Below, in pieces: positions 1-64,000 of a stretch of 64,000 nucleotides of DNA. How positions within the stretch are numbered: the first letter of the stretch is position 1; each line of letters begins with the position of its first letter. Below the pieces are notes generated by a model. It worked only from the letters and a program-made list of their open reading frames with translations. It was not told where the DNA came from and searched no databases. The translations under genes and the position numbers were made by a program. This DNA is from a virus (lineage: Duplodnaviria > Caudoviricetes), in IMG/VR virus record IMGVR_UViG_3300030376_008307, positions 1 to 64,000 of that record; one strand, 5' to 3'.

Positions 1-2877
1 GGTACAACAGGTACTCAAGGTACTACAGGTGCTCAGGGTACAACAGGTACACAAGGTACTCAAGGTAGACAAGGTACAACAGGAACACAAGGTATTCAAG
101 GTAAACAAGGTACAACAGGTACACAAGGAACAGATGGTAACTTTGGTGGTGCTACTTTCTTTTATACTTTTGATACATCAACTGCTTCATCCGATCCAGG
201 AGCAGGAGATGTTAGATTATCATCTGCAACTCAAGCTTCAGCAGGTAATATGTATATTGATGATTTAGATGAAAATGGAAATGATATTTCATCATTTATG
301 GCCTCAATAGATGCTGTTACATCTGCTGTAAAAGGTCATGTTAGAATATCTAATAAAGATGATGCAGCTCAATTTATACTATTTTCAATATCAGATCTTG
401 AAGATCAAACAGGATGGTGGATAATTAATATTGCTTCACAAGCATCATCAGCATCAGCTCCATTTAGTAATGGTGAAGAAGTAATAGTATCATTTGTAAC
501 TACAGGTGATAAAGGAGATCAAGGTACTCAAGGTACTACAGGAACACAAGGTATTCAAGGTAAACAAGGTATTACAGGAGCACAAGGTATACAAGGTATA
601 ACGGGTACACAAGGTATTCAAGGAGCAACAGGTGCAGGAGGTTCTACAGGTTCACAAGGTATTCAAGGTACAACAGGTACTCAAGGTACTACAGGTACAG
701 GAGGTTCTACAGGTTCACAAGGTACTCAAGGTAAACAAGGAACTACAGGAACACAAGGTGTTCAGGGTACTACAGGTTCACAAGGTACTACAGGTACTCA
801 AGGTATTCAAGGTATTACTGGTGGAACTGGAGGTACAGGTTCTCAAGGTACACAAGGTAAACAAGGTACTACAGGTTCAACAGGAAATACAGGTTCTCAA
901 GGAACAACAGGTACACAAGGTATTCAAGGTGTTCAAGGTACTACAGGTGGAACAGGTGGAACAGGTTCCCAAGGTACTACAGGTACTCAGGGTGTACAAG
1001 GTACTACAGGTACACAAGGTACTCAAGGTAAACAAGGCACAACAGGTACTCAAGGTATTCAAGGAGTAACAGGTGCAGGAGGTTCTACAGGTTCACAAGG
1101 TATTCAAGGTACAACAGGTACTCAAGGTACTACAGGTGCTCAGGGTACAACAGGTTCCCAAGGTACTACAGGTACTCAGGGTGTACAAGGTACTACAGGT
1201 ACACAAGGTGCTACAGGTGCAGGAGGTTCTACAGGTTCTCAAGGTATACAAGGTATTCAGGGTGTAACAGGTGGAACAGGTGGAACAGGTTCTCAAGGTA
1301 CTCAAGGTAAACAAGGTACTACAGGTACTACAGGTTCTCAAGGTATTCAAGGTATAACAGGGAATACAGGTGGAACAGGTTCCCAAGGTATACAAGGTAT
1401 AACAGGAGGAACCGGAGGTACAGGTTCACAAGGTATTCAAGGTATAACAGGTGCAGGAGGTTCTACAGGTTCTCAAGGTATTCAAGGTACAACAGGTACT
1501 CAAGGTACTACAGGTGCTCAGGGTACAACAGGTACACAAGGTACTCAAGGTAGACAAGGTACTACAGGTACACAAGGTATTCAAGGTAGACAAGGTACAA
1601 CAGGTACACAAGGAACAGATGGTAATTTTGGTGGTGCTACATTTGATTTTACTTTTGATTCATCAACAAGTGCAGGAGATCCTGGAACAGGAGAAATTAG
1701 ATTAAATGAAGCTGTTCAAAATACAGCTACAAATGCGTATATAGATTCAACTGATGATGATGGGAACTCAATAAATTCATTCCTTACTACTATGGATAAT
1801 GTTACATCAGCAGTAAAGGGATTTATTAGAATATCAAATAGAACAGATTCATCTCAATTTATTGTAGCATCAGTTACTGATTTAGAAGCACAAACAGGTA
1901 TCCCAATTCCTTGGTGGATATTAAATATTACAGTAACAGCAGCTTCAGCAACATCCCCATTTTCAAATGGTGAAGATATTATAGTATCATTTGTAACATC
2001 AGGTGATAAAGGAGATACAGGTTCTCAAGGAACAACAGGTACCCAAGGTGTTCAAGGTAGACAAGGTACTACAGGTGGAACAGGAGGAACAGGTTCACAA
2101 GGTACCCAAGGTATTCAAGGAGCAACAGGTGCAGGAGGTTCTACAGGTTCTCAAGGTATTCAAGGTACAACAGGTACTCAAGGTACTACAGGTGGAACAG
2201 GAGGAACAGGTTCTCAAGGAACAACAGGTACCCAAGGTATTCAGGGTAGACAAGGTACTACAGGTGGAACAGGAGGAACAGGTTCGCAAGGTACTACGGG
2301 TACACAAGGTATTCAAGGTATAACAGGAGGAACAGGAGGTACAGGTTCACAAGGTATTCAAGGTATAACTGGAGGAACTGGTGGAACTGGTTCTCAAGGA
2401 ACAACAGGTACACAAGGTACTACAGGAACACAAGGTGTTCAAGGTACTACAGGTGGAACAGGTGGAACAGGTTCTCAAGGTACTCAAGGTAAACAAGGTA
2501 CTACAGGTGGAACAGGAGGTACAGGCTCTCAAGGTACTACAGGAACACAAGGTATTCAAGGTATTACTGGTGGAACTGGAGGTACAGGTTCTCAAGGAAC
2601 AACAGGAACACAAGGTACTACAGGTACACAAGGTGCTACAGGTGCAGGAGGTTCTACAGGTTCTCAAGGTATTCAAGGTATAACAGGAGGAACCGGAGGT
2701 ACAGGTTCACAAGGTACTCAAGGTAAACAAGGTATTACAGGTGGAACAGGAGGTACAGGCTCTCAAGGTATTCAAGGTATAACTGGTGGAACTGGAGGTA
2801 CAGGTTCACAAGGTATTCAAGGTATAACTGGTGGAACAGGTGGAACAGGTTCGCAGGGTATACAAGGTATAACAGGA
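1..2877 (+). repeat. 9-nt-period Gly-X-Y coding repeats, interrupted by two homologous globular domains; module duplication with 1485-nt period
   Basis: Bases 1-77 are identical to 1486-1562. The DGNFGGATF...IVSFVTxGDKGD domain occurs at about 133-519 and about 1618-2016. Confidence 0.9.
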
Positions 2878-3525
2878 ACAGCAACTATAAATAATAATGC
2901 TGATAATAGAATAGTTACTGGTGATAATAGTACAGGGGTTTTAAATGCTGAATCTGCTTTTCAATATAATGCTTCAACTCACAAAATAACTATAAGTAGT
3001 CCTGCTGGGGATTATGAATTTGATTTTAACTCACAAGATGCTACACTTAATGGGGCAAATGAAGATTTCAATACAGTTGTTAAAGGTTTAGGAGGAGCGG
3101 GTTCACTTAAAGTAGGTGAAAATTATGTTGATATTACTTCAGCAGGATTAGGAGTAGGTACTACAGGTGTTACAACAACAGGATTAATTAGAGCAACTAA
3201 TGATATAATAGCATTTTACTCATCAGATAAAAGATTAAAAACTAATATATTACCTATACCTAATGCTTTAGATAAAGTATCTAAAATTAGAGGTGTAACT
3301 TTTGATTGGTTAGAATTTGAAGAGAACAAAGATAAAAAAATACATGCTAATGAAGGACATGATATAGGTGTTATAGCACAAGAAATAGAAGCTATACTAC
3401 CAGAATTAGTTAATACTAGAGAAAATGGTTATAAAGCAGTTAAATACGATAAATTAGTAGCATTACTAATTGAAGCTGTTAAAGAACTAAAAGATGAAGT
3501 TGATGAATTAAAGAAAAATCAATAA
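1..3525 (+). CDS. Collagen-like (Gly-X-Y) tail fibre with repeated globular domains and C-terminal intramolecular chaperone (peptidase S74-like); 5' end lies outside the window
   Basis: Frame 1 is open from base 1 (GTTGTQG...). Long GTQ/GTT/GIQ triplet runs. The C-terminus SSDKRLKTNI...GVIAQEIEAILPELV...VKYDKLVALLIEAVKEL is a typical S74 chaperone motif. Confidence 0.88.
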   Translation, partial: GTTGTQGTTGAQGTTGTQGTQGRQGTTGTQGIQGKQGTTGTQGTDGNFGGATFFYTFDTSTASSDPGAGDVRLSSATQASAGNMYIDDLDENGNDISSFMASIDAVTSAVKGHVRISNKDDAAQFILFSISDLEDQTGWWIINIASQASSASAPFSNGEEVIVSFVTTGDKGDQGTQGTTGTQGIQGKQGITGAQGIQGITGTQGIQGATGAGGSTGSQGIQGTTGTQGTTGTGGSTGSQGTQGKQGTTGTQGVQGTTGSQGTTGTQGIQGITGGTGGTGSQGTQGKQGTTGSTGNTGSQGTTGTQGIQGVQGTTGGTGGTGSQGTTGTQGVQGTTGTQGTQGKQGTTGTQGIQGVTGAGGSTGSQGIQGTTGTQGTTGAQGTTGSQGTTGTQGVQGTTGTQGATGAGGSTGSQGIQGIQGVTGGTGGTGSQGTQGKQGTTGTTGSQGIQGITGNTGGTGSQGIQGITGGTGGTGSQGIQGITGAGGSTGSQGIQGTTGTQGTTGAQGTTGTQGTQGRQGTTGTQGIQGRQGTTGTQGTDGNFGGATFDFTFDSSTSAGDPGTGEIRLNEAVQNTATNAYIDSTDDDGNSINSFLTTMDNVTSAVKGFIRISNRTDSSQFIVASVTDLEAQTGIPIPWWILNITVTAASATSPFSNGEDIIVSFVTSGDKGDTGSQGTTGTQGVQGRQGTTGGTGGTGSQGTQGIQGATGAGGSTGSQGIQGTTGTQGTTGGTGGTGSQGTTGTQGIQGRQGTTGGTGGTGSQGTTGTQGIQGITGGTGGTGSQGIQGITGGTGGTGSQGTTGTQGTTGTQGVQGTTGGTGGTGSQGTQGKQGTTGGTGGTGSQGTTGTQGIQGITGGTGGTGSQGTTGTQGTTGTQGATGAGGSTGSQGIQGITGGTGGTGSQGTQGKQGITGGTGGTGSQGIQGITGGTGGTGSQGIQGITGGTGGTGSQGIQGITGTATINNNADNRIVTGDNSTGVLNAESAFQYNASTHKITISSPAGDYEFDFNSQDATLNGANEDFNTVVKGLGGAGSLKVGENYVDITSAGLGVGTTGVTTTGLIRATNDIIAFYSSDKRLKTNILPIPNALDKVSKIRGVTFDWLEFEENKDKKIHANEGHDIGVIAQEIEAILPELVNTRENGYKAVKYDKLVALLIEAVKELKDEVDELKKNQ

Positions 3526-3528
3526 AAC

Positions 3529-5307
3529 ATGGCAAATCAACCCTTTGGAAAAACATGGGTCAGAATAGATCAAATGTGGTCTGCTTCCTCTTATGATGAT
3601 GCCTATGAAAGTAATATATCATTACAAGATATGGCTAGTGTAACAGGAAATCAAGCATCACTTCCTGATGCGGCTACTCAAATTGTCCCTTCTGGTGATT
3701 ATGCTCTTTCTGGAAGTTTTGGGGGATTTGCTAATATTTCAACAAATACTACTTCTTATAAAAGAAAAATGATTAATGGTTCTGTTAAAGGTGATCTTAG
3801 TAATACTATTTTTATAGCACATAATGGAACTTATTTAATTACAACTTTTGAAGACTCAAACACAATTAGCAAAAATGGTACAGGTGTAGCTACTTTATCT
3901 AATAGAGGAGACACAACTTCATTAGCAGCATTAGTAAAAGGTGATCAAATTCATGGTTCTAGACCTTTTACTTGTCATCATACTAATTATCCTGGAATGC
4001 AAGGAGCATATGGTGGGTATGCTGGATTTTGTTTTGCTACAAGAAGAGATAGATCTTCACCTATACTTTATCTTCAAAATTTATCTAATGAAATAGCAAG
4101 TGTACAAGTATTATTTACATCTACAGGTAATTCTAATAGAACGAGTTTAACTTCTGTTCATACCCATGAGTTAGGTGCTTGGGATGTTAGTGGGGGTGGA
4201 GATCAATTTGATGACACATATACAATGTCCTCAACAGGAAATTATTTTATTATAAGTGATAAACTTATTTGTTGTTGGAGAGGACAAGGTCCTACAAGTG
4301 ATACATCAGCAATGTATCCCCTATCTTCAGAACATCTTTATGGTTGGTATTCATCAGATGGTCATACTTTTGCAGTAAATAATGCAGAAGTAGGAAGAAC
4401 AAATACAGGTGGAGGAGGAACTATTAAAGGAGTAGATTCAGGAGGTGGTGCTGCAACTATAATAGGATCATTAAGTTCTGGAAAACAAAACGTTTTTGCT
4501 TCCACTTCAGCAAACTCAGCAATTAGAGGAGGAAGTTATTTTTCAGGTGATTGTTGTGTTGTTTTTGATAATGATGTTTTAACTGGAGGTATAGGAAAAA
4601 CTTTATTTGCAGCTGAATCTCAAGCAGATGGTAATGGATCAAATCAAACATTTTTTACAGGAAAACGAGCTCATGCAAGAATAGCTATGGTAGGGGGGAC
4701 TTGTGCTTGGAATGCATTTGTTTCTTCAGGTTTTTCAGGATCTGCTCCCCCATCAACTGGGTATGCTGATGTAGTTATGAGATTTAATAAATCTGATGTA
4801 TTTCAAGAAGCAAAATCATTCTCAGGACAAAGCTCAACCTCACCACACTCATCAAAAGCATATTTTGGGAATGGATCAGGAACAGGAACGTCAGCTAATG
4901 CTGGAGATTATTTTATATGTAATGTTCCAGTACAAGGTTATATGGATACAGATTCTAGTGATAAAGATGAAACTAATTGTTTTATGACTGATGAAATAAC
5001 ATTACCAACAGCAACTGCTCATACTTTATTAGCAAATAATTTTACATCAGGAACTCCAGGTCAAGTTGAACCCTGGGAATCAACAGCTGCAGCTTGTGAT
5101 GATATGACTAGTGGTTTAAGTGATGGTGGTACTGTATATTCACCTTCATCTACATTAGCTGTTGGATCAGTATTATTTTGGGATCAAAATTATTTATACC
5201 CAGTTAATGGTCAAAATGGATATACTGGTATAGGTGCAGGAAGATCATTTTCCCAATTTCAATTAGGTTACAATGGAGTTTTAAAAACTGCTCCAACTTC
5301 TTGTTAG
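3529..5307 (+). CDS. Hypothetical virion/tail-associated protein (Gly/Ser/Thr-rich, probably beta-rich)
   Basis: 592-aa ORF directly after the fibre gene; composition typical of structural proteins. Confidence 0.55.
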   Translation: MANQPFGKTWVRIDQMWSASSYDDAYESNISLQDMASVTGNQASLPDAATQIVPSGDYALSGSFGGFANISTNTTSYKRKMINGSVKGDLSNTIFIAHNGTYLITTFEDSNTISKNGTGVATLSNRGDTTSLAALVKGDQIHGSRPFTCHHTNYPGMQGAYGGYAGFCFATRRDRSSPILYLQNLSNEIASVQVLFTSTGNSNRTSLTSVHTHELGAWDVSGGGDQFDDTYTMSSTGNYFIISDKLICCWRGQGPTSDTSAMYPLSSEHLYGWYSSDGHTFAVNNAEVGRTNTGGGGTIKGVDSGGGAATIIGSLSSGKQNVFASTSANSAIRGGSYFSGDCCVVFDNDVLTGGIGKTLFAAESQADGNGSNQTFFTGKRAHARIAMVGGTCAWNAFVSSGFSGSAPPSTGYADVVMRFNKSDVFQEAKSFSGQSSTSPHSSKAYFGNGSGTGTSANAGDYFICNVPVQGYMDTDSSDKDETNCFMTDEITLPTATAHTLLANNFTSGTPGQVEPWESTAAACDDMTSGLSDGGTVYSPSSTLAVGSVLFWDQNYLYPVNGQNGYTGIGAGRSFSQFQLGYNGVLKTAPTSC

Positions 5308-5865
5308 ATGTATACATTTCTAAAAGATAAAATTCTAGATGAAAATGAAAAAGAAATAATGATGGAGTGGGAAACTCCCATTATGAAAGAACATGCTAAA
5401 ATTGTAACTGAAAATGGTGGTGATATATTAGAAATAGGATTTGGTATGGGTATATGTTCTAATTTTATACAACAACATAATATTAAATCTCATACTATAA
5501 TTGAAATTAATAATCAAATATTTGATAGATTATTAAAATGGGCTAAAAATAAACCCAATGTTATTCCTATAAAAGGTGATTGGTTTAATAGTATTCCTAA
5601 TAAAAAATATGATGGTATAATGCATGATACATGGGAAGATAAAAATTTTTATAATTTACTACCTACATTAAAAAAATATTTAAAACCTAAAGGTATAATA
5701 ACTTATTATAATCCTTTTACAAAAGAAGTAGCAGACCATACTTCTAAAATAAATAATAGAAAAGTTACTTTTAACCATGTTAGTGTTAATCCACCTACTG
5801 AAGAAATGAAATATAAATATTTTACTAAAAAAGATTATTATTGTATTAAGATAATTGTTGATTAA
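5308..5865 (+). CDS. Class I SAM-dependent methyltransferase, RMT2/guanidinoacetate-MT-like
   Basis: MMEWETPIMKEHA, ILEIGFGMGI (motif I), HTIIE and YDGIMHDT match the Rmt2/GAMT pattern. Confidence 0.75.
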   Translation: MYTFLKDKILDENEKEIMMEWETPIMKEHAKIVTENGGDILEIGFGMGICSNFIQQHNIKSHTIIEINNQIFDRLLKWAKNKPNVIPIKGDWFNSIPNKKYDGIMHDTWEDKNFYNLLPTLKKYLKPKGIITYYNPFTKEVADHTSKINNRKVTFNHVSVNPPTEEMKYKYFTKKDYYCIKIIVD

Positions 5866-5878
5866 ACAATTTTTTTCC

Positions 5879-5887
5879 ATATTTATA
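5879..5887 (+). promoter_or_regulatory. Putative late promoter ATATTTATA. Also at 8971, 10760, 12433, 14870, 30669, 40151; ATATGTATA variant at 8649, 11340, 23045, 56913
   Basis: The same 9-mer recurs at gene boundaries, mostly 14-40 nt upstream of structural gene starts. Confidence 0.7.
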
Positions 5888-5901
5888 ACAAAAATAAAAT
5901 T

Positions 5902-7059
5902 ATGGCTGTAATCCCTATTTATCCTGGTTCATCATCATTTTTTCCTGGAGATACACCTTTTGGATTTTATGATAACCAAATTGATTTTCAAACAGATGCT
6001 GATAAAGTAGTAACATATGTAGCAAGAAGATTAGGTTATCCTATTATGGATGTTGAATTACAAGATTTAAATTTTTATGCAGCATTTGAAGATGCCGTAA
6101 CTACTTATGGCAATGAATTATATGCTTATAAAGTAAGAGAAAATTATTTATCAATTGAGGGATCACCAACAGCCTCAAATTTAAATCATGAGTTAATAAC
6201 TCCTAACTTTGCTAGTGTAGTACGTTATACAGAACAATATGGAGAAGAAGCAGGTACTGGAGGAACAACTCCCTGGTATTCAGGTTCTATACCTATAACT
6301 GCTGGTGTGCAAGATTATGATTTAAAAACTTGGGCTTCTGAATCTTTAGGATTAGATAATAAAGACTTTATTGAAATAAAAAGAGTATTTTATGAAGCAA
6401 CACCTGCTATTGTTAAGTTTTTTGATCCTTATGCTGGTACTGGTACTGGTATGATGAATATGATGGATACTTTTGGTTGGGGTAATTATTCTCCAGCAAT
6501 TAATTTTATGTTAATGCCTATTAGTTTTGATTTACAAAAAATCCAAGCTATAGAATTAAATGATCAAATTAGAAAATCTCAATTTTCATTTGAACTTATA
6601 AATAATAATTTAAGAATATTTCCAATACCTCAAAATAGTGGAACTTTATGGTTCCAATATATAAAATTATCAGATAGAAATGATCCAATTTCTAAATATC
6701 CTGATGGGCAATATAATGTAACAAATGTTTCAAATGTTAACTATTGTAATCCTGATTATTGTGAAATCAATTCAATTGGTAGAAGTTGGATATTCGATTA
6801 TACTTTAGCTGTATGTAAAGAAGTATTAGGATATATTAGAGGTAAATATACAACAGTACCTATACCAGGAGCAGAAGCAACATTAAATCAATCTGACCTA
6901 TTATCTGCAGCAACTTCAGAAAAAGAGGCATTAATAACAAGATTAAGAGAATATTTTGATGAGACATCAAGAAAGAATTTATTAGCAACAAAAGCAGAAG
7001 AAGCTGAATCATTACAAAAAATAGAAGCAGCAGTACCTTACCCAATTTATATAGGATAA
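5902..7059 (+). CDS. Neck protein (T4 gp13-like)
   Basis: RRLGYPIMDVEL near the N-terminus; C-terminal W..DYTLA..KE.LG..RGKY..VPIPG..TLN...; position in the morphogenesis module. Confidence 0.7.
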   Translation: MAVIPIYPGSSSFFPGDTPFGFYDNQIDFQTDADKVVTYVARRLGYPIMDVELQDLNFYAAFEDAVTTYGNELYAYKVRENYLSIEGSPTASNLNHELITPNFASVVRYTEQYGEEAGTGGTTPWYSGSIPITAGVQDYDLKTWASESLGLDNKDFIEIKRVFYEATPAIVKFFDPYAGTGTGMMNMMDTFGWGNYSPAINFMLMPISFDLQKIQAIELNDQIRKSQFSFELINNNLRIFPIPQNSGTLWFQYIKLSDRNDPISKYPDGQYNVTNVSNVNYCNPDYCEINSIGRSWIFDYTLAVCKEVLGYIRGKYTTVPIPGAEATLNQSDLLSAATSEKEALITRLREYFDETSRKNLLATKAEEAESLQKIEAAVPYPIYIG

Positions 7060-7060
7060 T

Positions 7061-7636
7061 ATGGCATTATTTGGAGGAGCAAGAGATGTAAGTATGTTTA
7101 GGGGCATTAGTAGAGAACTAATGTGGGATATTATTGTTCAAGAGTGTGCTCTTTATAAATTTAGATTAGAAGAAACTAATGTTAATATTTACGGAGAAGC
7201 AGCTGAAGAAAAATATTATGAAGCTCCAATGTTACTTAATACATTAATTGACAGACAAGATCAAAGTTCTCCTAACACAGACTTAGGTATTGATTTTGCA
7301 GGAGGACGTACATTTAGATTTTTAAGAGATGATTTAGTAGGAGTAGAATCCAATGGATCTGGTAAAATTGGAGAAATTGTTCCTGAAGTAGGAGATATTA
7401 TATGGTATGAAAATGGATATTATGAAATTTATAATATAATTAGTAATCAATTATTTGTAGGAAAAGATCCACAATACCCTAACCAAGATGATGATGGGTA
7501 TAACCCATATGGTAATTCAGATTTAGCTAGTTTTGGTTATGATGTATCTATAATAGCAGAAGCACATTATGTACCAGCAGATAGAGTAGGAATATCAGAA
7601 GAAAGATTAATATCAAGTATAAAACATGTCAAGTAA
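7061..7636 (+). CDS. Neck/head-closure protein (T4 gp14-like)
   Basis: NIYGEA and PEVGDIIWY motifs; follows the gp13-like gene. Confidence 0.6.
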   Translation: MALFGGARDVSMFRGISRELMWDIIVQECALYKFRLEETNVNIYGEAAEEKYYEAPMLLNTLIDRQDQSSPNTDLGIDFAGGRTFRFLRDDLVGVESNGSGKIGEIVPEVGDIIWYENGYYEIYNIISNQLFVGKDPQYPNQDDDGYNPYGNSDLASFGYDVSIIAEAHYVPADRVGISEERLISSIKHVK

Positions 7637-8573
7637 AGGAAGAAAAGTAGTACCAAAATCTCAAAGAGAAATAAGTAAAGGAATGCATCATCCTTATTCT
7701 GAGGAAGCAGGTAATCCTAATAATGCTGCCTATGAAAAAACTGATAGAAGCAATCAAGTTTCTTTTAAAGATGATAATGTAAAACCCTTCTCAGTTGGTT
7801 TATATGATATTGATGAAACTATACTTTATTATTTTAATAACGTAATTAAACCTACTGTAATTCAAAATGGTAGAAGGGAAGAAGTTCCTGTTATTTATGC
7901 TGATTCTGAAAGATGGAATCAAATTCAAAAAGATGGATATTTTAGAGATAGAAAAGGTAGAATAATGATGCCTTTAATTACTTTTAAAAGGACTAACATT
8001 GAAAAAAATAGAAATATTACTAATAAATTAGATGCTAATTTCCCTAATAATTATAGAATATTTGAAAAAACTTATGATAATAAAAATACATATGATAAAT
8101 TTAATATATTAAATAATAGAAGACCTGTTAAAGATATGTACGCTGTTGTAGTTCCTGATTACGTAACATTAAATTATGATTGTATTATTTCAACATATTA
8201 TATGGAACAAATGAATGGAATAATTGAAGCAATAAATTATGCATCGGATTCATATTGGGGTAATCCTGAAAGATACCAATTTAGAGCTAGAATTGATTCA
8301 GTAGCAACTAATGTTGAAATGCCTGCTGATCAAGATAGATTAGTTAAAAGTACCTTCAGTATAAAAATGTATGGGTATATAGTACCTAATATCCTTCAAA
8401 AGGATTTATCATCAATTAAAAAGTATAATTCTAAGGCTTCAATTACATTTAATTCTGAAGCAGTAAGTAATATAAATGATATAGATCCCCCTCAACCTAA
8501 TAGAACAAATATTCCCCATACAGATAATGTAAATTATGTAGATCCTCCACTAAATAAAACTCCCATCAGATAA
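7626..8573 (+). CDS. Tail sheath stabiliser/tail terminator (T4 gp15-like)
   Basis: VPVIYA..ERW and MPLITFKR motifs; synteny with neck and sheath genes. Confidence 0.55.
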   Translation: MSSKGRKVVPKSQREISKGMHHPYSEEAGNPNNAAYEKTDRSNQVSFKDDNVKPFSVGLYDIDETILYYFNNVIKPTVIQNGRREEVPVIYADSERWNQIQKDGYFRDRKGRIMMPLITFKRTNIEKNRNITNKLDANFPNNYRIFEKTYDNKNTYDKFNILNNRRPVKDMYAVVVPDYVTLNYDCIISTYYMEQMNGIIEAINYASDSYWGNPERYQFRARIDSVATNVEMPADQDRLVKSTFSIKMYGYIVPNILQKDLSSIKKYNSKASITFNSEAVSNINDIDPPQPNRTNIPHTDNVNYVDPPLNKTPIR

Positions 8574-8697
8574 AATTAATATAAATAGAATACCATCATC
8601 TCCTGCACAAGAATAATTAAGATATTTTAATTTTTAAATAATTTATTAATATGTATAATTGATAATAAAATCAACAATTAACTAATAAATAAAAGTA

Positions 8698-8952
8698 ATG
8701 TCAAAAGTAAAAGTTTTAACTGAAACCGAAATCGATAATATAAAAAAAGTAAGAGAAGATTTCCAAATTTTAGTAAGTAATGTAGGAGATGTTGAGATAG
8801 CTATAATGAATCTCAATAAAAGAAAAAAAGATTTTGAAAAAGAATTATCAGAAATACAAAAAAGGGAAGAGGAAATAGCTCTAAACTTAGAAAAAAAATA
8901 TGGTAAAGGAAATATCTCATTAGAAACAGGAGAATTTACTCCAATAGAGTAG
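8698..8952 (+). CDS. Small coiled-coil hypothetical protein
   Basis: 84 aa ending LEKKYGKGNISLETGEF; preceded by the late-type motif. Confidence 0.6.
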   Translation: MSKVKVLTETEIDNIKKVREDFQILVSNVGDVEIAIMNLNKRKKDFEKELSEIQKREEEIALNLEKKYGKGNISLETGEFTPIE

Positions 8953-9001
8953 TTTTTTAAAAAAAACACAATATTTATAATAAAATAAAACAACATAAAA
9001 A

Positions 9002-10744
9002 ATGGCAGAAGTATTAATATCACCGGGTGTTTTAGCAAGAGAAAACGACCAATCACAAATAACAGCAGGACCAGTACAAGCTGGTGCAGCAATTATTGGA
9101 CCAACTGTAAAGGGTCAAACAGATATACCTAAATTAGTAACTAGTTATTCAGAGTACTTAGCTAATTTTGGTAGTACATTTTTATATAGCGGATCAAATA
9201 CTACATTCTTTACATCGATTTCAGCTTATAATTATTTCCAAAATGGAGGAACTTCTTTATTAGTAACTAGAGTAACTCCAGGAGACTTTACAGCTGCAAC
9301 TTCATCAATGATAGCTACAGGTTCAGATGGACCTACAAATGCTGAAGGACCATTTGTATTAGAAACATTATCTCACGGTGCTATAATGAATAGTACAGGA
9401 TCTGGTGATGCCCAAGGAGCAAATGGTACTCTAGCATCAGGATCATCTGATAACTTTAGATGGGAAATTACAAACCCTAATACATCATCAGGTGTGTTTA
9501 GTGTTATAATTAGACAAGGTAATGATACTGAAACTGCAAAACAAGTAGTTGAAACTTTTAGTAATGTTTCTTTAGATCCACTATCTACAAATTATATATC
9601 AAAAGTAATTGGTGATCAAGCACAAAATGTAAGAGGCTCAGCTGGTAATTATTATTTACAATCATCTGGGTCTTTCCGAAATGCCTCAAGATTTGTAAGA
9701 GTATCTGAGGTTTATAATCAAACTCCAAATTATTTAGATAATAATGGAACAGCTAAGGATATATTTACAGGGTCAATTCCAGTAGCACAATCAGGAGCAT
9801 TTGCGGGTGCTGTAGGAGATATATCAGGAAGTGGTACAACTACATCATATTACAACAATGTTAATGATAATCAAGCTCAAGGTTTAATAGGGACAGATTA
9901 TTCTATAGGAATTGAATTATTAGCTAATAGAGATGATTTTAGATATAATCTAATAACAGCTCCAGGTTTAATATTAGCAAATGGAACTTCAGGAGCAGGT
10001 TGGACTACAATTCAGTCAAATTGCGAAACTAGAGGTGATGCAATATTTGTAGGAGATTTAGTTAACTATGATTCTTCATTAACACAGGTAACAACACAAG
10101 CATCTTCAGTTGATTCTTCATATGTAGCTACATATTGGCCTTGGCTACAAGTAATAGATCCAGATTCAAGAGAATTAGTATGGGTTCCAGCTTCAACAAT
10201 GATACCAGGTGTTTATGCTTTTAATGATAGAGCAGGTGAGCCATGGTTTGCACCAGCAGGTATTAATAGAGGTGGATTGGGAGCAGTTAATCAAGCAGAA
10301 AGAAAATTAACTAACACTGATAGAGATAATTTGTATGTTGGAAAAGTAAACCCAATTGCAACATTCCCAGGACAAGGAATTGTAGTATTTGGACAAAAAA
10401 CACTTCAAACTAAAGCATCTGCTTTAGATAGAGTAAATGTAAGAAGATTATTAATTACACTTAAAAATTATATTTCACAAATTGCTGACACATTAGTATT
10501 CGAACAAAATACAGCAGCTACAAGAAATACATTCTTAAGCCAAGTTAATCCTTACTTAGAATCAGTACAACAAAGACAAGGTTTATATGCATTTAAAGTT
10601 GTAATGGATAATACAAACAACACACCAGATGTAATTGATAGAAATGAATTAATTGGTGCTGTTTATTTACAACCAACTAAAACAGCTGAATTTATTTACC
10701 TAGACTTTAACATTTTACCAACTGGAGCAACTTTCCCAGCGTAA
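9002..10744 (+). CDS. Contractile tail sheath protein
   Basis: SPGVLARE N-terminus; PWFAPAGINRG, VNPI, GQKTL...RVNVRRL, FEQN and PTKTAEFI motifs. Confidence 0.95.
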   Translation: MAEVLISPGVLARENDQSQITAGPVQAGAAIIGPTVKGQTDIPKLVTSYSEYLANFGSTFLYSGSNTTFFTSISAYNYFQNGGTSLLVTRVTPGDFTAATSSMIATGSDGPTNAEGPFVLETLSHGAIMNSTGSGDAQGANGTLASGSSDNFRWEITNPNTSSGVFSVIIRQGNDTETAKQVVETFSNVSLDPLSTNYISKVIGDQAQNVRGSAGNYYLQSSGSFRNASRFVRVSEVYNQTPNYLDNNGTAKDIFTGSIPVAQSGAFAGAVGDISGSGTTTSYYNNVNDNQAQGLIGTDYSIGIELLANRDDFRYNLITAPGLILANGTSGAGWTTIQSNCETRGDAIFVGDLVNYDSSLTQVTTQASSVDSSYVATYWPWLQVIDPDSRELVWVPASTMIPGVYAFNDRAGEPWFAPAGINRGGLGAVNQAERKLTNTDRDNLYVGKVNPIATFPGQGIVVFGQKTLQTKASALDRVNVRRLLITLKNYISQIADTLVFEQNTAATRNTFLSQVNPYLESVQQRQGLYAFKVVMDNTNNTPDVIDRNELIGAVYLQPTKTAEFIYLDFNILPTGATFPA

Positions 10745-10790
10745 AAATGAAAAATAATAATATTTATAATAAAATAAAATAACATAAAAA

Positions 10791-11279
10791 ATGGCAGTAT
10801 TAGATCCCAACGAAATATTTTTCACAGCTTTTGAACCAAAAGTAGCTAATAGATTTATATTGTATGTTGATGGTATACCATCGTATATAATTAAAGGAGT
10901 TAGTGGAATGGGGTTCGCGCAGGATGAAATAGTATTAAATCATATAAACACTTATAGAAAAGTAAAAGGTAAATTAAGATGGAATGATTTAACAATGGAA
11001 TTATTTGATCCTATTACTCCTTCAGGAGCTCAAGCAGTAATGGAATGGACAAGATTACACCACGAATCAGTTACTGGTAGAGATGGTTATTCTGATTTTT
11101 ATAAAAAAGATTTAACTATTGATGTATTAGGTCCTGTAGGTGATGTAGTATCAGAGTGGATTATTAAAGGAGCATTTATTAAAGATGCTGCATTTGGTGA
11201 TATGAATTGGGATGATGACACTACTGTAATGAATATTTCACTAACAATAGGAATGGATTACTGCGTATTAAATTTCTAA
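10791..11279 (+). CDS. Tail tube protein (gp19-like)
   Basis: Follows the sheath gene; KGKLRWNDLT, YKKDLT and EWIIKGAF motifs. Confidence 0.88.
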   Translation: MAVLDPNEIFFTAFEPKVANRFILYVDGIPSYIIKGVSGMGFAQDEIVLNHINTYRKVKGKLRWNDLTMELFDPITPSGAQAVMEWTRLHHESVTGRDGYSDFYKKDLTIDVLGPVGDVVSEWIIKGAFIKDAAFGDMNWDDDTTVMNISLTIGMDYCVLNF

Positions 11280-11304
11280 AAGAAAATTTACATATTTTGC
11301 AATT

Positions 11305-11330
11305 AAGCTTGGCTTCGGTCAAGCTTTTTT
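11305..11330 (+). terminator. Intrinsic terminator after the tail tube gene
   Basis: AAGCTTGGC-TTCG-GTCAAGCTT followed by a T run. Confidence 0.85.
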
Positions 11331-11378
11331 GTATCGTACATATGTATAATAAAATTAAGTTATTAACAAATAAAAATT

Positions 11379-12128
11379 ATGGAAGAATATAAGTTCCCAA
11401 CAGAAATGGTAGATTTACCTTCAAAAGGATTAATTTACCCTAAATCTAACCCTCTATCTTCAGGACAAGTTGAAATGAAATACATGACAGCTAAAGAAGA
11501 AGATATATTAACAAATCAAAACTATATCAAAGATGGTTCAGTTCTTGATAGATTATTAAAAGCTTTAATTGTTAGTAAAGATGTTAGTTATGATGATTTA
11601 GTTGTAGGTGATAAAAATGCTATTATGGTAGCAGCTAGAATTTTAGGTTATGGAGCTGATTATACCTTTACATATAATAATGAAGAAATAACTGTAGATT
11701 TACAAGATTTAAAAACAATATCTTTAGATGAAGATAAAATGTTAGAAAAACATGTAAATAAATTTGAATATACTTTACCTCATTCTGAAACATTAATTCA
11801 ATTTAAATTACTATCTACTAAAGATGATAATGCAGTAAAAGCAGAGGTAAATGGTTTAAGAAAAATAGACAAAAAAGCTAGCCCTGAGTTATCAACACGT
11901 TTAAAACATATGATATTATCAGTAAATGGTAATACAGATAAATCAGAAATAAGAAAATTTGTTGATACCTATATGTTAGCAAGAGATTCAAGAGCACTTA
12001 GATCACACATTCAAACATTTCAACCAGACATTGATTTGAAATTTAACCATGAGAGTAGCGACGGCATTGAAAGGGAAGTCTCCCTTCCAATGACTGTCAA
12101 CTTTTTTTGGCCTGACGCCAATCTATAG
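11379..12128 (+). CDS. Baseplate hub assembly/tail assembly chaperone (gp26-like)
   Basis: LPSKGLIY and MTAKEEDIL motifs; ends NFFWP; lies between tube and tape measure genes. Confidence 0.75.
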   Translation: MEEYKFPTEMVDLPSKGLIYPKSNPLSSGQVEMKYMTAKEEDILTNQNYIKDGSVLDRLLKALIVSKDVSYDDLVVGDKNAIMVAARILGYGADYTFTYNNEEITVDLQDLKTISLDEDKMLEKHVNKFEYTLPHSETLIQFKLLSTKDDNAVKAEVNGLRKIDKKASPELSTRLKHMILSVNGNTDKSEIRKFVDTYMLARDSRALRSHIQTFQPDIDLKFNHESSDGIEREVSLPMTVNFFWPDANL

Positions 12129-12423
12129 AGTAAACTTATTTAAAACCATCAATAGTATAGTATATTTTGGTGGTGGGGGGTATGATTGGCATACAATATA
12201 TAATATGCCTATATGGTTACGTAGGTTTACATATCAAGAAATTGTAGAAATTAGAAATGCACAACAAGAAGCTAACAATGCTGCTATAAAGAAGAATAAA
12301 AAAGGAAATAGCATAGATTTAGCTAATCCTAATAAAGCAAATATTCCAAAACAAGCTTTTTCCCCACCCACAACAAAATCTAAATCCCCTCCTACCTATA
12401 TTACAAAGGCATCAAAGAAATGA
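12103..12423 (+). CDS. Probable frameshift extension of the upstream chaperone (G-T-like product)
   Basis: Frame 1 is open from 12094 (FFGLTPIYRVNLF...GGGGYDWHTIYNMPIWLRRF) with no ATG until 12205; it overlaps a T7 run at 12102-12108. Confidence 0.65.
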   Translation, partial: FFGLTPIYRVNLFKTINSIVYFGGGGYDWHTIYNMPIWLRRFTYQEIVEIRNAQQEANNAAIKKNKKGNSIDLANPNKANIPKQAFSPPTTKSKSPPTYITKASKK

Positions 12424-12430
12424 TGCCTTT
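12405..12430 (+). terminator. Hairpin/terminator at end of the chaperone extension
   Basis: AAAGGCATCA-aagaaa-TGATGCCTTT perfect 10-bp stem. Confidence 0.6.
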
Positions 12431-12455
12431 CAATATTTATAATAAAACCTAATCA

Positions 12456-14870
12456 ATGGCCGACGGAGAAAAGTTTAAAAAAAATATGCAGGAAGGTGCT
12501 AAGGCCACCAAGGATGCATCTAAGGCATCTGAAACATTAAAAGAAAATATTAAAGATGTTTTATTTTTCAGTAGGGACTATGCAGATGAAGCTAAAAAAC
12601 TAGCAAAAGAAGTAATGGGTGGCTCTATAGCCGCATCTGAAACAGCTAAAGCATTTAGAGATGTAGCATCAGCAGCTAAAGATATAACAGACAATTATGC
12701 TGATGTTTTAACAGGTGAAAAAAAATTCCAAGATTTAGTAAAAGAAAGAGAAAAATTAAATAAGGCCCAAAAAGGTTTTAATACTGAATTTGAGCAGTTT
12801 TTAGGTACTTTAGCATTAAATCAGGATGAAATTAATTCAATTATAAGAGATGGAGCTTCAGCATTTGAAGTAGTTGCTTCATCTGGTGCTGATTTAACAA
12901 ACACACAATATGATTTATTAGATTTATTTGAAGAACAAAATGCTCAACTTTCTGATGAAGCTGATAATATGAAAGAAATTGCTAAAAGAGCTGAAACTAT
13001 AGACGCTGCAATGCGACCTTTAGGAAAAAGTGCTTTAGCATTATCAGATATAGGTGAGGGATTAACACAAGGATTAAGTAAAGCAGGTTTAGGAGGAGTA
13101 GCAGATAAATTAGGACTAGGTGATGCCGTAGATGATGCAAGACAATATGCAGCTGAATTAACTAAAGGAGGAGAAATGCCTCTTAAGTTTGGAGGTAAAA
13201 TGAAAGTTGCAGGAAAGGCTGTTGGGGGTATGGTTAAAAACTTAATGAAAGGATTAGGACCTATAGGTCTTATTGCATTAGCAGTTGATCAAATAGTTCA
13301 AGCTTTTCAATTAGTTGATGGACAATCTAAAGAAATAGCCCAGAATTTAGGTGTATCAGTTAAAGAAGGTAGAGCTCAAGTAGTAGCTGCTAAAGAAGCA
13401 GCTGACGCTAGTGGAGATCTTTTAGTTAGTACAAAAGATGTAGTTTCTGCTCAAATGTCATTAAATAGCTTATTAGGAACAGCAGTTCAATTCTCAGGAG
13501 AATTTGCAGCTGAATTTGCTTCAATTTCAGAAAGAACAGGATTATCAGAAAAAGCAATGGCAAAATTTGCTACAAAAGCAATGATAGCAGATGGTACTAT
13601 TAAATCTCAACTTGTAAAAGTAGCAGAAGTAACACAAGAAATGAATGCCCAAAATGGTATATCTCTTAGTATGAAAGATATACAAGAAGGAATTGCAACT
13701 ATATCAAATGCTAATGCTTTATCTGCTAAAAATAATACTAAAGAGTTAACAAGACAAGTATTTCAAGCTAAACTTTTAGGTCTTGAACAAGGAAAAATAA
13801 ATGACATAGCAGATAGTTTATTAGATTTTGAATCTTCAATTCAAAAAGAAATGGAGGCTGAATTATTAATAGGTAAACAACTTAATCTAGAAAAAGCAAG
13901 AGAAGCAGCATTAATGAATGATATGACTGCTGTAGCAGCAGAATTAGCAAAGCAAGGGATTACAGCATCAGAATTTGGTAATATGAATCGTATTCAACAA
14001 GAAGCAACAGCAGCAGCTATGGGTATGAGTAGAGATGAAATGGGTGATATGTTAATGAATCAAGAAAAAATAGCTTCATTACAAAAGAAATTTGGAAAAG
14101 ATATTAAATCTGTTTCTGAAGTTCAAGCAAAGTATAATAAAATGTTAAAAGAAGGTACTTTGACTGAACAAATGAAAAAAGACTTAGCTGAAGAAGGAAT
14201 TTTACAACAAATGGAATCTGCAAATGCCCAGGATAAATTAAATGCTGCAATGGAAAAAATGCAAGATTTATTTGTGGGTATTGTTACCCCTTTAATGCCT
14301 TTAATAGATTCAATAATGAAATTGTTAGATCCTGTATTTAAAATACTACAACCTATTTTTAAATTAATTGGTATATTAAATGATTTAATTCTTACTACAT
14401 TAGAACCTCTTATAGATAGTATATTAGCTATGTTTGAGGGGTTAGAACAAACTATTACTTCAGCAATAAATTTAGATTTTTCAGGAATGTTGGATGGGTT
14501 AAAAAGTGTAGGAAAGGGAATTATTGATTTTGTTTTATCACCATTTGATGGTGTAATAAAATTAATAAATCGAATTCCAGGAGTAGATCTCCTTGGGGGT
14601 AAAACAATAACCGAGGCAGTAGGATTAGCAGATGGAGGTATTGTAACTAAACCTACTATGGCTATGATAGGTGAAGGAGGTGAATCTGAAGCAGTTATTC
14701 CATTAAGTAAATTAAACCAAGTTACAGGAAATAGTAGAAAAAATGATATGGCTGAAACAAATAGACTATTAAAAACTTTAATAGAAGCCGTAAATAGTGG
14801 AGGTGATGTTTATATGGATGGAAACAAAGTAGGTAAATCATTAGCATTAGCAACTTCCAATATGGGATAA
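12456..14870 (+). CDS. Tape measure protein
   Basis: 804 aa, helical and Ala-rich; C-terminal LADGGIV...GEGGESEAVIPL; follows the chaperone genes. Confidence 0.85.
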   Translation: MADGEKFKKNMQEGAKATKDASKASETLKENIKDVLFFSRDYADEAKKLAKEVMGGSIAASETAKAFRDVASAAKDITDNYADVLTGEKKFQDLVKEREKLNKAQKGFNTEFEQFLGTLALNQDEINSIIRDGASAFEVVASSGADLTNTQYDLLDLFEEQNAQLSDEADNMKEIAKRAETIDAAMRPLGKSALALSDIGEGLTQGLSKAGLGGVADKLGLGDAVDDARQYAAELTKGGEMPLKFGGKMKVAGKAVGGMVKNLMKGLGPIGLIALAVDQIVQAFQLVDGQSKEIAQNLGVSVKEGRAQVVAAKEAADASGDLLVSTKDVVSAQMSLNSLLGTAVQFSGEFAAEFASISERTGLSEKAMAKFATKAMIADGTIKSQLVKVAEVTQEMNAQNGISLSMKDIQEGIATISNANALSAKNNTKELTRQVFQAKLLGLEQGKINDIADSLLDFESSIQKEMEAELLIGKQLNLEKAREAALMNDMTAVAAELAKQGITASEFGNMNRIQQEATAAAMGMSRDEMGDMLMNQEKIASLQKKFGKDIKSVSEVQAKYNKMLKEGTLTEQMKKDLAEEGILQQMESANAQDKLNAAMEKMQDLFVGIVTPLMPLIDSIMKLLDPVFKILQPIFKLIGILNDLILTTLEPLIDSILAMFEGLEQTITSAINLDFSGMLDGLKSVGKGIIDFVLSPFDGVIKLINRIPGVDLLGGKTITEAVGLADGGIVTKPTMAMIGEGGESEAVIPLSKLNQVTGNSRKNDMAETNRLLKTLIEAVNSGGDVYMDGNKVGKSLALATSNMG

Positions 14871-14908
14871 TATTTATAATAAATAATTAATTAATAAAAT
14901 TTAATAAA

Positions 14909-15154
14909 ATGGAAAATTCACTAATAAATAAATTAGAAAAAGATGGTTCACCTTTATCAAAAGACAATGGTGCAACACCATCTACACCTGATTTTGCAAC
15001 CTCAACATTACATTTTGAGTATTCTTTAGATACAAATCCTGATAAATTATCAGTAAGACCACGTAATGGAGATTTACCTAACGCTACTGGATTAGCCACA
15101 GGTGATAGTGTTGCAAAGTATAAAGATAATTTACCTGCAGGAGCATCTTGCTAA
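14909..15154 (+). CDS. Small hypothetical (tail-associated) protein
   Basis: 81-aa ORF behind the late-type motif. Confidence 0.55.
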   Translation: MENSLINKLEKDGSPLSKDNGATPSTPDFATSTLHFEYSLDTNPDKLSVRPRNGDLPNATGLATGDSVAKYKDNLPAGASC

Positions 15155-15165
15155 AATAATATTGT

Positions 15166-17061
15166 ATGTCTTATACCCAAACACCTGCATCTAAGGGTCG
15201 TCTAATTAATTTAAAAACAAATCTAAAAAATTTAAGATTTGGTGGGGACAGACCTGCTTCAGGAACAAGTAATCAACCTTATGAAGTAGTAGATATACCA
15301 TCAGGAACAGGATATTTAAGAGATGGTATGCCTCTTCAATCAGGTCCTGATTTTATATTAAGAGATGGTTTTTTAGCTCCCTTAAAAGCACTTAAAGATG
15401 TAAGTAGGTTAGCTAAAATGTTTATTGATACTAAATCACCTAGAGGTTTATTTTTTACTCTAAAAGAAAATTTATTATCAAGAACAAGTGTAAAAACTCA
15501 AGCATCATTTGGGGCAGGTTATTTGGGGGGAGCTATGAATCAAGGTGCTTACTTACCTTTAGGAACATTACTTCAAGCAGGCTTTAATTGGGCAGGAGCT
15601 CATTTAAATAAATTTGGGTTAAATCCTGTAGGATCATTAGGTGGTCCTGCTGGGGCAAATAGAAATGCTAGAGGTGGAGCAGGTGCATTAAATCCTTATT
15701 CTGTAGTAGTACGAAATGACCAAGAAGAAGATGCTAATAGATTAGTATTATTAGATAATTTTGTATCAAAAGGAACAAATAACTCAAAAATAGACTTAGC
15801 AGCAGCTATTAACCCTATAGCAAAATATAATTATAATCCTGATGCCACCATATCAAACCCAGATACACCTATATTATATTCATATTCAGGAGGACCAGGT
15901 TCTATATTAGGGGTTGGTAAAACAAATATATTTAAAGAACGTCCTACATATAATGCTATAAGAAATTATAAAAATTTATCTTCAGCTTATCCCAATTATA
16001 GTGGAGTTCAACCTTCAGGTCTTTCTACTTTATTACATGGTGATATATTTAGAATATATTCCAATGAAGAATTAATAACTCGTAGAGGATTATATCCTCA
16101 AAGTTTTATGAATTTTGTTATTAATTCTGAAGTAGAATTTGATGACACTGGGGGAAATAAAGTAGTATCTAAAATCATCCATAAAGCACCAGATTATACA
16201 AAACAAAATAAAGCTGTAAGAACAGGAATGGGAGATCCTGGACAACATATAACTTATGCTGTTGATGGTATAAATAAAGAAAGAAATGTATTTGATTATA
16301 GTATATCTGGGGTTGAAATGGAAGCTTTAGATAAAATAACAGCTTTAAAAATGTACGAAGCTGAGTCTGCTAATGTTAATTTACCTATTAATGATTTGTG
16401 TAAATTTAGAATTGCAATAATTAATAATGGTCCAAATGAAGGCAGAAGAGCAACATATTTACATTTTAGAGCTTATATAAATGGTTTTACAGATAATTAT
16501 GCTGCTACTTGGAATGATGTGCAATATGTAGGTAGGGGTAATGTATTTAAAAATTATAGTGGATTTACTAGAGACATAACAATGGGTTTTACTATAATGG
16601 CAACTTCAAAAGCTGAGTTAATTCCTATGTTTGCTAAACTTAATTTATTAGCTTCATCCCTAGCCCCTGATTACACATCAGCAGGATTTATGAGAGGAAA
16701 TATGGTTAGAATGACTGTAGGAGGTTATTTATATGAAGTACCAGGGGTATTAACTTCACTAACTTATAATATTCCGGATGATACTACATGGGAAATAGCA
16801 ATTGATACAGAAGGTAAACCAGATCCATCAGTTAAAGAATTACCTCATAGAATAGAGGTTACTTTAGCTTTTACTCCAGTAGAAGATTTCTTACCTTCAC
16901 GACAAAAATTAGTATATAATGAAAACGGTGAATTATCAGCAGAAGCAGAAATGGGACCACAACGATTTATAAGTATGAATAATGGAAAAAATAATAATTA
17001 CTCAGGAGATTTTGGTTTATCAAAATATTCACAACCAATAAAAACACAATCAGATGAATAG
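15166..17061 (+). CDS. Baseplate/tail-tube-initiator-like protein
   Basis: C-terminal FRAYI..FTDNY.A.W...YVGRG...Y.GFTRDI..GF tube-like domain. Confidence 0.6.
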   Translation: MSYTQTPASKGRLINLKTNLKNLRFGGDRPASGTSNQPYEVVDIPSGTGYLRDGMPLQSGPDFILRDGFLAPLKALKDVSRLAKMFIDTKSPRGLFFTLKENLLSRTSVKTQASFGAGYLGGAMNQGAYLPLGTLLQAGFNWAGAHLNKFGLNPVGSLGGPAGANRNARGGAGALNPYSVVVRNDQEEDANRLVLLDNFVSKGTNNSKIDLAAAINPIAKYNYNPDATISNPDTPILYSYSGGPGSILGVGKTNIFKERPTYNAIRNYKNLSSAYPNYSGVQPSGLSTLLHGDIFRIYSNEELITRRGLYPQSFMNFVINSEVEFDDTGGNKVVSKIIHKAPDYTKQNKAVRTGMGDPGQHITYAVDGINKERNVFDYSISGVEMEALDKITALKMYEAESANVNLPINDLCKFRIAIINNGPNEGRRATYLHFRAYINGFTDNYAATWNDVQYVGRGNVFKNYSGFTRDITMGFTIMATSKAELIPMFAKLNLLASSLAPDYTSAGFMRGNMVRMTVGGYLYEVPGVLTSLTYNIPDDTTWEIAIDTEGKPDPSVKELPHRIEVTLAFTPVEDFLPSRQKLVYNENGELSAEAEMGPQRFISMNNGKNNNYSGDFGLSKYSQPIKTQSDE

Positions 17062-17377
17062 ATATGCTGAACTTCCAATACGTAATACTTCTGATATAAA
17101 TAACTTAAGAAATAAAAGAATAAGTTATAAAGATATATCTCAATACCCCCTTGTTTCTCAAAGTGAAAGTGACATATATGTTATAACAGAATTTGGAGAT
17201 AGGTTTGATAGTTTAGCATTTCAATTTTATGGTGATGTAACTTTATGGTGGATAATTGCTATTGCTAATCCTAATATTGTAGATTTTTCTTCAATTTTTC
17301 TTCCTATAGGTTCTCAAATTAGAATACCACAAAACATTTCACCTATAATAGATAGTTATAATGAATTAAATATATAA
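17054..17377 (+). CDS. LysM-like baseplate wedge protein (gp53-like)
   Basis: GDRFDSLAFQFYGDVTLWWIIAIAN...IRIP. Confidence 0.8.
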   Translation: MNRYAELPIRNTSDINNLRNKRISYKDISQYPLVSQSESDIYVITEFGDRFDSLAFQFYGDVTLWWIIAIANPNIVDFSSIFLPIGSQIRIPQNISPIIDSYNELNI

Positions 17378-17381
17378 AGTT

Positions 17382-20300
17382 ATGGGTAATATTATTGGAG
17401 ATCCATTTGATGATTTTGTAAAAAGACAAATAGAAACTAGACAAAAAGCTCTAGGTCAATCCTCAAATATATCATCTGACGTTTTAAAATATTATACAGT
17501 TAAGACACCTTGGTTAAGATTAGCTAGTTCAGTTAATTTAAGTGGTGAAGAAGGAGATGGTAGTGTATTAGATAAATTAATTAGAGCAGGTGTTCCTGAG
17601 GATCTTATAAGAGACGATAAATTAGCTAAAAACTTTATACTTCAAGGAGGATCACTTTCTTTAACAGAAGAAGAAGATGAAGAAGGAAAAATAATATCAT
17701 CAAAAATAAAGCTTCACAAAGGATTAAATTATAATAATGAAATATTTGATGGGGCTTATGGTTGGGGAGGTATAAATGAAAGAGGTTTTGTTCCTATGCC
17801 CGGTATTGAATCTGCTAACTCTACTTATTATAATAATGGAGCTTTAAGTCAATCTACTATTAATATAAAATGCTATAGTAAAGCCCAATTTCAATTAATA
17901 GATGCTTTATATTTAAGACCAGGATATACCTTATTATTAGAATTTGGTTGGTCTACATATTTAAACTCAAATCCTGATACTAACAGAGATGGGGTTATAG
18001 ACGGTTCAGATTTAGCAATAGATTCTTTACAAACTTTTGATGGTTTTAAATCTAAACCTTTACAATTTTTATTAAAACCTAATACAAAAAATTCAAATGG
18101 AACCCAATTTGAAATGTTAAATCTTATATCAAATGAAAGAAAAAAATATTCTGGAAATTATGAAGCTATTTATGGTAAAATAACTAACTTCAAGTGGTCT
18201 TTTAGTACAGATGGTTCTTATACTTGTGAGGTAAAATTAATAGGAATGGGGAATGTAATTGAGTCCCTAAAGTTAAATGTAACTGATCCTAAAAAAAATA
18301 ACCAATCTAAAAATGACATTGCTCCAATAGAAGATGTTCCAACATTTGATGATTTTATATCAGAATATGCAGGAGAAACAATAGCTGCTTATATTAAAAT
18401 AGCAGGAGATGATGAATATCCAATACCATCTAATGCCCCAGTAACTATAAAAAGAGAATACAGAAAGGTATTTAAAGATTCAGGAGTAATAAATAGACGA
18501 AAAGGAGCTGTTATAAATTTTTTACGTCCTTTATATAATCAAAGAATAGAAGATCAAAAAACTTTAAACCAAGAAAATAATAACAGTGACCCCCTATTAG
18601 CTAATAAAGATGATACTAAATTAAATAAGATATTTTATACCATTTCACAAATGATACAAAATAGATTTTCAGGAGCAGCTGGAGGACAATTTTTACAACA
18701 ACAAGGTATTTCTAACGGAGCTTTTTTACTAGATGGAACTTTTAATGATAAAAAAGAATTTGGTGGTGGGGAAAAAATTGAAAAAAGTGTCTATATAAAA
18801 TTTGCAGTTTTATTAAGGATTATTGAAAAAAATTGTAATTTATTTTCTAAAAAAGGAGGGGGTACTCCAATGGTAAAATTTGATTTTAATTATGCTAATA
18901 TGAAAAATGATCAAAATTTTATGTTTATTTGTCCTCCTAACATTTCAACAAACCCTCAAAAATGTTTAGTGGCATATAATAAAATGTCAATACCTTCAAT
19001 ATTCAAATATGACAATGATATTTCTATAGATGCACCCTTAAATAAAGTATTAAATGCTGAACAAGGATTTTTAGTAGAAGACAATCCATATGTAGGAAAA
19101 CTAGGTAACGTTTTAATAAATTTAAGATTTGCATCACAAGCAATTGCTGAATCTACTAAAGATGATGATGGTGCTATATCTGTTTTATCTTATGTAAAAA
19201 CTATACTACAAGGAATAAATGAATCTATGGGTAATTTAAATGATTTTTTTGTTACCTATGATGAAGGTTCAGGTACTATAAAAATTTATGATAGAACCCC
19301 CAAACCAAACTTAATTGAATCAATTCCTGAAGAATATTCAAAATTAAATCTTTTTGGAGTAAGACAAGATCAAGGTTCATTTATTACCAATATTAATTTA
19401 GATGCAGAAATTCCTAAAAATTTTGCTACAATGATAGCAATAGGTGCTCAAGCATCAGGAAATAATCTTATGGGTAACGCAGCATCTTTTTCAAATTATA
19501 ATAAAGGTTTAATTGATAGGATTATACCTGAAAAAATAGATTATGATACTATAAAAAAGAAAGAAGATAAACCTAACCCTATAGAACAGGCTAAAACAAT
19601 AAAAGAAGAAAAAATATTTAAATCTAAAGAATTAGGGGATTTACCTTTAAAAGAAATGTATAAATTTGGAGGTAAAGAAAATGGTGATAATTATGATAAA
19701 TATAATTTTTCTGAAAAAGTAATAAATGATCTATCAGAAAATTATACATCTTACATTAAATTAGTTCATGGGGTATTAGCTGAAGCTGATCAAATACCTT
19801 CTCCATTTTTCTTACCTTTTAATCTAAGTTTAGAAATGGAGGGCTTATCAGGAATGAAATTATTTGAAAAATTTAGAATAACTGATGATATTTTACCCCC
19901 ATCATACGAAAAAGATAGTGTTGATATTATTGTAAAAGGTATTAACCATTCTGTTGATGTTCAAAAATGGTCAACTACTCTTGATACCCAATCTGTACCT
20001 AGATTTAAACCCCTAATAGTTGAACCTAATAATGAAGTAGCTACAGAACAAAAATCTGAAAAACAACAAAAATTAGCTGCTGCTGCTGAAGAACCAGCAC
20101 CAACAGATCCTAATGAAGATCAAATTACAAGATTAAGATTAACTAGATTAGTTGATAATGGTTATCAAACTTTAGGTATAATGGAAGTATTAGATGAAAA
20201 TGGTAATACTTTATATGCATTGCCAACATGTGAATTACAATGGAATGATAATAGGAATAATGCAAGTTGTATACCTACAGGAACTTATACTATTGCTTCG

Positions 20301-20774
20301 AGATACTCAGAAAGATATAAAAACCATTTTATTGTAGCTAATCAAAGTAATGATTATAAAAAAATAATTGATGATGGAGGACCAATAACAGGAGCAAATG
20401 AAAAAAATAGAACTGACGTATTAATTCATGAAGCCTCATCGGCACAACAAAATTCAGGACCTTGGTTGCTTGGGTGTATAGCCCCGGGATTTAAATTTAA
20501 CACTAATCAAGGAGATAAAGTTAATGGCAATCCTAGAGGAATTGGACCTCAATATGGTAATATTAAATCACCATCAGGTCAACAATCAATTGAAGCAAAA
20601 CTTAAATTAGTAGGAAGTTTATGGAATACGGGTAAAAATCCAATGTTTAAAATGGAAGTTAAAGCTTTAGGGGGTGTTATTAAACCCATAGAAACTAATT
20701 TTTACTCATTTAGTGTTAATTCTGAAATTAGAAGAATTGAAAATATAACAGGAGAAAAATATACTTACTCATAA
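17382..20774 (+). CDS. Baseplate hub protein with C-terminal DUF5675-like putative peptidoglycan-acting domain
   Basis: N-terminal PMPGI, LRPGYTLLLEFGWS hub motifs. C-terminal TLG..., SCIPTGTY, LIH..., GCIAPG. Confidence 0.65.
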   Translation: MGNIIGDPFDDFVKRQIETRQKALGQSSNISSDVLKYYTVKTPWLRLASSVNLSGEEGDGSVLDKLIRAGVPEDLIRDDKLAKNFILQGGSLSLTEEEDEEGKIISSKIKLHKGLNYNNEIFDGAYGWGGINERGFVPMPGIESANSTYYNNGALSQSTINIKCYSKAQFQLIDALYLRPGYTLLLEFGWSTYLNSNPDTNRDGVIDGSDLAIDSLQTFDGFKSKPLQFLLKPNTKNSNGTQFEMLNLISNERKKYSGNYEAIYGKITNFKWSFSTDGSYTCEVKLIGMGNVIESLKLNVTDPKKNNQSKNDIAPIEDVPTFDDFISEYAGETIAAYIKIAGDDEYPIPSNAPVTIKREYRKVFKDSGVINRRKGAVINFLRPLYNQRIEDQKTLNQENNNSDPLLANKDDTKLNKIFYTISQMIQNRFSGAAGGQFLQQQGISNGAFLLDGTFNDKKEFGGGEKIEKSVYIKFAVLLRIIEKNCNLFSKKGGGTPMVKFDFNYANMKNDQNFMFICPPNISTNPQKCLVAYNKMSIPSIFKYDNDISIDAPLNKVLNAEQGFLVEDNPYVGKLGNVLINLRFASQAIAESTKDDDGAISVLSYVKTILQGINESMGNLNDFFVTYDEGSGTIKIYDRTPKPNLIESIPEEYSKLNLFGVRQDQGSFITNINLDAEIPKNFATMIAIGAQASGNNLMGNAASFSNYNKGLIDRIIPEKIDYDTIKKKEDKPNPIEQAKTIKEEKIFKSKELGDLPLKEMYKFGGKENGDNYDKYNFSEKVINDLSENYTSYIKLVHGVLAEADQIPSPFFLPFNLSLEMEGLSGMKLFEKFRITDDILPPSYEKDSVDIIVKGINHSVDVQKWSTTLDTQSVPRFKPLIVEPNNEVATEQKSEKQQKLAAAAEEPAPTDPNEDQITRLRLTRLVDNGYQTLGIMEVLDENGNTLYALPTCELQWNDNRNNASCIPTGTYTIASRYSERYKNHFIVANQSNDYKKIIDDGGPITGANEKNRTDVLIHEASSAQQNSGPWLLGCIAPGFKFNTNQGDKVNGNPRGIGPQYGNIKSPSGQQSIEAKLKLVGSLWNTGKNPMFKMEVKALGGVIKPIETNFYSFSVNSEIRRIENITGEKYTYS

Positions 20775-21745
20775 TGACTTATATACCTAAATCACAAATA
20801 AAAGAAAACCAATTTACCGGTGGGAATGAATGGTATTATATTAAGAATAATTCTTCTTACACGGGATTTTATTATGTGTTATCTAATGGTAAAGCTTTTA
20901 CGGGTAAAAACCCAAATGATCCCCCAAATGATGAAATAATTAAAAAAGATTTAATTGCTTCTCCTCAAGTAATAAAAGATGTAAATGTTGACTTTTCAAA
21001 TGAAGTAGCATATGCAGATAATTGGGATGGTCCTATCTTTAAAGGAGGTCCAAATCAAAATACTAAAGATGTAGAAATATATGGAATATTAACTGATACT
21101 GATTATAATTTAGTTAGATCAAAACCTCAATATTCTCCTACATTTCCAACACCTGAAGATTACGAAAAAAAAATGTTTGTAAGATATTTTGTATGTAAAA
21201 TAAATCAATTAGAATATTTAGAAGTTAATAAAGAAACTTACGATAATATTTTTACCCAAAATAAAGTATGGATGTGGGAAGATTATGTACCTTTTACTTT
21301 AAATTGGTATATAAATGGAAATATTGATAGGGTATTTAATAATAATAAAGGATCTATTTTTATAAAAGAAAGAGAAATAAATAAAAAAGGATTAGAAGAT
21401 TATTTAGGAAAACAATATTTAGAATATTTTAAATATGAAGAAGCAAGTAACTTAAATACAACTGGAGGAGAATTAATTACTCCTACAGGCCAAGATTATG
21501 TAGGTCCTTATCACATCCATGAATTTCAAGGACCAATGGAAGGAGCTATACACACATCAACAGCTCATAGAAAACTATTCTATAGAAGATTCTACAGGGG
21601 TGAAATAGTTGATTCTTTAAATCAAGAGGGAGTAATTGAAACGGGGGAAACACAAGCAGTAGAATTTACAACAAACATTTCAACAGATCCTAATTATATA
21701 CCTCCATCACCTAGTGGGGGATCTTCAAGTGGAGGTGGATATTAG
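20774..21745 (+). CDS. Hypothetical baseplate/virion protein
   Basis: FTGGNE and YVGPYH..GPMEGA.H segments; end of structural block. Confidence 0.5.
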   Translation: MTYIPKSQIKENQFTGGNEWYYIKNNSSYTGFYYVLSNGKAFTGKNPNDPPNDEIIKKDLIASPQVIKDVNVDFSNEVAYADNWDGPIFKGGPNQNTKDVEIYGILTDTDYNLVRSKPQYSPTFPTPEDYEKKMFVRYFVCKINQLEYLEVNKETYDNIFTQNKVWMWEDYVPFTLNWYINGNIDRVFNNNKGSIFIKEREINKKGLEDYLGKQYLEYFKYEEASNLNTTGGELITPTGQDYVGPYHIHEFQGPMEGAIHTSTAHRKLFYRRFYRGEIVDSLNQEGVIETGETQAVEFTTNISTDPNYIPPSPSGGSSSGGGY

Positions 21746-21776
21746 ATAAATCCTTCATATATTAAAATAAAAAGTT

Positions 21777-23036
21777 ATGTTTTGGTTAGTTGAAAGTAAA
21801 GTTCAATTTGAACAATTTACAAATGCTAATTGGGAAGAAGTTTTTATAGAAGTAATTCCAAATAGTTATTTAATACACCCTGCACAAAATAGTATTTGTG
21901 CTTTGTATATTAGACCGTTAGTATCAACTAAAGGATTTATTGTCCCACTATCACATAGTGAAACTTTAAATATAAATATAACGGAGATAAACACGATGTT
22001 ACATAAATTTAGTAGCATATATGTGCGTGATAAGAAGGAATTTTTACATTATTTACCATTAAAAGGCCTCTTTGACATAAACCAACAAAACCCTCCGTAT
22101 ATACCAGAACTACTACAAACACATCACATTTTTAATAGGAGATATCCTAATAAAAAAGATGTAAATAGAATTATACCTATAGTCAAACATTATGAGTATT
22201 GTGAAGAAATATATAATAACCTTAAAGATAAAATAAATGGAAAAATCAATGAATTCTACAATGACAAATCTTCAGTGGTTTTCAACGCCATCGAAAGAAG
22301 TGGCATACGAGTTGATAAATCAAAATTCGAATCGCACTTTCATGATATCGACGAAGATTACGTCTACACGCAGTACAACTTTAAAACCCTCACAGGAAGA
22401 CCAAGTAATAAATTTAAAGGAGTAAATTATGCCGCACTTAACAAAGAAAACGGACAAAGAGAGTGTTTTATCCCTCGTAATGACAATTTTATTGAGTTTG
22501 ACATTGGGGCTTACCATCCTACTTTGTTGGCTAAGTTGGTGGATTATGATTTTGGTGATAAGGATGTTCATATGGCCTTTGCGGAAATGTATGGAGTGGA
22601 TTATAAAAAAGCAAAAGAATTAACATTTAAACAACTATATGGAGGAGTGTTTGATCAATATAGGGATTTAGAGTTTTTTCAAAAAGTACAAGTATATACT
22701 GATAATTTATGGCAAGAATTTGAGGAAAAAGGCTGGGTTGAGTGTCCTATTTCAAAACATCGATTTGAGAAAGATAAGCTTGGTGAAATGAAACCGCAAA
22801 AATTATTAAATTATTTATTACAAAATTTGGAGACGAGTATGAATGTTCATATATTGTGGGAAATAATAAGGTTATTACGAAATAAAAAAACAAAGATAGT
22901 TTTATATACTTATGATTCGTTTTTATTTGATGTAGATAAAGAAGAAGAAGATGTGTTGGATGAAATAAAAGAACTATTTAATAAATACAAACTACAAATA
23001 AAAACATGCTATGGAAGCAACTACAATTTTAAATAA
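21777..23036 (+). CDS. Compact family A DNA polymerase-like protein
   Basis: TLTGRPS; motif A EFDIGAYH; motif B KKAKELTFKQLYG; motif C variant YTYDSFLFD. Confidence 0.75.
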   Translation: MFWLVESKVQFEQFTNANWEEVFIEVIPNSYLIHPAQNSICALYIRPLVSTKGFIVPLSHSETLNINITEINTMLHKFSSIYVRDKKEFLHYLPLKGLFDINQQNPPYIPELLQTHHIFNRRYPNKKDVNRIIPIVKHYEYCEEIYNNLKDKINGKINEFYNDKSSVVFNAIERSGIRVDKSKFESHFHDIDEDYVYTQYNFKTLTGRPSNKFKGVNYAALNKENGQRECFIPRNDNFIEFDIGAYHPTLLAKLVDYDFGDKDVHMAFAEMYGVDYKKAKELTFKQLYGGVFDQYRDLEFFQKVQVYTDNLWQEFEEKGWVECPISKHRFEKDKLGEMKPQKLLNYLLQNLETSMNVHILWEIIRLLRNKKTKIVLYTYDSFLFDVDKEEEDVLDEIKELFNKYKLQIKTCYGSNYNFK

Positions 23037-23484
23037 AACTCCTAATATGTATACTATGGACGATTTTTCGGACATTACTAATCAAAACCTAGGAGATTTG
23101 AATAACAAGTTATTTTGCACATTCACAACTTTAGAGAATTTAGATTTACTTCTAAAGTCTATTACAGACAAATACAATATAATGTATAATAAAATATTTG
23201 TTTTGTATGTAAAGGAAAATGATGAATATGTTTGCACTTATAACATAGATCAAGGCAATATCTCTGACCTACCAGACAACACAATTTTAGTTCATAGAAA
23301 AAAAGAAACAAATACATTGTATACTATTAATGCTTTAAATGAACTTATTAAAAAATTAAACGGAGGAGTAGTAGATACTAAGTTTCCTATAACTTGGGAA
23401 CACTACAAAAATTCCGTACTGTTAACTCAACATGATGAGTTAAAACAGTTAAAAACAAAAATACATAAGATAATTGAACTATAG
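23011..23484 (+). CDS. Conserved phage hypothetical protein (start may be 23047 or 23056)
   Basis: NKLFCTF...HRKKETNTLYTINALN. Confidence 0.6.
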   Translation: MEATTILNKTPNMYTMDDFSDITNQNLGDLNNKLFCTFTTLENLDLLLKSITDKYNIMYNKIFVLYVKENDEYVCTYNIDQGNISDLPDNTILVHRKKETNTLYTINALNELIKKLNGGVVDTKFPITWEHYKNSVLLTQHDELKQLKTKIHKIIEL

Positions 23485-23548
23485 TTTGGTTGTTTAAAGT
23501 ATTTGTTGTATATTACTCACAGTTTTAAAATAAATTAAAAGTTATAAT

Positions 23549-24376
23549 ATGGATTTAAATCAGATTAAACAAAAGTTAGAGTCACTTCAGACTCAATCAA
23601 ACACAAACAAAGGTGGTGGAAAATCAATTTTTTGGAAACCATCAGTAGGTAAACAACAAGTTAGAGTTGTTCCTAACAAATACAATAAGTCATTCCCTTT
23701 TACTGAAATGATGTTTTATTATGGTATAGGACAGAGAGTAATGGCTTCTCCCTTGAATTGGGGTGAAAAAGATCCAATTCAAGAATTTACAAAACAACTA
23801 CGTGCTAGTGGAGATAAAGAAAATTGGTATTTAGCTAAAAAGTTAGATGCTAAAACTCGTATTTTTGCTCCTGTAATTGTAAGAGGTGAAGAAGCAGAAG
23901 GTGTTAAATTATGGCAATTTGGTAAAGAAGTTTATCAAGCGTTTTTAAATTTAGCAGCTGATGATGAAATTGGAGATTATACTGAAGCATCAAGTGGTAG
24001 AGATATTAAATTAACTACAGTAGGACCTGAAGTAACAGGTACTCCTTATAATAAAACAACTATTTCACCATCAATGAAAGTATCACCTATTAGTAGTGAT
24101 GCTGCTTTAGTTACTAAAATATTAGATGACCAACCAGATCCTAAAAATGTATTTAAAAGACTTACTTTTGATGAAGTAAAAGCAAATTTACAATCTTTCT
24201 TACAACCAGAAGGTGAAAGTGAAGGAGATATTGTTTCTGAACCAGCAGTGGGGTTTGATAATGATACATCAAACAATTACTCACTTGAAGGTAAAGATAC
24301 AACTTCAAAATCAGATAAATTTGATGCTTTATTTGATGATAAAAAGTCTTCAACTGATGATGATTTACCATTTTAA
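23549..24376 (+). CDS. Single-stranded DNA-binding protein (gp32-like)
   Basis: FWKP and GVKLWQFGK motifs; acidic tail DDDLPF. Confidence 0.8.
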   Translation: MDLNQIKQKLESLQTQSNTNKGGGKSIFWKPSVGKQQVRVVPNKYNKSFPFTEMMFYYGIGQRVMASPLNWGEKDPIQEFTKQLRASGDKENWYLAKKLDAKTRIFAPVIVRGEEAEGVKLWQFGKEVYQAFLNLAADDEIGDYTEASSGRDIKLTTVGPEVTGTPYNKTTISPSMKVSPISSDAALVTKILDDQPDPKNVFKRLTFDEVKANLQSFLQPEGESEGDIVSEPAVGFDNDTSNNYSLEGKDTTSKSDKFDALFDDKKSSTDDDLPF

Positions 24377-24379
24377 AAT

Positions 24380-25456
24380 ATGGCTAAAAAGAAAAAATCA
24401 CTTACAGAAGCTGCCTCTAAAGAACTTAGATCAAAATTTGATCTAGGTGCCTTTAAGGACAAAAAAGGTTTAAGACAAAATGTCAAGTTTAAAGACCAGG
24501 AATGGATCCCTTTATCTTCAGCATTTCAAGATGTTACTTCAATCCCTGGTATTCCTATGGGACATATTGTACTTCTTAGAGGTCATTCTGATACAGGTAA
24601 AACTACTGCATTATTAGAAGCTGCTGTAGCAGCTCAAAAACGTCAAATACTCCCTGTGTTTATTATTACTGAGATGAAATGGTCTTGGGATCATGCTAAA
24701 ATGATGGGTATGGATGTTAAAGAAATAGTTGATAAAGAAACAGGTGAAATTACTAATTATGAAGGTAATTTTATTTATGTAGATAGAGAAACTATTAATT
24801 CAATTGAGGATGTAGCAGGATTTATTTTAGATTTAATGGATGAACAGAAAAAAGGTAATTTACCTTATGATTTACTTTTCTTATGGGATTCTATAGGATC
24901 AGTACCTTGTGAAATGTCTATTAAATCAAATAAAAATAATAATGAATGGAATGCAGGTGCTATGTCAACTCAATTTGGTAATAGCGTAAATCAACGTATT
25001 ACATTGTCACGTAAAGAATCATCTCCATATACTAATACACTTGTATGTATTAATAAAGTTTGGACATTAAAAGCAGAATCTCCAATGGGTCAACCTAAGT
25101 TGATGAATAAAGGGGGATATGCAATGTGGTTTGATTCTACATTTGTAGTTACATTTGGTAATGTAATGTCTGCAGGTACCTCTAAAATAAAAGCAATTAA
25201 AGATGGTAAACAAGTTGAATTTGCTAAAAGAGTAAATATTCAAATTGATAAAAACCACATTAATGGTGTTACTACAAGAGGTAAAATTGTTATGACTCCT
25301 CATGGATTTATTAATGATAATGATAGAGAGTTAAAAGGTTATAAAGATGCTAGAAAAGATGATTGGGCTGCTATTTTAGGTGGTGGTGATTTCAGAGTAG
25401 TAGAAGAAGATCAATCCTACACTGATATAACATCTTTTGGAGAAGAACCACAATAA
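24380..25456 (+). CDS. RecA/UvsX-like recombinase
   Basis: GIPMGHIVLLRGHSDTGKT (Walker A), LFLWDSIG (Walker B), KNH. Confidence 0.88.
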   Translation: MAKKKKSLTEAASKELRSKFDLGAFKDKKGLRQNVKFKDQEWIPLSSAFQDVTSIPGIPMGHIVLLRGHSDTGKTTALLEAAVAAQKRQILPVFIITEMKWSWDHAKMMGMDVKEIVDKETGEITNYEGNFIYVDRETINSIEDVAGFILDLMDEQKKGNLPYDLLFLWDSIGSVPCEMSIKSNKNNNEWNAGAMSTQFGNSVNQRITLSRKESSPYTNTLVCINKVWTLKAESPMGQPKLMNKGGYAMWFDSTFVVTFGNVMSAGTSKIKAIKDGKQVEFAKRVNIQIDKNHINGVTTRGKIVMTPHGFINDNDRELKGYKDARKDDWAAILGGGDFRVVEEDQSYTDITSFGEEPQ

Positions 25457-25508
25457 ATTTTGATACCCGGAATATCTTTCGTATATTCCGGGAATAAAAT
25501 CACACCAT

Positions 25509-26540
25509 ATGAAACAAAAAGAACTATTTAGTCTTCTGGACAGTATCCAGGAGCAAGGCCCAGAGACTGAAACTCATGAAAGAATATTATTTATAGATGG
25601 TTTAAATTTATTCTTTAGAAATTTTGCTGTATTAAATATGGTAAATCCTTTAGGCATTCATATTGGAGGTTTGGGTGGCTTCTTTCGTTCTTTAGGAGCT
25701 ATGATTAGACAAATAAATCCTACTCAAGTTTATGTAGTATTTGATGGTGCTGGTTCTGCTAATAATAGAAAAAATATAATGCCTGAGTATAAATCAGGTA
25801 GAGATCTTCAACGTATTACTAATTGGGATGCATTTGATGATAAAGATGATGAGGATGATGCTAAGGTAGACCAAATGGTTAGAATTATTCAATATTTAAA
25901 AACATTACCTGTTAAAACTGTAAGTATTGATAAGGTAGAAGCTGATGATATTATAGCATATTTAAGTAAAACAATTCCCCAACATCCTAAAGATAAGGCA
26001 TTTATTATATCTTCAGATAAAGACTTTTTACAATTAGTTAGTGATAATGTTATTGTTTATCGTCCTATGGAAAAGGAGTACTACACAGCCCAAACTGTAA
26101 TTGATAAATATAAAATATCTCCCCATAATTTTATTTTACATAAAACATTATTAGGTGATAATTCTGATAAAATTAAAGGTGTTAAAGGATTAGGTGAAAA
26201 AGGTTTATTAAAAAAATTTCCTGAATTAGTAGAAAAAGATATGAATTGGGATGATATATTAAATATTTGTGAAAATAAAATATCTGACCATGTTATATAT
26301 GCTAGAATAATTCATGGTCAAGATGATTTAGAAAAAAATTATAAAATAATGGATTTAAGTAATCCTATGCTTAGTAAGGAAGACAAAGAATGGTTAGATA
26401 AGGTAGTAGAATCAAACGACCTTTCGTATTATCCCGATCAATTCATAGCAATGTATAATGAAGACCAAATGGGTGGTTTAATTAGAAATGTTGAGTTTTG
26501 GGTTAAAGATTGTTTTCAAAATTTAGTTGTAAAAAAATAG
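25509..26540 (+). CDS. 5'-3' exonuclease (FEN/RNase H, PIN fold)
   Basis: IDGLN, VFDG, YKSGR, EADDII, SSDKDF and GDNSDKIKGVKGLG motifs. Confidence 0.92.
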   Translation: MKQKELFSLLDSIQEQGPETETHERILFIDGLNLFFRNFAVLNMVNPLGIHIGGLGGFFRSLGAMIRQINPTQVYVVFDGAGSANNRKNIMPEYKSGRDLQRITNWDAFDDKDDEDDAKVDQMVRIIQYLKTLPVKTVSIDKVEADDIIAYLSKTIPQHPKDKAFIISSDKDFLQLVSDNVIVYRPMEKEYYTAQTVIDKYKISPHNFILHKTLLGDNSDKIKGVKGLGEKGLLKKFPELVEKDMNWDDILNICENKISDHVIYARIIHGQDDLEKNYKIMDLSNPMLSKEDKEWLDKVVESNDLSYYPDQFIAMYNEDQMGGLIRNVEFWVKDCFQNLVVKK

Positions 26541-26544
26541 TTAT

Positions 26545-27918
26545 ATGACATTAACAAATTTAAATTCATATGGAACTAGCTTCCAAATTAAGGTAATTTC
26601 TTCTTTATTGACACATAAAGAATTTTTAGTAAATATTAACGATATGTTAGTTGAAGATTACTTTGATAACCAGGCCCATAAATGGATTATTAAAGAAATA
26701 TTAAGGTATTATGATAAATATCATACTACACCCTCAATGGAAACATTAGCTGTTGAATTACAAAAATGTGGGAATGAAGTTTTACAAATATCTATAAAGG
26801 AACAACTTAAAGAAGCTTACAAAAGTTCAAGTGATGATTTAAATTATGTACAAGAAGAATTTGCTGCCTTTTGTAAAAACCAACAATTAAAAGGAGCTTT
26901 ATTACAAAGTGTTGATTTACTAAAAGGTGGAGATTATGAATCTATTAGATCACTAATTAATAATGCAATTAAAGCTGGACAAGATAAAAATATAGGACAT
27001 GAATATGCTAAAGACGTTGAATCAAGATATAGAGAAGATAGTAGAACAACAATTAAAACCCCTTGGGATAAAATTAATCAATTACTTCAGGGAGGCCTCG
27101 GAAATGGAGATTTTGGCCTTATATTTGGTAATCCAGGGGGTGGTAAATCTTGGTCGTTAGTTGCATTAGGAGGACATGCGGTTAAATTAGGATATAATGT
27201 TTTACATTATACTTTAGAATTAGGAGAACAATATGTAGGAAGAAGATATGATGCTTTCTTTTCTAGGATAGGTGTAGATAAAATCCAAAAACATAAAGAT
27301 AAAATTGAAACCTTAATGAGTGATATAAAAGGAAATTTAATAATAAAAGAATTTCCTACAGGTAAAGCAACAATTACTACTATAGAATCGCATATCCAAA
27401 AAGTAAAAGATATGGGAATTGAACCTGATTTAATTATAATTGATTATGTTGATCTTCTTTCATCAAAAAGAAGGACTGTCGATCGTAAAGGTGAAATTGA
27501 TGATATTTATACTAGTACAAAAGGATTAGCTCGCGAGTTAGATATCCCGGTTTGGAGTGTATCTCAAGTAAATAGAGCTGGTGCTAAAGACAATATTGTA
27601 GAGGGAGATAAAGCAGCTGGGTCATATGATAAAATTATGATAACAGATGTTTGTATTTCTCTTTCTAGACAACGTAAAGATAAAGTAGAAGGAACGGGAA
27701 GATTCCATATTATGAAAAATCGATATGGGATGGATGGGTTAACATTTGGAGTTAAAGCAGATACATCTACAGGACATTTTGAAGTATCTAATGATCTTTA
27801 TAATGAAGAAGAAGATAGTACTGATAATACCCCAACCCCACAAACAAATAGTTTTAGTGGAATAGATAAATTTGATAGATCAGAGTTGCGTAATAAGTTT
27901 TTTGAATTAAATTCGTAA
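26545..27918 (+). CDS. Replicative DNA helicase (DnaB/gp41 family)
   Basis: GNPGGGKS, TLEL, IIIDYVDL, SQVNR, KNRYG. Confidence 0.92.
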   Translation: MTLTNLNSYGTSFQIKVISSLLTHKEFLVNINDMLVEDYFDNQAHKWIIKEILRYYDKYHTTPSMETLAVELQKCGNEVLQISIKEQLKEAYKSSSDDLNYVQEEFAAFCKNQQLKGALLQSVDLLKGGDYESIRSLINNAIKAGQDKNIGHEYAKDVESRYREDSRTTIKTPWDKINQLLQGGLGNGDFGLIFGNPGGGKSWSLVALGGHAVKLGYNVLHYTLELGEQYVGRRYDAFFSRIGVDKIQKHKDKIETLMSDIKGNLIIKEFPTGKATITTIESHIQKVKDMGIEPDLIIIDYVDLLSSKRRTVDRKGEIDDIYTSTKGLARELDIPVWSVSQVNRAGAKDNIVEGDKAAGSYDKIMITDVCISLSRQRKDKVEGTGRFHIMKNRYGMDGLTFGVKADTSTGHFEVSNDLYNEEEDSTDNTPTPQTNSFSGIDKFDRSELRNKFFELNS

Positions 27919-27936
27919 CATAATAAATAAAATAAA

Positions 27937-28923
27937 ATGGCAAAAAAAGACATAACAAAAGAAAGAATAGTATATAAACCCTTTGAATATCCAACAGCAT
28001 TTGATTATTGGTTAAAACAACAACAGGCACATTGGATTCATACAGAAGTTCCAATGATGAGTGATATTAATGATTGGAAACAAAATTTAACAGAAACAGA
28101 AAAAAATATTATAGGTTCGATTTTAAAGGGATTTGCCCAAACTGAAACAGTAGTTAATGATTATTGGACTGGATTAGTTACGAAATGGTTTAGAAAACCA
28201 GAAATTATTGCTATGGCAACTGTATTTGGTGCTATGGAAACTATTCATGCTGAAGCTTATAGTTTATTAAATGAAGAGTTAGGTTTAGATGATTTTTCTG
28301 AATTCCTAGAAGATGAAACTACAATGGCTAAAATTGAAACATTAATGAATGTTAGAGATTCATTTAATGGTAAAGTAGATTGGCATGAAAGAGCTAAATC
28401 ATTAGCTATATTTTCAGCATTTACTGAAGGAGTAAATTTATTTTCATCTTTTGCTGTTTTACTATCATTTAAATTAAGAAATAAATTAAAAGGTGTAGGA
28501 CAAATTGTTGAGTGGTCTATTAGAGATGAATCAATGCATTCAGATGCTGGATGTTGGTTATTTAGAACACTTTTAAAAGAAAAACCAGAATTAAAAACAC
28601 CAGAATTAGAAGCAGCAATTAATGAAGCTGCTTTACTTTCATTACAATTAGAATTAGATTTTATTGAAAAAGTATATGAGATGGGAGATTTAGAGGGTTG
28701 TAGTAAAGATGATTTAATTTCTTTTATTAAACATAGAGTAAATACTAAAATGGGTGATTTAGGTTATAGACCTATTGTTAATGGTATTGATGTAAAAGCA
28801 ATAGAAAGAATGAAATGGTTTGATCACTTATCAGCAGGAAAGCAACATACAGATTTCTTTGCAAATAGAGTAACAAATTATAGTAAAGGTGTACAAGATT
28901 GGGATGCGGCCGCAATATTTTAA
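27937..28923 (+). CDS. nrdB: Ribonucleotide reductase class Ia beta subunit
   Basis: ETIHAEAY, EGVNLFSSF, RDESMH, DFFANRVTNY. Confidence 0.95.
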   Translation: MAKKDITKERIVYKPFEYPTAFDYWLKQQQAHWIHTEVPMMSDINDWKQNLTETEKNIIGSILKGFAQTETVVNDYWTGLVTKWFRKPEIIAMATVFGAMETIHAEAYSLLNEELGLDDFSEFLEDETTMAKIETLMNVRDSFNGKVDWHERAKSLAIFSAFTEGVNLFSSFAVLLSFKLRNKLKGVGQIVEWSIRDESMHSDAGCWLFRTLLKEKPELKTPELEAAINEAALLSLQLELDFIEKVYEMGDLEGCSKDDLISFIKHRVNTKMGDLGYRPIVNGIDVKAIERMKWFDHLSAGKQHTDFFANRVTNYSKGVQDWDAAAIF

Positions 28924-28933
28924 AAAATAAAAA

Positions 28934-30646
28934 ATGGATAATAATAGTTTAGTAGCAGATTACTCCCTATGGGAGAAGGGTAAAGATTACCCAGAATTTA
29001 TGGATGAAGTAGCTTTATCAACAATTAGTAAAGGATATTTACTCCCAGGAGAAACACCTAAAAAAGCATATAGAAGGGTAGCCCATGCTGTAGCAGTTAG
29101 ATTAAATAGACCTGATTTAGAATCTAAGTTTTTTAAATATATTTGGAATGGTTGGATTGGATTAGCATCCCCAGTTTTATCAAATACAGGTACAGACAGA
29201 GGTTTACCTATTTCTTGTTTTGGTGTTGACACACCTGATTCAATTAGAGGAATTGGTTTAACTAATGCTGAATTAATGAAACTTACAGCTTCAGGAGGTG
29301 GAGTTGGTGTTTCTGTTTCAAGAATTAGACCAAGGGGGGCAGAAATTAGAGGTAATGGTAAGTCAGAAGGTGTAGTTCCATGGTGTAAGATTTATGATTC
29401 TGCTATTATAGCAACAAATCAAGGAAATGTAAGAAGAGGAGCAGCATCTGTTAATTTAAAAGTTAGCCATCCAGATATTGAAGAATACCTTCAAATTAGA
29501 AGACCAAAAGGTGATCCTAATAGACAATGTTTAAATTTACATCAGTGTGTTGTTGTTGATGATTCATTTATGAAAAAATTAAATGATAGAGATGAAACTG
29601 CAATGTCTATTTGGTTAGAAATTTTAAAGTCAAGAATGGAAACAGGAGAACCATATATTATGTTTGAGGATAATGTAAATAAAGATAATCCTTTAGCATA
29701 TATGATGAATAATCTTAATGTTTCAATGACAAATATTTGCACAGAAATAACACTTCATACTGATGAGGAACATTCATTTATATGTTGTTTATCTTCATTA
29801 AATTTATCAAAATATGATGAATGGAAAGAAACAGACGTTGTAGAAATTGCTACATATTTTTTAGATGGTGTTATGCAAGAATTTATTGATAAAACTAATG
29901 GAAAAGAAGCAATGAAGCGTACTCATAAACATGCTAAAAAAGGAAGAGCATTAGGTTTAGGTGTAATGGGTTGGCATACTTTCTTACAAAAGAAAAATTT
30001 ACCATTTAATTGCATTGCTTCTACAGCTTGGACTCATACTATAATGTCTAAAATTAGAAGTGAAGCAGAAGCAGCATCAAGAAAATTAGCCCAAGAATAT
30101 GGTGAACCTTTATGGTGTAAAGGAACAGGAATGAGAAATACTCATGTTTTAGCTATTGCACCAACAGTTTCAAATTCAAGAATAGGAGGTTGTTCCGCAG
30201 GAATTGAACCACAACCAGCAAATGTTTATACATTCAATGGAGCTAAAGGTACTTTTATTGTTAAAAATCCAGAATTAGAAAAATTATTAATAGAAAAAAA
30301 TAAAAATACAAGTAAAGTTTGGGATCAAATTTTAGCAGATGAAGGTTCTGTACAAAATCTACCAGCTGATACATTATCAGAAGATGAAAAAGAAGTATTT
30401 TTAACTTTTGCAGAAACTAACCAATTAGCATTAGTTCAACAAGCAGCAATTAGGCAAAAATATATTGACCAAACCCAATCACTTAATTTAGCATTTTCTC
30501 CAACAGATTCCCCAAAATGGATTAATCAAGTTCATATGGAAGCCTGGAAATTAGGTGTGAAAACATTATATTATCTAAGAACTGACTCAGTAATTAAAGG
30601 AGATTTAGGATCTCGTATGGCTGATTGTGTTTCTTGCGACGGCTAG
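28934..30646 (+). CDS. nrdA: Ribonucleotide reductase class Ia alpha subunit
   Basis: ISCF, NICTEI, CCLSS, IAPT, DQTQSLN, KTLYYLR and C-terminal CVSCDG. Confidence 0.95.
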   Translation: MDNNSLVADYSLWEKGKDYPEFMDEVALSTISKGYLLPGETPKKAYRRVAHAVAVRLNRPDLESKFFKYIWNGWIGLASPVLSNTGTDRGLPISCFGVDTPDSIRGIGLTNAELMKLTASGGGVGVSVSRIRPRGAEIRGNGKSEGVVPWCKIYDSAIIATNQGNVRRGAASVNLKVSHPDIEEYLQIRRPKGDPNRQCLNLHQCVVVDDSFMKKLNDRDETAMSIWLEILKSRMETGEPYIMFEDNVNKDNPLAYMMNNLNVSMTNICTEITLHTDEEHSFICCLSSLNLSKYDEWKETDVVEIATYFLDGVMQEFIDKTNGKEAMKRTHKHAKKGRALGLGVMGWHTFLQKKNLPFNCIASTAWTHTIMSKIRSEAEAASRKLAQEYGEPLWCKGTGMRNTHVLAIAPTVSNSRIGGCSAGIEPQPANVYTFNGAKGTFIVKNPELEKLLIEKNKNTSKVWDQILADEGSVQNLPADTLSEDEKEVFLTFAETNQLALVQQAAIRQKYIDQTQSLNLAFSPTDSPKWINQVHMEAWKLGVKTLYYLRTDSVIKGDLGSRMADCVSCDG

Positions 30647-30690
30647 TATACTAGTAGTTATTTTCCATATATTTATAGTAAAACATTTAT

Positions 30691-30909
30691 ATGGAAAAGT
30701 TAACACAATTTTGGAATTGGCTTTTAAGTAAGACAACTCTAGACGAAAAAGCTGTTGAAGTTTATGTTGAAGTAAAAGATAGAGCTGGAGAAATGGCTGA
30801 TGAATTTAAAGATGTAAAAAAAGCTTTAAAAAATGTAGCTGCTCAATCTAAAGATGTTATTGATGCTTCTAAAGGTAAAAAACGAAGAGGTAGACCTAAA
30901 AAGAAATAA
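30691..30909 (+). CDS. Small hypothetical protein with basic C-terminus
   Basis: 72 aa ending KKRRGRPKKK. Confidence 0.55.
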   Translation: MEKLTQFWNWLLSKTTLDEKAVEVYVEVKDRAGEMADEFKDVKKALKNVAAQSKDVIDASKGKKRRGRPKKK

Positions 30910-31991
30910 TGATGAAAAAAATATTACTATTACTTTTTATACTTTTTTCTTTAAATTCTTATTCTCAAAATGAGTTAAAGAAAATATTTAAATTTTCAAC
31001 ATTTTATGCTGCAGCAAATGGAGGAACTTCTCTCTCTAATGTTGATGTTTATTCAGTTACAGATGGTTTAACAACAACTACAATAGAAACACCATTTGAT
31101 TATTCACTAGCATTAGGAGTTAGAAAAATAGCTAGAATGGGTTATGAACCTAAAGAAGCATTTAAAAATGGTCAAGAAAACTCATTTTCAGATGCTGCTA
31201 CTATTGGTAAAGTTAAAGGATTTGAATTTTTATTTGAAGTTGATTATAAAAGACAAGAAGGGATTGAATATTTAGACCAACATCATTTTTTAAGATATGT
31301 TAATGATAGTTGGATTGCTAAAGTAGAATATTTACAAGATGGGTTTGCTGATATTGAGTATTTTGAAGCATCACAAAGATATAGATACCAAGTAGAAGCA
31401 TTAGAAAGTCTACCAGGTGAATTAGGAAAAGGAAAATTATCAATTAATGTAGGAGCTGTACAACGTTTATCAGAACCTTATGGTTATGATCCATTAGAGG
31501 AATGGAAGTTATCAAATGGTAATTTACATTATACTTATTTAGCATTAGAAGAGGGTTATAATGCTAATTTTATTTCACATGATATTATTCAATATTTAGA
31601 TCCACAAGGAAATATAGTAGCAGAAAATAATGAAGTTTGGGAAGCAGTTGTCATCCCACAGGTATTAGCTGACTACACTGAGAAAAAAAGAGACCAACAA
31701 GATAATACTATACAACATTCATTAGTTGTTGGGTTTGATTATTATTACTACACAAAATCATTTTGGTTACACTCATGGGGTAACTTAATGCCATGGCATT
31801 ATGATGATGGTAGTGAATTTTCATATCATAATTTTAATGATGGTGAACAATGGTACGATTATTCAGGTGGTTTAATATTTGGATACAAATACAATAAAAA
31901 TTTAGGAGTATTTATAGAAGGAAAATATAATAAATACTGGAATAGAGAATGGCATGACTTTTCTGTAGGAATGAATTATATAATATTTTAA
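30909..31991 (+). CDS. Putative outer-membrane beta-barrel protein
   Basis: Bacteroidota-style signal peptide MKKILLLLFILFSLNSYSQ; aromatic alternating strands; C-terminal FSVGMNYIIF beta-signal. Confidence 0.65.
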   Translation: MMKKILLLLFILFSLNSYSQNELKKIFKFSTFYAAANGGTSLSNVDVYSVTDGLTTTTIETPFDYSLALGVRKIARMGYEPKEAFKNGQENSFSDAATIGKVKGFEFLFEVDYKRQEGIEYLDQHHFLRYVNDSWIAKVEYLQDGFADIEYFEASQRYRYQVEALESLPGELGKGKLSINVGAVQRLSEPYGYDPLEEWKLSNGNLHYTYLALEEGYNANFISHDIIQYLDPQGNIVAENNEVWEAVVIPQVLADYTEKKRDQQDNTIQHSLVVGFDYYYYTKSFWLHSWGNLMPWHYDDGSEFSYHNFNDGEQWYDYSGGLIFGYKYNKNLGVFIEGKYNKYWNREWHDFSVGMNYIIF

Positions 31992-31994
31992 AAA

Positions 31995-32276
31995 ATGGCA
32001 AAAGAATTAAGTGAAAACACAAGTTTTAATGTTAGTATACAAACTTTAATAGGTATAGGATTTGCCATTACTACAGTAGTAGGTATGTGGTTTGCATTAC
32101 AAGCAGATATTGAAGAAGCAAAAGAATTACCTGTTCCACCTCCCCCAGCTATTACTAGAATGGAATTTGATATGAAAGATCAATTAGTAAGACAAACCAT
32201 TATGGATACCCAAAAAGATGTAGAAGAAATTAAGGAAACTTTAGAAAAAATAGAAGATAAATTATACGGTAGATAA
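31995..32276 (+). CDS. Single-pass membrane protein with coiled coil
   Basis: Hydrophobic LIGIGFAITTVVGMWFAL segment, then Pro-rich linker and heptad tail. Confidence 0.6.
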   Translation: MAKELSENTSFNVSIQTLIGIGFAITTVVGMWFALQADIEEAKELPVPPPPAITRMEFDMKDQLVRQTIMDTQKDVEEIKETLEKIEDKLYGR

Positions 32277-32280
32277 TTAT

Positions 32281-32625
32281 ATGAAATTTTTTAATAAAAA
32301 TATTTGCTTAACTTCACCCACAACTATAATGATTATAGTTGCTTTACTATTTAGTACAATAGTACTTGCTAATGTGTTGTCAAAAGAAGAAGTTGAATTA
32401 GTAGAAATCAAAAGTAGTGATGAAGAGGAAATGTGGGTTCCTACTAAAGAAGATATAGCATATCAAGATAGTATGTATATTATAATTAGAAATACTCAAA
32501 ATGATATAACAGATATTAAAAAAGATATAGTATATATTTTAGAGAGGTTAGATTACGAAGATGGTTCCTGGGATAGTATTAGATATGTAAAAGGTGGGAA
32601 AATCGATAAACGTAGAAACCAATAA
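32281..32625 (+). CDS. Membrane-anchored/secreted hypothetical protein
   Basis: N-terminal hydrophobic segment. Confidence 0.5.
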   Translation: MKFFNKNICLTSPTTIMIIVALLFSTIVLANVLSKEEVELVEIKSSDEEEMWVPTKEDIAYQDSMYIIIRNTQNDITDIKKDIVYILERLDYEDGSWDSIRYVKGGKIDKRRNQ

Positions 32626-32626
32626 T

Positions 32627-33007
32627 ATGAAAAAAGATTACACATCAGTAAAAATATTTGGAGGATATTTATTAATATTACTCCTTATGTTAATTTCAAA
32701 TACAGCAAATGGTCAATCTCCTTGTGAAGATGAGGGTTTATGTGTAGTACAATTTAATGCTGGGTTTAATGAAGCAAATAAAGTACTTTGGGTTGATAAA
32801 TTAAATGATTGTTCTAAAAAATTTATTGACATTCAAACTGATACTGAAGCAGCAAGTAAATATAAAATAGTAGTTGTTCCTACAATTGTAATATATAGTG
32901 ATGGAGAAGAAGTTGGGAGATTTCAGGCAAATATTATGATGCAAATGGAAGCAACTAAAAAAGATGTACAAGAGAAGATTGATGAAATTATAATGTCAGA
33001 TTTTTAA
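32627..33007 (+). CDS. Secreted thioredoxin-fold protein lacking CxxC
   Basis: Signal peptide; VVQFNAGFN, YKIVVVPTIVIYSDGEEVGRF thioredoxin-fold motifs. Confidence 0.65.
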   Translation: MKKDYTSVKIFGGYLLILLLMLISNTANGQSPCEDEGLCVVQFNAGFNEANKVLWVDKLNDCSKKFIDIQTDTEAASKYKIVVVPTIVIYSDGEEVGRFQANIMMQMEATKKDVQEKIDEIIMSDF

Positions 33008-33017
33008 AAAATAAACA

Positions 33018-36000
33018 ATGAAAAAATTACAGTTATTATTATTAACACTTTTAATACCTTTTTTAGGTTACACACAAAATTCCTGGATTCACATACAATT
33101 AATGACAGACGATTATCCGTCTGAAACAAGTTGGAATATTACACCTCCTGGTGGTTCACCTATTATTATAGAAAATGATAGTAATATGCTACCTAATACA
33201 ATGTATGATACTATTGTTCAACTTGGTGGTACTATTATTGCAAGCATATATGATGAATTTGGTGATGGTTTAAGCTCAGCTCCATTTGGTGGAACTGATG
33301 GTTGGTTTATGATTAGCAATTCATGTCAAGATACTTTAATGTATGTTGCTGGTAATTTTGGAGATAGTTTAGTACAAACATTAACTGTTGCCCCTTGTGC
33401 TCCTCCTACATTTGGTTGTTTAGATCCTAATGGATTAAACTATGACTCAACAGCATACTTTCCTGGTCCTTGTACATACCCAACTTGTGGTGGGCTTTTA
33501 TCTGATACTGTACAACAAACTTGTCTACCAACAGGACAAACATTAGTTCAATTCTTTTGGCAAAACGATATATCAAACGGTAATTGCAATCCAGTTAGAT
33601 TTTGGTATTGGAATGAAAATGGTGTTGGTCCTTTTCAATATGGACTTGGTCCTAATCAACAAGATTTTGCAGTATATGCTGGTAATGGTCAAATGCCACC
33701 TAATTGGAGTGTAGAACATTATGGTATGGTAGAATTTGCAGATAGTACTTTTTCAGATACTATGGCATATACTCCTACTTCATGTATAGCAGGATGTACA
33801 GATCCAACACAACCTACATTTAATCCATGGGCTACATTTGACGATGGTTCATGTGCAGGTACAACTTGTGATACTAATACAACTTATCAAATTACAATGG
33901 AAATTACATTTGATAATTGGCCAAGTGAAACTGGTTGGACTATGAATAGTGGTCCTTATGGTATATTGCAAGAAGAACTTCCTGGTGCATATAATTTTAA
34001 CGATATAGGTCAAACTTACACTTACACTTTTTGTGTAGACCAAGCAGCAGGTTTTGAATTAATTGTAACAGACACTTATGGTGATGGAATGGCAGGGACT
34101 ACTTCTGGTGGTTCATTAGATGGTATGATTGTTATTTATGATTGTTTAGGAGACACTATTTGGTATATGGATAATCCTGGATTTGGTAGTACATTATATT
34201 CAGGACAACAATTTGGTGTACCATGTTTATCAGTTCCTCCTGTATATGGTTGTATGGATGATGATTATCAAGAATATGATCCATTAGCTACGGTTGATGA
34301 CAGTTCATGTGTAAATTTACACGTTTATGGTTGTACTGATCCTTCTGCTTTTAATTATAATCCTAATGCAACTATTAATGATATAGTGCCTGATTGTCAA
34401 TATCAATTATGGATTGGAGACGCTGGAGGTGATGGTTGGGGTAATTCATATTTAGGTGTTTATCAAAATGGAATTAATTTTGGAACATTTACAATGGGTC
34501 CTGGTAGTTATCAAGATTCATTTTTATTAGTATTAGACGCTGGTATACCAGTTAATGTATATTATTTTGAAGTTGGTGGACCACAACAACCACCAGAAGA
34601 AGTACAATTTCAAACATGGCATAATTCATTTAAATTAACAAATGCAGATGGTGTTGTATTAATGCATGAAGGTACTAATCCTTTTGCTAACAATGGTCAA
34701 GGTGCATTACAATCATTCCAATCACCATTTTGGACAACATATACAGCTATACCTTTCTGTGGTGATTATTGTATTCCTACAGTATTAGGTTGTATGGATT
34801 CACTAGCATTTAATTATGATTCTACAGCTAATGTAGATGATGGTTCATGTATACCTTACATTTTAGGTTGTATGAATGTATTTGCAATAAACTTTAACCC
34901 ATTAGCTAACGTTGATGATGGTTCTTGTATACCATTTATTAATGGGTGTACTGATCCAACAGCAGATAATTACAACCCACTTGCTAACACTGATGATGGT
35001 TCATGTTATTACATTGGTTGTATGGATGTAGCTGCTTGTAATTTTGATTCAACAGCAACAGTAAATAATGGATGTCAATATCCAGCACAATATTATGATT
35101 GTAATAATGTATGTTTATTAGATTCAGATGGTGATGGTATTTGTGATGAATTAGAAATACCTGGTTGTACTAATCCTATTGCTTTAAATTTTGATATTAC
35201 AGCAACAGATGATGATGGTTCTTGTATTTTACCAATTTATGGATGTACAGATCCATTAGCATTTAACTATAATCCATTAGCAAACACAGACAATGGATCT
35301 TGCATACCTGTTGTATTTGGTTGTACTGACCTTACAGCTTTAAATTATGATCCTCTAGCAAATACAGATAATGGGTCTTGCATACCTTATATTTATGGTT
35401 GTACAGATTCAACTGCATTTAATTATAATCCTCTAGCAAACACTGATAATGGATCCTGTATTTCTTTAATTTATGGTTGTACTGATTCTACTGCTTTAAA
35501 TTATAATCCATTAGCAAATACAAATGATAATTCTTGTATAGCAGTAATTTTAGGATGTACTGATTCTACAGCAATTAATTATAATTCATTGGCAAATACT
35601 GATGATGGTTCATGTATAGCTACGGTATTAGGTTGTACAGATCCAACAGCATTTAATTATAACCCACTTGCTAATGTAAATGATGGTTCATGTGTACCAT
35701 ACGTTTATGGTTGTACTGATCCTACTCAATTTAACTATGATCCTTTAGCAAATAGTGATGATGGTAGTTGTATTCCTTATATTTACGGTTGTATGGATGC
35801 AACAGCATTTAACTATAACCCATTAGCAAATACTGACAATGGATCTTGCATACCAGTAATATTTGGTTGTACGGATTCTATAGCATTAAATTATGATCCT
35901 TTAGCAAATACAGACAATGGAACTTGTATTTTACCTATAACAGGATGTACAGATGTTTCAGCATATAATTATGATCCTTTAGCTAATACCTCAGATTCAA

Positions 36001-36407
36001 CAGCATGTTTATATGATGCTGGTTGTTATGGAGGACCTGGAATACCATATTGGTTAAATGATGGATGTTATGCTTGGGTAATTAGTGTAGATGATTATTG
36101 TTGTACTAATGATTGGGATCCTACATGCCAATCAATGTATGATTATTGTCAATTAGGTTGGCCAACTAATATTCCTGATGTTTCGGCTTTAGGTATAGTT
36201 GTTTATCCTAACCCAACAAGAGGATTAATTCATATAGAAACTAGATTAGAAATAGAAGTTGAACTTTACGATATGACTGGTAAATTATTAATTAAATCTA
36301 ATAATGCTTCTAATAGAATTGATATAAATGATTTCCCTTCAGGTATTTATAATATGACAATAATATATGAAGATAAAAGATATAGTAAAAGAATAATTAA
36401 AAATTAA
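33018..36407 (+). CDS. Large Cys-rich repeat surface protein with T9SS (Por) type-A C-terminal sorting domain
   Basis: Signal peptide; about 19 GCTDxxAxNYxxxAxxDDGSC repeats; C-terminal VYPNP...LYDMTGK...PSGIY...KRIIK. Confidence 0.85.
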   Translation: MKKLQLLLLTLLIPFLGYTQNSWIHIQLMTDDYPSETSWNITPPGGSPIIIENDSNMLPNTMYDTIVQLGGTIIASIYDEFGDGLSSAPFGGTDGWFMISNSCQDTLMYVAGNFGDSLVQTLTVAPCAPPTFGCLDPNGLNYDSTAYFPGPCTYPTCGGLLSDTVQQTCLPTGQTLVQFFWQNDISNGNCNPVRFWYWNENGVGPFQYGLGPNQQDFAVYAGNGQMPPNWSVEHYGMVEFADSTFSDTMAYTPTSCIAGCTDPTQPTFNPWATFDDGSCAGTTCDTNTTYQITMEITFDNWPSETGWTMNSGPYGILQEELPGAYNFNDIGQTYTYTFCVDQAAGFELIVTDTYGDGMAGTTSGGSLDGMIVIYDCLGDTIWYMDNPGFGSTLYSGQQFGVPCLSVPPVYGCMDDDYQEYDPLATVDDSSCVNLHVYGCTDPSAFNYNPNATINDIVPDCQYQLWIGDAGGDGWGNSYLGVYQNGINFGTFTMGPGSYQDSFLLVLDAGIPVNVYYFEVGGPQQPPEEVQFQTWHNSFKLTNADGVVLMHEGTNPFANNGQGALQSFQSPFWTTYTAIPFCGDYCIPTVLGCMDSLAFNYDSTANVDDGSCIPYILGCMNVFAINFNPLANVDDGSCIPFINGCTDPTADNYNPLANTDDGSCYYIGCMDVAACNFDSTATVNNGCQYPAQYYDCNNVCLLDSDGDGICDELEIPGCTNPIALNFDITATDDDGSCILPIYGCTDPLAFNYNPLANTDNGSCIPVVFGCTDLTALNYDPLANTDNGSCIPYIYGCTDSTAFNYNPLANTDNGSCISLIYGCTDSTALNYNPLANTNDNSCIAVILGCTDSTAINYNSLANTDDGSCIATVLGCTDPTAFNYNPLANVNDGSCVPYVYGCTDPTQFNYDPLANSDDGSCIPYIYGCMDATAFNYNPLANTDNGSCIPVIFGCTDSIALNYDPLANTDNGTCILPITGCTDVSAYNYDPLANTSDSTACLYDAGCYGGPGIPYWLNDGCYAWVISVDDYCCTNDWDPTCQSMYDYCQLGWPTNIPDVSALGIVVYPNPTRGLIHIETRLEIEVELYDMTGKLLIKSNNASNRIDINDFPSGIYNMTIIYEDKRYSKRIIKN
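34786..36006 (+). repeat. Tandem ~78-nt (26-aa) Cys-rich repeats
   Basis: Repeated ggttgtac.gat...aattataatcc...gcaaa.ac.ga..atgg.tc.tg units. Confidence 0.9.
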
Positions 36408-36411
36408 AACT

Positions 36412-36636
36412 ATGAGTTGGAAAGAAATTTTTAAAGATGAAAATGAATATAATGAAAAATCTATAGTTGGTTTCATTGCATTCCTAATGATGGTAGTTGT
36501 AATGGTAGCTGATTTAATAACAGGATGGATTGGAAAAGACTTAGTAATAAATGAATATATTTATGATTCATTTGTAATAGTAGTATTGGGGTGTTTTGGT
36601 ATTGCTGGTTTAGAAAAATTCGCAAATAGAAAATAA
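36412..36636 (+). CDS. Small two-TM membrane protein (holin candidate)
   Basis: 74 aa with two hydrophobic helices and basic C-terminus. Confidence 0.5.
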   Translation: MSWKEIFKDENEYNEKSIVGFIAFLMMVVVMVADLITGWIGKDLVINEYIYDSFVIVVLGCFGIAGLEKFANRK

Positions 36637-36637
36637 T

Positions 36638-37480
36638 ATGAAAGAATTAAAAAACTTTAGAGCATTTCTTAATGAAGCTAATCCAGATGGAACTGTTTCT
36701 CAAGGTGAAGAAAAACAAGCACAAGCTGTAATTGATCAATTTACTAGACAATTAATGGTTGAAATGAATAAAGCAGTAAAAGCTTTAGAACAAGTAGGAG
36801 GATCATTTAGATCACCAGGGTATAAATTAGATTTATATAAAGCTGTAGACCAAATAGTTAATCAATTTAAACCTTCATATTTAGCTGAAGGTCATAGTTT
36901 AAGTGACTCCGACATAGATTATTTAGAAGATTTTATTAATAGATCATCAAATGAAGATAATGTAATACTAAGACGTATTATTAAAAATATTATCAAAACT
37001 AATATTAAACCTGTAAAAGAACAAAAAACAATTACAGAATTTGTTGGTAAAGAATTAGAAGATAGAAACGAACCTTTATATGATAAATTAGTACCTGGAC
37101 AAGGAGATGCTGAAACAGTAGAAGGTGAAATGTTAAGAGCTATTAATAGAATTGTTTATCGTTTTTATAATGATGGAGATAAATATTTTCAAGGATATGG
37201 TACTGAAACAGCAGGTCCTGCTCATTCATTTTTAGTTAATGCAAACCACCCTTTAAAATCAGCAATGATTAAACTCTTTGATGAACCATCTGGAGATAAT
37301 TCTTATGAAAGAATGCTTAAAGATGTATTAGATATGATTTTAGATTATATTGAATCAAGACAAGGTAAATATACTAAAAATACATTAGGTGGTATGTTTG
37401 ATTATGAACCTGAATTTGAAGAAGAGGAAGAGGATGATGATGATTACACATATGATTATGATGATGAAGACGATTATTAA
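36638..37480 (+). CDS. Hypothetical protein, probable internal head protein
   Basis: N-terminal FRAFLNE, further LxE/IxE motifs, acidic tail. Confidence 0.45.
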   Translation: MKELKNFRAFLNEANPDGTVSQGEEKQAQAVIDQFTRQLMVEMNKAVKALEQVGGSFRSPGYKLDLYKAVDQIVNQFKPSYLAEGHSLSDSDIDYLEDFINRSSNEDNVILRRIIKNIIKTNIKPVKEQKTITEFVGKELEDRNEPLYDKLVPGQGDAETVEGEMLRAINRIVYRFYNDGDKYFQGYGTETAGPAHSFLVNANHPLKSAMIKLFDEPSGDNSYERMLKDVLDMILDYIESRQGKYTKNTLGGMFDYEPEFEEEEEDDDDYTYDYDDEDDY

Positions 37481-37491
37481 TATTTAAAATT

Positions 37492-38100
37492 ATGGACTGT
37501 TACACAAGAGAACAAATAGAAAATGCTATGGCTTTAAAAGGCTATAGATATTTTAAGTCAGGAGATCTTAATCTTAATATTATAGGAGTTAGAAATTCAG
37601 AAACAAAGGGTAGAGTTACAAATGCTTTTGATGATTGTATTACTTTATCTTATAAATTAGATGGCGAATGGAAATTCCATTGTTTTAAATGTACAACAGA
37701 TCCAGGAACCCATTGGGTTGAAAATTTACTTAATCCTAATGGAGTAGCAATATTAAAACCAAATCAATATAGAGGTTCTCACAAAATAGGTTTACATCAA
37801 GGTAAATATGAAGCATTAAGACAACAAAAACCATTAGAAGTTTATCGTGATGATAACCAGGATGGGATTTATGATTGTTTAGAAGAAGATGTTGAAAAGG
37901 GTATTTTTGGAATTAATATTCATAGAGCAACAGCTAAAACTGGGGGTAAATCAACAAGAATAGATAAATGGTCAGCTGGTTGTCAAGTAATAGCATCAAA
38001 TGATGATTTTGCTGTGTTTATGAAAATATGTAATCAAGCAAAAGATCTTTGGGGTAATTCATTTACTTATACTCTTATTGAGTCAAAAGATATTATTTAA
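37492..38100 (+). CDS. Putative endolysin with YkuD/L,D-transpeptidase-like active site
   Basis: GINIHRA...WSAGCQV (H...SxGC) and TTDPG motifs. Confidence 0.6.
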   Translation: MDCYTREQIENAMALKGYRYFKSGDLNLNIIGVRNSETKGRVTNAFDDCITLSYKLDGEWKFHCFKCTTDPGTHWVENLLNPNGVAILKPNQYRGSHKIGLHQGKYEALRQQKPLEVYRDDNQDGIYDCLEEDVEKGIFGINIHRATAKTGGKSTRIDKWSAGCQVIASNDDFAVFMKICNQAKDLWGNSFTYTLIESKDII

Positions 38101-38114
38101 TTAAAATTAAAGTT

Positions 38115-39302
38115 ATGTGGAAAAACATCCAAGTGAGATTATTTCCTCTGTTAATTGCATTTTCTGCATTATCAGTTTCATTATCAGCAGCATTTTATTC
38201 AATTAGTGGTTTAAGTAAATTATTTGCTGGAGCTGCATTTGCCGTTATAGTAATGGCGGCATCATTAGAAATAGCTAAATTGGTTATAGCATCTCTTTTA
38301 TATCAATATAGAAAAACATTACCTAAATTATTAAAATATTACTTATCTATTGCCTGTGTAGTGTTAATATTAATTACTTCTATGGGGATTTATGGATTTT
38401 TATCTGCAGCATATCAAGAAACAGCTGCAAAATCAGGAAATATAGATGCACAAATTACTTTGATAGAAACTAAAAGAGATAATGTAAAAGAACAACTAGT
38501 TGTATATAATGAAGAAAAATCAAGTATAAATAATTCTGTAACGAGTTTACGTAATGGTTTAAGTAACAATGTAATACAGTATACAGACACAAGTGGTAAT
38601 ATAGTTACAACAACTTCCTCATCAACTCGTAGAGCTTTAGAAAAACAATTAGATCAAGCTATTGAAAGACAAACAATAGTAAATTCTAAAATTGATGATT
38701 TAAATGATAAAATATTCCAATATGAAACTGAAATAGTTGAAGTAAAAACTAGTGATGCTGTTTCTAGTGAGTTAGGACCTCTAAAATACCTATCAGGATT
38801 AACTGGAACTCCTATGGATAAAATTATTAATTGGTTACTTTTAACTATAATTTTTGTATTTGATCCTTTAGCAATTGCTTTAGTAGTAGCAGCTAATTTT
38901 GCTTTTGATCAAATTAAATCACCTAAATTTATCCCACAACCTATAAGAATAAGACAACCTAAAAAGGTAAAAATGTCAGTTCCTGAAGGTATGGAATTTG
39001 GTAAATCTTACCCAATACCCTCTTTTGATTTAAAACAACGAGTAAAAGAAAGTCAAGAAAAATTAAAAATAACACCTGAAGAAGAAAAAAGAATGGATGT
39101 TATAGGTCAAAATGGTAATGAAGGATTACATTATGATGAATATGATTTAAATAAAGATGGAATAATTGATGAAGAAGAATCAAAATATATGGAAGCTGTC
39201 GAAAATTTAAAAAAAGAAAAAGAAAATAAAGGATTTGATTCTACTTGGTATTTTAAAAAACTTAAAGAAATACCTAAACCAACACCAAAAAATAATAAGT
39301 GA
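38115..39302 (+). CDS. Multi-pass membrane protein with periplasmic coiled coil
   Basis: Three N-terminal TM segments, long heptad region, further TM segment IIFVFDPLAIALV. Confidence 0.6.
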   Translation: MWKNIQVRLFPLLIAFSALSVSLSAAFYSISGLSKLFAGAAFAVIVMAASLEIAKLVIASLLYQYRKTLPKLLKYYLSIACVVLILITSMGIYGFLSAAYQETAAKSGNIDAQITLIETKRDNVKEQLVVYNEEKSSINNSVTSLRNGLSNNVIQYTDTSGNIVTTTSSSTRRALEKQLDQAIERQTIVNSKIDDLNDKIFQYETEIVEVKTSDAVSSELGPLKYLSGLTGTPMDKIINWLLLTIIFVFDPLAIALVVAANFAFDQIKSPKFIPQPIRIRQPKKVKMSVPEGMEFGKSYPIPSFDLKQRVKESQEKLKITPEEEKRMDVIGQNGNEGLHYDEYDLNKDGIIDEEESKYMEAVENLKKEKENKGFDSTWYFKKLKEIPKPTPKNNK

Positions 39303-39490
39303 AAGAATTTGTTAAATTTGTACTAATTTGGATTAGTCAACAATTAGCTATTCCTTTTTGGGTAGTAGGCCATGTTCATTTATCATTAAATACTTATGGA
39401 GATATTAAAGAAATAATTGCATCTTTAGGTATGAATGTATTAGTTGCTATAGGATTTTGGTTAGATTGGTTGAAGACTTCCCGTAAATGA
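39299..39490 (+). CDS. Small membrane protein
   Basis: GTG start overlapping the previous stop; hydrophobic. Confidence 0.5.
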   Translation: MKEFVKFVLIWISQQLAIPFWVVGHVHLSLNTYGDIKEIIASLGMNVLVAIGFWLDWLKTSRK

Positions 39491-39532
39491 TTTGGAAAAG
39501 CAAGATATTTTTCGTATATTTACCCTGTAAAT
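39491..39532 (+). promoter_or_regulatory. Early/middle promoter TTTGG-N17-CGTATATT, cassette copy 1
   Basis: Shares an exact 22-nt TTCGTATATTTACCCTGTAAAT with 42638 and 45106. Confidence 0.8.
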
Positions 39533-39563
39533 GAGTTACAAACAATTAAATTAAATAAAGGTT

Positions 39564-39728
39564 ATGACAGTAAATCCAACAATAAATCATCATTTGTTAT
39601 TAGAAAATAGATTAAATCAATTATTACGTGATAAACAGTTATCCAAAGACGTATGGAGGGATTTAATGGATTGTCTTAAATTACAGAGTAAATTAGAATT
39701 TAAAAAAATTAAATTAAATAAAAAATAA
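39564..39728 (+). CDS. Small hypothetical protein (54 aa; not in ORF track)
   Basis: ATG after the promoter in AAAGGTTATG context; fills the gap. Confidence 0.5.
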   Translation: MTVNPTINHHLLLENRLNQLLRDKQLSKDVWRDLMDCLKLQSKLEFKKIKLNKK

Positions 39729-39729
39729 T

Positions 39730-40143
39730 ATGAGTAGAGGTAGACCATCAGAAAATGTTGAACGTAAAACTAAATATACTTTAGAATTTTTTGATTATCC
39801 ATCAAAACCTGAATTAGGAGGTAGATCTATTTGGTATTTTGATGATAAAAAAAATAAAAAAGGAGCTTGGAAAGTAGAACAATTTTTCCCCAAGGATGAA
39901 AAATTAAAAAAACCTAAAATAGATAAAGGTAAAGCATATGGGAAAATGCCTGTTGTTATGGTTTTTAAAACCTCAAATCGTTCTAATGCTAAGACTAAAA
40001 TGAAAGTATGGAATAATGAAAATATTGATTATATTTTAACAGCTAAAAAACTACCAGGTGTTCCTGAAAAAGCAGAAATATTAGATATTGGTGTGGGTTC
40101 ATCATTTATTAAGGAATATGGTAAAAAATATAATCTAGCTTAA
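39730..40143 (+). CDS. Basic hypothetical protein
   Basis: 137-aa ORF. Confidence 0.55.
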   Translation: MSRGRPSENVERKTKYTLEFFDYPSKPELGGRSIWYFDDKKNKKGAWKVEQFFPKDEKLKKPKIDKGKAYGKMPVVMVFKTSNRSNAKTKMKVWNNENIDYILTAKKLPGVPEKAEILDIGVGSSFIKEYGKKYNLA

Positions 40144-40174
40144 TTCTCACATATTTATAACAAAATACAAAAAC

Positions 40175-40861
40175 ATGGATAATTTTGACCTTAAAAAGTT
40201 TGTTAGCGAAAAAACGTTATTAAACGAAAATGCACCTGGATTTTATGATAGAAAATCAGGAGAGCCATTACCAACACTAGAAAGTGTACAAGCTGCTTAT
40301 GAAGCTAAAAAAGCTGAAGATGTAAAAGATGAAAAAGAAGTTGCTAAAAAAGTAGAAAAAGTACTAAAAGATGAAGGTGGGGCTGCTGGGTTCGATCCAT
40401 TTGAAGACTTAGCAGATGAATTAGGTATATCAAAATTAAAAATGATGAAAATTATTGATGCAATGTCTAAAGTTAAAAAACATAAAGATGGAGACTATAT
40501 ATTAACTCCACTTACTGAAGGCATCATTAATGAAGGTAAAAAATCTGAATTAGATAAAAAATTAGCTGAAATAGATAAAGCAGGAACTATTACTACTTTA
40601 GAAGCTAAAATTGCAGCTATTGATGAAGCTATTGAAGCTAAAAATAGTAGAATTAATATGGTTCAAGAAGATGAAAATTTATCAGAATTAATAGATAAAA
40701 AAAGAGTTAAAGAAATGCAAAAAGAAATCAAACTCTTAGAAAGATCTAAAAAACTATATGAAAAGCAATTAGATAAAGCAAATGGTAAGAAAAAAGCTAA
40801 GAAAGAAATTGTAGATGAATATGGTACAGATACAATGGATGAAAGAGAATATAAATATTAA
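40175..40861 (+). CDS. Hypothetical protein, probable internal head protein
   Basis: Late-type motif at 40151; MDNFDLKKF...LLNE; coiled coil. Confidence 0.5.
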   Translation: MDNFDLKKFVSEKTLLNENAPGFYDRKSGEPLPTLESVQAAYEAKKAEDVKDEKEVAKKVEKVLKDEGGAAGFDPFEDLADELGISKLKMMKIIDAMSKVKKHKDGDYILTPLTEGIINEGKKSELDKKLAEIDKAGTITTLEAKIAAIDEAIEAKNSRINMVQEDENLSELIDKKRVKEMQKEIKLLERSKKLYEKQLDKANGKKKAKKEIVDEYGTDTMDEREYKY

Positions 40862-40867
40862 AATAAT

Positions 40868-41671
40868 ATGGCAACAAGAGCACTTATAGGATATTTTGAT
40901 GATGATAGAGTATTAACTACTACTTATAATCATTATGATGGTTATCCTGATCATTTAGGAAAAATACTAGACAAATATTTTAGTAATGAAGAGTTAGCTA
41001 AAAAAATAGCAGGTACTGGTTATATTTCATATATAGATGATGATGGTAATATAGAAGCTAACAATAAAAAGAATCCTGATAAAACAGAACTTGGTAGAGA
41101 TTTAGATTGGGAAGATGCGCTACTTGAAATGGCTAAAGAAATTGATAATTATGGTGCTGAATTTGCCTATATTTGGTATGAAGGAGATGGTGATTGGTCT
41201 GAAATAAAAAATACAGGAATTAGAAGTATGGTAGATCAATTAGCTAATCAATTAGCGTCTGCAGCTACAATGTATGGTCCTGTTGATGAAGATAAAAATC
41301 AAGATATGAAAAAAGAAAATATAGATTACAAACTAGATCCCTATGATGATAAAGAGGAAGTTGAAGGAATGATAATAAAGCTAGTTGTAGGTAAAAGGGG
41401 TGTATCTAAAGATATAGCTAAATCATTTATAGATACCCATTATGAAGATATTATAAAAATGGCCGATACTGATGATATACTTGATGAATTTGATGAATTC
41501 TTTTCAGTTAATTATGAGACAGGAGCTGATTATATGGATGAAACACTTTTCACTGCAAATGAAATGGGTGATAAAGCTGTTGAAGATGAGTCAGCATCAG
41601 GGGCATTTGAAGAAGCAATAAATTGGAGAGGTGAAACTCTTAAAGAACAATTTAAAAGATTATCAAAATAA
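40868..41671 (+). CDS. Conserved phage hypothetical protein
   Basis: MATRALIG...YNHYDGYP..LG..L motif; acidic C-terminus. Confidence 0.55.
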   Translation: MATRALIGYFDDDRVLTTTYNHYDGYPDHLGKILDKYFSNEELAKKIAGTGYISYIDDDGNIEANNKKNPDKTELGRDLDWEDALLEMAKEIDNYGAEFAYIWYEGDGDWSEIKNTGIRSMVDQLANQLASAATMYGPVDEDKNQDMKKENIDYKLDPYDDKEEVEGMIIKLVVGKRGVSKDIAKSFIDTHYEDIIKMADTDDILDEFDEFFSVNYETGADYMDETLFTANEMGDKAVEDESASGAFEEAINWRGETLKEQFKRLSK

Positions 41672-41678
41672 AAATAAT

Positions 41679-41859
41679 TATGAACCACGCATTGTTCATA
41701 GATGCGTGAGTTTCTCAACTTAGTGTGGCTATGCGAATTTAAATTCGTATATTGCATAAATACATTTTGGAAAAAATGTTAAAGGATGCCACACGAAAAG
41801 TGGCATTCGCTACGTTTTTCCAAAAAGTATAAAAGTATATATGGGACGGTCCCATATAT
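41679..41859 (+). ncRNA. Candidate structured RNA / regulatory leader
   Basis: Several stems in a gene-free interval, including a ~70-nt hairpin at 41760-41830 right after a promoter at 41724-41753. Confidence 0.4.
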
Positions 41860-41885
41860 TTATTTGTTTAATTAAAATCAAAAAA

Positions 41886-42296
41886 ATGAAAAAAATGATT
41901 TTGAGTTTAACTTTAGGGCTAGGTTTAGCTTTTGGAGTGAACGCACAGGAGAAAGGTGACTTTTACGTAGGTACAGGTGACATTTCTGGACAAGCATGGA
42001 CTGAGTGGTCCGTAAACCCAACAGTTGGATATGGTGTAACTGATAACCTTATGGTAGGTTTGAACATTTCACAAGCTGATTCAACTGCTGATCAAGTTAT
42101 TGACGTACATGCAAGATACTTCTTTAATGGATATTTTGCTTACGCATCAGCACCTAACTTAGACACTGATATGTTAAGTTTAGGTCTTGGTAGAATGTTT
42201 ACGATTCACAAAGGAATTTTTGTAGATCCTAAAGTTGTTTACAACACAGGTGAGAAAACGACTAACTTAATGTTAGGAGTAGGTCTTAAATTTTAA
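41886..42296 (+). CDS. Small outer-membrane beta-barrel protein
   Basis: Signal peptide MKKMILSL...VNAQ; amphipathic strands; C-terminal GVGLKF. Confidence 0.75.
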   Translation: MKKMILSLTLGLGLAFGVNAQEKGDFYVGTGDISGQAWTEWSVNPTVGYGVTDNLMVGLNISQADSTADQVIDVHARYFFNGYFAYASAPNLDTDMLSLGLGRMFTIHKGIFVDPKVVYNTGEKTTNLMLGVGLKF

Positions 42297-42323
42297 ACTA
42301 ATTATTAACCAAAAACTAAAAAA

Positions 42324-42554
42324 ATGGAAAAGGTATTTTCGTATTTAAATGGATTTTTAGGTGGATTAGGGTCATTATTCTTGGCTTTAGTTCCTGTAAC
42401 AATCCTATGGTTCATCTTAACAGGTGGATCGGTTTTCGGGATGGATGTAGTAGCTAATATTACTGCTCTTGTAAGTGCACTAGGTAATGGTGGATTTGTA
42501 GGATTAGTAGTACTAGTAATTCTTGCATCTTTTTTCGTAGGAAACAAAAAATAA
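42324..42554 (+). CDS. Small hydrophobic membrane protein
   Basis: 76 aa, almost entirely hydrophobic. Confidence 0.65.
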   Translation: MEKVFSYLNGFLGGLGSLFLALVPVTILWFILTGGSVFGMDVVANITALVSALGNGGFVGLVVLVILASFFVGNKK

Positions 42555-42575
42555 GTTTAAAATAACATATTTTGG

Positions 42576-42606
42576 GAAAGGGCGCTATTAAGCGCCTTTT
42601 CTTTTT
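42576..42606 (+). terminator. Intrinsic terminator
   Basis: GAAAGGGCGCT-atta-AGCGCCTTTTC followed by a T run. Confidence 0.85.
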
Positions 42607-42617
42607 CTATGGAAGTA

Positions 42618-42659
42618 TTTGGCTACCTGAAATATCTTTCGTATATTTACCCTGTAAAT
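42618..42659 (+). promoter_or_regulatory. Early/middle promoter cassette copy 2
   Basis: TTTGG-N17-CGTATATTTACCCTGTAAAT. Confidence 0.8.
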
Positions 42660-42679
42660 AATGATAAAAAATAAAGGTT

Positions 42680-42898
42680 ATGATAAGAGATAAGGAAAAA
42701 CAAACAGGCCCAGTTGTTATTGATTTAACAGGTCCAGATGGTAATGCATTTGCATTAATGGGTTATGCAAAAAGATTTGCAAAGCAATTAAATTTAGATA
42801 GTAATAAAATCATTAGTGATATGACATCAGGGGATTATGAGAATTTAATCCAAGTATTTGATGATAATTTTGGTGATTTTGTAATTTTAGAAAGATAA
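42680..42898 (+). CDS. Conserved small phage protein
   Basis: IDLTGPDGNAFALMG...MTSGDYENL. Confidence 0.65.
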   Translation: MIRDKEKQTGPVVIDLTGPDGNAFALMGYAKRFAKQLNLDSNKIISDMTSGDYENLIQVFDDNFGDFVILER

Positions 42899-42902
42899 AT
42901 AT

Positions 42903-44177
42903 ATGAAAGAATTAAAAGAATTTGTAGAACAAATGAGGGATACCTCAAGTAGTTTAGAAAAAGTAGAAATACTAAAACAACAATCAGAATTCATTAAAAA
43001 AGTACTTGAATACACTTATAACCCTTACAAACAGTATTACGTTACTAGTAAAACATGTAAGAAAAACAGTGGACTATTTAAGTACAACACACATGAAACT
43101 ATTTTTAGTTTGTTAGATGATTTAACTAATAGAAAATATACAGGTCATGATGCTATAGCACAAATAAATGGTTTTATTACTGCTAATTCAGGTTATGAAG
43201 ATTTAATTTATAATATAATTGATAAAGATCTTAAAACTAGAACAGGTGCTAAAGTAATTAATAAAGCATTCCCAAATTTAATTCCAGAATTTAATGTAGC
43301 ACTTGCAAAAACATTTGAAGAAAAAGATGTTGATTTAAATGCTGCAGAATGGTATGCAAGTAGAAAATTAGATGGTGTACGTTGTTTAGCTGTTGTAGAT
43401 GAAATGGGTAAATGTACATTATATAGTAGAATGGGTAAAGAATTAACTACATTAAATAAAATTAAATATGCGATTGAAGCTACAGGTATTATTAATTATG
43501 TATTTGATGGTGAAATTTGTTTATTAGATAAAGATGGTAATGAAGATTTTCAAGGTGTAATGAAAGAACTTAGACGTAAAGATCATCAAATTGAAAATCC
43601 TACATTTATGATATTTGATATGATTCATAAAACTGATTTTGATAAGGGTAAATCAACAGATATACTATCAGAAAGATTGCATACATTAAGAACATGGTTA
43701 GGCCCTAGATATAAAACTAAAGAAACGCTATGTTATCTAGATCAAGCAATTATTACAGATTATAGGCATTTTGATATGTGGAATCAAATGGCAAGTGATA
43801 ATAATTGGGAAGGATTTATGTTACGTAAAGATACATTTTATGAGGGTAAACGTAGTAAAAATTTACTTAAAGTAAAATCATTTTATGATGCTGAGTATGA
43901 AGTATTAGGTTGGGATATTGACACACATGAAGTAGTTAGAGATGGTAAGTCAGAGTCAATGACTATGTTATCACAAGTATGGATTGAGCATAAAGGTTAT
44001 ATAGTAAAGGTTGGTAGTGGATTTACCCAAGAACAACGTTTACAATATATGGATGGATCTATCCTTGGAAAAACAATAACAGTTCAATATTTTGAAGAAA
44101 CTAAAAATGATAAAGGTGGTATTTCTTTAAGATTTCCAACTGTAAAAATAATTCATGGTGAAAAAAGAGAATTATAA
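42903..44177 (+). CDS. ATP-dependent DNA ligase
   Basis: KLDGVR, FDGEI, EGFMLR, LLKVK, VGSGF, SLRFP. Confidence 0.95.
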   Translation: MKELKEFVEQMRDTSSSLEKVEILKQQSEFIKKVLEYTYNPYKQYYVTSKTCKKNSGLFKYNTHETIFSLLDDLTNRKYTGHDAIAQINGFITANSGYEDLIYNIIDKDLKTRTGAKVINKAFPNLIPEFNVALAKTFEEKDVDLNAAEWYASRKLDGVRCLAVVDEMGKCTLYSRMGKELTTLNKIKYAIEATGIINYVFDGEICLLDKDGNEDFQGVMKELRRKDHQIENPTFMIFDMIHKTDFDKGKSTDILSERLHTLRTWLGPRYKTKETLCYLDQAIITDYRHFDMWNQMASDNNWEGFMLRKDTFYEGKRSKNLLKVKSFYDAEYEVLGWDIDTHEVVRDGKSESMTMLSQVWIEHKGYIVKVGSGFTQEQRLQYMDGSILGKTITVQYFEETKNDKGGISLRFPTVKIIHGEKREL

Positions 44178-44655
44178 CAAAATAAATAAGGTAATAGATT
44201 ATATTAAAAATGTATTAGAAGTACCTAGAACTGAGTATAATGGTATGTCTGCTTGTCCTTTTGCTAAAAAGGAACGTGAAAACGATAATCTTTATATAGA
44301 TGTTATAGATGAAAATAATGGATTTTTCAATTTAATGGATAAATTTTTAAAATCAGATAAAGATAATGCTATTTTTATTAATGAAATTGATATGGATAAT
44401 ACAGATACAAGACGTTATCAAGTTTTTTTAAATAAAGAATTGAAGAAAAAATCAATTACAACACATAAAGTATTATGTATAAATCCAAAAGATGAACTAT
44501 CAGTTAAGGGGTTTAATGTAAGATCAAAATCACCTTATTTTTTAATTTTAGTAAACAACCAAAAAGAAATAAATCAAGCCCATAATAAATTATTAAAAAC
44601 AAATTATTTTGATAAAATGGATGATAATTATAAACATTATTTAGGAATAAAATGA
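44155..44655 (+). CDS. Hypothetical protein (CPFA motif, DUF1415-like)
   Basis: ACPFAKKE...RSKSPYF. Confidence 0.4.
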   Translation: MVKKENYNKINKVIDYIKNVLEVPRTEYNGMSACPFAKKERENDNLYIDVIDENNGFFNLMDKFLKSDKDNAIFINEIDMDNTDTRRYQVFLNKELKKKSITTHKVLCINPKDELSVKGFNVRSKSPYFLILVNNQKEINQAHNKLLKTNYFDKMDDNYKHYLGIK

Positions 44656-45098
44656 GAATACCTAAAAAACCAAGTGGTAGAAGAGCATTACCTTTTTATT
44701 GGTGGAGACGATTTAGAACACATAAAAATCTTCCATATAAAGCATCTTTAATTGATAAAATTAGAAATGGTGATTTTGAATGTTCTCCTTTTTTTGAACA
44801 AGCTAAATGGGAATTACACTGGATGAAAGAAGAACAAGAAGAATTTATTAAAAATTATCATGGTAAAGATTATGAACATGATAACCTATATACAGACATT
44901 GAAATTAAAGCAAGAAAACGCTATAATAAATTGTATGAAGATGGGATGAAAGATGAATTTGATAGAATGGAAAGATTAGTAAATGGTCTAAGTAAATATT
45001 TTAAAATTAAAAAAGACGATATTAAAGATATAATGGAAGAATTTGATGGTACTACTGAAGAACTTTTTCTTTTTATGCGAAAAAATTTGGTTTCCTGA
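44652..45098 (+). CDS. Hypothetical protein
   Basis: 148-aa ORF coupled to the previous gene. Confidence 0.55.
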   Translation: MRIPKKPSGRRALPFYWWRRFRTHKNLPYKASLIDKIRNGDFECSPFFEQAKWELHWMKEEQEEFIKNYHGKDYEHDNLYTDIEIKARKRYNKLYEDGMKDEFDRMERLVNGLSKYFKIKKDDIKDIMEEFDGTTEELFLFMRKNLVS

Positions 45099-45127
45099 GA
45101 TATCTTTCGTATATTTACCCTGTAAAT
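45086..45127 (+). promoter_or_regulatory. Early/middle promoter cassette copy 3
   Basis: TTTGG-N17-CGTATATTTACCCTGTAAAT. Confidence 0.8.
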
Positions 45128-45152
45128 GAGGTTAAAAACAAATAAAAGTTAT

Positions 45153-45416
45153 ATGAATATTAAAGAAAAATTGCAAAAAGGTAATGTTGAGTTTTATATT
45201 AAAGGTATTGTTACTTATCGTAGAGGTGATGATGGTGAATATGGAGATCATCCAAAAGTATTTGAGGTAAGTAAAGATGCAGGTGCAATTAATTCTGAAT
45301 ATAGAGGAATGAATGTTACCAAATGGGGTCCTACCTGTGTTACATTATATACTTATGATATGTTAGGTAAGAGAGCAATAGGTAAAATTAGATATAAAGA
45401 TATAATATTAAAATAA
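45153..45416 (+). CDS. Hypothetical protein
   Basis: ORF after the promoter; start chosen at AAAAGTTATATG. Confidence 0.55.
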   Translation: MNIKEKLQKGNVEFYIKGIVTYRRGDDGEYGDHPKVFEVSKDAGAINSEYRGMNVTKWGPTCVTLYTYDMLGKRAIGKIRYKDIILK

Positions 45417-45421
45417 AAGTT

Positions 45422-45745
45422 ATGAGTAAATTTGTAAATAATAGTGGTAAAGGATTTGGGATGACATTTAATAATGGATTCACAATATCAGTTCAATGGG
45501 GTAAAGGAAACTACAGTTCAAATAGAGATTTAGTTGAGGATGATACAATTAAAAATTTAGAGGCTGTAAGTGCTGAAATAGCAGTTATAGATGCTGAAGG
45601 TAAATTCTTAGGAATTAATAAGGATGAAATGGAAGCTGTAATAGGTTGGGTTAGTCCTGATGATGTAGCAGCAGCTATCTTTATAGTTGCAACAGCAACA
45701 ACAAGTGAAGGTATAAAACAAAGTTTTAGAAAATTAAATTATTAA
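45422..45745 (+). CDS. Hypothetical protein
   Basis: GFGMTFNNGFTISVQWG.GNY motif. Confidence 0.55.
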   Translation: MSKFVNNSGKGFGMTFNNGFTISVQWGKGNYSSNRDLVEDDTIKNLEAVSAEIAVIDAEGKFLGINKDEMEAVIGWVSPDDVAAAIFIVATATTSEGIKQSFRKLNY

Positions 45746-45748
45746 TAA

Positions 45749-46645
45749 ATGAATTTAGGTTACGCGTGTATTAACACAGCATTAAAATCAGGTGGTATTT
45801 TTACAAATAGAACTATGCGTAGAAAAACATTTGAATCAAAAGGTTTAGATTATGTATCTGAATTAGCACTCCAAAATGTTAAAGATTTAGAAACACACAT
45901 CCATTGGAATAACGAACATGGTATTAAATTATTTAGATTATCATCTCAAATATTTCCTTGGATGGAAGAATATGAATGGTCAGATCTAAAGGATTGGGAT
46001 GAAATTTCAAGTAGAATGTTAGATATAGGTAAATTAGCTACAGAATCAGGTCAGCGTCTTACTATGCATCCTGGTCCTTTCCATTGTTTAGCATCACCAA
46101 CTCCTAAGGTTGTAGAAAGAACAATTAAAGGACTTGATAAACATGCTGAACAATTTGATATGATGGGTTTTGAACCTAGCAATTATAATAAAATTAATAT
46201 TCATGTAGGTGGTGCTTATGGTGATAAAAAAGCAGCATTAAAAAGATTTTGTGAAAATTTTAAATTATTAGGTGATAGTACTAAAAAACGACTTGTAATT
46301 GAAAATGATGATTCTCCTAATGAATTTTCAGTAAAAGATTTATTTGATGGTATTTATCAAGTAATTGGCATTCCAATTACATTTGATTATTTTCATCATA
46401 AATTTAATACTGGAGGTATGACTGAAGAAGAAGCATTAAAAATGGCTGCAATCACATGGCCCAAAGGAATTACACAATGTTGTCATTACTCAGAAAGTCG
46501 TAGAAAAGAAAAATTAGATGAGTCAATACGTCCTCAAGCTCACTCTGATATTATTTATGAAAAAATACAAACATATGGTCTTGAACCAGATATTGTAATT
46601 GAGGCAAAATTAAAAGAACAAGCAATTTTTAAAAGAGTAATATAA
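45749..46645 (+). CDS. uvsE: UV-damage endonuclease
   Basis: LGYACIN, LFRLSS, HPGPF, INIHVGG, ENDD, FDYFHH, HSD, EAK.KE. Confidence 0.92.
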   Translation: MNLGYACINTALKSGGIFTNRTMRRKTFESKGLDYVSELALQNVKDLETHIHWNNEHGIKLFRLSSQIFPWMEEYEWSDLKDWDEISSRMLDIGKLATESGQRLTMHPGPFHCLASPTPKVVERTIKGLDKHAEQFDMMGFEPSNYNKINIHVGGAYGDKKAALKRFCENFKLLGDSTKKRLVIENDDSPNEFSVKDLFDGIYQVIGIPITFDYFHHKFNTGGMTEEEALKMAAITWPKGITQCCHYSESRRKEKLDESIRPQAHSDIIYEKIQTYGLEPDIVIEAKLKEQAIFKRVI

Positions 46646-46842
46646 TGGCAAAATTAACAAGAAACGTAAATTATTGTAATTACAGATGGGAAGAATATGT
46701 GTTAACAGAAGAAGAATTAGCACTGTGGAAAACGGGTGATGAAGATGCCCGAGAAGAAATTATAGACAACGCAGATTGGGATTTAGTAAGAGACAAACCA
46801 ATTGATGATTATGGTGATGTAGAATTTGTAGAAGAAGACTAA
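46645..46842 (+). CDS. Small acidic hypothetical protein
   Basis: 65-aa ORF. Confidence 0.5.
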   Translation: MAKLTRNVNYCNYRWEEYVLTEEELALWKTGDEDAREEIIDNADWDLVRDKPIDDYGDVEFVEED

Positions 46843-46843
46843 T

Positions 46844-46987
46844 ATGATAGAATTTATTAAACACGCACTTGGACTTTGTGGTGAACATTGGCATCCAAAT
46901 ATTTGGACTCTCCTTTTAGGTGGGTTTGGATTACAACAATCATTTTCATACATTAAATATAAAGTAAAAAATTATGGTAAAAACTAG
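46844..46987 (+). CDS. Small hypothetical protein (47 aa; not in ORF track)
   Basis: MIEFIKHALGLCGEHWHPNIWTLL...; fills the gap and overlaps the next start. Confidence 0.5.
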   Translation: MIEFIKHALGLCGEHWHPNIWTLLLGGFGLQQSFSYIKYKVKNYGKN

Positions 46988-47765
46988 TCACGAACTTCCT
47001 ATAAGTATGCTTTCTAGAAGTTATGATATTAATGATTATGAATATTGTCTTCCCCATTTATTAGACCAAAATGAAGTTTATAAAAATCATTTTTACAAAG
47101 CTAAAGAAGATGGTAGATATATTATAATGGATAATTCACTTCATGAATTAGGTAAAGCATATGATTCTGATAGATTAATGTATTGGATTAATGAGTTAGA
47201 ACCAAATGAATTTGTTGTACCTGATGTTTGGCAAGATAAAACAGCAACATTAGTTAATGCTAAAAAATGGAAGTCTATAAAACTACCAAAAGTTGTAACT
47301 AAAGTAGCAGTAGTTCAAGCTCAAAATTATGAAGAAGCATTTGAATGTTATAATATACTAAAAATACAAGGTTATAAAAAAATAGCATTTAGTTATGGAG
47401 CTGAATGGTATGCTGAAGTATTTCCTCATCCTAATCCCTTAGTTGGAAAAATGATGGGCCGTATAATGATGATATCAAAAATGTATAAATCAGGATTAAT
47501 TGAAAAATCAGATAGAGTTCATTTATTAGGATGTGCATTACCACAAGAATTTGCTTATTATAAAGATTTTCCTTTTATTGAATCAATAGATACATCAAAT
47601 CCTATCATTCATGGATTAGAAGGAGTAAAATATAGTACAAATGGGTTATTTACTAAATCATCAACTAAAATTGATACTATTGGTTTAACACCTATGACCC
47701 AGGAAACATTATATAATATTAACCACAATTTAACACAATTTAAAAAGTTTAAAGAATGCAATTAA
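46974..47765 (+). CDS. TGT-fold protein, DpdA-like 7-deazaguanine DNA transglycosylase candidate
   Basis: IIMDNSLHELG, VPDV, VVQ, HLLG and SIDTS motifs of the TGT/DpdA fold; immediately upstream of queC. Confidence 0.65.
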   Translation: MVKTSHELPISMLSRSYDINDYEYCLPHLLDQNEVYKNHFYKAKEDGRYIIMDNSLHELGKAYDSDRLMYWINELEPNEFVVPDVWQDKTATLVNAKKWKSIKLPKVVTKVAVVQAQNYEEAFECYNILKIQGYKKIAFSYGAEWYAEVFPHPNPLVGKMMGRIMMISKMYKSGLIEKSDRVHLLGCALPQEFAYYKDFPFIESIDTSNPIIHGLEGVKYSTNGLFTKSSTKIDTIGLTPMTQETLYNINHNLTQFKKFKECN

Positions 47766-48565
47766 AATTAGATTTACAAAAACAAGCAGTATTGTCTCTA
47801 TCAGGTGGAATGGATTCAAGTACAGTATTATTACATTTATTAGCTAATGATTATGAAGTTACAGCAGTTGCTTTTGACTATGGTCAAAAACATAAAGTAG
47901 AATTAGAACGAGCTCAAGAATTAGTAGATTATATCAATTCTAGTGATGCTTATCAAGGACATAATGTAAATTTTAGAGTAATTAAGTTAGATGGTTTAGT
48001 AGATTTATTAAATTCAAACTTAGTTCAAGGTGGAGAAGATGTTCCAGAAGGACATTATGAAGAAGAAAACATGAAAGAAACAGTTGTTCCTAATAGAAAT
48101 AAAATGTTTTCATCTATCATTCAAGCTGTAGCATTATCTATTGCTAATGAAAAGGATTGTCCTGTAGAAATTGCTATGGGTATTCATGCTGGTGATCATG
48201 CAATTTATCCTGATTGTAGACAAGAATTTAGAGATGCTGATTATGAAGCATTTAAACAAGGTAATTGGGATGCAGATAAAGTAACATATTATACACCTTA
48301 TTTAAAAGGTGATAAATTTGATATTTTAAAAGATGGTGAGGTATGTTGTAAAAAATTAGGTATTGATTTTGATGAGGTATATAAAAGAACTAATACATCA
48401 TATAAACCAACAGCTGAAGGATTATCTGATTATAAATCAGCATCATCAGTAGAAAGAATTGAAGCATTTCTTAAATTAAAAAGAAAAGATCCAGTTGAAT
48501 ATGTAGATGGATGGGAAGTAGCTAAAAATCATGTAGAACAATTATTAGCTGAACATTCAGCTTAA
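47756..48565 (+). CDS. queC: 7-cyano-7-deazaguanine synthase
   Basis: SGGMDSS, FDYGQKH, VPNRN, HAGDHAIYPDCR. Confidence 0.92.
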   Translation: MQLKLDLQKQAVLSLSGGMDSSTVLLHLLANDYEVTAVAFDYGQKHKVELERAQELVDYINSSDAYQGHNVNFRVIKLDGLVDLLNSNLVQGGEDVPEGHYEEENMKETVVPNRNKMFSSIIQAVALSIANEKDCPVEIAMGIHAGDHAIYPDCRQEFRDADYEAFKQGNWDADKVTYYTPYLKGDKFDILKDGEVCCKKLGIDFDEVYKRTNTSYKPTAEGLSDYKSASSVERIEAFLKLKRKDPVEYVDGWEVAKNHVEQLLAEHSA

Positions 48566-48570
48566 TTAAA

Positions 48571-48642
48571 TGTCCTTTGGTGTAACTGGCAGCACGTCTG
48601 GTTTTGGTCCAGGAGATTGAGGTTCGAACCCTCGAGGGACAA
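48571..48642 (+). tRNA. tRNA-Gln (anticodon TTG)
   Basis: Acceptor TGTCCTT/AGGGACA; anticodon arm TCTGG-TTTTGGT-CCAGG; T-loop GTTCGAAC; no encoded CCA. Confidence 0.9.
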
Positions 48643-48656
48643 CTAAAAATAAAAAT

Positions 48657-48884
48657 ATGAAAAATCACAAAGGAGAAGATTACCTAACTAAATCAAGTTG
48701 GGAGTACAAAGACACTAAAGTAAAAATAGACAAATTACCTGACCCAAAACTACACCAACAGATTAGTTTTATTAAATCAGGGATTAGAATATTAGGTTAT
48801 GCTGCTCTTCCTTTTAGTTTGTTTTGGGCAGTTACTTTTCTTATCTTAAGTGAAATAATAGGTATAATAGAAGAATTAGTATAA
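48657..48884 (+). CDS. Small membrane protein
   Basis: HQQISFIKSGIRILG...AEIIG-type hydrophobic C-terminus. Confidence 0.55.
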   Translation: MKNHKGEDYLTKSSWEYKDTKVKIDKLPDPKLHQQISFIKSGIRILGYAALPFSLFWAVTFLILSEIIGIIEELV

Positions 48885-48899
48885 ATTAAAATTAAAATT

Positions 48900-49157
48900 A
48901 TGAATAAAGGAATTATATTTTTTAATGCACCTTGGTGTGAACCTTGTAAAGTATTAAAACCAGTAATGGATCAAATAGCACGTGAAGGAGTACATGTAAA
49001 AAGTGTAAATGTTGATTATGATGCAGAAATGAAAGAACATTATAACCCCCAAAGTGTCCCTACTTTAATAATAACAGATATGGGAGGTAATGAAATTAAA
49101 AGAACTGTAGCTGGTGGGTGGACTAAAGAACAAGTATTAAATTGGTTTAATAATTAA
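48900..49157 (+). CDS. Thioredoxin
   Basis: APWCEPCK and SVPT motifs. Confidence 0.88.
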   Translation: MNKGIIFFNAPWCEPCKVLKPVMDQIAREGVHVKSVNVDYDAEMKEHYNPQSVPTLIITDMGGNEIKRTVAGGWTKEQVLNWFNN

Positions 49158-49159
49158 AT

Positions 49160-49648
49160 ATGTTTACAAGTACAAAGGTTTTTGATGGTTTTAGTACTGT
49201 ATTTCGTCAATGGAAAGCAGTAGATACACATTGTAGATTTTTACATGGGTATGGAGTTTCATTCAAAGTATGGTTTGAAGGTGAACTAGATCATAGAAAT
49301 TGGGTTTGGGACTTTGGTGGTATGAAAAGAGCTAAAACTAAAATTGATGGTAAATCTCCTAAAGAATGGATGGATTATATGTTTGATCATACAGTAATAA
49401 TTGCTGAAGATGATCCTTTATTACCTGAATTTGAAATGTTGAATAATCTCCCTAAATTTGGTGATATTCAAAATAAAGGAGTATTACAATTAAGAGTAAT
49501 TCCAGCTACTGGTGCAGAAAAATTTGCTGAGTATATTTATAATAAGCTTAATAATTTTGTAAAAACTGAAACTAATAACAGAGTTAAAGTAAAACAAGTA
49601 GAGTTTAGAGAACACGGCAAAAATTCAGCAATTTACTCAGAAAAATAA
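49160..49648 (+). CDS. queD: 6-carboxy-tetrahydropterin synthase
   Basis: HCRFLHG, DFG, FDH, AEKFA, FREH..NSA. Confidence 0.88.
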   Translation: MFTSTKVFDGFSTVFRQWKAVDTHCRFLHGYGVSFKVWFEGELDHRNWVWDFGGMKRAKTKIDGKSPKEWMDYMFDHTVIIAEDDPLLPEFEMLNNLPKFGDIQNKGVLQLRVIPATGAEKFAEYIYNKLNNFVKTETNNRVKVKQVEFREHGKNSAIYSEK

Positions 49649-49690
49649 GTTATTAATAGTGAATGAAAAACCACTTTAAAAAATTAACAC

Positions 49691-50473
49691 ATGCACAAGC
49701 AATTAAAAAGGATAGAGGACTATAATAAAACTCTCCCAGTATTAGAAGTATACACAGCAGTACAATCAGAAGGTAGTCGTCAAGGTTATCCAACTATTGT
49801 GATTAGAACAACAGGCTGTACCCACAGATGTTATTTCGGTGAAGGAGGATGGTGTGATAGTTGGTATACAAGTATCCACCCAGAAAAAGGAACATATTCA
49901 TTTCAAGATATAATAGATGCCTATGATCAACATCCTCATATTAAAGAAATGATGTTAACAGGGGGATCCCCCACAATGCATCCTAAATTAGTTAACGAAT
50001 TAACTCACTTTGCACATGAAAGAGATATTTTTATTACTATTGAAACTGAGGGATCTCATTTTCTCCCTACTGATTATCCCATTAATTTGCTTAGCATTAG
50101 TCCTAAGTTTTCTAATAGTGTTCCCGTTATGGGTGCTGTCACTCCTAATGGAGCCGAGGTAGATGAAAGAATGATTAAAACACATAATAGATTAAGGTTA
50201 AATTATGAGGCAATAAATAAATCTATTGAATATCATTCTGATTATCATATTAAACCTGTATTAGATAAAAATTTATCTATGGTAGAAGAAGTAGAAGAAC
50301 TATTAAAAATATGTAATATCCCAGATAATAAAGTTTGGGCAATGCCTGCAGGTGATACTAGGGAAAGTTTGATGGAATCATATCCTGAGGTAATGAATTT
50401 TGTAAGAGATAGAGGTTGGAGATTTACTGGTAGATCTCATATTATAGCTTTTAATACTGAACGTTGTGTCTAA
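49691..50473 (+). CDS. queE: 7-carboxy-7-deazaguanine synthase (radical SAM)
   Basis: VQSEG, GCTHRCYFGEGGWCDS, TGGSP, ETEG, SPK. Confidence 0.9.
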   Translation: MHKQLKRIEDYNKTLPVLEVYTAVQSEGSRQGYPTIVIRTTGCTHRCYFGEGGWCDSWYTSIHPEKGTYSFQDIIDAYDQHPHIKEMMLTGGSPTMHPKLVNELTHFAHERDIFITIETEGSHFLPTDYPINLLSISPKFSNSVPVMGAVTPNGAEVDERMIKTHNRLRLNYEAINKSIEYHSDYHIKPVLDKNLSMVEEVEELLKICNIPDNKVWAMPAGDTRESLMESYPEVMNFVRDRGWRFTGRSHIIAFNTERCV

Positions 50474-50600
50474 AGAAGAGGCACTTGAAATATTAGAAGA
50501 AATAGTAGAAAATGTTAGTGTATGTTGCTCTGTAACTATGGAACCAGATGAAGTATTAATATTAATTGATAAACTTAAAGAATATATAAAAAATGTATAA
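50466..50600 (+). CDS. Small hypothetical protein (44 aa, GTG start; not in ORF track)
   Basis: Open frame fills the gap and overlaps both neighbours. Confidence 0.4.
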   Translation: MSKEEALEILEEIVENVSVCCSVTMEPDEVLILIDKLKEYIKNV

Positions 50601-50931
50601 ATATAACGCAAAATTAGATAGGGTAGTTGATGGTGATACTGTTGATGCTCTTGTAGATTTAGGATTTGATACTTGGAAAAAAGTAAGAATTAGAATGATG
50701 GGTATGAATGCTCCTGAATCAAGAACTAAGGATTTAGAGGAAAAAAAATTAGGATTAGCTGCTAAATCTAGACTTACAGAATTATTGGGTGATGGAAAAT
50801 TTATCCTTCAATCTCATGGTGTAGGAAAATATGGAAGATGTTTAGGTACTTTACTAATAAATGATGTAGATATAAATAAACAGTTAATTAATGAAGGTCA
50901 TGCAACAGAATACTTTGGTGGAAAAAGATAA
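50593..50931 (+). CDS. Thermonuclease (SNase-like)
   Basis: RVVDGDT, RIR...APE, GKYGR.L. Confidence 0.85.
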   Translation: MYKYNAKLDRVVDGDTVDALVDLGFDTWKKVRIRMMGMNAPESRTKDLEEKKLGLAAKSRLTELLGDGKFILQSHGVGKYGRCLGTLLINDVDINKQLINEGHATEYFGGKR

Positions 50932-50932
50932 T

Positions 50933-51325
50933 ATGGAAAATAAAATTTATGTAGGTTGGAATGGAATTGAAGAATTAGTTGATGATTTATGTTACCAAAT
51001 TACAACTAACTATCCAGAAATTAAATATGTACATGGTTTAAAAAGAGGTGGTTTAATTCCTGCTATTATGGTTTCCCATACTTTAGGATTAGAGTATGTA
51101 GATACACCTCAACATTATGATAATTGTTTAATTGTTGATGATATATGTGATAGTGGAGTAACTTTAGAAAAATGGAATGACTATGTTACTGCTGTTTTAC
51201 ATTATAAACCTCATACATCATGTGTAGAACCTACTATACATGCTTTTGCACATGAAGGAGATGAATGGATAATATATCCTTGGGAGAGAGATGATAGTGA
51301 AACTATTCAAGATTATTTAAAATAG
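50933..51325 (+). CDS. Purine phosphoribosyltransferase-like protein
   Basis: RGGLIP, LIVDDICDSGVT (PRPP loop), WIIYPWE. Confidence 0.85.
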   Translation: MENKIYVGWNGIEELVDDLCYQITTNYPEIKYVHGLKRGGLIPAIMVSHTLGLEYVDTPQHYDNCLIVDDICDSGVTLEKWNDYVTAVLHYKPHTSCVEPTIHAFAHEGDEWIIYPWERDDSETIQDYLK

Positions 51326-51376
51326 TTTGGTTTTTTAATAAAACATTCGTATATTAATATAAAATAAATAAGAAAA

Positions 51377-52075
51377 ATGGCAAAAAATAAAAAAGCTAAA
51401 ATTCATGAAAAATTAGAAGTTGTACAAAAAGGTTTTGCAAATGGGGTTGCAACTAATTTTCCTTTAAATGATAAACAAAAGGAAAAAATGATTGAAAAAG
51501 CAGCAAAAGCATATGGAGAATTTTTAACTGCTTTAGATTGTGATTGGAAAAATGATCCAAATTCAGCTGATACACCTAGAAGAGTAGCTAAAGCATATGT
51601 AAATGATTTATGGGCTGGTAGATACACTCCAATGTCTCCTATAACTTCCTTTCCTTCGGATGGTTATGATGGAATCGTTATTGAAAGAAACATCCCTCTA
51701 ACCTCAATGTGTTCACACCACCACCAAACAATTGGTGGGGTGGTTCATATTGGTTATATAGCTGGAGAAGATGGTCAAGTAGTTGGATTATCTAAATTAA
51801 ACAGAATAGTTGAATTATTTGGAAGAAGAGGAGCAATACAAGAACAATTAACATCAGCAATACATAATGCTGTAGATAAAATTACTGAAGGTAATAGAGG
51901 TGTTATTGTAACTATAGTTGCAGGACATAATTGTGTAAGTTGTAGAGGTGTAAAGCATCAAGGAGCAGGTATGGTAACTACTAAAGCATCAGGTGTATTT
52001 AGACAAAATACTAACTTAGCTAGAAAAGAATTTTTTGATAGCTTAAAAATTAATAACGGAGGACATCAAATTTAA
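51377..52075 (+). CDS. folE: GTP cyclohydrolase I
   Basis: TPRRVAK, SMCSHH, GLSKL, QEQLT, HNCVSCRG. Confidence 0.95.
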   Translation: MAKNKKAKIHEKLEVVQKGFANGVATNFPLNDKQKEKMIEKAAKAYGEFLTALDCDWKNDPNSADTPRRVAKAYVNDLWAGRYTPMSPITSFPSDGYDGIVIERNIPLTSMCSHHHQTIGGVVHIGYIAGEDGQVVGLSKLNRIVELFGRRGAIQEQLTSAIHNAVDKITEGNRGVIVTIVAGHNCVSCRGVKHQGAGMVTTKASGVFRQNTNLARKEFFDSLKINNGGHQI

Positions 52076-52079
52076 AATT

Positions 52080-52598
52080 ATGAAAAGAATACTATTAATA
52101 CTATTAGTTTCGCTTGGACTACAAACACAAGCACAACAATCAAATCCAGCATATTTTTGCTGTGATTCAATAACATATTGGACAGATCAAAGTCAAGGAT
52201 TCAATATAGGTCTTGACACAACAAGTATGATACATAATCCTGATTCAATAGATGTTATTTGGTCTATATGTAATTCAACAGCTTGCTATCCAGGTACAGG
52301 TATGTATGCTTATTTTGGGCAAATTATGTCTACTGATACAATTAAAGTATGTTATGATGTATGGCTTTATGAAGCAAATACAATGGAAGTATGTACTCAT
52401 TGTGATTCATTAATATTTGATCAAAACTTATATTCATGGGTTATGTTTAGTATGCAAGGTAATCCATTATCTATAAATGAACTAATGTTTAATAGAGTTA
52501 ATGATAATAAGATTTATGACATGTTAGGAAGAGAATTAACTGAAATTCCAGTAGGTCAAATGTATATTAGAAATCAAAAACTATACATAAATAAATAA
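52080..52598 (+). CDS. Secreted Cys-containing protein with short T9SS-like C-terminal tail
   Basis: Signal peptide ending AQ; C-terminal IYDMLGREL...GQMYIRNQKLYINK. Confidence 0.6.
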   Translation: MKRILLILLVSLGLQTQAQQSNPAYFCCDSITYWTDQSQGFNIGLDTTSMIHNPDSIDVIWSICNSTACYPGTGMYAYFGQIMSTDTIKVCYDVWLYEANTMEVCTHCDSLIFDQNLYSWVMFSMQGNPLSINELMFNRVNDNKIYDMLGRELTEIPVGQMYIRNQKLYINK

Positions 52599-52664
52599 TA
52601 AATTTGTACATATAATTTGGAAGGGCGCAAGCCCTTTCTTATATTTACGTTAAATAAAATAGTT

Positions 52665-53186
52665 ATGAGTGATAAAGAAAAATTAGGAAATAAATATTGG
52701 AATGTGCCTTTTGTAAATGAGGTAGAAGAATTTAATGAAACATTTGGTAAACCAAATAATTACGAACCTACAATCCCTGAAAAAAAAGAATGGATGTTTG
52801 TCTATGATTTTATTCAAGAAGAACTAGCTGAATATAAAGAAGCTTGTGAGAAAGGTGATATTGTAGAAGTTTTAGATGCATTATGTGATATTACTTATGT
52901 TTCATTAGGTAATGGAACTATGTTACATGGTTTGAAAGGTCATATTTGGAAAGCATACCAAGAAGTCCAGGCATCAAATATGTCAAAATCTTGTGTTGAT
53001 GAAGCAGAAGCTGAATTAACTGTAACTCAACGAGCTAAAGAACAAGGTGAAGATTGTCATTGGGAAAAAATAGGTAATCGTTATGTTGTTTATAGAACTC
53101 GTGATAGAAAAGTAATGAAGTCAGTAAATTACTTTAAACCAGACTTAAAACAATTTTTCTCAAAATCAGATTTAGATAATGTATAA
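52665..53186 (+). CDS. MazG-like (PRA-PH family) NTP pyrophosphohydrolase
   Basis: EELAEY, EVLDALCD, EVQASNMSK, KVMKS. Confidence 0.82.
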   Translation: MSDKEKLGNKYWNVPFVNEVEEFNETFGKPNNYEPTIPEKKEWMFVYDFIQEELAEYKEACEKGDIVEVLDALCDITYVSLGNGTMLHGLKGHIWKAYQEVQASNMSKSCVDEAEAELTVTQRAKEQGEDCHWEKIGNRYVVYRTRDRKVMKSVNYFKPDLKQFFSKSDLDNV

Positions 53187-54855
53187 AAAAGCATTTGCAA
53201 GAAAGCTTAAAGATAACAAATACTTAATACATTTATGGGAAGATGAAGGCTACAGTAAAGTAGAATGGGATAATCAAGCTTACATTGAATGTGATGAAAG
53301 TGAAGCCCAATATACAGGCCTAAATGGAGAACCATTAAAAAAAGTAAGGAATTGGAGATCTGATGATTCAAGACTTCATTTTCATGATATGCCTCCTTAT
53401 CAAAAGTTTTTAGTTGAAAAATATGGTATTAATGATGAACCATCTACTACTCATAGAGAAATATTCTTTGATATTGAGTGTGAAATGGGAGACGCTTTAA
53501 CACCAGAATATATTCAATCTGCACCTAAAAGAATTACTTCAATTGCTTGGTATGATAAACAAGTAGATCAATGGGGAATTGTTATTTTAGATGATGAGGG
53601 ACAACTAAAACGTACTAAAGCTAAAAATAAAGAAATTATTCCTTGTAGAACTGAAGAAGAATTATTAGCTAAATTCTTAGAAAGATTTAGAGATATGGAT
53701 CCTGATATTATAGTAGGATGGAATAGTGATTATTTTGATATTCCTTATTTATATTATAGAATGTGCAATGTATTAGGAAGTGATTTTGCTAGACATTTAT
53801 CTCCTATAGGTTATGTAAGAGAAACCCCATGGTTTAAAGATCAGTATATTCAAATAGCAGGTGTTGAATCTCTTGATTATATGCGTTTACATAAAAAATA
53901 TAGTTGGGCTGATGAACCATCTATGAGATTAGATGCTATTGGTGAAAAATATGTTGGAATGAATAAAATTGAATATGAAGGTAATTTAGATCAATTATTT
54001 AAAGATGATATTCAAAAGTTTATTAGATATAATTTTGTTGATGTTGAAATATTAAAATTATTAGATGAAAAATTAGATTATTTAGCATTAACTAAAAATC
54101 TATCTCATAAGGGAAAACATAATTATAGTGAAGTATATGCTAATACTAAAACACAAGATGGTGCTATTTCAGCTTATCTATTAAGTAAAAAAATCATTCC
54201 ACCTGCTAAAGAACGTAATCCTATACATAAAAAAGGATATGCTGGTGGTTATTTATTTTGCCCCCAAGCTGGATTATATAATTATATGTTTGATGAAGAT
54301 TTAACATCTCTATACCCTTCAATTATTATGACTGTTAATATTGGTAAAGAAACAATGGTAGCTAGAATTATTGATGCTGATGATAGAAATAATAGATTAG
54401 GACTAAATGATTTAAAATCCAAGGATCCTGAAGAGGAAATATTAATTGAAAATGTTAAACGTAAACGTACTAAAGTTACTATTGGGGATCTAATAGGATT
54501 TATTGAAAAAAATAATTGGGCTATATCAGCAAATGGTGTTATGTTTAGTACAAATCGTGAGTCAGTATTATCAACTATATTAAATAAATGGTTTGATGAA
54601 AGAGTATTGTATAAAAATAAAATGAAAAAAGCATACAAATCAGGTGATAATGAATTAGGAGCTGCTTATCATATGAAACAATATACAATGAAGATTTTAT
54701 TAAATAGTTTATATGGTGCTACTGCTTTAGGTTCGTTTAGATATGGTAATGTAGTGTTATCTGAAGCAATTACATTAAGTGGCCAACGTATTATCCAAGA
54801 AAGTGCTTTATGCGCTAATAGACACATGAATAAAATAATTAAAGGAAATATATGA
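53179..54855 (+). CDS. Family B DNA polymerase, N-terminal part (exonuclease, motifs A and B)
   Basis: FFDIE, GWNSDYFD, YNFVDV, DLTSLYPS, KILLNSLYG. Confidence 0.92.
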   Translation: MYKKAFARKLKDNKYLIHLWEDEGYSKVEWDNQAYIECDESEAQYTGLNGEPLKKVRNWRSDDSRLHFHDMPPYQKFLVEKYGINDEPSTTHREIFFDIECEMGDALTPEYIQSAPKRITSIAWYDKQVDQWGIVILDDEGQLKRTKAKNKEIIPCRTEEELLAKFLERFRDMDPDIIVGWNSDYFDIPYLYYRMCNVLGSDFARHLSPIGYVRETPWFKDQYIQIAGVESLDYMRLHKKYSWADEPSMRLDAIGEKYVGMNKIEYEGNLDQLFKDDIQKFIRYNFVDVEILKLLDEKLDYLALTKNLSHKGKHNYSEVYANTKTQDGAISAYLLSKKIIPPAKERNPIHKKGYAGGYLFCPQAGLYNYMFDEDLTSLYPSIIMTVNIGKETMVARIIDADDRNNRLGLNDLKSKDPEEEILIENVKRKRTKVTIGDLIGFIEKNNWAISANGVMFSTNRESVLSTILNKWFDERVLYKNKMKKAYKSGDNELGAAYHMKQYTMKILLNSLYGATALGSFRYGNVVLSEAITLSGQRIIQESALCANRHMNKIIKGNI

Positions 54856-55781
54856 AGCATTTAGAAGATACTCCATGGTGGATTTGTGATCCAGGTGACA
54901 CAAATTATTGTGCTTATGTTGATACAGATTCTAATTACTTTAATGCAGAACCTCTATTAAGACATTTATATCCTAATTTTGATGAAATGTCTGAAAAAGA
55001 AAAAGATGATGTTTTAGAAAAGGAAGCACTTAAATATCAAGACATTATTACTGAAGATTATGATAGGTTAGCTAAAGATTGTTTTAATGTTACTAATCAT
55101 AGATTAGAAATGAAAACTGAATGTGTAATTAGATCAGCTTATTTCAGAGCTACAAGACGTTATGCACAGTGGATTACTAAACAAGAAGGAATTGAAAAAG
55201 AATCATTAGATGTTAAAGGTTTAGAATTTAAAAAAGCTAATTTCCCTCCAGTATTTGGTAAGTTTTTTAAAAGTTGTTTAGAACAAGTACTTAAAGGAGT
55301 ACCTAAACATGAAATTGATTCTCAATTATTAGAATTTAGAAGACAAATATTAAGTGGGGAAATACCTATTGAAAAAATTGGTAACCCACAAGCAGTAAAA
55401 AAACTAAATAAATTTACTGAGCGTAAAGCTAGAGCTGGTGAAATGTTTTCTTCAATAGGTAAAGGTGCCCCCGCAGCTGTTAAAGCAGCTATTATTTATA
55501 ATGATTTACTAAGATTTTGGAAATTAGATAAAAAATATAATTATATTACACAGGGAGAGAAAATTAAATGGATTTATTTAAAAAATAATCCTTATAGAAT
55601 TGAAGCAATTGCTTTCCTAGACTATGATATACCAAAAGAAATTCGTACATTTATTGAGAAATATGCTGATAGACAAAAAGTATTTGATAGTATATTATTA
55701 AATAAATTAGAAGGATTTTATAATGATCTGGGATGGGCATTAAGTCTAAACCCTCATAGAAACAAATTTTTTAATTTTTAA
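54852..55781 (+). CDS. Family B DNA polymerase, C-terminal part (motif C, thumb)
   Basis: YVDTDS, RRYA, VKGLE. Confidence 0.9.
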   Translation: MKHLEDTPWWICDPGDTNYCAYVDTDSNYFNAEPLLRHLYPNFDEMSEKEKDDVLEKEALKYQDIITEDYDRLAKDCFNVTNHRLEMKTECVIRSAYFRATRRYAQWITKQEGIEKESLDVKGLEFKKANFPPVFGKFFKSCLEQVLKGVPKHEIDSQLLEFRRQILSGEIPIEKIGNPQAVKKLNKFTERKARAGEMFSSIGKGAPAAVKAAIIYNDLLRFWKLDKKYNYITQGEKIKWIYLKNNPYRIEAIAFLDYDIPKEIRTFIEKYADRQKVFDSILLNKLEGFYNDLGWALSLNPHRNKFFNF

Positions 55782-56165
55782 ATGGCTAAGAATAAAGATA
55801 AACCAGATATGTTTGCAGAGGAAAAAGCAATTATGCCTTATGGTGATAGTGTAGCTGCTCCTAAAATAGATATTCCAAATACTAATGCATGGGTAGCTCA
55901 ACAATCTGTAGATGTAAATAATTATTTATCTTCTAAATTTATAGAATTAAAAGAAGAATATGCAAAACTTATAGCTTTATATAAATGGAATGAATTAGTT
56001 AATCAAGCTGAATTTAATTTTATTCCTGTTAAAGGACATACATATTATCTCTATCAAAGAGAAGATGAAAGATTATTTTTATCTTTAATTGAACCTGAAT
56101 ATTGGGAACAATTATTTGTAGGAGAAGTAACACTAGACTCAGATAATAAATGGATTAAAAAATAA
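55782..56165 (+). CDS. DUF2452-like protein
   Basis: PYG...AP; FNFIPVKGHTYYLY...FLSLIEPEYW. Confidence 0.6.
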   Translation: MAKNKDKPDMFAEEKAIMPYGDSVAAPKIDIPNTNAWVAQQSVDVNNYLSSKFIELKEEYAKLIALYKWNELVNQAEFNFIPVKGHTYYLYQREDERLFLSLIEPEYWEQLFVGEVTLDSDNKWIKK

Positions 56166-56169
56166 TAAA

Positions 56170-56922
56170 ATGATAAATAAATCAAAATTACAATCAATAA
56201 TATCTAAATACTATTTAAATGGATTAGTTCAATCTGTAAGGTGGGAAACTAATGAAAATAAATTAAGTATTAGTTTTACATCAGAAAATAAAGATATAGC
56301 AGGGGATTTATTTTGTGAAAATTCTCCAGTTGAAAATAGTGAAATAGCAATATTTGACACAGCACAATTAAATAAATTAATATCAGTTACTAATGGTGAA
56401 TTATTACTTACTCTAGAAAAAGAACATAAAGTATTTTCTAAATTACATATTCAAGATAATTCATTTAATGTAGCTTATTCTTTAGCAGATTCATTATTAG
56501 TACCAAAAAGAGGAACTATTAATTTCCCAACTGAATATGATGTTACAATAGAATTAACTCCTGAAATAGTAAATAATTTTATTAAAGCTAAAAGTGCATT
56601 AACAGATATAAGTGATGTAATGATTAGTACAGAAGAAGATCCTGATAGAGGAACAGTAATACAATTTGCATTTGGGGATTTAAATAATTTTTCAAATAAA
56701 ATTAAATATATTGTAGATGAAAATATAGAAGTTACATTGGGTAAAGACTTAAAATTACCATTTAACTCAGATTCATTTAAAAATATATTAGCAGCAAATA
56801 AAGATTTAGAAAGTGGTAAACTTTCATTAACTGAAGAAGGATTTATGAAATTAGAATTTCAATCAGAAGATATAAAGACTTTATACTATATGGTAAGAAA
56901 AGAAGATGCCACATATGTATAA
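56170..56922 (+). CDS. DNA sliding clamp (gp45-like)
   Basis: About 250 aa, beta-rich; near PolB and clamp loader. Confidence 0.6.
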   Translation: MINKSKLQSIISKYYLNGLVQSVRWETNENKLSISFTSENKDIAGDLFCENSPVENSEIAIFDTAQLNKLISVTNGELLLTLEKEHKVFSKLHIQDNSFNVAYSLADSLLVPKRGTINFPTEYDVTIELTPEIVNNFIKAKSALTDISDVMISTEEDPDRGTVIQFAFGDLNNFSNKIKYIVDENIEVTLGKDLKLPFNSDSFKNILAANKDLESGKLSLTEEGFMKLEFQSEDIKTLYYMVRKEDATYV

Positions 56923-56998
56923 TAAATTGACCTAAGGGCGCAAGTTTTAAATTATTTATTAACCGCTGATCTTAATGACAGCATAAAAACAAAGTGAT

Positions 56999-57421
56999 AT
57001 GAGTACACATTTTTTAGAAAGATCATTCCATCCGTTTGATCTATTATTTCGAAATTTATTCGAAGCAAACACCCAATTCGTTCCGGCTATAGAAGCCAAA
57101 CAACAATACCCAATTAATATTTACGAAGATGATTCAGGTTTAACTTTTGAGTTAGCTTGCACTGGCATCCCTAAAGATGCTATTGAAGTTAAGTTAGAGG
57201 GAGACATGATTATCTTTAATTATGATAAGGAGAAAACACCAGAAACTCCTAACCGAAATTATATTCATAGAGGAATTGCAAAACGTTCTTTTAATTTAGG
57301 ATATAAAGTAGGAACTAAGTTCGACCTTAAAAAGGCAAAAGCAAATTTTAATGATGGTTTACTAATTGTGACTATTCCATTTGCTGAAGAAGCTAAGCCA
57401 AAAGTTTTGAAAATTAACTAA
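56999..57421 (+). CDS. Small heat shock protein (Hsp20)
   Basis: YPINIYE, YIHRGIAKRSF, ANFNDGLL.VTIP. Confidence 0.92.
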   Translation: MSTHFLERSFHPFDLLFRNLFEANTQFVPAIEAKQQYPINIYEDDSGLTFELACTGIPKDAIEVKLEGDMIIFNYDKEKTPETPNRNYIHRGIAKRSFNLGYKVGTKFDLKKAKANFNDGLLIVTIPFAEEAKPKVLKIN

Positions 57422-57494
57422 CCAAACGCGCCCTTTAGGTTGGTTTACCAATAAAATTTTCGTATATTATATTATAATAAAAAAATAAAGTTAT

Positions 57495-57791
57495 ATGACT
57501 ATTATCAAAGATGATTTACTAGAGCCTTATTTCATAGGCAAAGATGCATACTGTTATACAGCATATGAAGTAATTACCCCTCAGAAAAAATACCTAGCAG
57601 AAGGTAGTAAAGGAAAAAAATATGAAAAACCAATTGGCCATTATGCTGATTTTGGTTCTGCATTAGAGGCTATTATGAAAGCACAGCTTAATGTAAAAAA
57701 TGGAGAATATTCCTCAATTCAGAGTTATTTGGATAAATGGAATGAGATTAAAAATAATTTAAATAATATTAAAGAAAAAATTGCGATATGA
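57495..57791 (+). CDS. Hypothetical protein
   Basis: 98-aa ORF after the promoter at 57439-57468. Confidence 0.55.
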   Translation: MTIIKDDLLEPYFIGKDAYCYTAYEVITPQKKYLAEGSKGKKYEKPIGHYADFGSALEAIMKAQLNVKNGEYSSIQSYLDKWNEIKNNLNNIKEKIAI

Positions 57792-58126
57792 ATTTAGAAG
57801 CACTATTTAACGCTGTTATAGTTAAACCAATTGAGGCAGAAGAAACTAAGTATGGCTCAATTGTAGTTCCTGATATGGGAAAAGATGTTAACGAACATGG
57901 AGAAGTAATAGCTGTAGGACCTGGTCAACATACAATTTCAGGTACATTTATTGAAACTATGAGTAAAGTTGGGGATATAGTAATACTTCCAACTCAAGGA
58001 TTTACAAAATTACAGCATGATGGAGAAGATTATTATGTTGGTCCTGAAAATCAAATCTTAGCAAGAGTAAAAAAAGAAGTAGATTTTGAAAAAATATTAG
58101 AAGAAACTGAACCATTAAACGAATAA
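57788..58126 (+). CDS. groES: Co-chaperonin
   Basis: VIVKP, GSIVVPD, GEVIAVGPG, KVGD. Confidence 0.9.
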   Translation: MNLEALFNAVIVKPIEAEETKYGSIVVPDMGKDVNEHGEVIAVGPGQHTISGTFIETMSKVGDIVILPTQGFTKLQHDGEDYYVGPENQILARVKKEVDFEKILEETEPLNE

Positions 58127-58128
58127 AA

Positions 58129-59763
58129 ATGAGTAAAATTATAGAATTTGGCCCTGAGGGTAGAGATAAATTAGTAAAAGGAATTGACACATTAGCTAAT
58201 GCTGTAGTATCAACATTAGGTCCTAATGGGAGAAATGTAGTAATAGAAAGACCTAACCAATCACCTATATCAACTAAAGATGGAGTTACAGTAGCAAAAC
58301 ATATAGCTGTAAGTGACCCAGTTGAAAATTTAGGTGTAAATTTAGTTAGAGAAGCATCAATAAAAACAGCAGATAAAGCTGGTGATGGTACAACTACATC
58401 AACTCTTTTAGCAAGAAAAATGATTAAAGATGGTTTACAACATTTAGCTAATGGAGCTAATGCTGTTGAAATTAAAAGAGGAATTGATAAAGCAGTAAAA
58501 GAAGTTGTTGATAATTTAAGAGAAAATATATCAGAGGACATCTCAGATGAAAACCAATTAGAACAAATTGCAACAATTTCAGCAAATAATGATCCTGAAG
58601 TAGGTAAATTAATAGCTACTGCAATGGATAAAGTAGGAGTTGAAGGAGTAGTACATATAGAAGAATCCAAAACAGGTGATACTTATTTAGAAACTGTTGA
58701 AGGAATGCAATTTGACAGAGGATATTTATCACATTATTTTGTTACCAATAATAGTACAATGACTTGTACTTTAGAAGATCCTTATATTTTAGTACTTAAT
58801 CAAAAATTATCTCAAGTTAAAGATTTATTACCTATGTTAGAAGCAGTTTCTAATACTAATAAATCATTACTTATTATAGCTGAAGATGTTGATAGTGAAG
58901 CATTAGCAACACTTATTGTAAATAAAGCTAGGGGTACTATTAAGGTAGCTGCAGTTAAAGCTCCTGATTTTGGTGATAGAAGAAAATTAATTTTAGAAGA
59001 TATAGCATCAGTAACAGGAGGTCAAGTATTTGATAAAGATAAAGGAATGAAACTTGATAAATTTTCTTGGGAATGGTTTGGTGAAGCCCGTACTGTAACA
59101 ATTTCTAAAGAAAAAACTACTATTATTGATGGTAAGGGAGATGAAGAATCTGTTAAACAAAGATTAGAAGAACTTACTTCCCAAATAGATAAAGCTGAAT
59201 CTAATTTTGAAGTTGAAAAATTACAAGAAAGATTAGCTAAAATGGCTGGTGGTGTTTCTATTATTCATGTGGGTGGTTATACTGAAACTGAAATGAATGA
59301 AAAGAAAGATAGAGTTGATGATGCATTACACGCAACTAAAGCAGCAATTGAAGAAGGTATTGTACCAGGAGGAGGAGCAGCATTATTATATGCTAGAGAA
59401 GCTTTAAATACTAAATGTAGTAAATGTATAGGTAAAAATATTGTTTATAAAGCTTGTGGTCAACCATTTGAACAAATATTAGTTAATGCTGGTAATAATT
59501 CAGTTGATGCTCAAATGATAGGTAAATATCAATTAGTTGATTCTGGTAATGATACTTGGGCAGGATATAATATTAAAACAGATACTATTGAAGATATGAA
59601 AAAAGCAGGTATTATTGATCCTACTAAAGTAACAAGAACAGCTCTTGAAAATGCTGCTGCTGTTGCTGGAACTGTATTACTTACAGAATGTATAGTTGTA
59701 GATGAACCAAAAGAAGAAAATTCACAACCACAAATGGATCCATCAATGATGATGGGAATGTAA
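58129..59763 (+). CDS. groEL: Chaperonin
   Basis: TLGPNGRNV, DGVTVAK, AGDGTTT, GMQFDRGY, GIIDPTKV; Met-rich tail. Confidence 0.97.
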   Translation: MSKIIEFGPEGRDKLVKGIDTLANAVVSTLGPNGRNVVIERPNQSPISTKDGVTVAKHIAVSDPVENLGVNLVREASIKTADKAGDGTTTSTLLARKMIKDGLQHLANGANAVEIKRGIDKAVKEVVDNLRENISEDISDENQLEQIATISANNDPEVGKLIATAMDKVGVEGVVHIEESKTGDTYLETVEGMQFDRGYLSHYFVTNNSTMTCTLEDPYILVLNQKLSQVKDLLPMLEAVSNTNKSLLIIAEDVDSEALATLIVNKARGTIKVAAVKAPDFGDRRKLILEDIASVTGGQVFDKDKGMKLDKFSWEWFGEARTVTISKEKTTIIDGKGDEESVKQRLEELTSQIDKAESNFEVEKLQERLAKMAGGVSIIHVGGYTETEMNEKKDRVDDALHATKAAIEEGIVPGGGAALLYAREALNTKCSKCIGKNIVYKACGQPFEQILVNAGNNSVDAQMIGKYQLVDSGNDTWAGYNIKTDTIEDMKKAGIIDPTKVTRTALENAAAVAGTVLLTECIVVDEPKEENSQPQMDPSMMMGM

Positions 59764-59764
59764 T

Positions 59765-60037
59765 ATGGAAACAAAAGTAATAGAACATAATAAGCTTATT
59801 GCTACTAGAGTACCACCTGGAGACAAGTGGACTTTAGTAGATGATAAGAAAAAAGTAGTACATGAATCTTTAACTGATGCCTTAGAAGCATATTTTAAGT
59901 CAACAGGTACACCTAGTGAATTTAGATTAGCTCCTTTAGATAGTAAATTATATGCTATAGTAACCCATGAAGAAGAAATAATTCCAGATGAACCAAAGGA
60001 ATTTAGCATGTATGGAGAGTTTAGACAAGGAGTTTAA
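59765..60037 (+). CDS. Hypothetical protein
   Basis: 90-aa ORF. Confidence 0.55.
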   Translation: METKVIEHNKLIATRVPPGDKWTLVDDKKKVVHESLTDALEAYFKSTGTPSEFRLAPLDSKLYAIVTHEEEIIPDEPKEFSMYGEFRQGV

Positions 60038-60073
60038 TTTGGAAATTTAAATAAAAGTTATTATATTCATAAT

Positions 60074-60997
60074 ATGAAAGAACACAGTTTATTAGTTGAA
60101 AAATATAGACCTACTAATATAGATAATTATGTAGGAAATGAAAATATCAAAGATACTATTAAAAGTTATATTGATCAAAATGATATTCAAAATTTATTAT
60201 TTTATGGTCCCGCTGGAACAGGTAAAACAACTTTAGCTAAATTAATTACTAAAAATATTGATTGTGATTTGTTATACATTAATGCATCAGATGAAAGAGG
60301 TATAGAAACAATTAGAGATAAAGTATCAGGATTTGCTAGTACTATGTCCTTCAAACCATTAAAAATAGTTATTTTAGATGAAGCAGATTTTTTAACTATA
60401 ATGGCTCAAGCATCATTAAGAAATGTAATTGAAACTTTTTCACGTTCAACTAGATTTATATTAACCTGTAATTATTTAGAACGTATAATTGATCCTTTAC
60501 AATCAAGATGTCAAACTTTAAAAATTATCCCACCTGATAGATTAGATATTATTAATCATTTAATGAAGGTTACAAATAAAGAAAACATCAAACATAGTGT
60601 AAGTGATTTAGAAACTATTGTAAATAACAACTATCCTGATGTACGTAAAATGCTTAATACTATACAAATATCTACAGTAAATAATACAATTAAGTTAGAT
60701 GAAACTGCATTAGTAGAGAGCAATTATATGGATAAAGCACTTACTGAATTAAAAAAGAAAAAGCCTAATTGGAGAACAATTAGACAGATTATTGCAGATT
60801 CAAATGTAAGTGATTTTGAAGGGTTTTATCGCTATCTTTATGATAAAAGTAGTGAATATGCTCCTGGAAAGGAAGGTATGATAGCATATTATATAAATGA
60901 ATATTCATACCAATCAAATTTTAGAATAGACAAAGAAGTAAATTGTATGGCTTTAATGTCTAAAATTATTGAAACAATTAAACCAAATATTATTTAA
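60074..60997 (+). CDS. Clamp loader AAA+ subunit (RFC/gp44-like)
   Basis: EKYRP, GPAGTGKT, NASDERG, DEAD, SRC. Confidence 0.93.
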   Translation: MKEHSLLVEKYRPTNIDNYVGNENIKDTIKSYIDQNDIQNLLFYGPAGTGKTTLAKLITKNIDCDLLYINASDERGIETIRDKVSGFASTMSFKPLKIVILDEADFLTIMAQASLRNVIETFSRSTRFILTCNYLERIIDPLQSRCQTLKIIPPDRLDIINHLMKVTNKENIKHSVSDLETIVNNNYPDVRKMLNTIQISTVNNTIKLDETALVESNYMDKALTELKKKKPNWRTIRQIIADSNVSDFEGFYRYLYDKSSEYAPGKEGMIAYYINEYSYQSNFRIDKEVNCMALMSKIIETIKPNII

Positions 60998-61008
60998 AAT
61001 TATTAATT

Positions 61009-61251
61009 ATGCAAGCGCAACAACCAAACATTGATTTAAAAAACACATCAGCTATTGAAACTGAAGGTGGAGGAAGGATTTGGCAACAAGGAGCTTTACT
61101 ACGAAAAGTATCTAAATTTGTAACAGGAACAGATTCTGACGCTGTTATGCCTATTCCAGTATTTTATGATCCTGAAACAGGTAAAATTTTAGAGGACTCA
61201 CTTCCAAAAGAATTAAGAGAAGAGTATAAGGATGTCCTTATCAAATCCTAA
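61009..61251 (+). CDS. Hypothetical protein
   Basis: 80-aa ORF. Confidence 0.55.
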   Translation: MQAQQPNIDLKNTSAIETEGGGRIWQQGALLRKVSKFVTGTDSDAVMPIPVFYDPETGKILEDSLPKELREEYKDVLIKS

Positions 61252-61666
61252 AAATATATTTGAATGGCTAGAACATTTAACTTATAAAAAATCTAGCTAT
61301 AATAGTTTTGAGGAAAAATCTTGGGAGAACTTTAATGCTTATATGGTTCATAGATTTGTATCCATGTATGAAGGATACATTGATATTGCTAACATAGCAC
61401 AAAGGTTCCACCCTACAGATAAAAGGGGGATATATAATTTTTATTGTGAAATGTTACCTAAAAAGAAAATGTTTTTAAGGTATATTAAATCAAAAATAAA
61501 AACATCCCCTAAAGAAGTAAAGCAATATATTTCTAACTACTATAAATGTAGTTTGGATGAGGCAAATGAATATATTACATTACTAGATAAGAGTGATATC
61601 AAAATAATTTTTGATAAATTAGGAGTGGAGATTAAAGAACAAAAACAATTACTTAAAAAATTATAA
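61232..61666 (+). CDS. Clamp loader small subunit (gp62-like)
   Basis: FNAYMVHRFVSM...YYKCSLDEANEY pattern; next to the gp44-like gene. Confidence 0.6.
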   Translation: MSLSNPKNIFEWLEHLTYKKSSYNSFEEKSWENFNAYMVHRFVSMYEGYIDIANIAQRFHPTDKRGIYNFYCEMLPKKKMFLRYIKSKIKTSPKEVKQYISNYYKCSLDEANEYITLLDKSDIKIIFDKLGVEIKEQKQLLKKL

Positions 61667-61667
61667 A

Positions 61668-61886
61668 ATGGCACAATACAGAGTTATAACAATGCTCCAA
61701 AAAACTTTTGAAGCCCAAAGAGAAAAAGCATTATTAACACTTGAATTATTAACAGAAAATCCTGCAGGTATAGGTGATCATTCAACAAGTGATTTCTATA
61801 ATAATGCAGAAGAAGCAGCAAGAGCATTAGCTGAAGCTGAAGACGTTTTAGAAACATTAAAAAGACATTATGGGAACAATGAGTAA
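61668..61886 (+). CDS. Small conserved phage protein
   Basis: NPAGIGDHS motif. Confidence 0.55.
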   Translation: MAQYRVITMLQKTFEAQREKALLTLELLTENPAGIGDHSTSDFYNNAEEAARALAEAEDVLETLKRHYGNNE

Positions 61887-62226
61887 AGAAGAGGTAGTAG
61901 AATTATTTGAAACAGAGTATCCAGAATTATCTGAAGAATATAAAAAAATTGGAATGGAAATGTATACTATGTTTGCTGCTAAACATATGGATTATGGGTT
62001 AAATAATATAGCTTTAGGAGGAGATATTTTACATGATGATAATGATAAAAAATTCTCATTAACTGGCTTAGCTATTAGATTAACTGATAAAATCAGTAGA
62101 TTAAAAAATCTATTATTAAATGGTAAAAACTTTGTTCAAGGTGAAGGGATGGAAGATACTTTTATGGACATAGCTAATTATGGTATTATTGGATTATTAG
62201 TAGGAAGAAATAAGTGGAAAAAATAA
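61870..62226 (+). CDS. DUF1599-like nucleotide-modification-associated protein
   Basis: KHMDYG...RLTDKISRL...EDTFMDIANYGII. Confidence 0.7.
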   Translation: MGTMSKEEVVELFETEYPELSEEYKKIGMEMYTMFAAKHMDYGLNNIALGGDILHDDNDKKFSLTGLAIRLTDKISRLKNLLLNGKNFVQGEGMEDTFMDIANYGIIGLLVGRNKWKK

Positions 62227-62230
62227 TGTT

Positions 62231-63181
62231 TTGGCTAAAAAAATACCCCCAATTGTAAAAGTAATAAGAAATTACAAACCTGAGCCTATTAATTTTGGCT
62301 ATCAAAAAAATATTTCTTATTCTCAACTTTCAATGTTTAGAAGTTGTCCCCAAAAGTGGGCCCTTCAGTACAAAGAAGGACATAAAAGGCAATCTCCTAG
62401 CATTCACACTGTGTTTGGAACTGCATTTCATGAAGTAGTACAATATTATTTAGATATAATGTATGAAAAAAGTGGAGCAGCCGCTGATAGAGAAGATATT
62501 GAGGGATTATTAGAAGATAAATTAAGAGAAGAATACCTTATTCAGTATAAGAAAAATAAAAACCAACATTTTAGTTCTTCAGAAGAAATTAGAGAGTTTT
62601 ATAATGATGGAATTCAAATTTTAAGATATCTTAAAAAACATAAAGGTAAATATTTTAGTAAAAAGGGATGGTTTTTAGTTGGTTGTGAGGTACCTATATC
62701 AGTTGTGCCTAATAACGCGTATAAAAACGTTATATACAATGGTTTCTTGGATGTTGTATTATATCATGAACCTACAGATACATTTCAAATAATCGATATT
62801 AAAACAAGTACTAAAGGATGGAATTCATACGCTAAAAAGGATGAAGAAAAACATTTTCAGTTAGTATTATATAAAAAATTCTTTGCAGAACAATTTGGAT
62901 TAGCAGAAAAAAGTATTGATATTGAGTTCCTAATTGTTAGAAGAAAAATATATGAAGGTGGAGAATACCCACAGAAACGAATACAAACCTTCTCTCCAGC
63001 TTCTGGAAAGAATAAAACTAACAAAGCAACAAAAATTTTAAATGAATTTATAAATGAAGCATTTAACTATACAGGATACAAAGAAACATTTCACGTTCCA
63101 AGACCGTCGAAATGGAACTGCCACTTTTGCCCTTTTAAAGAAGATGCAAAATTATGTAATGTCCCTGGCAAAAATTTATAA
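62231..63181 (+). CDS. PD-(D/E)XK nuclease, Cas4/AddB-like
   Basis: SYSQL...CP, GTAFH, E...D...IIDIKT, QL..Y, C.FC...C (1+3 Cys). Confidence 0.82.
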   Translation: MAKKIPPIVKVIRNYKPEPINFGYQKNISYSQLSMFRSCPQKWALQYKEGHKRQSPSIHTVFGTAFHEVVQYYLDIMYEKSGAAADREDIEGLLEDKLREEYLIQYKKNKNQHFSSSEEIREFYNDGIQILRYLKKHKGKYFSKKGWFLVGCEVPISVVPNNAYKNVIYNGFLDVVLYHEPTDTFQIIDIKTSTKGWNSYAKKDEEKHFQLVLYKKFFAEQFGLAEKSIDIEFLIVRRKIYEGGEYPQKRIQTFSPASGKNKTNKATKILNEFINEAFNYTGYKETFHVPRPSKWNCHFCPFKEDAKLCNVPGKNL

Positions 63182-63224
63182 TCCACATATACGTATAGAC
63201 AAATATAAACCAATAATTAAAACT

Positions 63225-63419
63225 ATGGCTGAAAAGAAAAACATGACACTTACAAGTGTTAAAGTAAAAAGTGATTTATTTGAAAATTTTAAAATTGAAT
63301 GTGTAAGACGTAAATTCTCATTTCAGAAATTATCTGATAGAGCTATTCATTTATATCTTACAGATGAAGATTTTAGAAAAAAAATACATAGTCACAATAA
63401 TTTAGAAATTAATCAATAA
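63225..63419 (+). CDS. Small ribbon-helix-helix-like DNA-binding protein
   Basis: LTSVKV...LFENFK...FQKL.DRAI.LY. Confidence 0.5.
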   Translation: MAEKKNMTLTSVKVKSDLFENFKIECVRRKFSFQKLSDRAIHLYLTDEDFRKKIHSHNNLEINQ

Positions 63420-63425
63420 GTAAAA

Positions 63426-64000
63426 ATGAAAGAAGGTTATATTAAAAAAGAAGATAGAAAAAAAATTCTATTAATAACTGATGATATTAGAGTTCATTCA
63501 GGTGTTGCTCAAATAGGTAGAGAATTAGTTTTTAATTCATCACATAAATATAATTGGGTTCAAATGGCAGGTGCTGTTGAACATCCTGATATGGGTAAAA
63601 TTATAGACATAAGTGAAGAAATAAAAAAACATAAAACAGAAATTGAAGATCCTTATTGTATATTATACCCAGTTAAAGGATATGGAGATTTTAATATGCT
63701 AAATGAAGTAATACAAAGAGAAAAGCCAGATGCTTTATTTTTAATTACTGATCCTAGATATTTTGCTTGGTTATTTCATAATGAAGATCAATTAAGAAAA
63801 AAAATGCCAATTGCTTATCTTAATATTTGGGACAACTATCCAGCTCCCATGTATAATAAAGAATATTATGAATCTTGTGATTTACTAATGGGTATATCAA
63901 AACAGACAGTTAATATTAATAAACTTGTTTTAGGTGATAAAGGAAAAAATAAAATTTTTAAGTATGTCCCTCATGGATTAAATGATAAAATATTTGATAT
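63426..64000 (+). CDS. Glycosyltransferase (GT-B/GT4-like), runs off the 3' end
   Basis: KKILLITDD...SGVA, EKPDAL, IWD, GISK, YVPHG; open to the window end. Confidence 0.7.
   Translation, partial: MKEGYIKKEDRKKILLITDDIRVHSGVAQIGRELVFNSSHKYNWVQMAGAVEHPDMGKIIDISEEIKKHKTEIEDPYCILYPVKGYGDFNMLNEVIQREKPDALFLITDPRYFAWLFHNEDQLRKKMPIAYLNIWDNYPAPMYNKEYYESCDLLMGISKQTVNINKLVLGDKGKNKIFKYVPHGLNDKIFD

What the first reader, a model, noticed from the sequence alone, without database searches (positions are those of the whole stretch)
30669..36636. Phage-encoded host-surface module: T9SS cargo with Cys repeats, beta-barrel OMP and secreted thioredoxin-fold protein
Seen: behind one late-type motif (30669) lies a tightly packed run of envelope-targeted genes. 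These are a signal-peptide beta-barrel with terminal Phe, two membrane-anchored proteins, a secreted thioredoxin fold without CxxC, and an 1129-aa protein with signal peptide, about 19 two-Cys repeats and a type-A T9SS sorting tail. Known: T9SS C-terminal domains route proteins through the Bacteroidota PorK-N/SprA machinery to the cell surface. Inference: the phage hijacks the host T9SS to display its own stalked adhesin or shield on the infected cell, possibly with the barrel as anchor and the thioredoxin fold as folding helper. Possible roles are superinfection exclusion, anti-grazing or particle attachment. I regard this as the best candidate for an undescribed system here.
Basis: partly seen in the sequence, partly recalled or inferred. 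Interest (0 to 1): 0.88.

Follow-up and report, generated by a model that had tools for sequence, protein, structure and literature searches.

The report
Phage T9SS cargo beside envelope trio
An uncultured marine phage of Bacteroidota encodes a large cysteine-repeat protein tagged for its host's type IX secretion system. Next to it lies a conserved set of outer-membrane barrel, inner-membrane helix protein and dead thioredoxin, which other phages carry without any such cargo, next to their lysis genes.

Summary
The window is the first 64 kb of a 95.6-kb IMG/VR myophage record. Genes from 30691 to 36636 are tightly packed behind a motif shared with the tail genes.

- **Barrel:** the 360-aa protein folds as a 12-14-stranded outer-membrane barrel.
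- **Thioredoxin:** the fold is real, but the CGPC site is deleted across the family.
- **Cargo:** the 1129-aa protein has a signal peptide, beta-sandwich domains, exactly 19 Cys repeats and a type A T9SS sorting domain (TIGR04183 51.7 bits, PF18962 46.2 bits).

In about 75 related loci the cargo stays next to the barrel, 93-aa membrane protein and thioredoxin, in three gene orders. The same trio also occurs with no cargo in a second lineage of 130 contigs. Four of those genomes are complete and have no T9SS domain. There the trio sits just upstream of a holin or an M15 endolysin. The barrel and thioredoxin are therefore not dedicated helpers of the cargo.

Best reading: a host-like T9SS surface protein joined, in this lineage, to an older lysis-linked envelope trio whose role is untested. 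This scan has noted the same module before on other DNA. Phage T9SS cargo has been published. I found no paper on the trio.

The parts
30669..30682 (+). Promoter-like motif ATATTTATAGTAAA shared with the tail genes; likely head of the transcription unit
   Evidence: 7 exact + strand copies of ATAT[GT]TATA[AG]TAAA against 0.06 expected; 5 lie 22-39 nt before start codons, including the sheath and tape measure
30691..30909 (+). 72-aa protein with no signal peptide or TM and a basic tail (KKRRGRPKKK); not an envelope protein and not part of the conserved core
   Evidence: found at this position only in near relatives and elsewhere in others
30909..31991 (+). 360-aa outer-membrane beta-barrel (trio member 1): signal peptide cleaved before Gln, C-terminal Phe
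   Evidence: AF2 pLDDT 79.8. Best fold matches are generic 12-14-strand barrels (Tsx Z 11.0, LpxR, OmpG, FapF); PorV Z 8.4. 323 representative clusters, no Pfam family
31995..32276 (+). 93-aa bitopic inner-membrane protein (trio member 2): one TM, Pro-rich hinge, charged helical tail
   Evidence: TM window. 65 non-identical homologues with conserved MWFxLQADIxEAKELP. Always paired with the thioredoxin gene
32281..32625 (+). 114-aa bitopic membrane protein, a possible divergent paralogue of the 93-aa protein; lineage-restricted
   Evidence: One TM. Weak similarity to the 93-aa protein (E 0.022 over 22 aa). Present in 8 loci
32627..33007 (+). 126-aa exported thioredoxin-fold protein with the CGPC active site deleted (trio member 3)
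   Evidence: Profile against PDB thioredoxins E 2e-9, with a 5-residue gap at CGPC. P85-T86 invariant; no Cys conserved across the whole family. 20 of 28 members hit PF00085
33018..36407 (+). 1129-aa T9SS cargo: signal peptide, beta-sandwich domains, 19 Cys repeats, Cys-rich domain, type A CTD
33075..34763 (+). Cargo N-terminal half (residues 20-582): a string of beta-sandwich domains, one FN3-like, separated by single Cys repeats; no enzyme domain found
   Evidence: AF2 pLDDT 76.9. FN3 matches Z 9.4, rmsd 2.3 over 87 residues for model residues 136-237. Generic Ig/FN3 strings by Foldseek
34785..35999 (+). Main run of 26-aa two-Cys repeats (15 of the 19 copies; consensus GCTDxxAxNYxPLANTDxGSC)
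   Evidence: Own HMM finds 19 copies. DNA period 78. The same repeats occur in bacterial T9SS proteins
36018..36182 (+). Cys-rich domain just before the CTD; the best-conserved part of the cargo family
   Evidence: 43-100% identity across loci where the N-terminal domains vary
36201..36404 (+). Type A T9SS C-terminal sorting domain
   Evidence: TIGR04183 51.7 bits (cut-off 23), PF18962 46.2 bits (cut-off 27), full-length match at the extreme C-terminus. It is the only PF18962 hit in the 95.6-kb record
36412..36636 (+). 74-aa membrane protein with two hydrophobic stretches that often follows the trio, with or without cargo; holin-like by position only
   Evidence: Homologues in 27 cargo-bearing loci and in cargo-less loci, 61-67% identity, once directly upstream of the 93-aa gene

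Best explanation
The region is a late-type envelope cassette of an uncultured marine myophage of Bacteroidota. It is made of two separable parts.

Part A is the 1129-aa protein. It is exported by Sec and cleaved before Gln, as the Bacteroidetes Q-rule predicts. It then folds in the periplasm into beta-sandwich domains on a stalk of 19 disulfide-type repeats. The host's T9SS most probably moves it to the cell surface or the medium through its type A C-terminal domain. It has no recognisable enzyme domain and is built like T9SS substrates of some Bacteroidota. It therefore most likely acts as a surface adhesin or coat.

Part B is an older phage trio: an outer-membrane barrel, a bitopic inner-membrane helical protein, and a periplasmic thioredoxin fold whose CGPC site is deleted. 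A small 74-aa membrane protein often accompanies it. This trio works without any T9SS cargo in other phages, where it lies just upstream of the holin or endolysin. Its most likely role is a lysis-linked envelope complex that reaches from the inner to the outer membrane, in the place where spanins act. It is probably not an anchor or foldase for the cargo.

Shown: the domain identities, the co-occurrence, and the separability of the two parts. Inferred: T9SS-dependent export, the surface role, late timing, and any lysis role. My sub-confidences are: cargo is a T9SS substrate 0.8; trio is independent of cargo 0.9; trio acts in lysis 0.4.
For: - **Cargo:** the CTD scores above both curated cut-offs. 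The signal peptide is followed by a conserved Gln (Q-rule paper PMC5837995).
- **Cargo repeats:** bacterial ORFs in G108, G100 and G088 carry the same repeats and end in PF18962.
- **Thioredoxin fold:** fold and CGPC deletion shown.
- **Barrel:**
- **Linkage in the myophage lineage:** 74 loci carry all four genes on one strand. The gene order changed at least 8 times on the barrel tree while the genes stayed adjacent.
- **Separability:** L092-type loci run 93-aa gene, thioredoxin, barrel, then GTA_holin_3TM (57-60 bits). No cargo was found in 80 loci.
- **Complete cargo-less genomes:** four CheckV-100% genomes have no PF18962 match.
- **L094-type loci:** the trio is followed by Peptidase_M15_3 (57.5 bits) and a holin-like gene.
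- **Holin in cargo-bearing loci:** holin homologues lie 9 nt to 2.6 kb from the module in 9 loci and 6.4 kb away in one; in two more loci only the barrel was mapped.
- **Timing:** the motif at 30669 is shared with tail genes.
Against: - No experiment exists and no cultured phage carries these genes.
- In this window no Pfam-supported holin or endolysin lies next to the module. The 74-aa and 202-aa proteins are lysis-like by position and a partial PHROG match only.
- The periplasmic part of the 93-aa protein is only about 55 residues, which is short for a spanin.
- The outer-membrane partner is a barrel, not a lipoprotein.
- The persistent adjacency of cargo and trio through several rearrangements could still reflect a functional tie.
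- About a third of cargo homologues in related phages have a short tail that does not score as a T9SS domain.
Confidence: 0.5

Rival explanations
1. Integrated display system. The barrel anchors or escorts the T9SS cargo in the outer membrane, as SprF does for SprB. The thioredoxin fold chaperones its 60 cysteines, and the small membrane proteins assist.
For: In the myophage lineage the cargo is next to the trio in every locus where all four genes were found, in three gene orders with at least 8 order changes. Between near-identical phages the two surface-exposed proteins diverge most: cargo 78% and barrel 86% against 95-100% for most neighbours. The barrel has a swapped hairpin at residues 132-175.
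Against: The trio keeps the same lengths and architecture in complete phage genomes that have no T9SS domain. The barrel gives no PorP/SprF match, and PorV is not a preferred fold match. The thioredoxin family has no conserved Cys. No recurrent fusions were found.
Confidence: 0.2
2. The trio is not a lysis device. It is an envelope-remodelling or superinfection-exclusion module, for example one that masks a receptor or alters the outer membrane. It merely shares the late operon with the lysis genes, and the cargo is a second, independent surface modifier.
For: Morons and exclusion genes often sit beside lysis genes (general phage knowledge). Larger relatives carry sugar and sialyltransferase-like genes a few kb away, which suggests surface remodelling. 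A distant barrel homologue lies in a bacterial contig with no phage genes.
Against: Late-type expression with the tail genes fits poorly with exclusion, which is usually early. Tight and repeated holin adjacency is seen in two unrelated phage backbones.
Confidence: 0.2
3. The cargo itself serves lysis or release. For example, it overloads or holds open the host T9SS translocon late in infection, or it coats debris so that progeny do not re-adsorb.
For: The cargo lies within a late-type unit next to lysis-like genes. In L051 a holin-like gene starts 3 nt after the cargo's stop codon.
Against: Pure inference. Cargo-less phages manage with the trio alone. The variable N-terminal domains, including MAM domains, look like binding modules.
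Confidence: 0.07
4. The 1129-aa protein is a virion or fibre component, and the C-terminal domain is only an Ig-like decoration.
For: The Cys repeats match a 'virion structural protein' of Synechococcus phage S-CAM3. Foldseek lists tail-fibre-like FN3 strings.
Against: It has a cleavable Sec signal peptide with a Q-rule Gln. Its position is among replication and lysis-neighbourhood genes, not in the virion block at 1-21 kb. The CTD is full-length and sits at the extreme C-terminus. The S-CAM3 hit covers repeats only.
Confidence: 0.03

Closest known systems
Phage-encoded T9SS type A cargo: 'Cryophage' (Bellas et al. 2020, PMC7468147) and T9SS sorting-domain ORFs on crAss-like contigs (de Jonge et al. 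2019, PMC6949934)
   Same: A phage of a Bacteroidota host encodes proteins that end in a type A T9SS sorting domain. The cargo genes vary between otherwise similar phages (here).
   Different: Those cargoes are enzymes or PA14/BACON proteins in flexible islands. Here the cargo is a non-enzymatic Cys-repeat stalk protein. It belongs to a family with more than 2000 metagenomic homologues and is fixed next to a conserved envelope trio.
Bacterial T9SS type A substrates with the same 26-aa Cys repeats (ORFs in sampled Bacteroidota genomes G108, G100 and G088)
   Same: Repeats are 50-59% identical and are followed by a PF18962 domain in the same open frame.
   Different: Found in only 4 of 300 sampled genomes, not counting the MAG that holds the phage contig. 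I did not look for a neighbouring barrel or thioredoxin gene there, and the N-terminal domains were not compared.
Cognate cargo-barrel pairs of the T9SS (SprB/SprF and other PorP/SprF-family partners; PorV shuttle)
   Same: An outer-membrane barrel gene lies next to a T9SS cargo gene. In two of the three gene orders the barrel directly follows the cargo.
   Different: Those pairs involve type B CTDs and PF11751 barrels. Here the CTD is type A and the barrel has no PF11751 match. PorV scores Z 8.4, below generic barrels. The barrel also exists in phages with no cargo.
Two-component spanins (lambda Rz/Rz1 type)
   Same: An inner-membrane protein with a periplasmic helical tail is paired with an outer-membrane protein. 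The genes lie beside the holin and endolysin.
   Different: The outer-membrane partner is a 360-aa barrel with an SPI signal, not a small lipoprotein. There is a third, thioredoxin-fold component. The periplasmic tail is only about 55 residues. No function has been tested.
Redox-inactive thioredoxin-fold proteins (for example the non-catalytic b domains of protein disulfide isomerase; from my own knowledge)
   Same: The thioredoxin fold is kept, including the cis-Pro loop, while the CxxC is lost. This implies binding rather than catalysis.
   Different: This is a phage-specific, exported, single-domain protein of 115-135 aa. Its partner is unknown.

Membership tests
T9SS type A cargo (TIGR04183 / PF18962) | C-terminal sorting domain matching the family model above the curated cut-off, at the extreme C-terminus | tested here: met
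   TIGR04183 51.7 bits against 23; PF18962 46.2 bits against 27; residues 1062-1129 of 1129
T9SS type A cargo (TIGR04183 / PF18962) | N-terminal Sec signal peptide for export to the periplasm | tested here: met
   MKK, then a hydrophobic core, then ...GYT|QNS with a near-invariant Gln. Assessed by eye and the Q-rule; no SignalP run
T9SS type A cargo (TIGR04183 / PF18962) | Secretion depends on the host T9SS (SprA/PorV/GldKLMN) and the host has one | not testable with these tools
   Host unknown. A Bacteroidota host is inferred from the CTD, the Q-rule and RNR similarity to Flavobacterium and Cellulophaga phages
Thioredoxin (PF00085) | Thioredoxin fold with cis-Pro loop | tested here: met
   Family profile against PDB thioredoxins E 2e-9 over 68 positions; P85-T86 invariant; 20 of 28 members hit PF00085. 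The window's own protein is below the cut-off (19.8 against 23.5 bits)
Thioredoxin (PF00085) | CxxC (WCGPC) redox site | tested here: not met
   A 5-residue gap replaces CGPC plus one residue. The family motif is FNAxWNxAN, and no Cys is conserved across the whole family
Outer-membrane beta-barrel protein | Signal peptide, closed antiparallel barrel, C-terminal aromatic beta-signal | tested here: met
   AF2 pLDDT 79.8, pTM 0.74. Z 9.6-11.0 to 15 solved OM barrels (ranks 1-15). Ends in Phe, and the family consensus ends GxNYxIx
PorP/SprF family (PF11751) | Sequence match to the family model | tested here: not met
   No hit at E<=0.1 in 24 family members and none at E<=1 in the whole record
PorV (T9SS shuttle, FadL-like barrel) | Fold match standing above other barrels | tested here: inconclusive
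   6h3i_F Z 8.4 at rank 23, below Tsx, LpxR, OmpG and FapF
Two-component spanin | i-spanin: N-terminal TM plus a periplasmic coiled coil long enough to reach the outer membrane | tested here: inconclusive
   TM present. The charged tail of about 55 residues was not modelled. Helical character is inferred from sequence only
Two-component spanin | o-spanin: small outer-membrane lipoprotein with a lipobox | tested here: not met
   The outer-membrane partner is a 360-aa barrel with an SPI-type signal and Gln at +1
Two-component spanin | Gene position next to the holin and endolysin | tested here: met
   Met in relatives: holin PF11351 57-60 bits and M15_3 57.5 bits within 0.1-2 kb of the trio. In this window only unverified lysis-like genes are adjacent

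The most novel reading that the evidence does not exclude
The trio of barrel, 93-aa membrane protein and dead thioredoxin is a new three-component envelope-spanning lysis device of Bacteroidota phages. It would be a spanin equivalent that uses an outer-membrane barrel instead of a lipoprotein. In this abundant marine myophage lineage it has become physically or functionally coupled to a T9SS-exported surface protein, so that the phage both remodels and finally breaches the host envelope from one late operon.
Probability: 0.25. Interest if true: 0.8.

Novelty: new variant of a known kind. Interest (0 to 1): 0.62.

Why it matters
- **How common phage T9SS cargo is.** It was reported in 2020 as a 'unique occurrence'. 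Here it belongs to a family with more than 2000 metagenomic homologues in a widespread marine phage lineage. Use of the host's T9SS by phages may therefore be common in the ocean.
- **How Bacteroidota phages breach the outer membrane.** This step is poorly understood. A conserved trio that travels with holins in at least three phage backbones is a concrete, testable candidate for it.
- **Annotation.** Knowing that the two parts are separable prevents the barrel and thioredoxin fold from being annotated as T9SS accessories.

Tried and rejected
- **Barrel family searches.** Pfam, PHROGs and NCBIfam gave nothing for the barrel, the 93-aa, 114-aa and 74-aa proteins. A PDB sequence search with the barrel profile gave nothing. 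tblastn of the barrel and the 93-aa protein against 50,697 phage records found no relatives, so no cultured phage carries them at that sensitivity.
- **T9SS partner barrels.** PorP/SprF and PorV identity for the barrel were rejected or left inconclusive.
- **Search with the divergent barrel alignment.** The search for related loci failed for lack of a conserved stretch. The single-protein query worked.
- **Species genomes.** Only 3 mis-binned MAG contigs carry the barrel, so it is not a host gene at close range.
- **The 202-aa protein as endolysin.** Not verified. It has a partial PHROG match only, no PDB hit, and varied contexts in crAss-like and P2-like phages.
- **Fusion (Rosetta-stone) search for the thioredoxin fold.** Only 4 singletons were found. 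The two I read are chimeric-looking sequences from contigs of about 1 kb.
- **Other divergent barrel clusters.** They sat on contigs too short to read context. ENA loci are not held for whole-record searches.
- **Second T9SS protein at 52080-52598.** No PF18962 or TIGR04183 match.
- **ESM Atlas.** Only unnamed viral clusters were returned.
Full report
**What the sequence is.** The window is the first 64 kb of a single 95,581-bp IMG/VR virus record that CheckV rates 56% complete. All genes are on the + strand and GC is about 30%. It is a contractile-tailed phage. It has a tail sheath (phrog_23, E 6e-71), a tape measure, a head-tail adaptor and a collagen-like fibre with an S74 chaperone. An identical copy lies on a 121.6-kb Tara Oceans contig. 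The finding sits after gp32, a RecA-like gene (weak Pfam hit), an exonuclease, DnaB and both RNR subunits, and before a ligase and UvdE. It is therefore outside the virion block.

**Check of the observation.** Genes from 30691 to 39302 are packed with gaps of -1 to 14 nt.

The motif at 30669 matches ATAT[GT]TATA[AG]TAAA. That pattern has 7 exact + strand copies in the window against 0.06 expected. Five copies lie 22-39 nt before a start codon: the tail sheath, the gene at 10791, the gene at 11379, the tape measure and 30691. The 'late-type' label is therefore reasonable, although the timing is inferred.

The 360-aa protein has a signal peptide and a C-terminal Phe. Its model (pLDDT 79.8) is a 12-14-stranded outer-membrane barrel with an extra-barrel helical insert. 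The best matches are generic barrels: Tsx Z 11.0, then LpxR, OmpG and FapF. PorV scores only Z 8.4.

The 93-aa and 114-aa proteins each have one TM segment. The 74-aa protein has hydrophobic windows in two separate stretches.

The thioredoxin-like gene starts at ATG 32627, giving 126 aa. A profile of 28 family members hits solved thioredoxins at E 2e-9. The alignment shows a 5-residue gap where CGPC should be. The cis-Pro is invariant and no Cys is conserved across the whole family.

The 1129-aa protein has a signal peptide and 60 Cys. Its N-terminal half is a string of beta-sandwich domains, one of them FN3-like at Z 9.4. It has exactly 19 copies of a 26-aa two-Cys repeat, then a conserved Cys-rich domain. 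It ends in a full type A T9SS domain that scores above both curated cut-offs. This is the only such domain in the record.

The barrel, the thioredoxin fold and the cargo all have Gln directly after the predicted signal-peptidase site. This is the Bacteroidetes Q-rule (PMC5837995) and it independently points to a Bacteroidota host.

**Co-occurrence.** The cargo's N-terminal half has more than 2000 metagenomic homologues. Nearly all of the best 120 carry PF18962. The barrel is found on 482 IMG/VR contigs.

Among the loci examined, the barrel, the 93-aa gene, the thioredoxin gene and a cargo homologue of about 600-1400 aa lie together on one strand wherever the contig allows. Three gene orders occur: 37, 19 and 18 loci. 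The order changed at least 8 times on a barrel tree of 60 rows, against 25-30 changes in the shuffles inspected.

The cargo is the variable member. Its N-terminal domains come and go, and some are MAM domains. Repeat number also varies. Between near-identical phages the cargo is 78% identical and the barrel 86%, while most neighbours are 95-100%.

A divergent barrel (28% identity) lies on 45-kb contigs that have a P22-type portal and an SU10 capsid. There the gene order is a 93-aa homologue, then a thioredoxin homologue (hhalign probability 98.6), then the barrel. Three small genes follow, then a GTA_holin_3TM holin at 57-60 bits. There is no cargo.

IMG/VR holds 130 such contigs. In the 80 loci I fetched, the trio is intact wherever the contig allows, and about 60 have the holin 0.2-2 kb downstream. 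None has a CTD, repeat or cargo match. Four of these genomes are CheckV-100% complete, and one has terminal repeats. None has a PF18962 match.

A third type, L094 and 7 IMG/VR loci, has the barrel, the 93-aa gene and the thioredoxin gene (probability 99.4). In L094 these are followed by Peptidase_M15_3 at 57.5 bits and a holin-like gene.

That holin's homologues, at 66-84% identity, occur in 11 cargo-bearing loci. In 9 of them they lie 9 nt to 2.6 kb from the module, and in one case the gene starts 3 nt after the cargo's stop codon. The 74-aa protein also appears in cargo-less loci, once directly upstream of the 93-aa gene.

The trio is therefore an independent unit whose constant companion is the lysis cassette, not the cargo.

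**The cargo's affinities.** The 26-aa repeats occur at 50-59% identity in large proteins of 4 of 300 sampled Bacteroidota genomes. In at least three genomes the same open frame ends in PF18962. The phage protein is thus built like a class of host T9SS substrates.

About a third of the cargo homologues in related phages end in a shorter tail of about 50 aa. This tail keeps a D-x-LGR motif and a final basic strand, but it does not score with either T9SS model. Whether such tails still direct secretion is unknown.

**Mechanism.**
- Shown: the domain identities, the linkage and the separability.
- Inferred for the cargo: Sec export, periplasmic folding, T9SS transport and a surface or secreted binding role.
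- Inferred for the trio: a complex that links the inner membrane, periplasm and outer membrane and acts at or near lysis. The evidence is guilt by association across three phage backbones, plus a promoter-like motif shared with the tail genes.

Several points weaken a strict spanin analogy. The outer-membrane partner is a barrel and not a lipoprotein. The periplasmic tail of the 93-aa protein is short. In this window the neighbouring 74-aa and 202-aa proteins are only putative lysis proteins.

**Literature.** Phage-encoded T9SS cargo was described in 'Cryophage' as a unique occurrence (PMC7468147). T9SS sorting domains were noted on crAss-like contigs (PMC6949934). Q-rule signal peptides have been noted in Porphyromonas phages (PMC10367356). 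One survey states that Bacteroidetes phages use only unimolecular spanins (PMC12596118). I found no paper describing the trio or its link to a T9SS cargo. This scan has itself noted the same module several times on other DNA.

**Verdict.** The cargo is a new member of a known kind. The trio is an uncharacterised, widespread phage envelope set that deserves experiments.

Noticed in passing
window 52080-52598: The 172-aa secreted Cys-containing protein that another first-stage note called a minimal T9SS cargo gives no PF18962 or TIGR04183 match. Its tail (..YDMLGRE..) does resemble the short tails of cargo homologues in related phages.
   Followed up: partly
L038, L039, L045, L046, L058, L063, L066, L071, L072, L077, L079, L080 (cargo homologues): A subset of cargo homologues end in a tail of about 50 aa (..VTDILGRP..LLFYIYxDGTVEKKxIK) instead of the 70-aa CTD. 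The five tested do not score as a T9SS domain. This could be a minimal sorting signal or a loss of T9SS dependence.
   Followed up: partly
L009:4536-8777 and L019:12283-16404: The cargo homologues there start with a MAM domain (PF00629, 60-72 bits) in place of the window's first beta-sandwich domain. This looks like swapping of the distal binding module.
   Followed up: no
window 8971, 10760, 11340, 12433, 14870, 30669, 56913: The motif ATAT[GT]TATA[AG]TAAA has 7 exact + strand copies against 0.06 expected, mostly 22-39 nt before tail genes. It is a candidate late promoter of this phage.
   Followed up: partly
window 31302-31433 (barrel residues 132-175) against L007: Between phages that are otherwise about 97% identical, 42 of the 55 barrel differences fall in one hairpin plus loop. 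This is a local recombination patch in a probably surface-exposed part.
   Followed up: partly
L001:1-6200 and L002:1-3000: Larger relatives (143-170 kb contigs) carry CMP-sugar synthetase-like, sialyltransferase-like (Glyco_transf_29), other glycosyltransferase and epimerase genes a few kb upstream of the module. They may take part in glycan remodelling.
   Followed up: no
window 37492-38100: The 202-aa protein (phrog_3000; partial match to an 'endolysin' PHROG) has 40-51% identical homologues in crAss-like and other Bacteroides phages and in P2-like Pseudoalteromonas phages. All are annotated hypothetical, in varied contexts.
   Followed up: partly
L092:9092-9217 and L094:6249-6383; window 30691-30909: Very basic small ORFs (41-44 aa) lie between the trio and the holin or endolysin in cargo-less phages. 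The window's 72-aa protein also has a strongly basic tail (KKRRGRPKKK). Their role is unknown.
   Followed up: no
L085, L086, L087: The only species-genome hits for the barrel are MAG contigs labelled Parvibaculum, Sphingobacteriales and Rickettsiales. These are most likely phage contigs binned into the wrong genomes.
   Followed up: no

Follow-up and report, generated by a model that had tools for sequence, protein, structure and literature searches.

To our knowledge, few bacterial mRNAs are known in which the 5' and 3' untranslated regions pair with each other (hbs, icaR, hok and RNAIII), each recognised by experiment in a single species. In the hbs mRNA of Bacillus subtilis, the transcript of a small and highly expressed gene, an intramolecular long-range helix between the two UTRs shields the leader from ribonuclease attack; this helix is 14 bp long, overlaps an RNase Y site and was shown experimentally (Braun, Durand and Condon 2017, PMC5737220). 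The hok mRNA of the plasmid R1 hok/Sok system is held in an inert, stable form by the tac/fbi fold-back between its 5' and 3' ends. In this closed form, translation is blocked via linked SD sequestration, and 3' trimming activates the message (PMC9841398). In Staphylococcus aureus, translation of icaR is repressed by base-pairing of the 3' UTR of its mRNA with the ribosome-binding site, and the 5'UTR-3'UTR duplex is cleaved by RNase III; RNAIII provides a further precedent for 5'-3' pairing (PMC7821165).

The locus analyzed here carries a predicted helix that encloses the complete hsp20 gene of an uncultured phage, an RNA structure of a rarely documented kind. As in hbs, the helix is intramolecular and joins the 5' UTR to the 3' UTR over a long range. 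It differs from the hbs helix in its length (18-19 bp, and 14-30 bp in relatives), in including the predicted extreme 5' end of the message and in the nature of the evidence, which is comparative. As in hok, the 5'-terminal nucleotides would pair with the 3' end, closing the whole message as a stable loop. Unlike in hok, the hsp20 start region is predicted not to be sequestered and the 5' arm to have no alternative partner. The UTR-UTR duplex is a potential RNase III substrate like that of icaR, but in the phage 57 nt separate the 5' arm from the AUG downstream of it, and the start region is predicted to take no part in the pairing. With arms in leader and trailer, predicted full-length pairing and compensatory changes, the phage helix would fall within the class of 5'UTR-3'UTR interactions represented by hbs, icaR and hok. 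RNase III substrates also include the rRNA processing stalks (the stems flanking 16S and 23S) and the T7 early mRNA sites. The hsp20 helix would resemble these, in which about two turns of helix bracket a functional RNA unit in a longer transcript and the ends stay paired or form a hairpin after cutting. Unlike the hsp20 helix, the rRNA stalks enclose a non-coding RNA and the T7 sites are local intergenic hairpins.

The locus belongs to a 95.6 kb IMG/VR virus sequence with an estimated completeness of 56% and a G+C content of 29%; the window analyzed is its first 64 kb. The genes are ordered, all on the + strand, as a gene for a 250-aa protein (56170-56922; without a Pfam match; 3' of split PolB genes), hsp20 (56999-57421; 140 aa; Pfam HSP20, E 8.3e-12; stop codon 57419-57421) and orf98-GroES-GroEL. 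Elsewhere in the window, a tRNA-Gln gene (anticodon UUG) occupies an intergenic position at 48571-48643, in the replication / 7-deazaguanine block. No GenBank phage close to this genome was found by megablast, and the relatives retrieved by tblastn with hsp20 were all below 40% identity. No terminator was found dividing hsp20 from either neighbouring gene. As none lies between the 250-aa gene and the 5' arm, read-through RNA from the 250-aa gene would include the full arm.

An initial sequence-only reading had claimed that 56924-56941 can pair with 57428-57446 through canonical pairs, G-U wobbles and one bulge, and the sequences of both arms agree exactly with that description. In the 5' arm (AAATTGACCTAAGGGCGC; 56924-56941, + strand), positions 56924-56929 make up an outer part rich in A/U, and 56930-56941 (ACCUAAGGGCGC) a core that is GC-rich; the 3' arm (GCGCCCTTTAGGTTGGTTT; 57428-57446, + strand) starts 7 nt after the hsp20 stop. 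Together they form 18 bp, including three G-U pairs (56927-56929 with 57441-57443), with one bulged U at 57434. In both the MFE and the centroid folds of 56913-57468 (whole-fold z -4.5), the helix encloses the whole hsp20 cistron, leaving a loop of 486 nt with the complete gene inside. The predicted pairing of the 5' UTR with the 3' UTR reaches -28.0 kcal/mol compared with -12.0 +/- 2.4 kcal/mol for shuffled sequences, none of 100 shuffles being as good. By themselves the arms form local hairpins of -1.2 and -2.2 kcal/mol, compared with -25.6 kcal/mol for the duplex, and the leader offers the 5' arm no other partner. A switch in which the long-range helix alternates with two local hairpins is disfavoured, as shuffled sequence folds locally at least as well as the arms do. 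A search of 56600-57800 against Rfam returned no credible hit at E values up to 10.

In a genome-wide scan of sequence pairs up to 3 kb apart, nine were at least as stable as the arm duplex, so the helix of this single genome is not by itself beyond chance. Placement and conservation raise the predicted helix above chance. It is the sole compact helix between neighbouring intergenic regions among the 110 intergenic pairs scanned, which contained no further gene-enclosing helix. A chance origin is ruled out by conservation across relatives rather than by the energy in one genome.

Conservation was assessed in two scans. The first used the hsp20 protein to retrieve viral contigs and yielded 80 loci with 100% to 52% amino acid identity. 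Setting aside one mis-windowed locus, each of the 56 distinct flank pairs was predicted to form the helix, with energies of -22 to -43 kcal/mol compared with about -12 kcal/mol after shuffling. The second was seeded with GroES, which avoids selection on hsp20, and gave 80 further loci, of which 56 contain hsp20. These added about 40 new distinct cases with hsp20 identities down to approximately 41%, and all but one have a compact helix. Overall, 83 distinct arm pairs were collected; they come from marine phages that have not been cultured, and hsp20 identity ranges from 100% to approximately 40%. All but one of these pairs form a compact helix of 14-30 bp (typically 16-28 bp with 0-2 bulges) in the same two places. 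Whatever the helix length, the distance from the end of the late-type promoter motif to the first base of the 5' arm is between -5 and +5 nt in most lineages, and nearly all relatives keep this motif upstream of the arm. The 3' arm starts 1-19 nt past the stop codon in all lineages, and only 1-8 nt past it in some. No such helix was found at the hsp20 genes of the cultured, T4-like cyanophages P-TIM40, S-CAM1 and P-RSM4 (z approximately 0).

Between clades, the arm sequences are entirely different while remaining complementary: the pairs include ACCUAAGGGCGC/GCGCCCUUUAGGU, GCAACUUAAGGGCGC/GCGCCCUUAAGUUGC, GAUCUUAGGA/UCCUAAGAUC, GCUAGGGCAC/GUGUCCUAGC, GGUAGGCCU/AGGCCUACC and GUGAAACCUUAGG/CCUAAGGUUUCAC. 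Covariation at relatives' hsp20 loci, which had been suggested as a check, was tabulated over the 83 distinct arm pairs with positions indexed from an AGG anchor. In this table, drawn from per-sequence duplex predictions for phylogenetically related sequences and hence with pairing partly built in, the pairing of the arms is kept and only the AGG/CCU core (A-U, G-C, G-C) is invariant, with 3-6 canonical pair types at every other position. When the 3' partners of the 83 pairs are permuted at random, canonical pairs drop to 46-74%. Per-sequence duplexes were used for the distant clades because a whole-region MAFFT alignment misplaces their 3' arm. An alignment-based count was made for 26 close and middle relatives, in which 91.5% of cells are paired compared with 25-47% when the partner is slid, with few double changes. 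In the middle clade (L025, L029, L035, L037, L096, L097), the inner end of the helix is lengthened by AAGUU paired with AAGUU; a G-G mismatch, itself conserved, lies within this extension and creates an internal loop that is symmetric.

The distribution of wobble pairs indicates which nucleic acid is paired. Within the core helix, 95 G-U pairs occur in the sense strand compared with 14 in the antisense strand, as would be expected if the G-U wobbles are, as originally claimed, a signature of RNA pairing. The sense strand is the more stable in 39 of 48 haplotypes, and A-C accounts for 2 of 32 single mismatches. Switches from G-U to A-U and from G-U to G-C occur in L151 and L120, and U-G to C-G columns appear in the alignment of relatives. 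These comparisons show that the predicted helix exists and is kept by selection in the sense strand. The proposed closed-loop fold of the hsp20 mRNA is supported by the MFE and centroid folds, by conservation, by compensatory change and by the sense-strand G-U bias.

The same arms could in principle be inverted repeats acting at the DNA level and forming no RNA structure; they would then serve as recombination sites or terminal repeats at the edges of a mobile cassette carrying hsp20. The arms accompany hsp20 where its neighbours differ, before the 250-aa gene in L061 and after other ORFs in L068 and L071. In addition, eight relatives lacking hsp20 (L113, L115, L126, L133, L135, L144, L146, L161) retain the order 250-aa gene, orf98, GroES, GroEL. 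Their gap of 40-78 nt holds the downstream promoter, sometimes together with a late motif, and contains neither the arms nor an arm-type hairpin. Given otherwise syntenic relatives with and without hsp20, the arm-leader-hsp20-arm unit behaves as an indel, and its presence, absence and relocation are what a mobile cassette would produce. Nevertheless, the arms diverge freely yet stay complementary, unlike protein-bound terminal repeats, and the helix boundaries follow the promoter and the stop codon. The strong sense-strand bias of the G-U pairs, the lack of inversion of the segment in any of about 180 loci and the absence of a recombinase in or beside the unit point to a structure of sense-strand hsp20 RNA rather than to a DNA repeat. 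We therefore consider such a cassette very unlikely.

Both arms adjoin promoter elements, as had been claimed: the left arm lies right after a late-type motif, and the right arm lies past the stop codon and overlaps the next promoter. The late-type promoter motif CATATGTATAATAA (56910-56925, + strand) overlaps the stop codon of the 250-aa gene; the form CATATGTATAAT spans 56910-56923, includes that stop codon and is immediately followed by the 5' arm. No fewer than 10 other genes, the majority of them from the structural block, are preceded by the late-type consensus CATAT(T/G)TATAA(Y)AA, the shortest leaders being 12-13 nt. In its longer form, CATAT(T/G)TATAA(Y)AAA, it is seen 12-29 nt before start codons, again mostly of structural genes; sites are at 5866-5901, 10745-10790, 12424-12455, 14871-14908, 30647-30690 and 40144-40174 of the window and at 83456-83489 of the genome. 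Since the leaders of other late genes extend only 12-13 nt past the motif, transcription must begin a few nt behind it. T4 late promoters serve as a model for the distance between late motif and transcription start. Judged from the motif and this analogy, the late hsp20 transcript would start at approximately 56929-56931, and its first ~12 nt would consequently be fully paired.

The promoter of orf98-GroES-GroEL (57439-57470, + strand) has TTGG at -33, a spacer of about 19 nt and TATATTAT at -7, with the -7 box at approximately 57463 and the TTGG element inside the 3' arm. A host-type motif, TTTGG...TTCGTATATT, occurs 13 times on the + strand with the layout TTTGG, approximately 19-20 nt, then (CG)TATATT(TA). 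The consensus for Bacteroidota sigma-A is a -33 TTTG and a -7 TAnnTTTG (PMC7366714). Both the downstream promoter and the 13 host-type elements appear sigma-A-like by this consensus. While the 3' arm overlaps the -33 element here, it lies in the promoter spacer in L053 and L070 and downstream of the -7 box in L075, and L055 has no recognisable promoter after the arm. This variable position argues that the 3' arm is not simply a promoter element.

We favour, with moderate confidence, the reading that the hsp20 message is a closed loop ("panhandle") whose ends are thereby defined and protected, possibly via RNase III or termination. The sense-strand helix would tie the 5' end of the transcript to bases past the stop codon and make the whole cistron a closed loop. 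In RNA from the late promoter, the first ~12 nt would lie flush within the GC-rich core, whereas the complete helix of 18-19 bp would arise in RNA that reads through from the upstream gene. The paired 5' end would hinder 5'-end-dependent decay; the paired 3' region would block 3' exonucleases and might offer a cut or termination site for read-through RNA. A monocistronic hsp20 message with defined and protected ends could give a high and lasting output of a chaperone that acts stoichiometrically. We infer from sequence where transcription starts, that a single RNA carries the two arms and that stability is affected. End protection is ranked first because in every lineage the helix extends to the predicted 5' end, and because closed 5'-3' pairing is known to stabilise the hbs and hok mRNAs. 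Two observations fit it less well: where the 3' arm follows closely on the stop codon, terminating ribosomes would open the inner end of the helix, and the L055 group, with no recognisable promoter downstream, would need read-through past the helix, which speaks against a strictly end-defining role. Logic of the T4 gene e type, in which a late promoter removes the 5' arm, was rejected since late RNA, with its inferred start upstream of the GC-rich core, would retain the helix.

End protection, an RNase III stalk and a long-range terminator are overlapping readings that sequence alone cannot separate. Under the second, the host enzyme would cut the ~20-bp helix in polycistronic read-through RNA and excise a monocistronic hsp20 message, parting it from the upstream replication genes and the downstream chaperonin genes; the cut product would keep its paired ends, which is where this reading merges with end protection. 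At typically 16-28 bp, the compact helices of the relatives fall inside the known size range of RNase III substrates. The lack of terminators on either side of hsp20 fits this process, as does the L055 group, whose downstream genes seem dependent on read-through, and a search for the RNase III family was positive in a Bacteroides control genome. Relative to roughly two turns of double-stranded RNA, however, the 18-19 bp of read-through RNA and the 14-30 bp of relatives compare with only ~12 bp in RNA from the late promoter, which is short for RNase III. Cleavage determinants are not identifiable in the sequence, and the phage itself has no RNase III gene in the 95.6-kb record, which covers about 56% of its genome. 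We regard excision by RNase III as unlikely, albeit credible. A split intrinsic terminator is an improbable reading: the emerging 3' arm would pair with the distant 5' arm and, with a U-rich stretch, free RNA polymerase after hsp20. It is suggested by the phage's own terminator-like hairpins near 42.6 kb (~42575-42605) and 52.6 kb (52619-52638), whose GC-rich stems (AAGGGCGC / GCGCC(C)TTT) with a U-rich 3' side are nearly identical to the hsp20 arms; these two hairpins and the 5' arm are the only three sites of GGGCG in 95.6 kb. The outer helix has an A-rich 5' side and a U-rich 3' side in most lineages, and a U run follows directly past the GC core in several (e.g. L058, L061, L070, L074). 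Yet the loop would be 486 nt, with a complete gene, rather than the 4-6 nt of the phage's own terminators or the 3-8 nt of known ones, and it is doubtful that such a loop would close while the polymerase pauses. Not every lineage has a U tract (exceptions are L110, L112, L076), the 3' arm alone forms no stable hairpin, and the A/U asymmetry may just mirror the fact that late transcripts begin A-rich. Read-through also appears necessary in the L055 group. The near-identity of the stems likewise gave rise to the idea that hsp20 had entered the loop of a pre-existing terminator hairpin; this is not supported, as the gaps of the eight hsp20-less relatives contain no such hairpin. The 52.6-kb hairpin itself lies in a promoter spacer.

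Regulation by opening of the helix is the least probable of these readings, and very unlikely. It would make the helix an RNA thermometer, or a hok-like fold-back that stays inactive until heat, 3' trimming or a helicase opens it. Genes for hsp20 are classic RNA thermometer targets, hok sets a precedent for an inert and stable 5'/3'-paired form, and the 3' arm lies inside the ribosome footprint of the stop codon in some lineages. In silico, though, the probability of the helix stays at about 0.9 from 10 to 55 C while the accessibility of the start region climbs only gradually, from 0.47 to 0.71. The start region is thus predicted to remain accessible with the helix formed, in contrast to the anti-RBS fold-back of the icaR / hok subtype, and the 5' arm has neither contact with it nor an alternative partner in the leader. 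An RNA thermometer was rejected on the basis of this predicted stability to 55 C and the distance of the helix from the AUG, and the thermosensor role raised by the sequence-only reading is accordingly disfavoured. Circularisation, also raised there, finds no support in the gene content of the record (~56% of the genome), in which RNA ligase is absent as well as RNase III.

Returning to the paired-end message, the more than 80 natural variants of the arms, drawn from a broad group of marine phages that have not been cultured, amount to a large mutational series for 5'-3' pairing. They provide strong comparative evidence that looping of a whole protein-coding message is a selected trait. With compensatory variants ready to hand, the locus offers a well-defined system for studying how paired ends influence the decay and processing of mRNA, as well as termination, in the Bacteroidota, a group in which RNA biology has received little attention. 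The long-range helix and the leader hairpin described below add two RNA motifs beyond those in Rfam.

The leader contains the small GCTG...CAGC hairpin that had been noticed at the outset. It is present at 56965-56982 (+ strand) as GCUG-A-UC / UUAAU / GA-CAGC with a bulged A and, together with its flanks UUAACC and AUAAAAA, spans 56957-56989. The hairpin was found in essentially all lineages, where it comprises a lower stem of 3-4 bp, the bulged A, two more pairs and a loop of 4-5 nt, mostly UUCG or UUAG, between flanks UUAACC and A(Y)AAA. Among 33 diverse sequences, pairing is complete (100% of cells) and compensatory change is seen at 6 of 6 pairs, with none of 500 shuffles as good. A covariance model (R1) built for it has a single match in the 95.6-kb genome, at the leader hairpin itself (E 7e-9), and no Rfam family corresponds to it. 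In the cyanophages P-TIM40, S-CAM1 and P-RSM4, R1 has no match at hsp20. By eye, the hsp20 leaders of these cyanophages carry a similar hairpin with a stem, a one-base G bulge, CC-UUCG-GG and then ACACAA (P-TIM40, L106 ~520-560; S-CAM1, L107 ~620-660; P-RSM4, L108 ~570-610), negative with both R1 and Rfam. The leader hairpin may be a protein-binding or stabilising element. More speculatively, and with low probability, arm, leader hairpin, hsp20 and arm could constitute a portable self-clamping expression module, end-to-end clamping being general and convergent in hsp20 messages. The clamped message would be a nuclease-resistant store, opened by a factor that recognises the AGG/CCU core and the bulged-A hairpin, which would couple chaperone synthesis to the state of infection.

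The hsp20 module, with both helix and leader hairpin, was also located with model R1 on short contigs (L191-L196) binned to Flavobacteriaceae, to Bacteroidetes and to one Microbacteriaceae MAG. These contigs are probably phage DNA, and such hints point to Flavobacteriaceae as the probable host of these phages.
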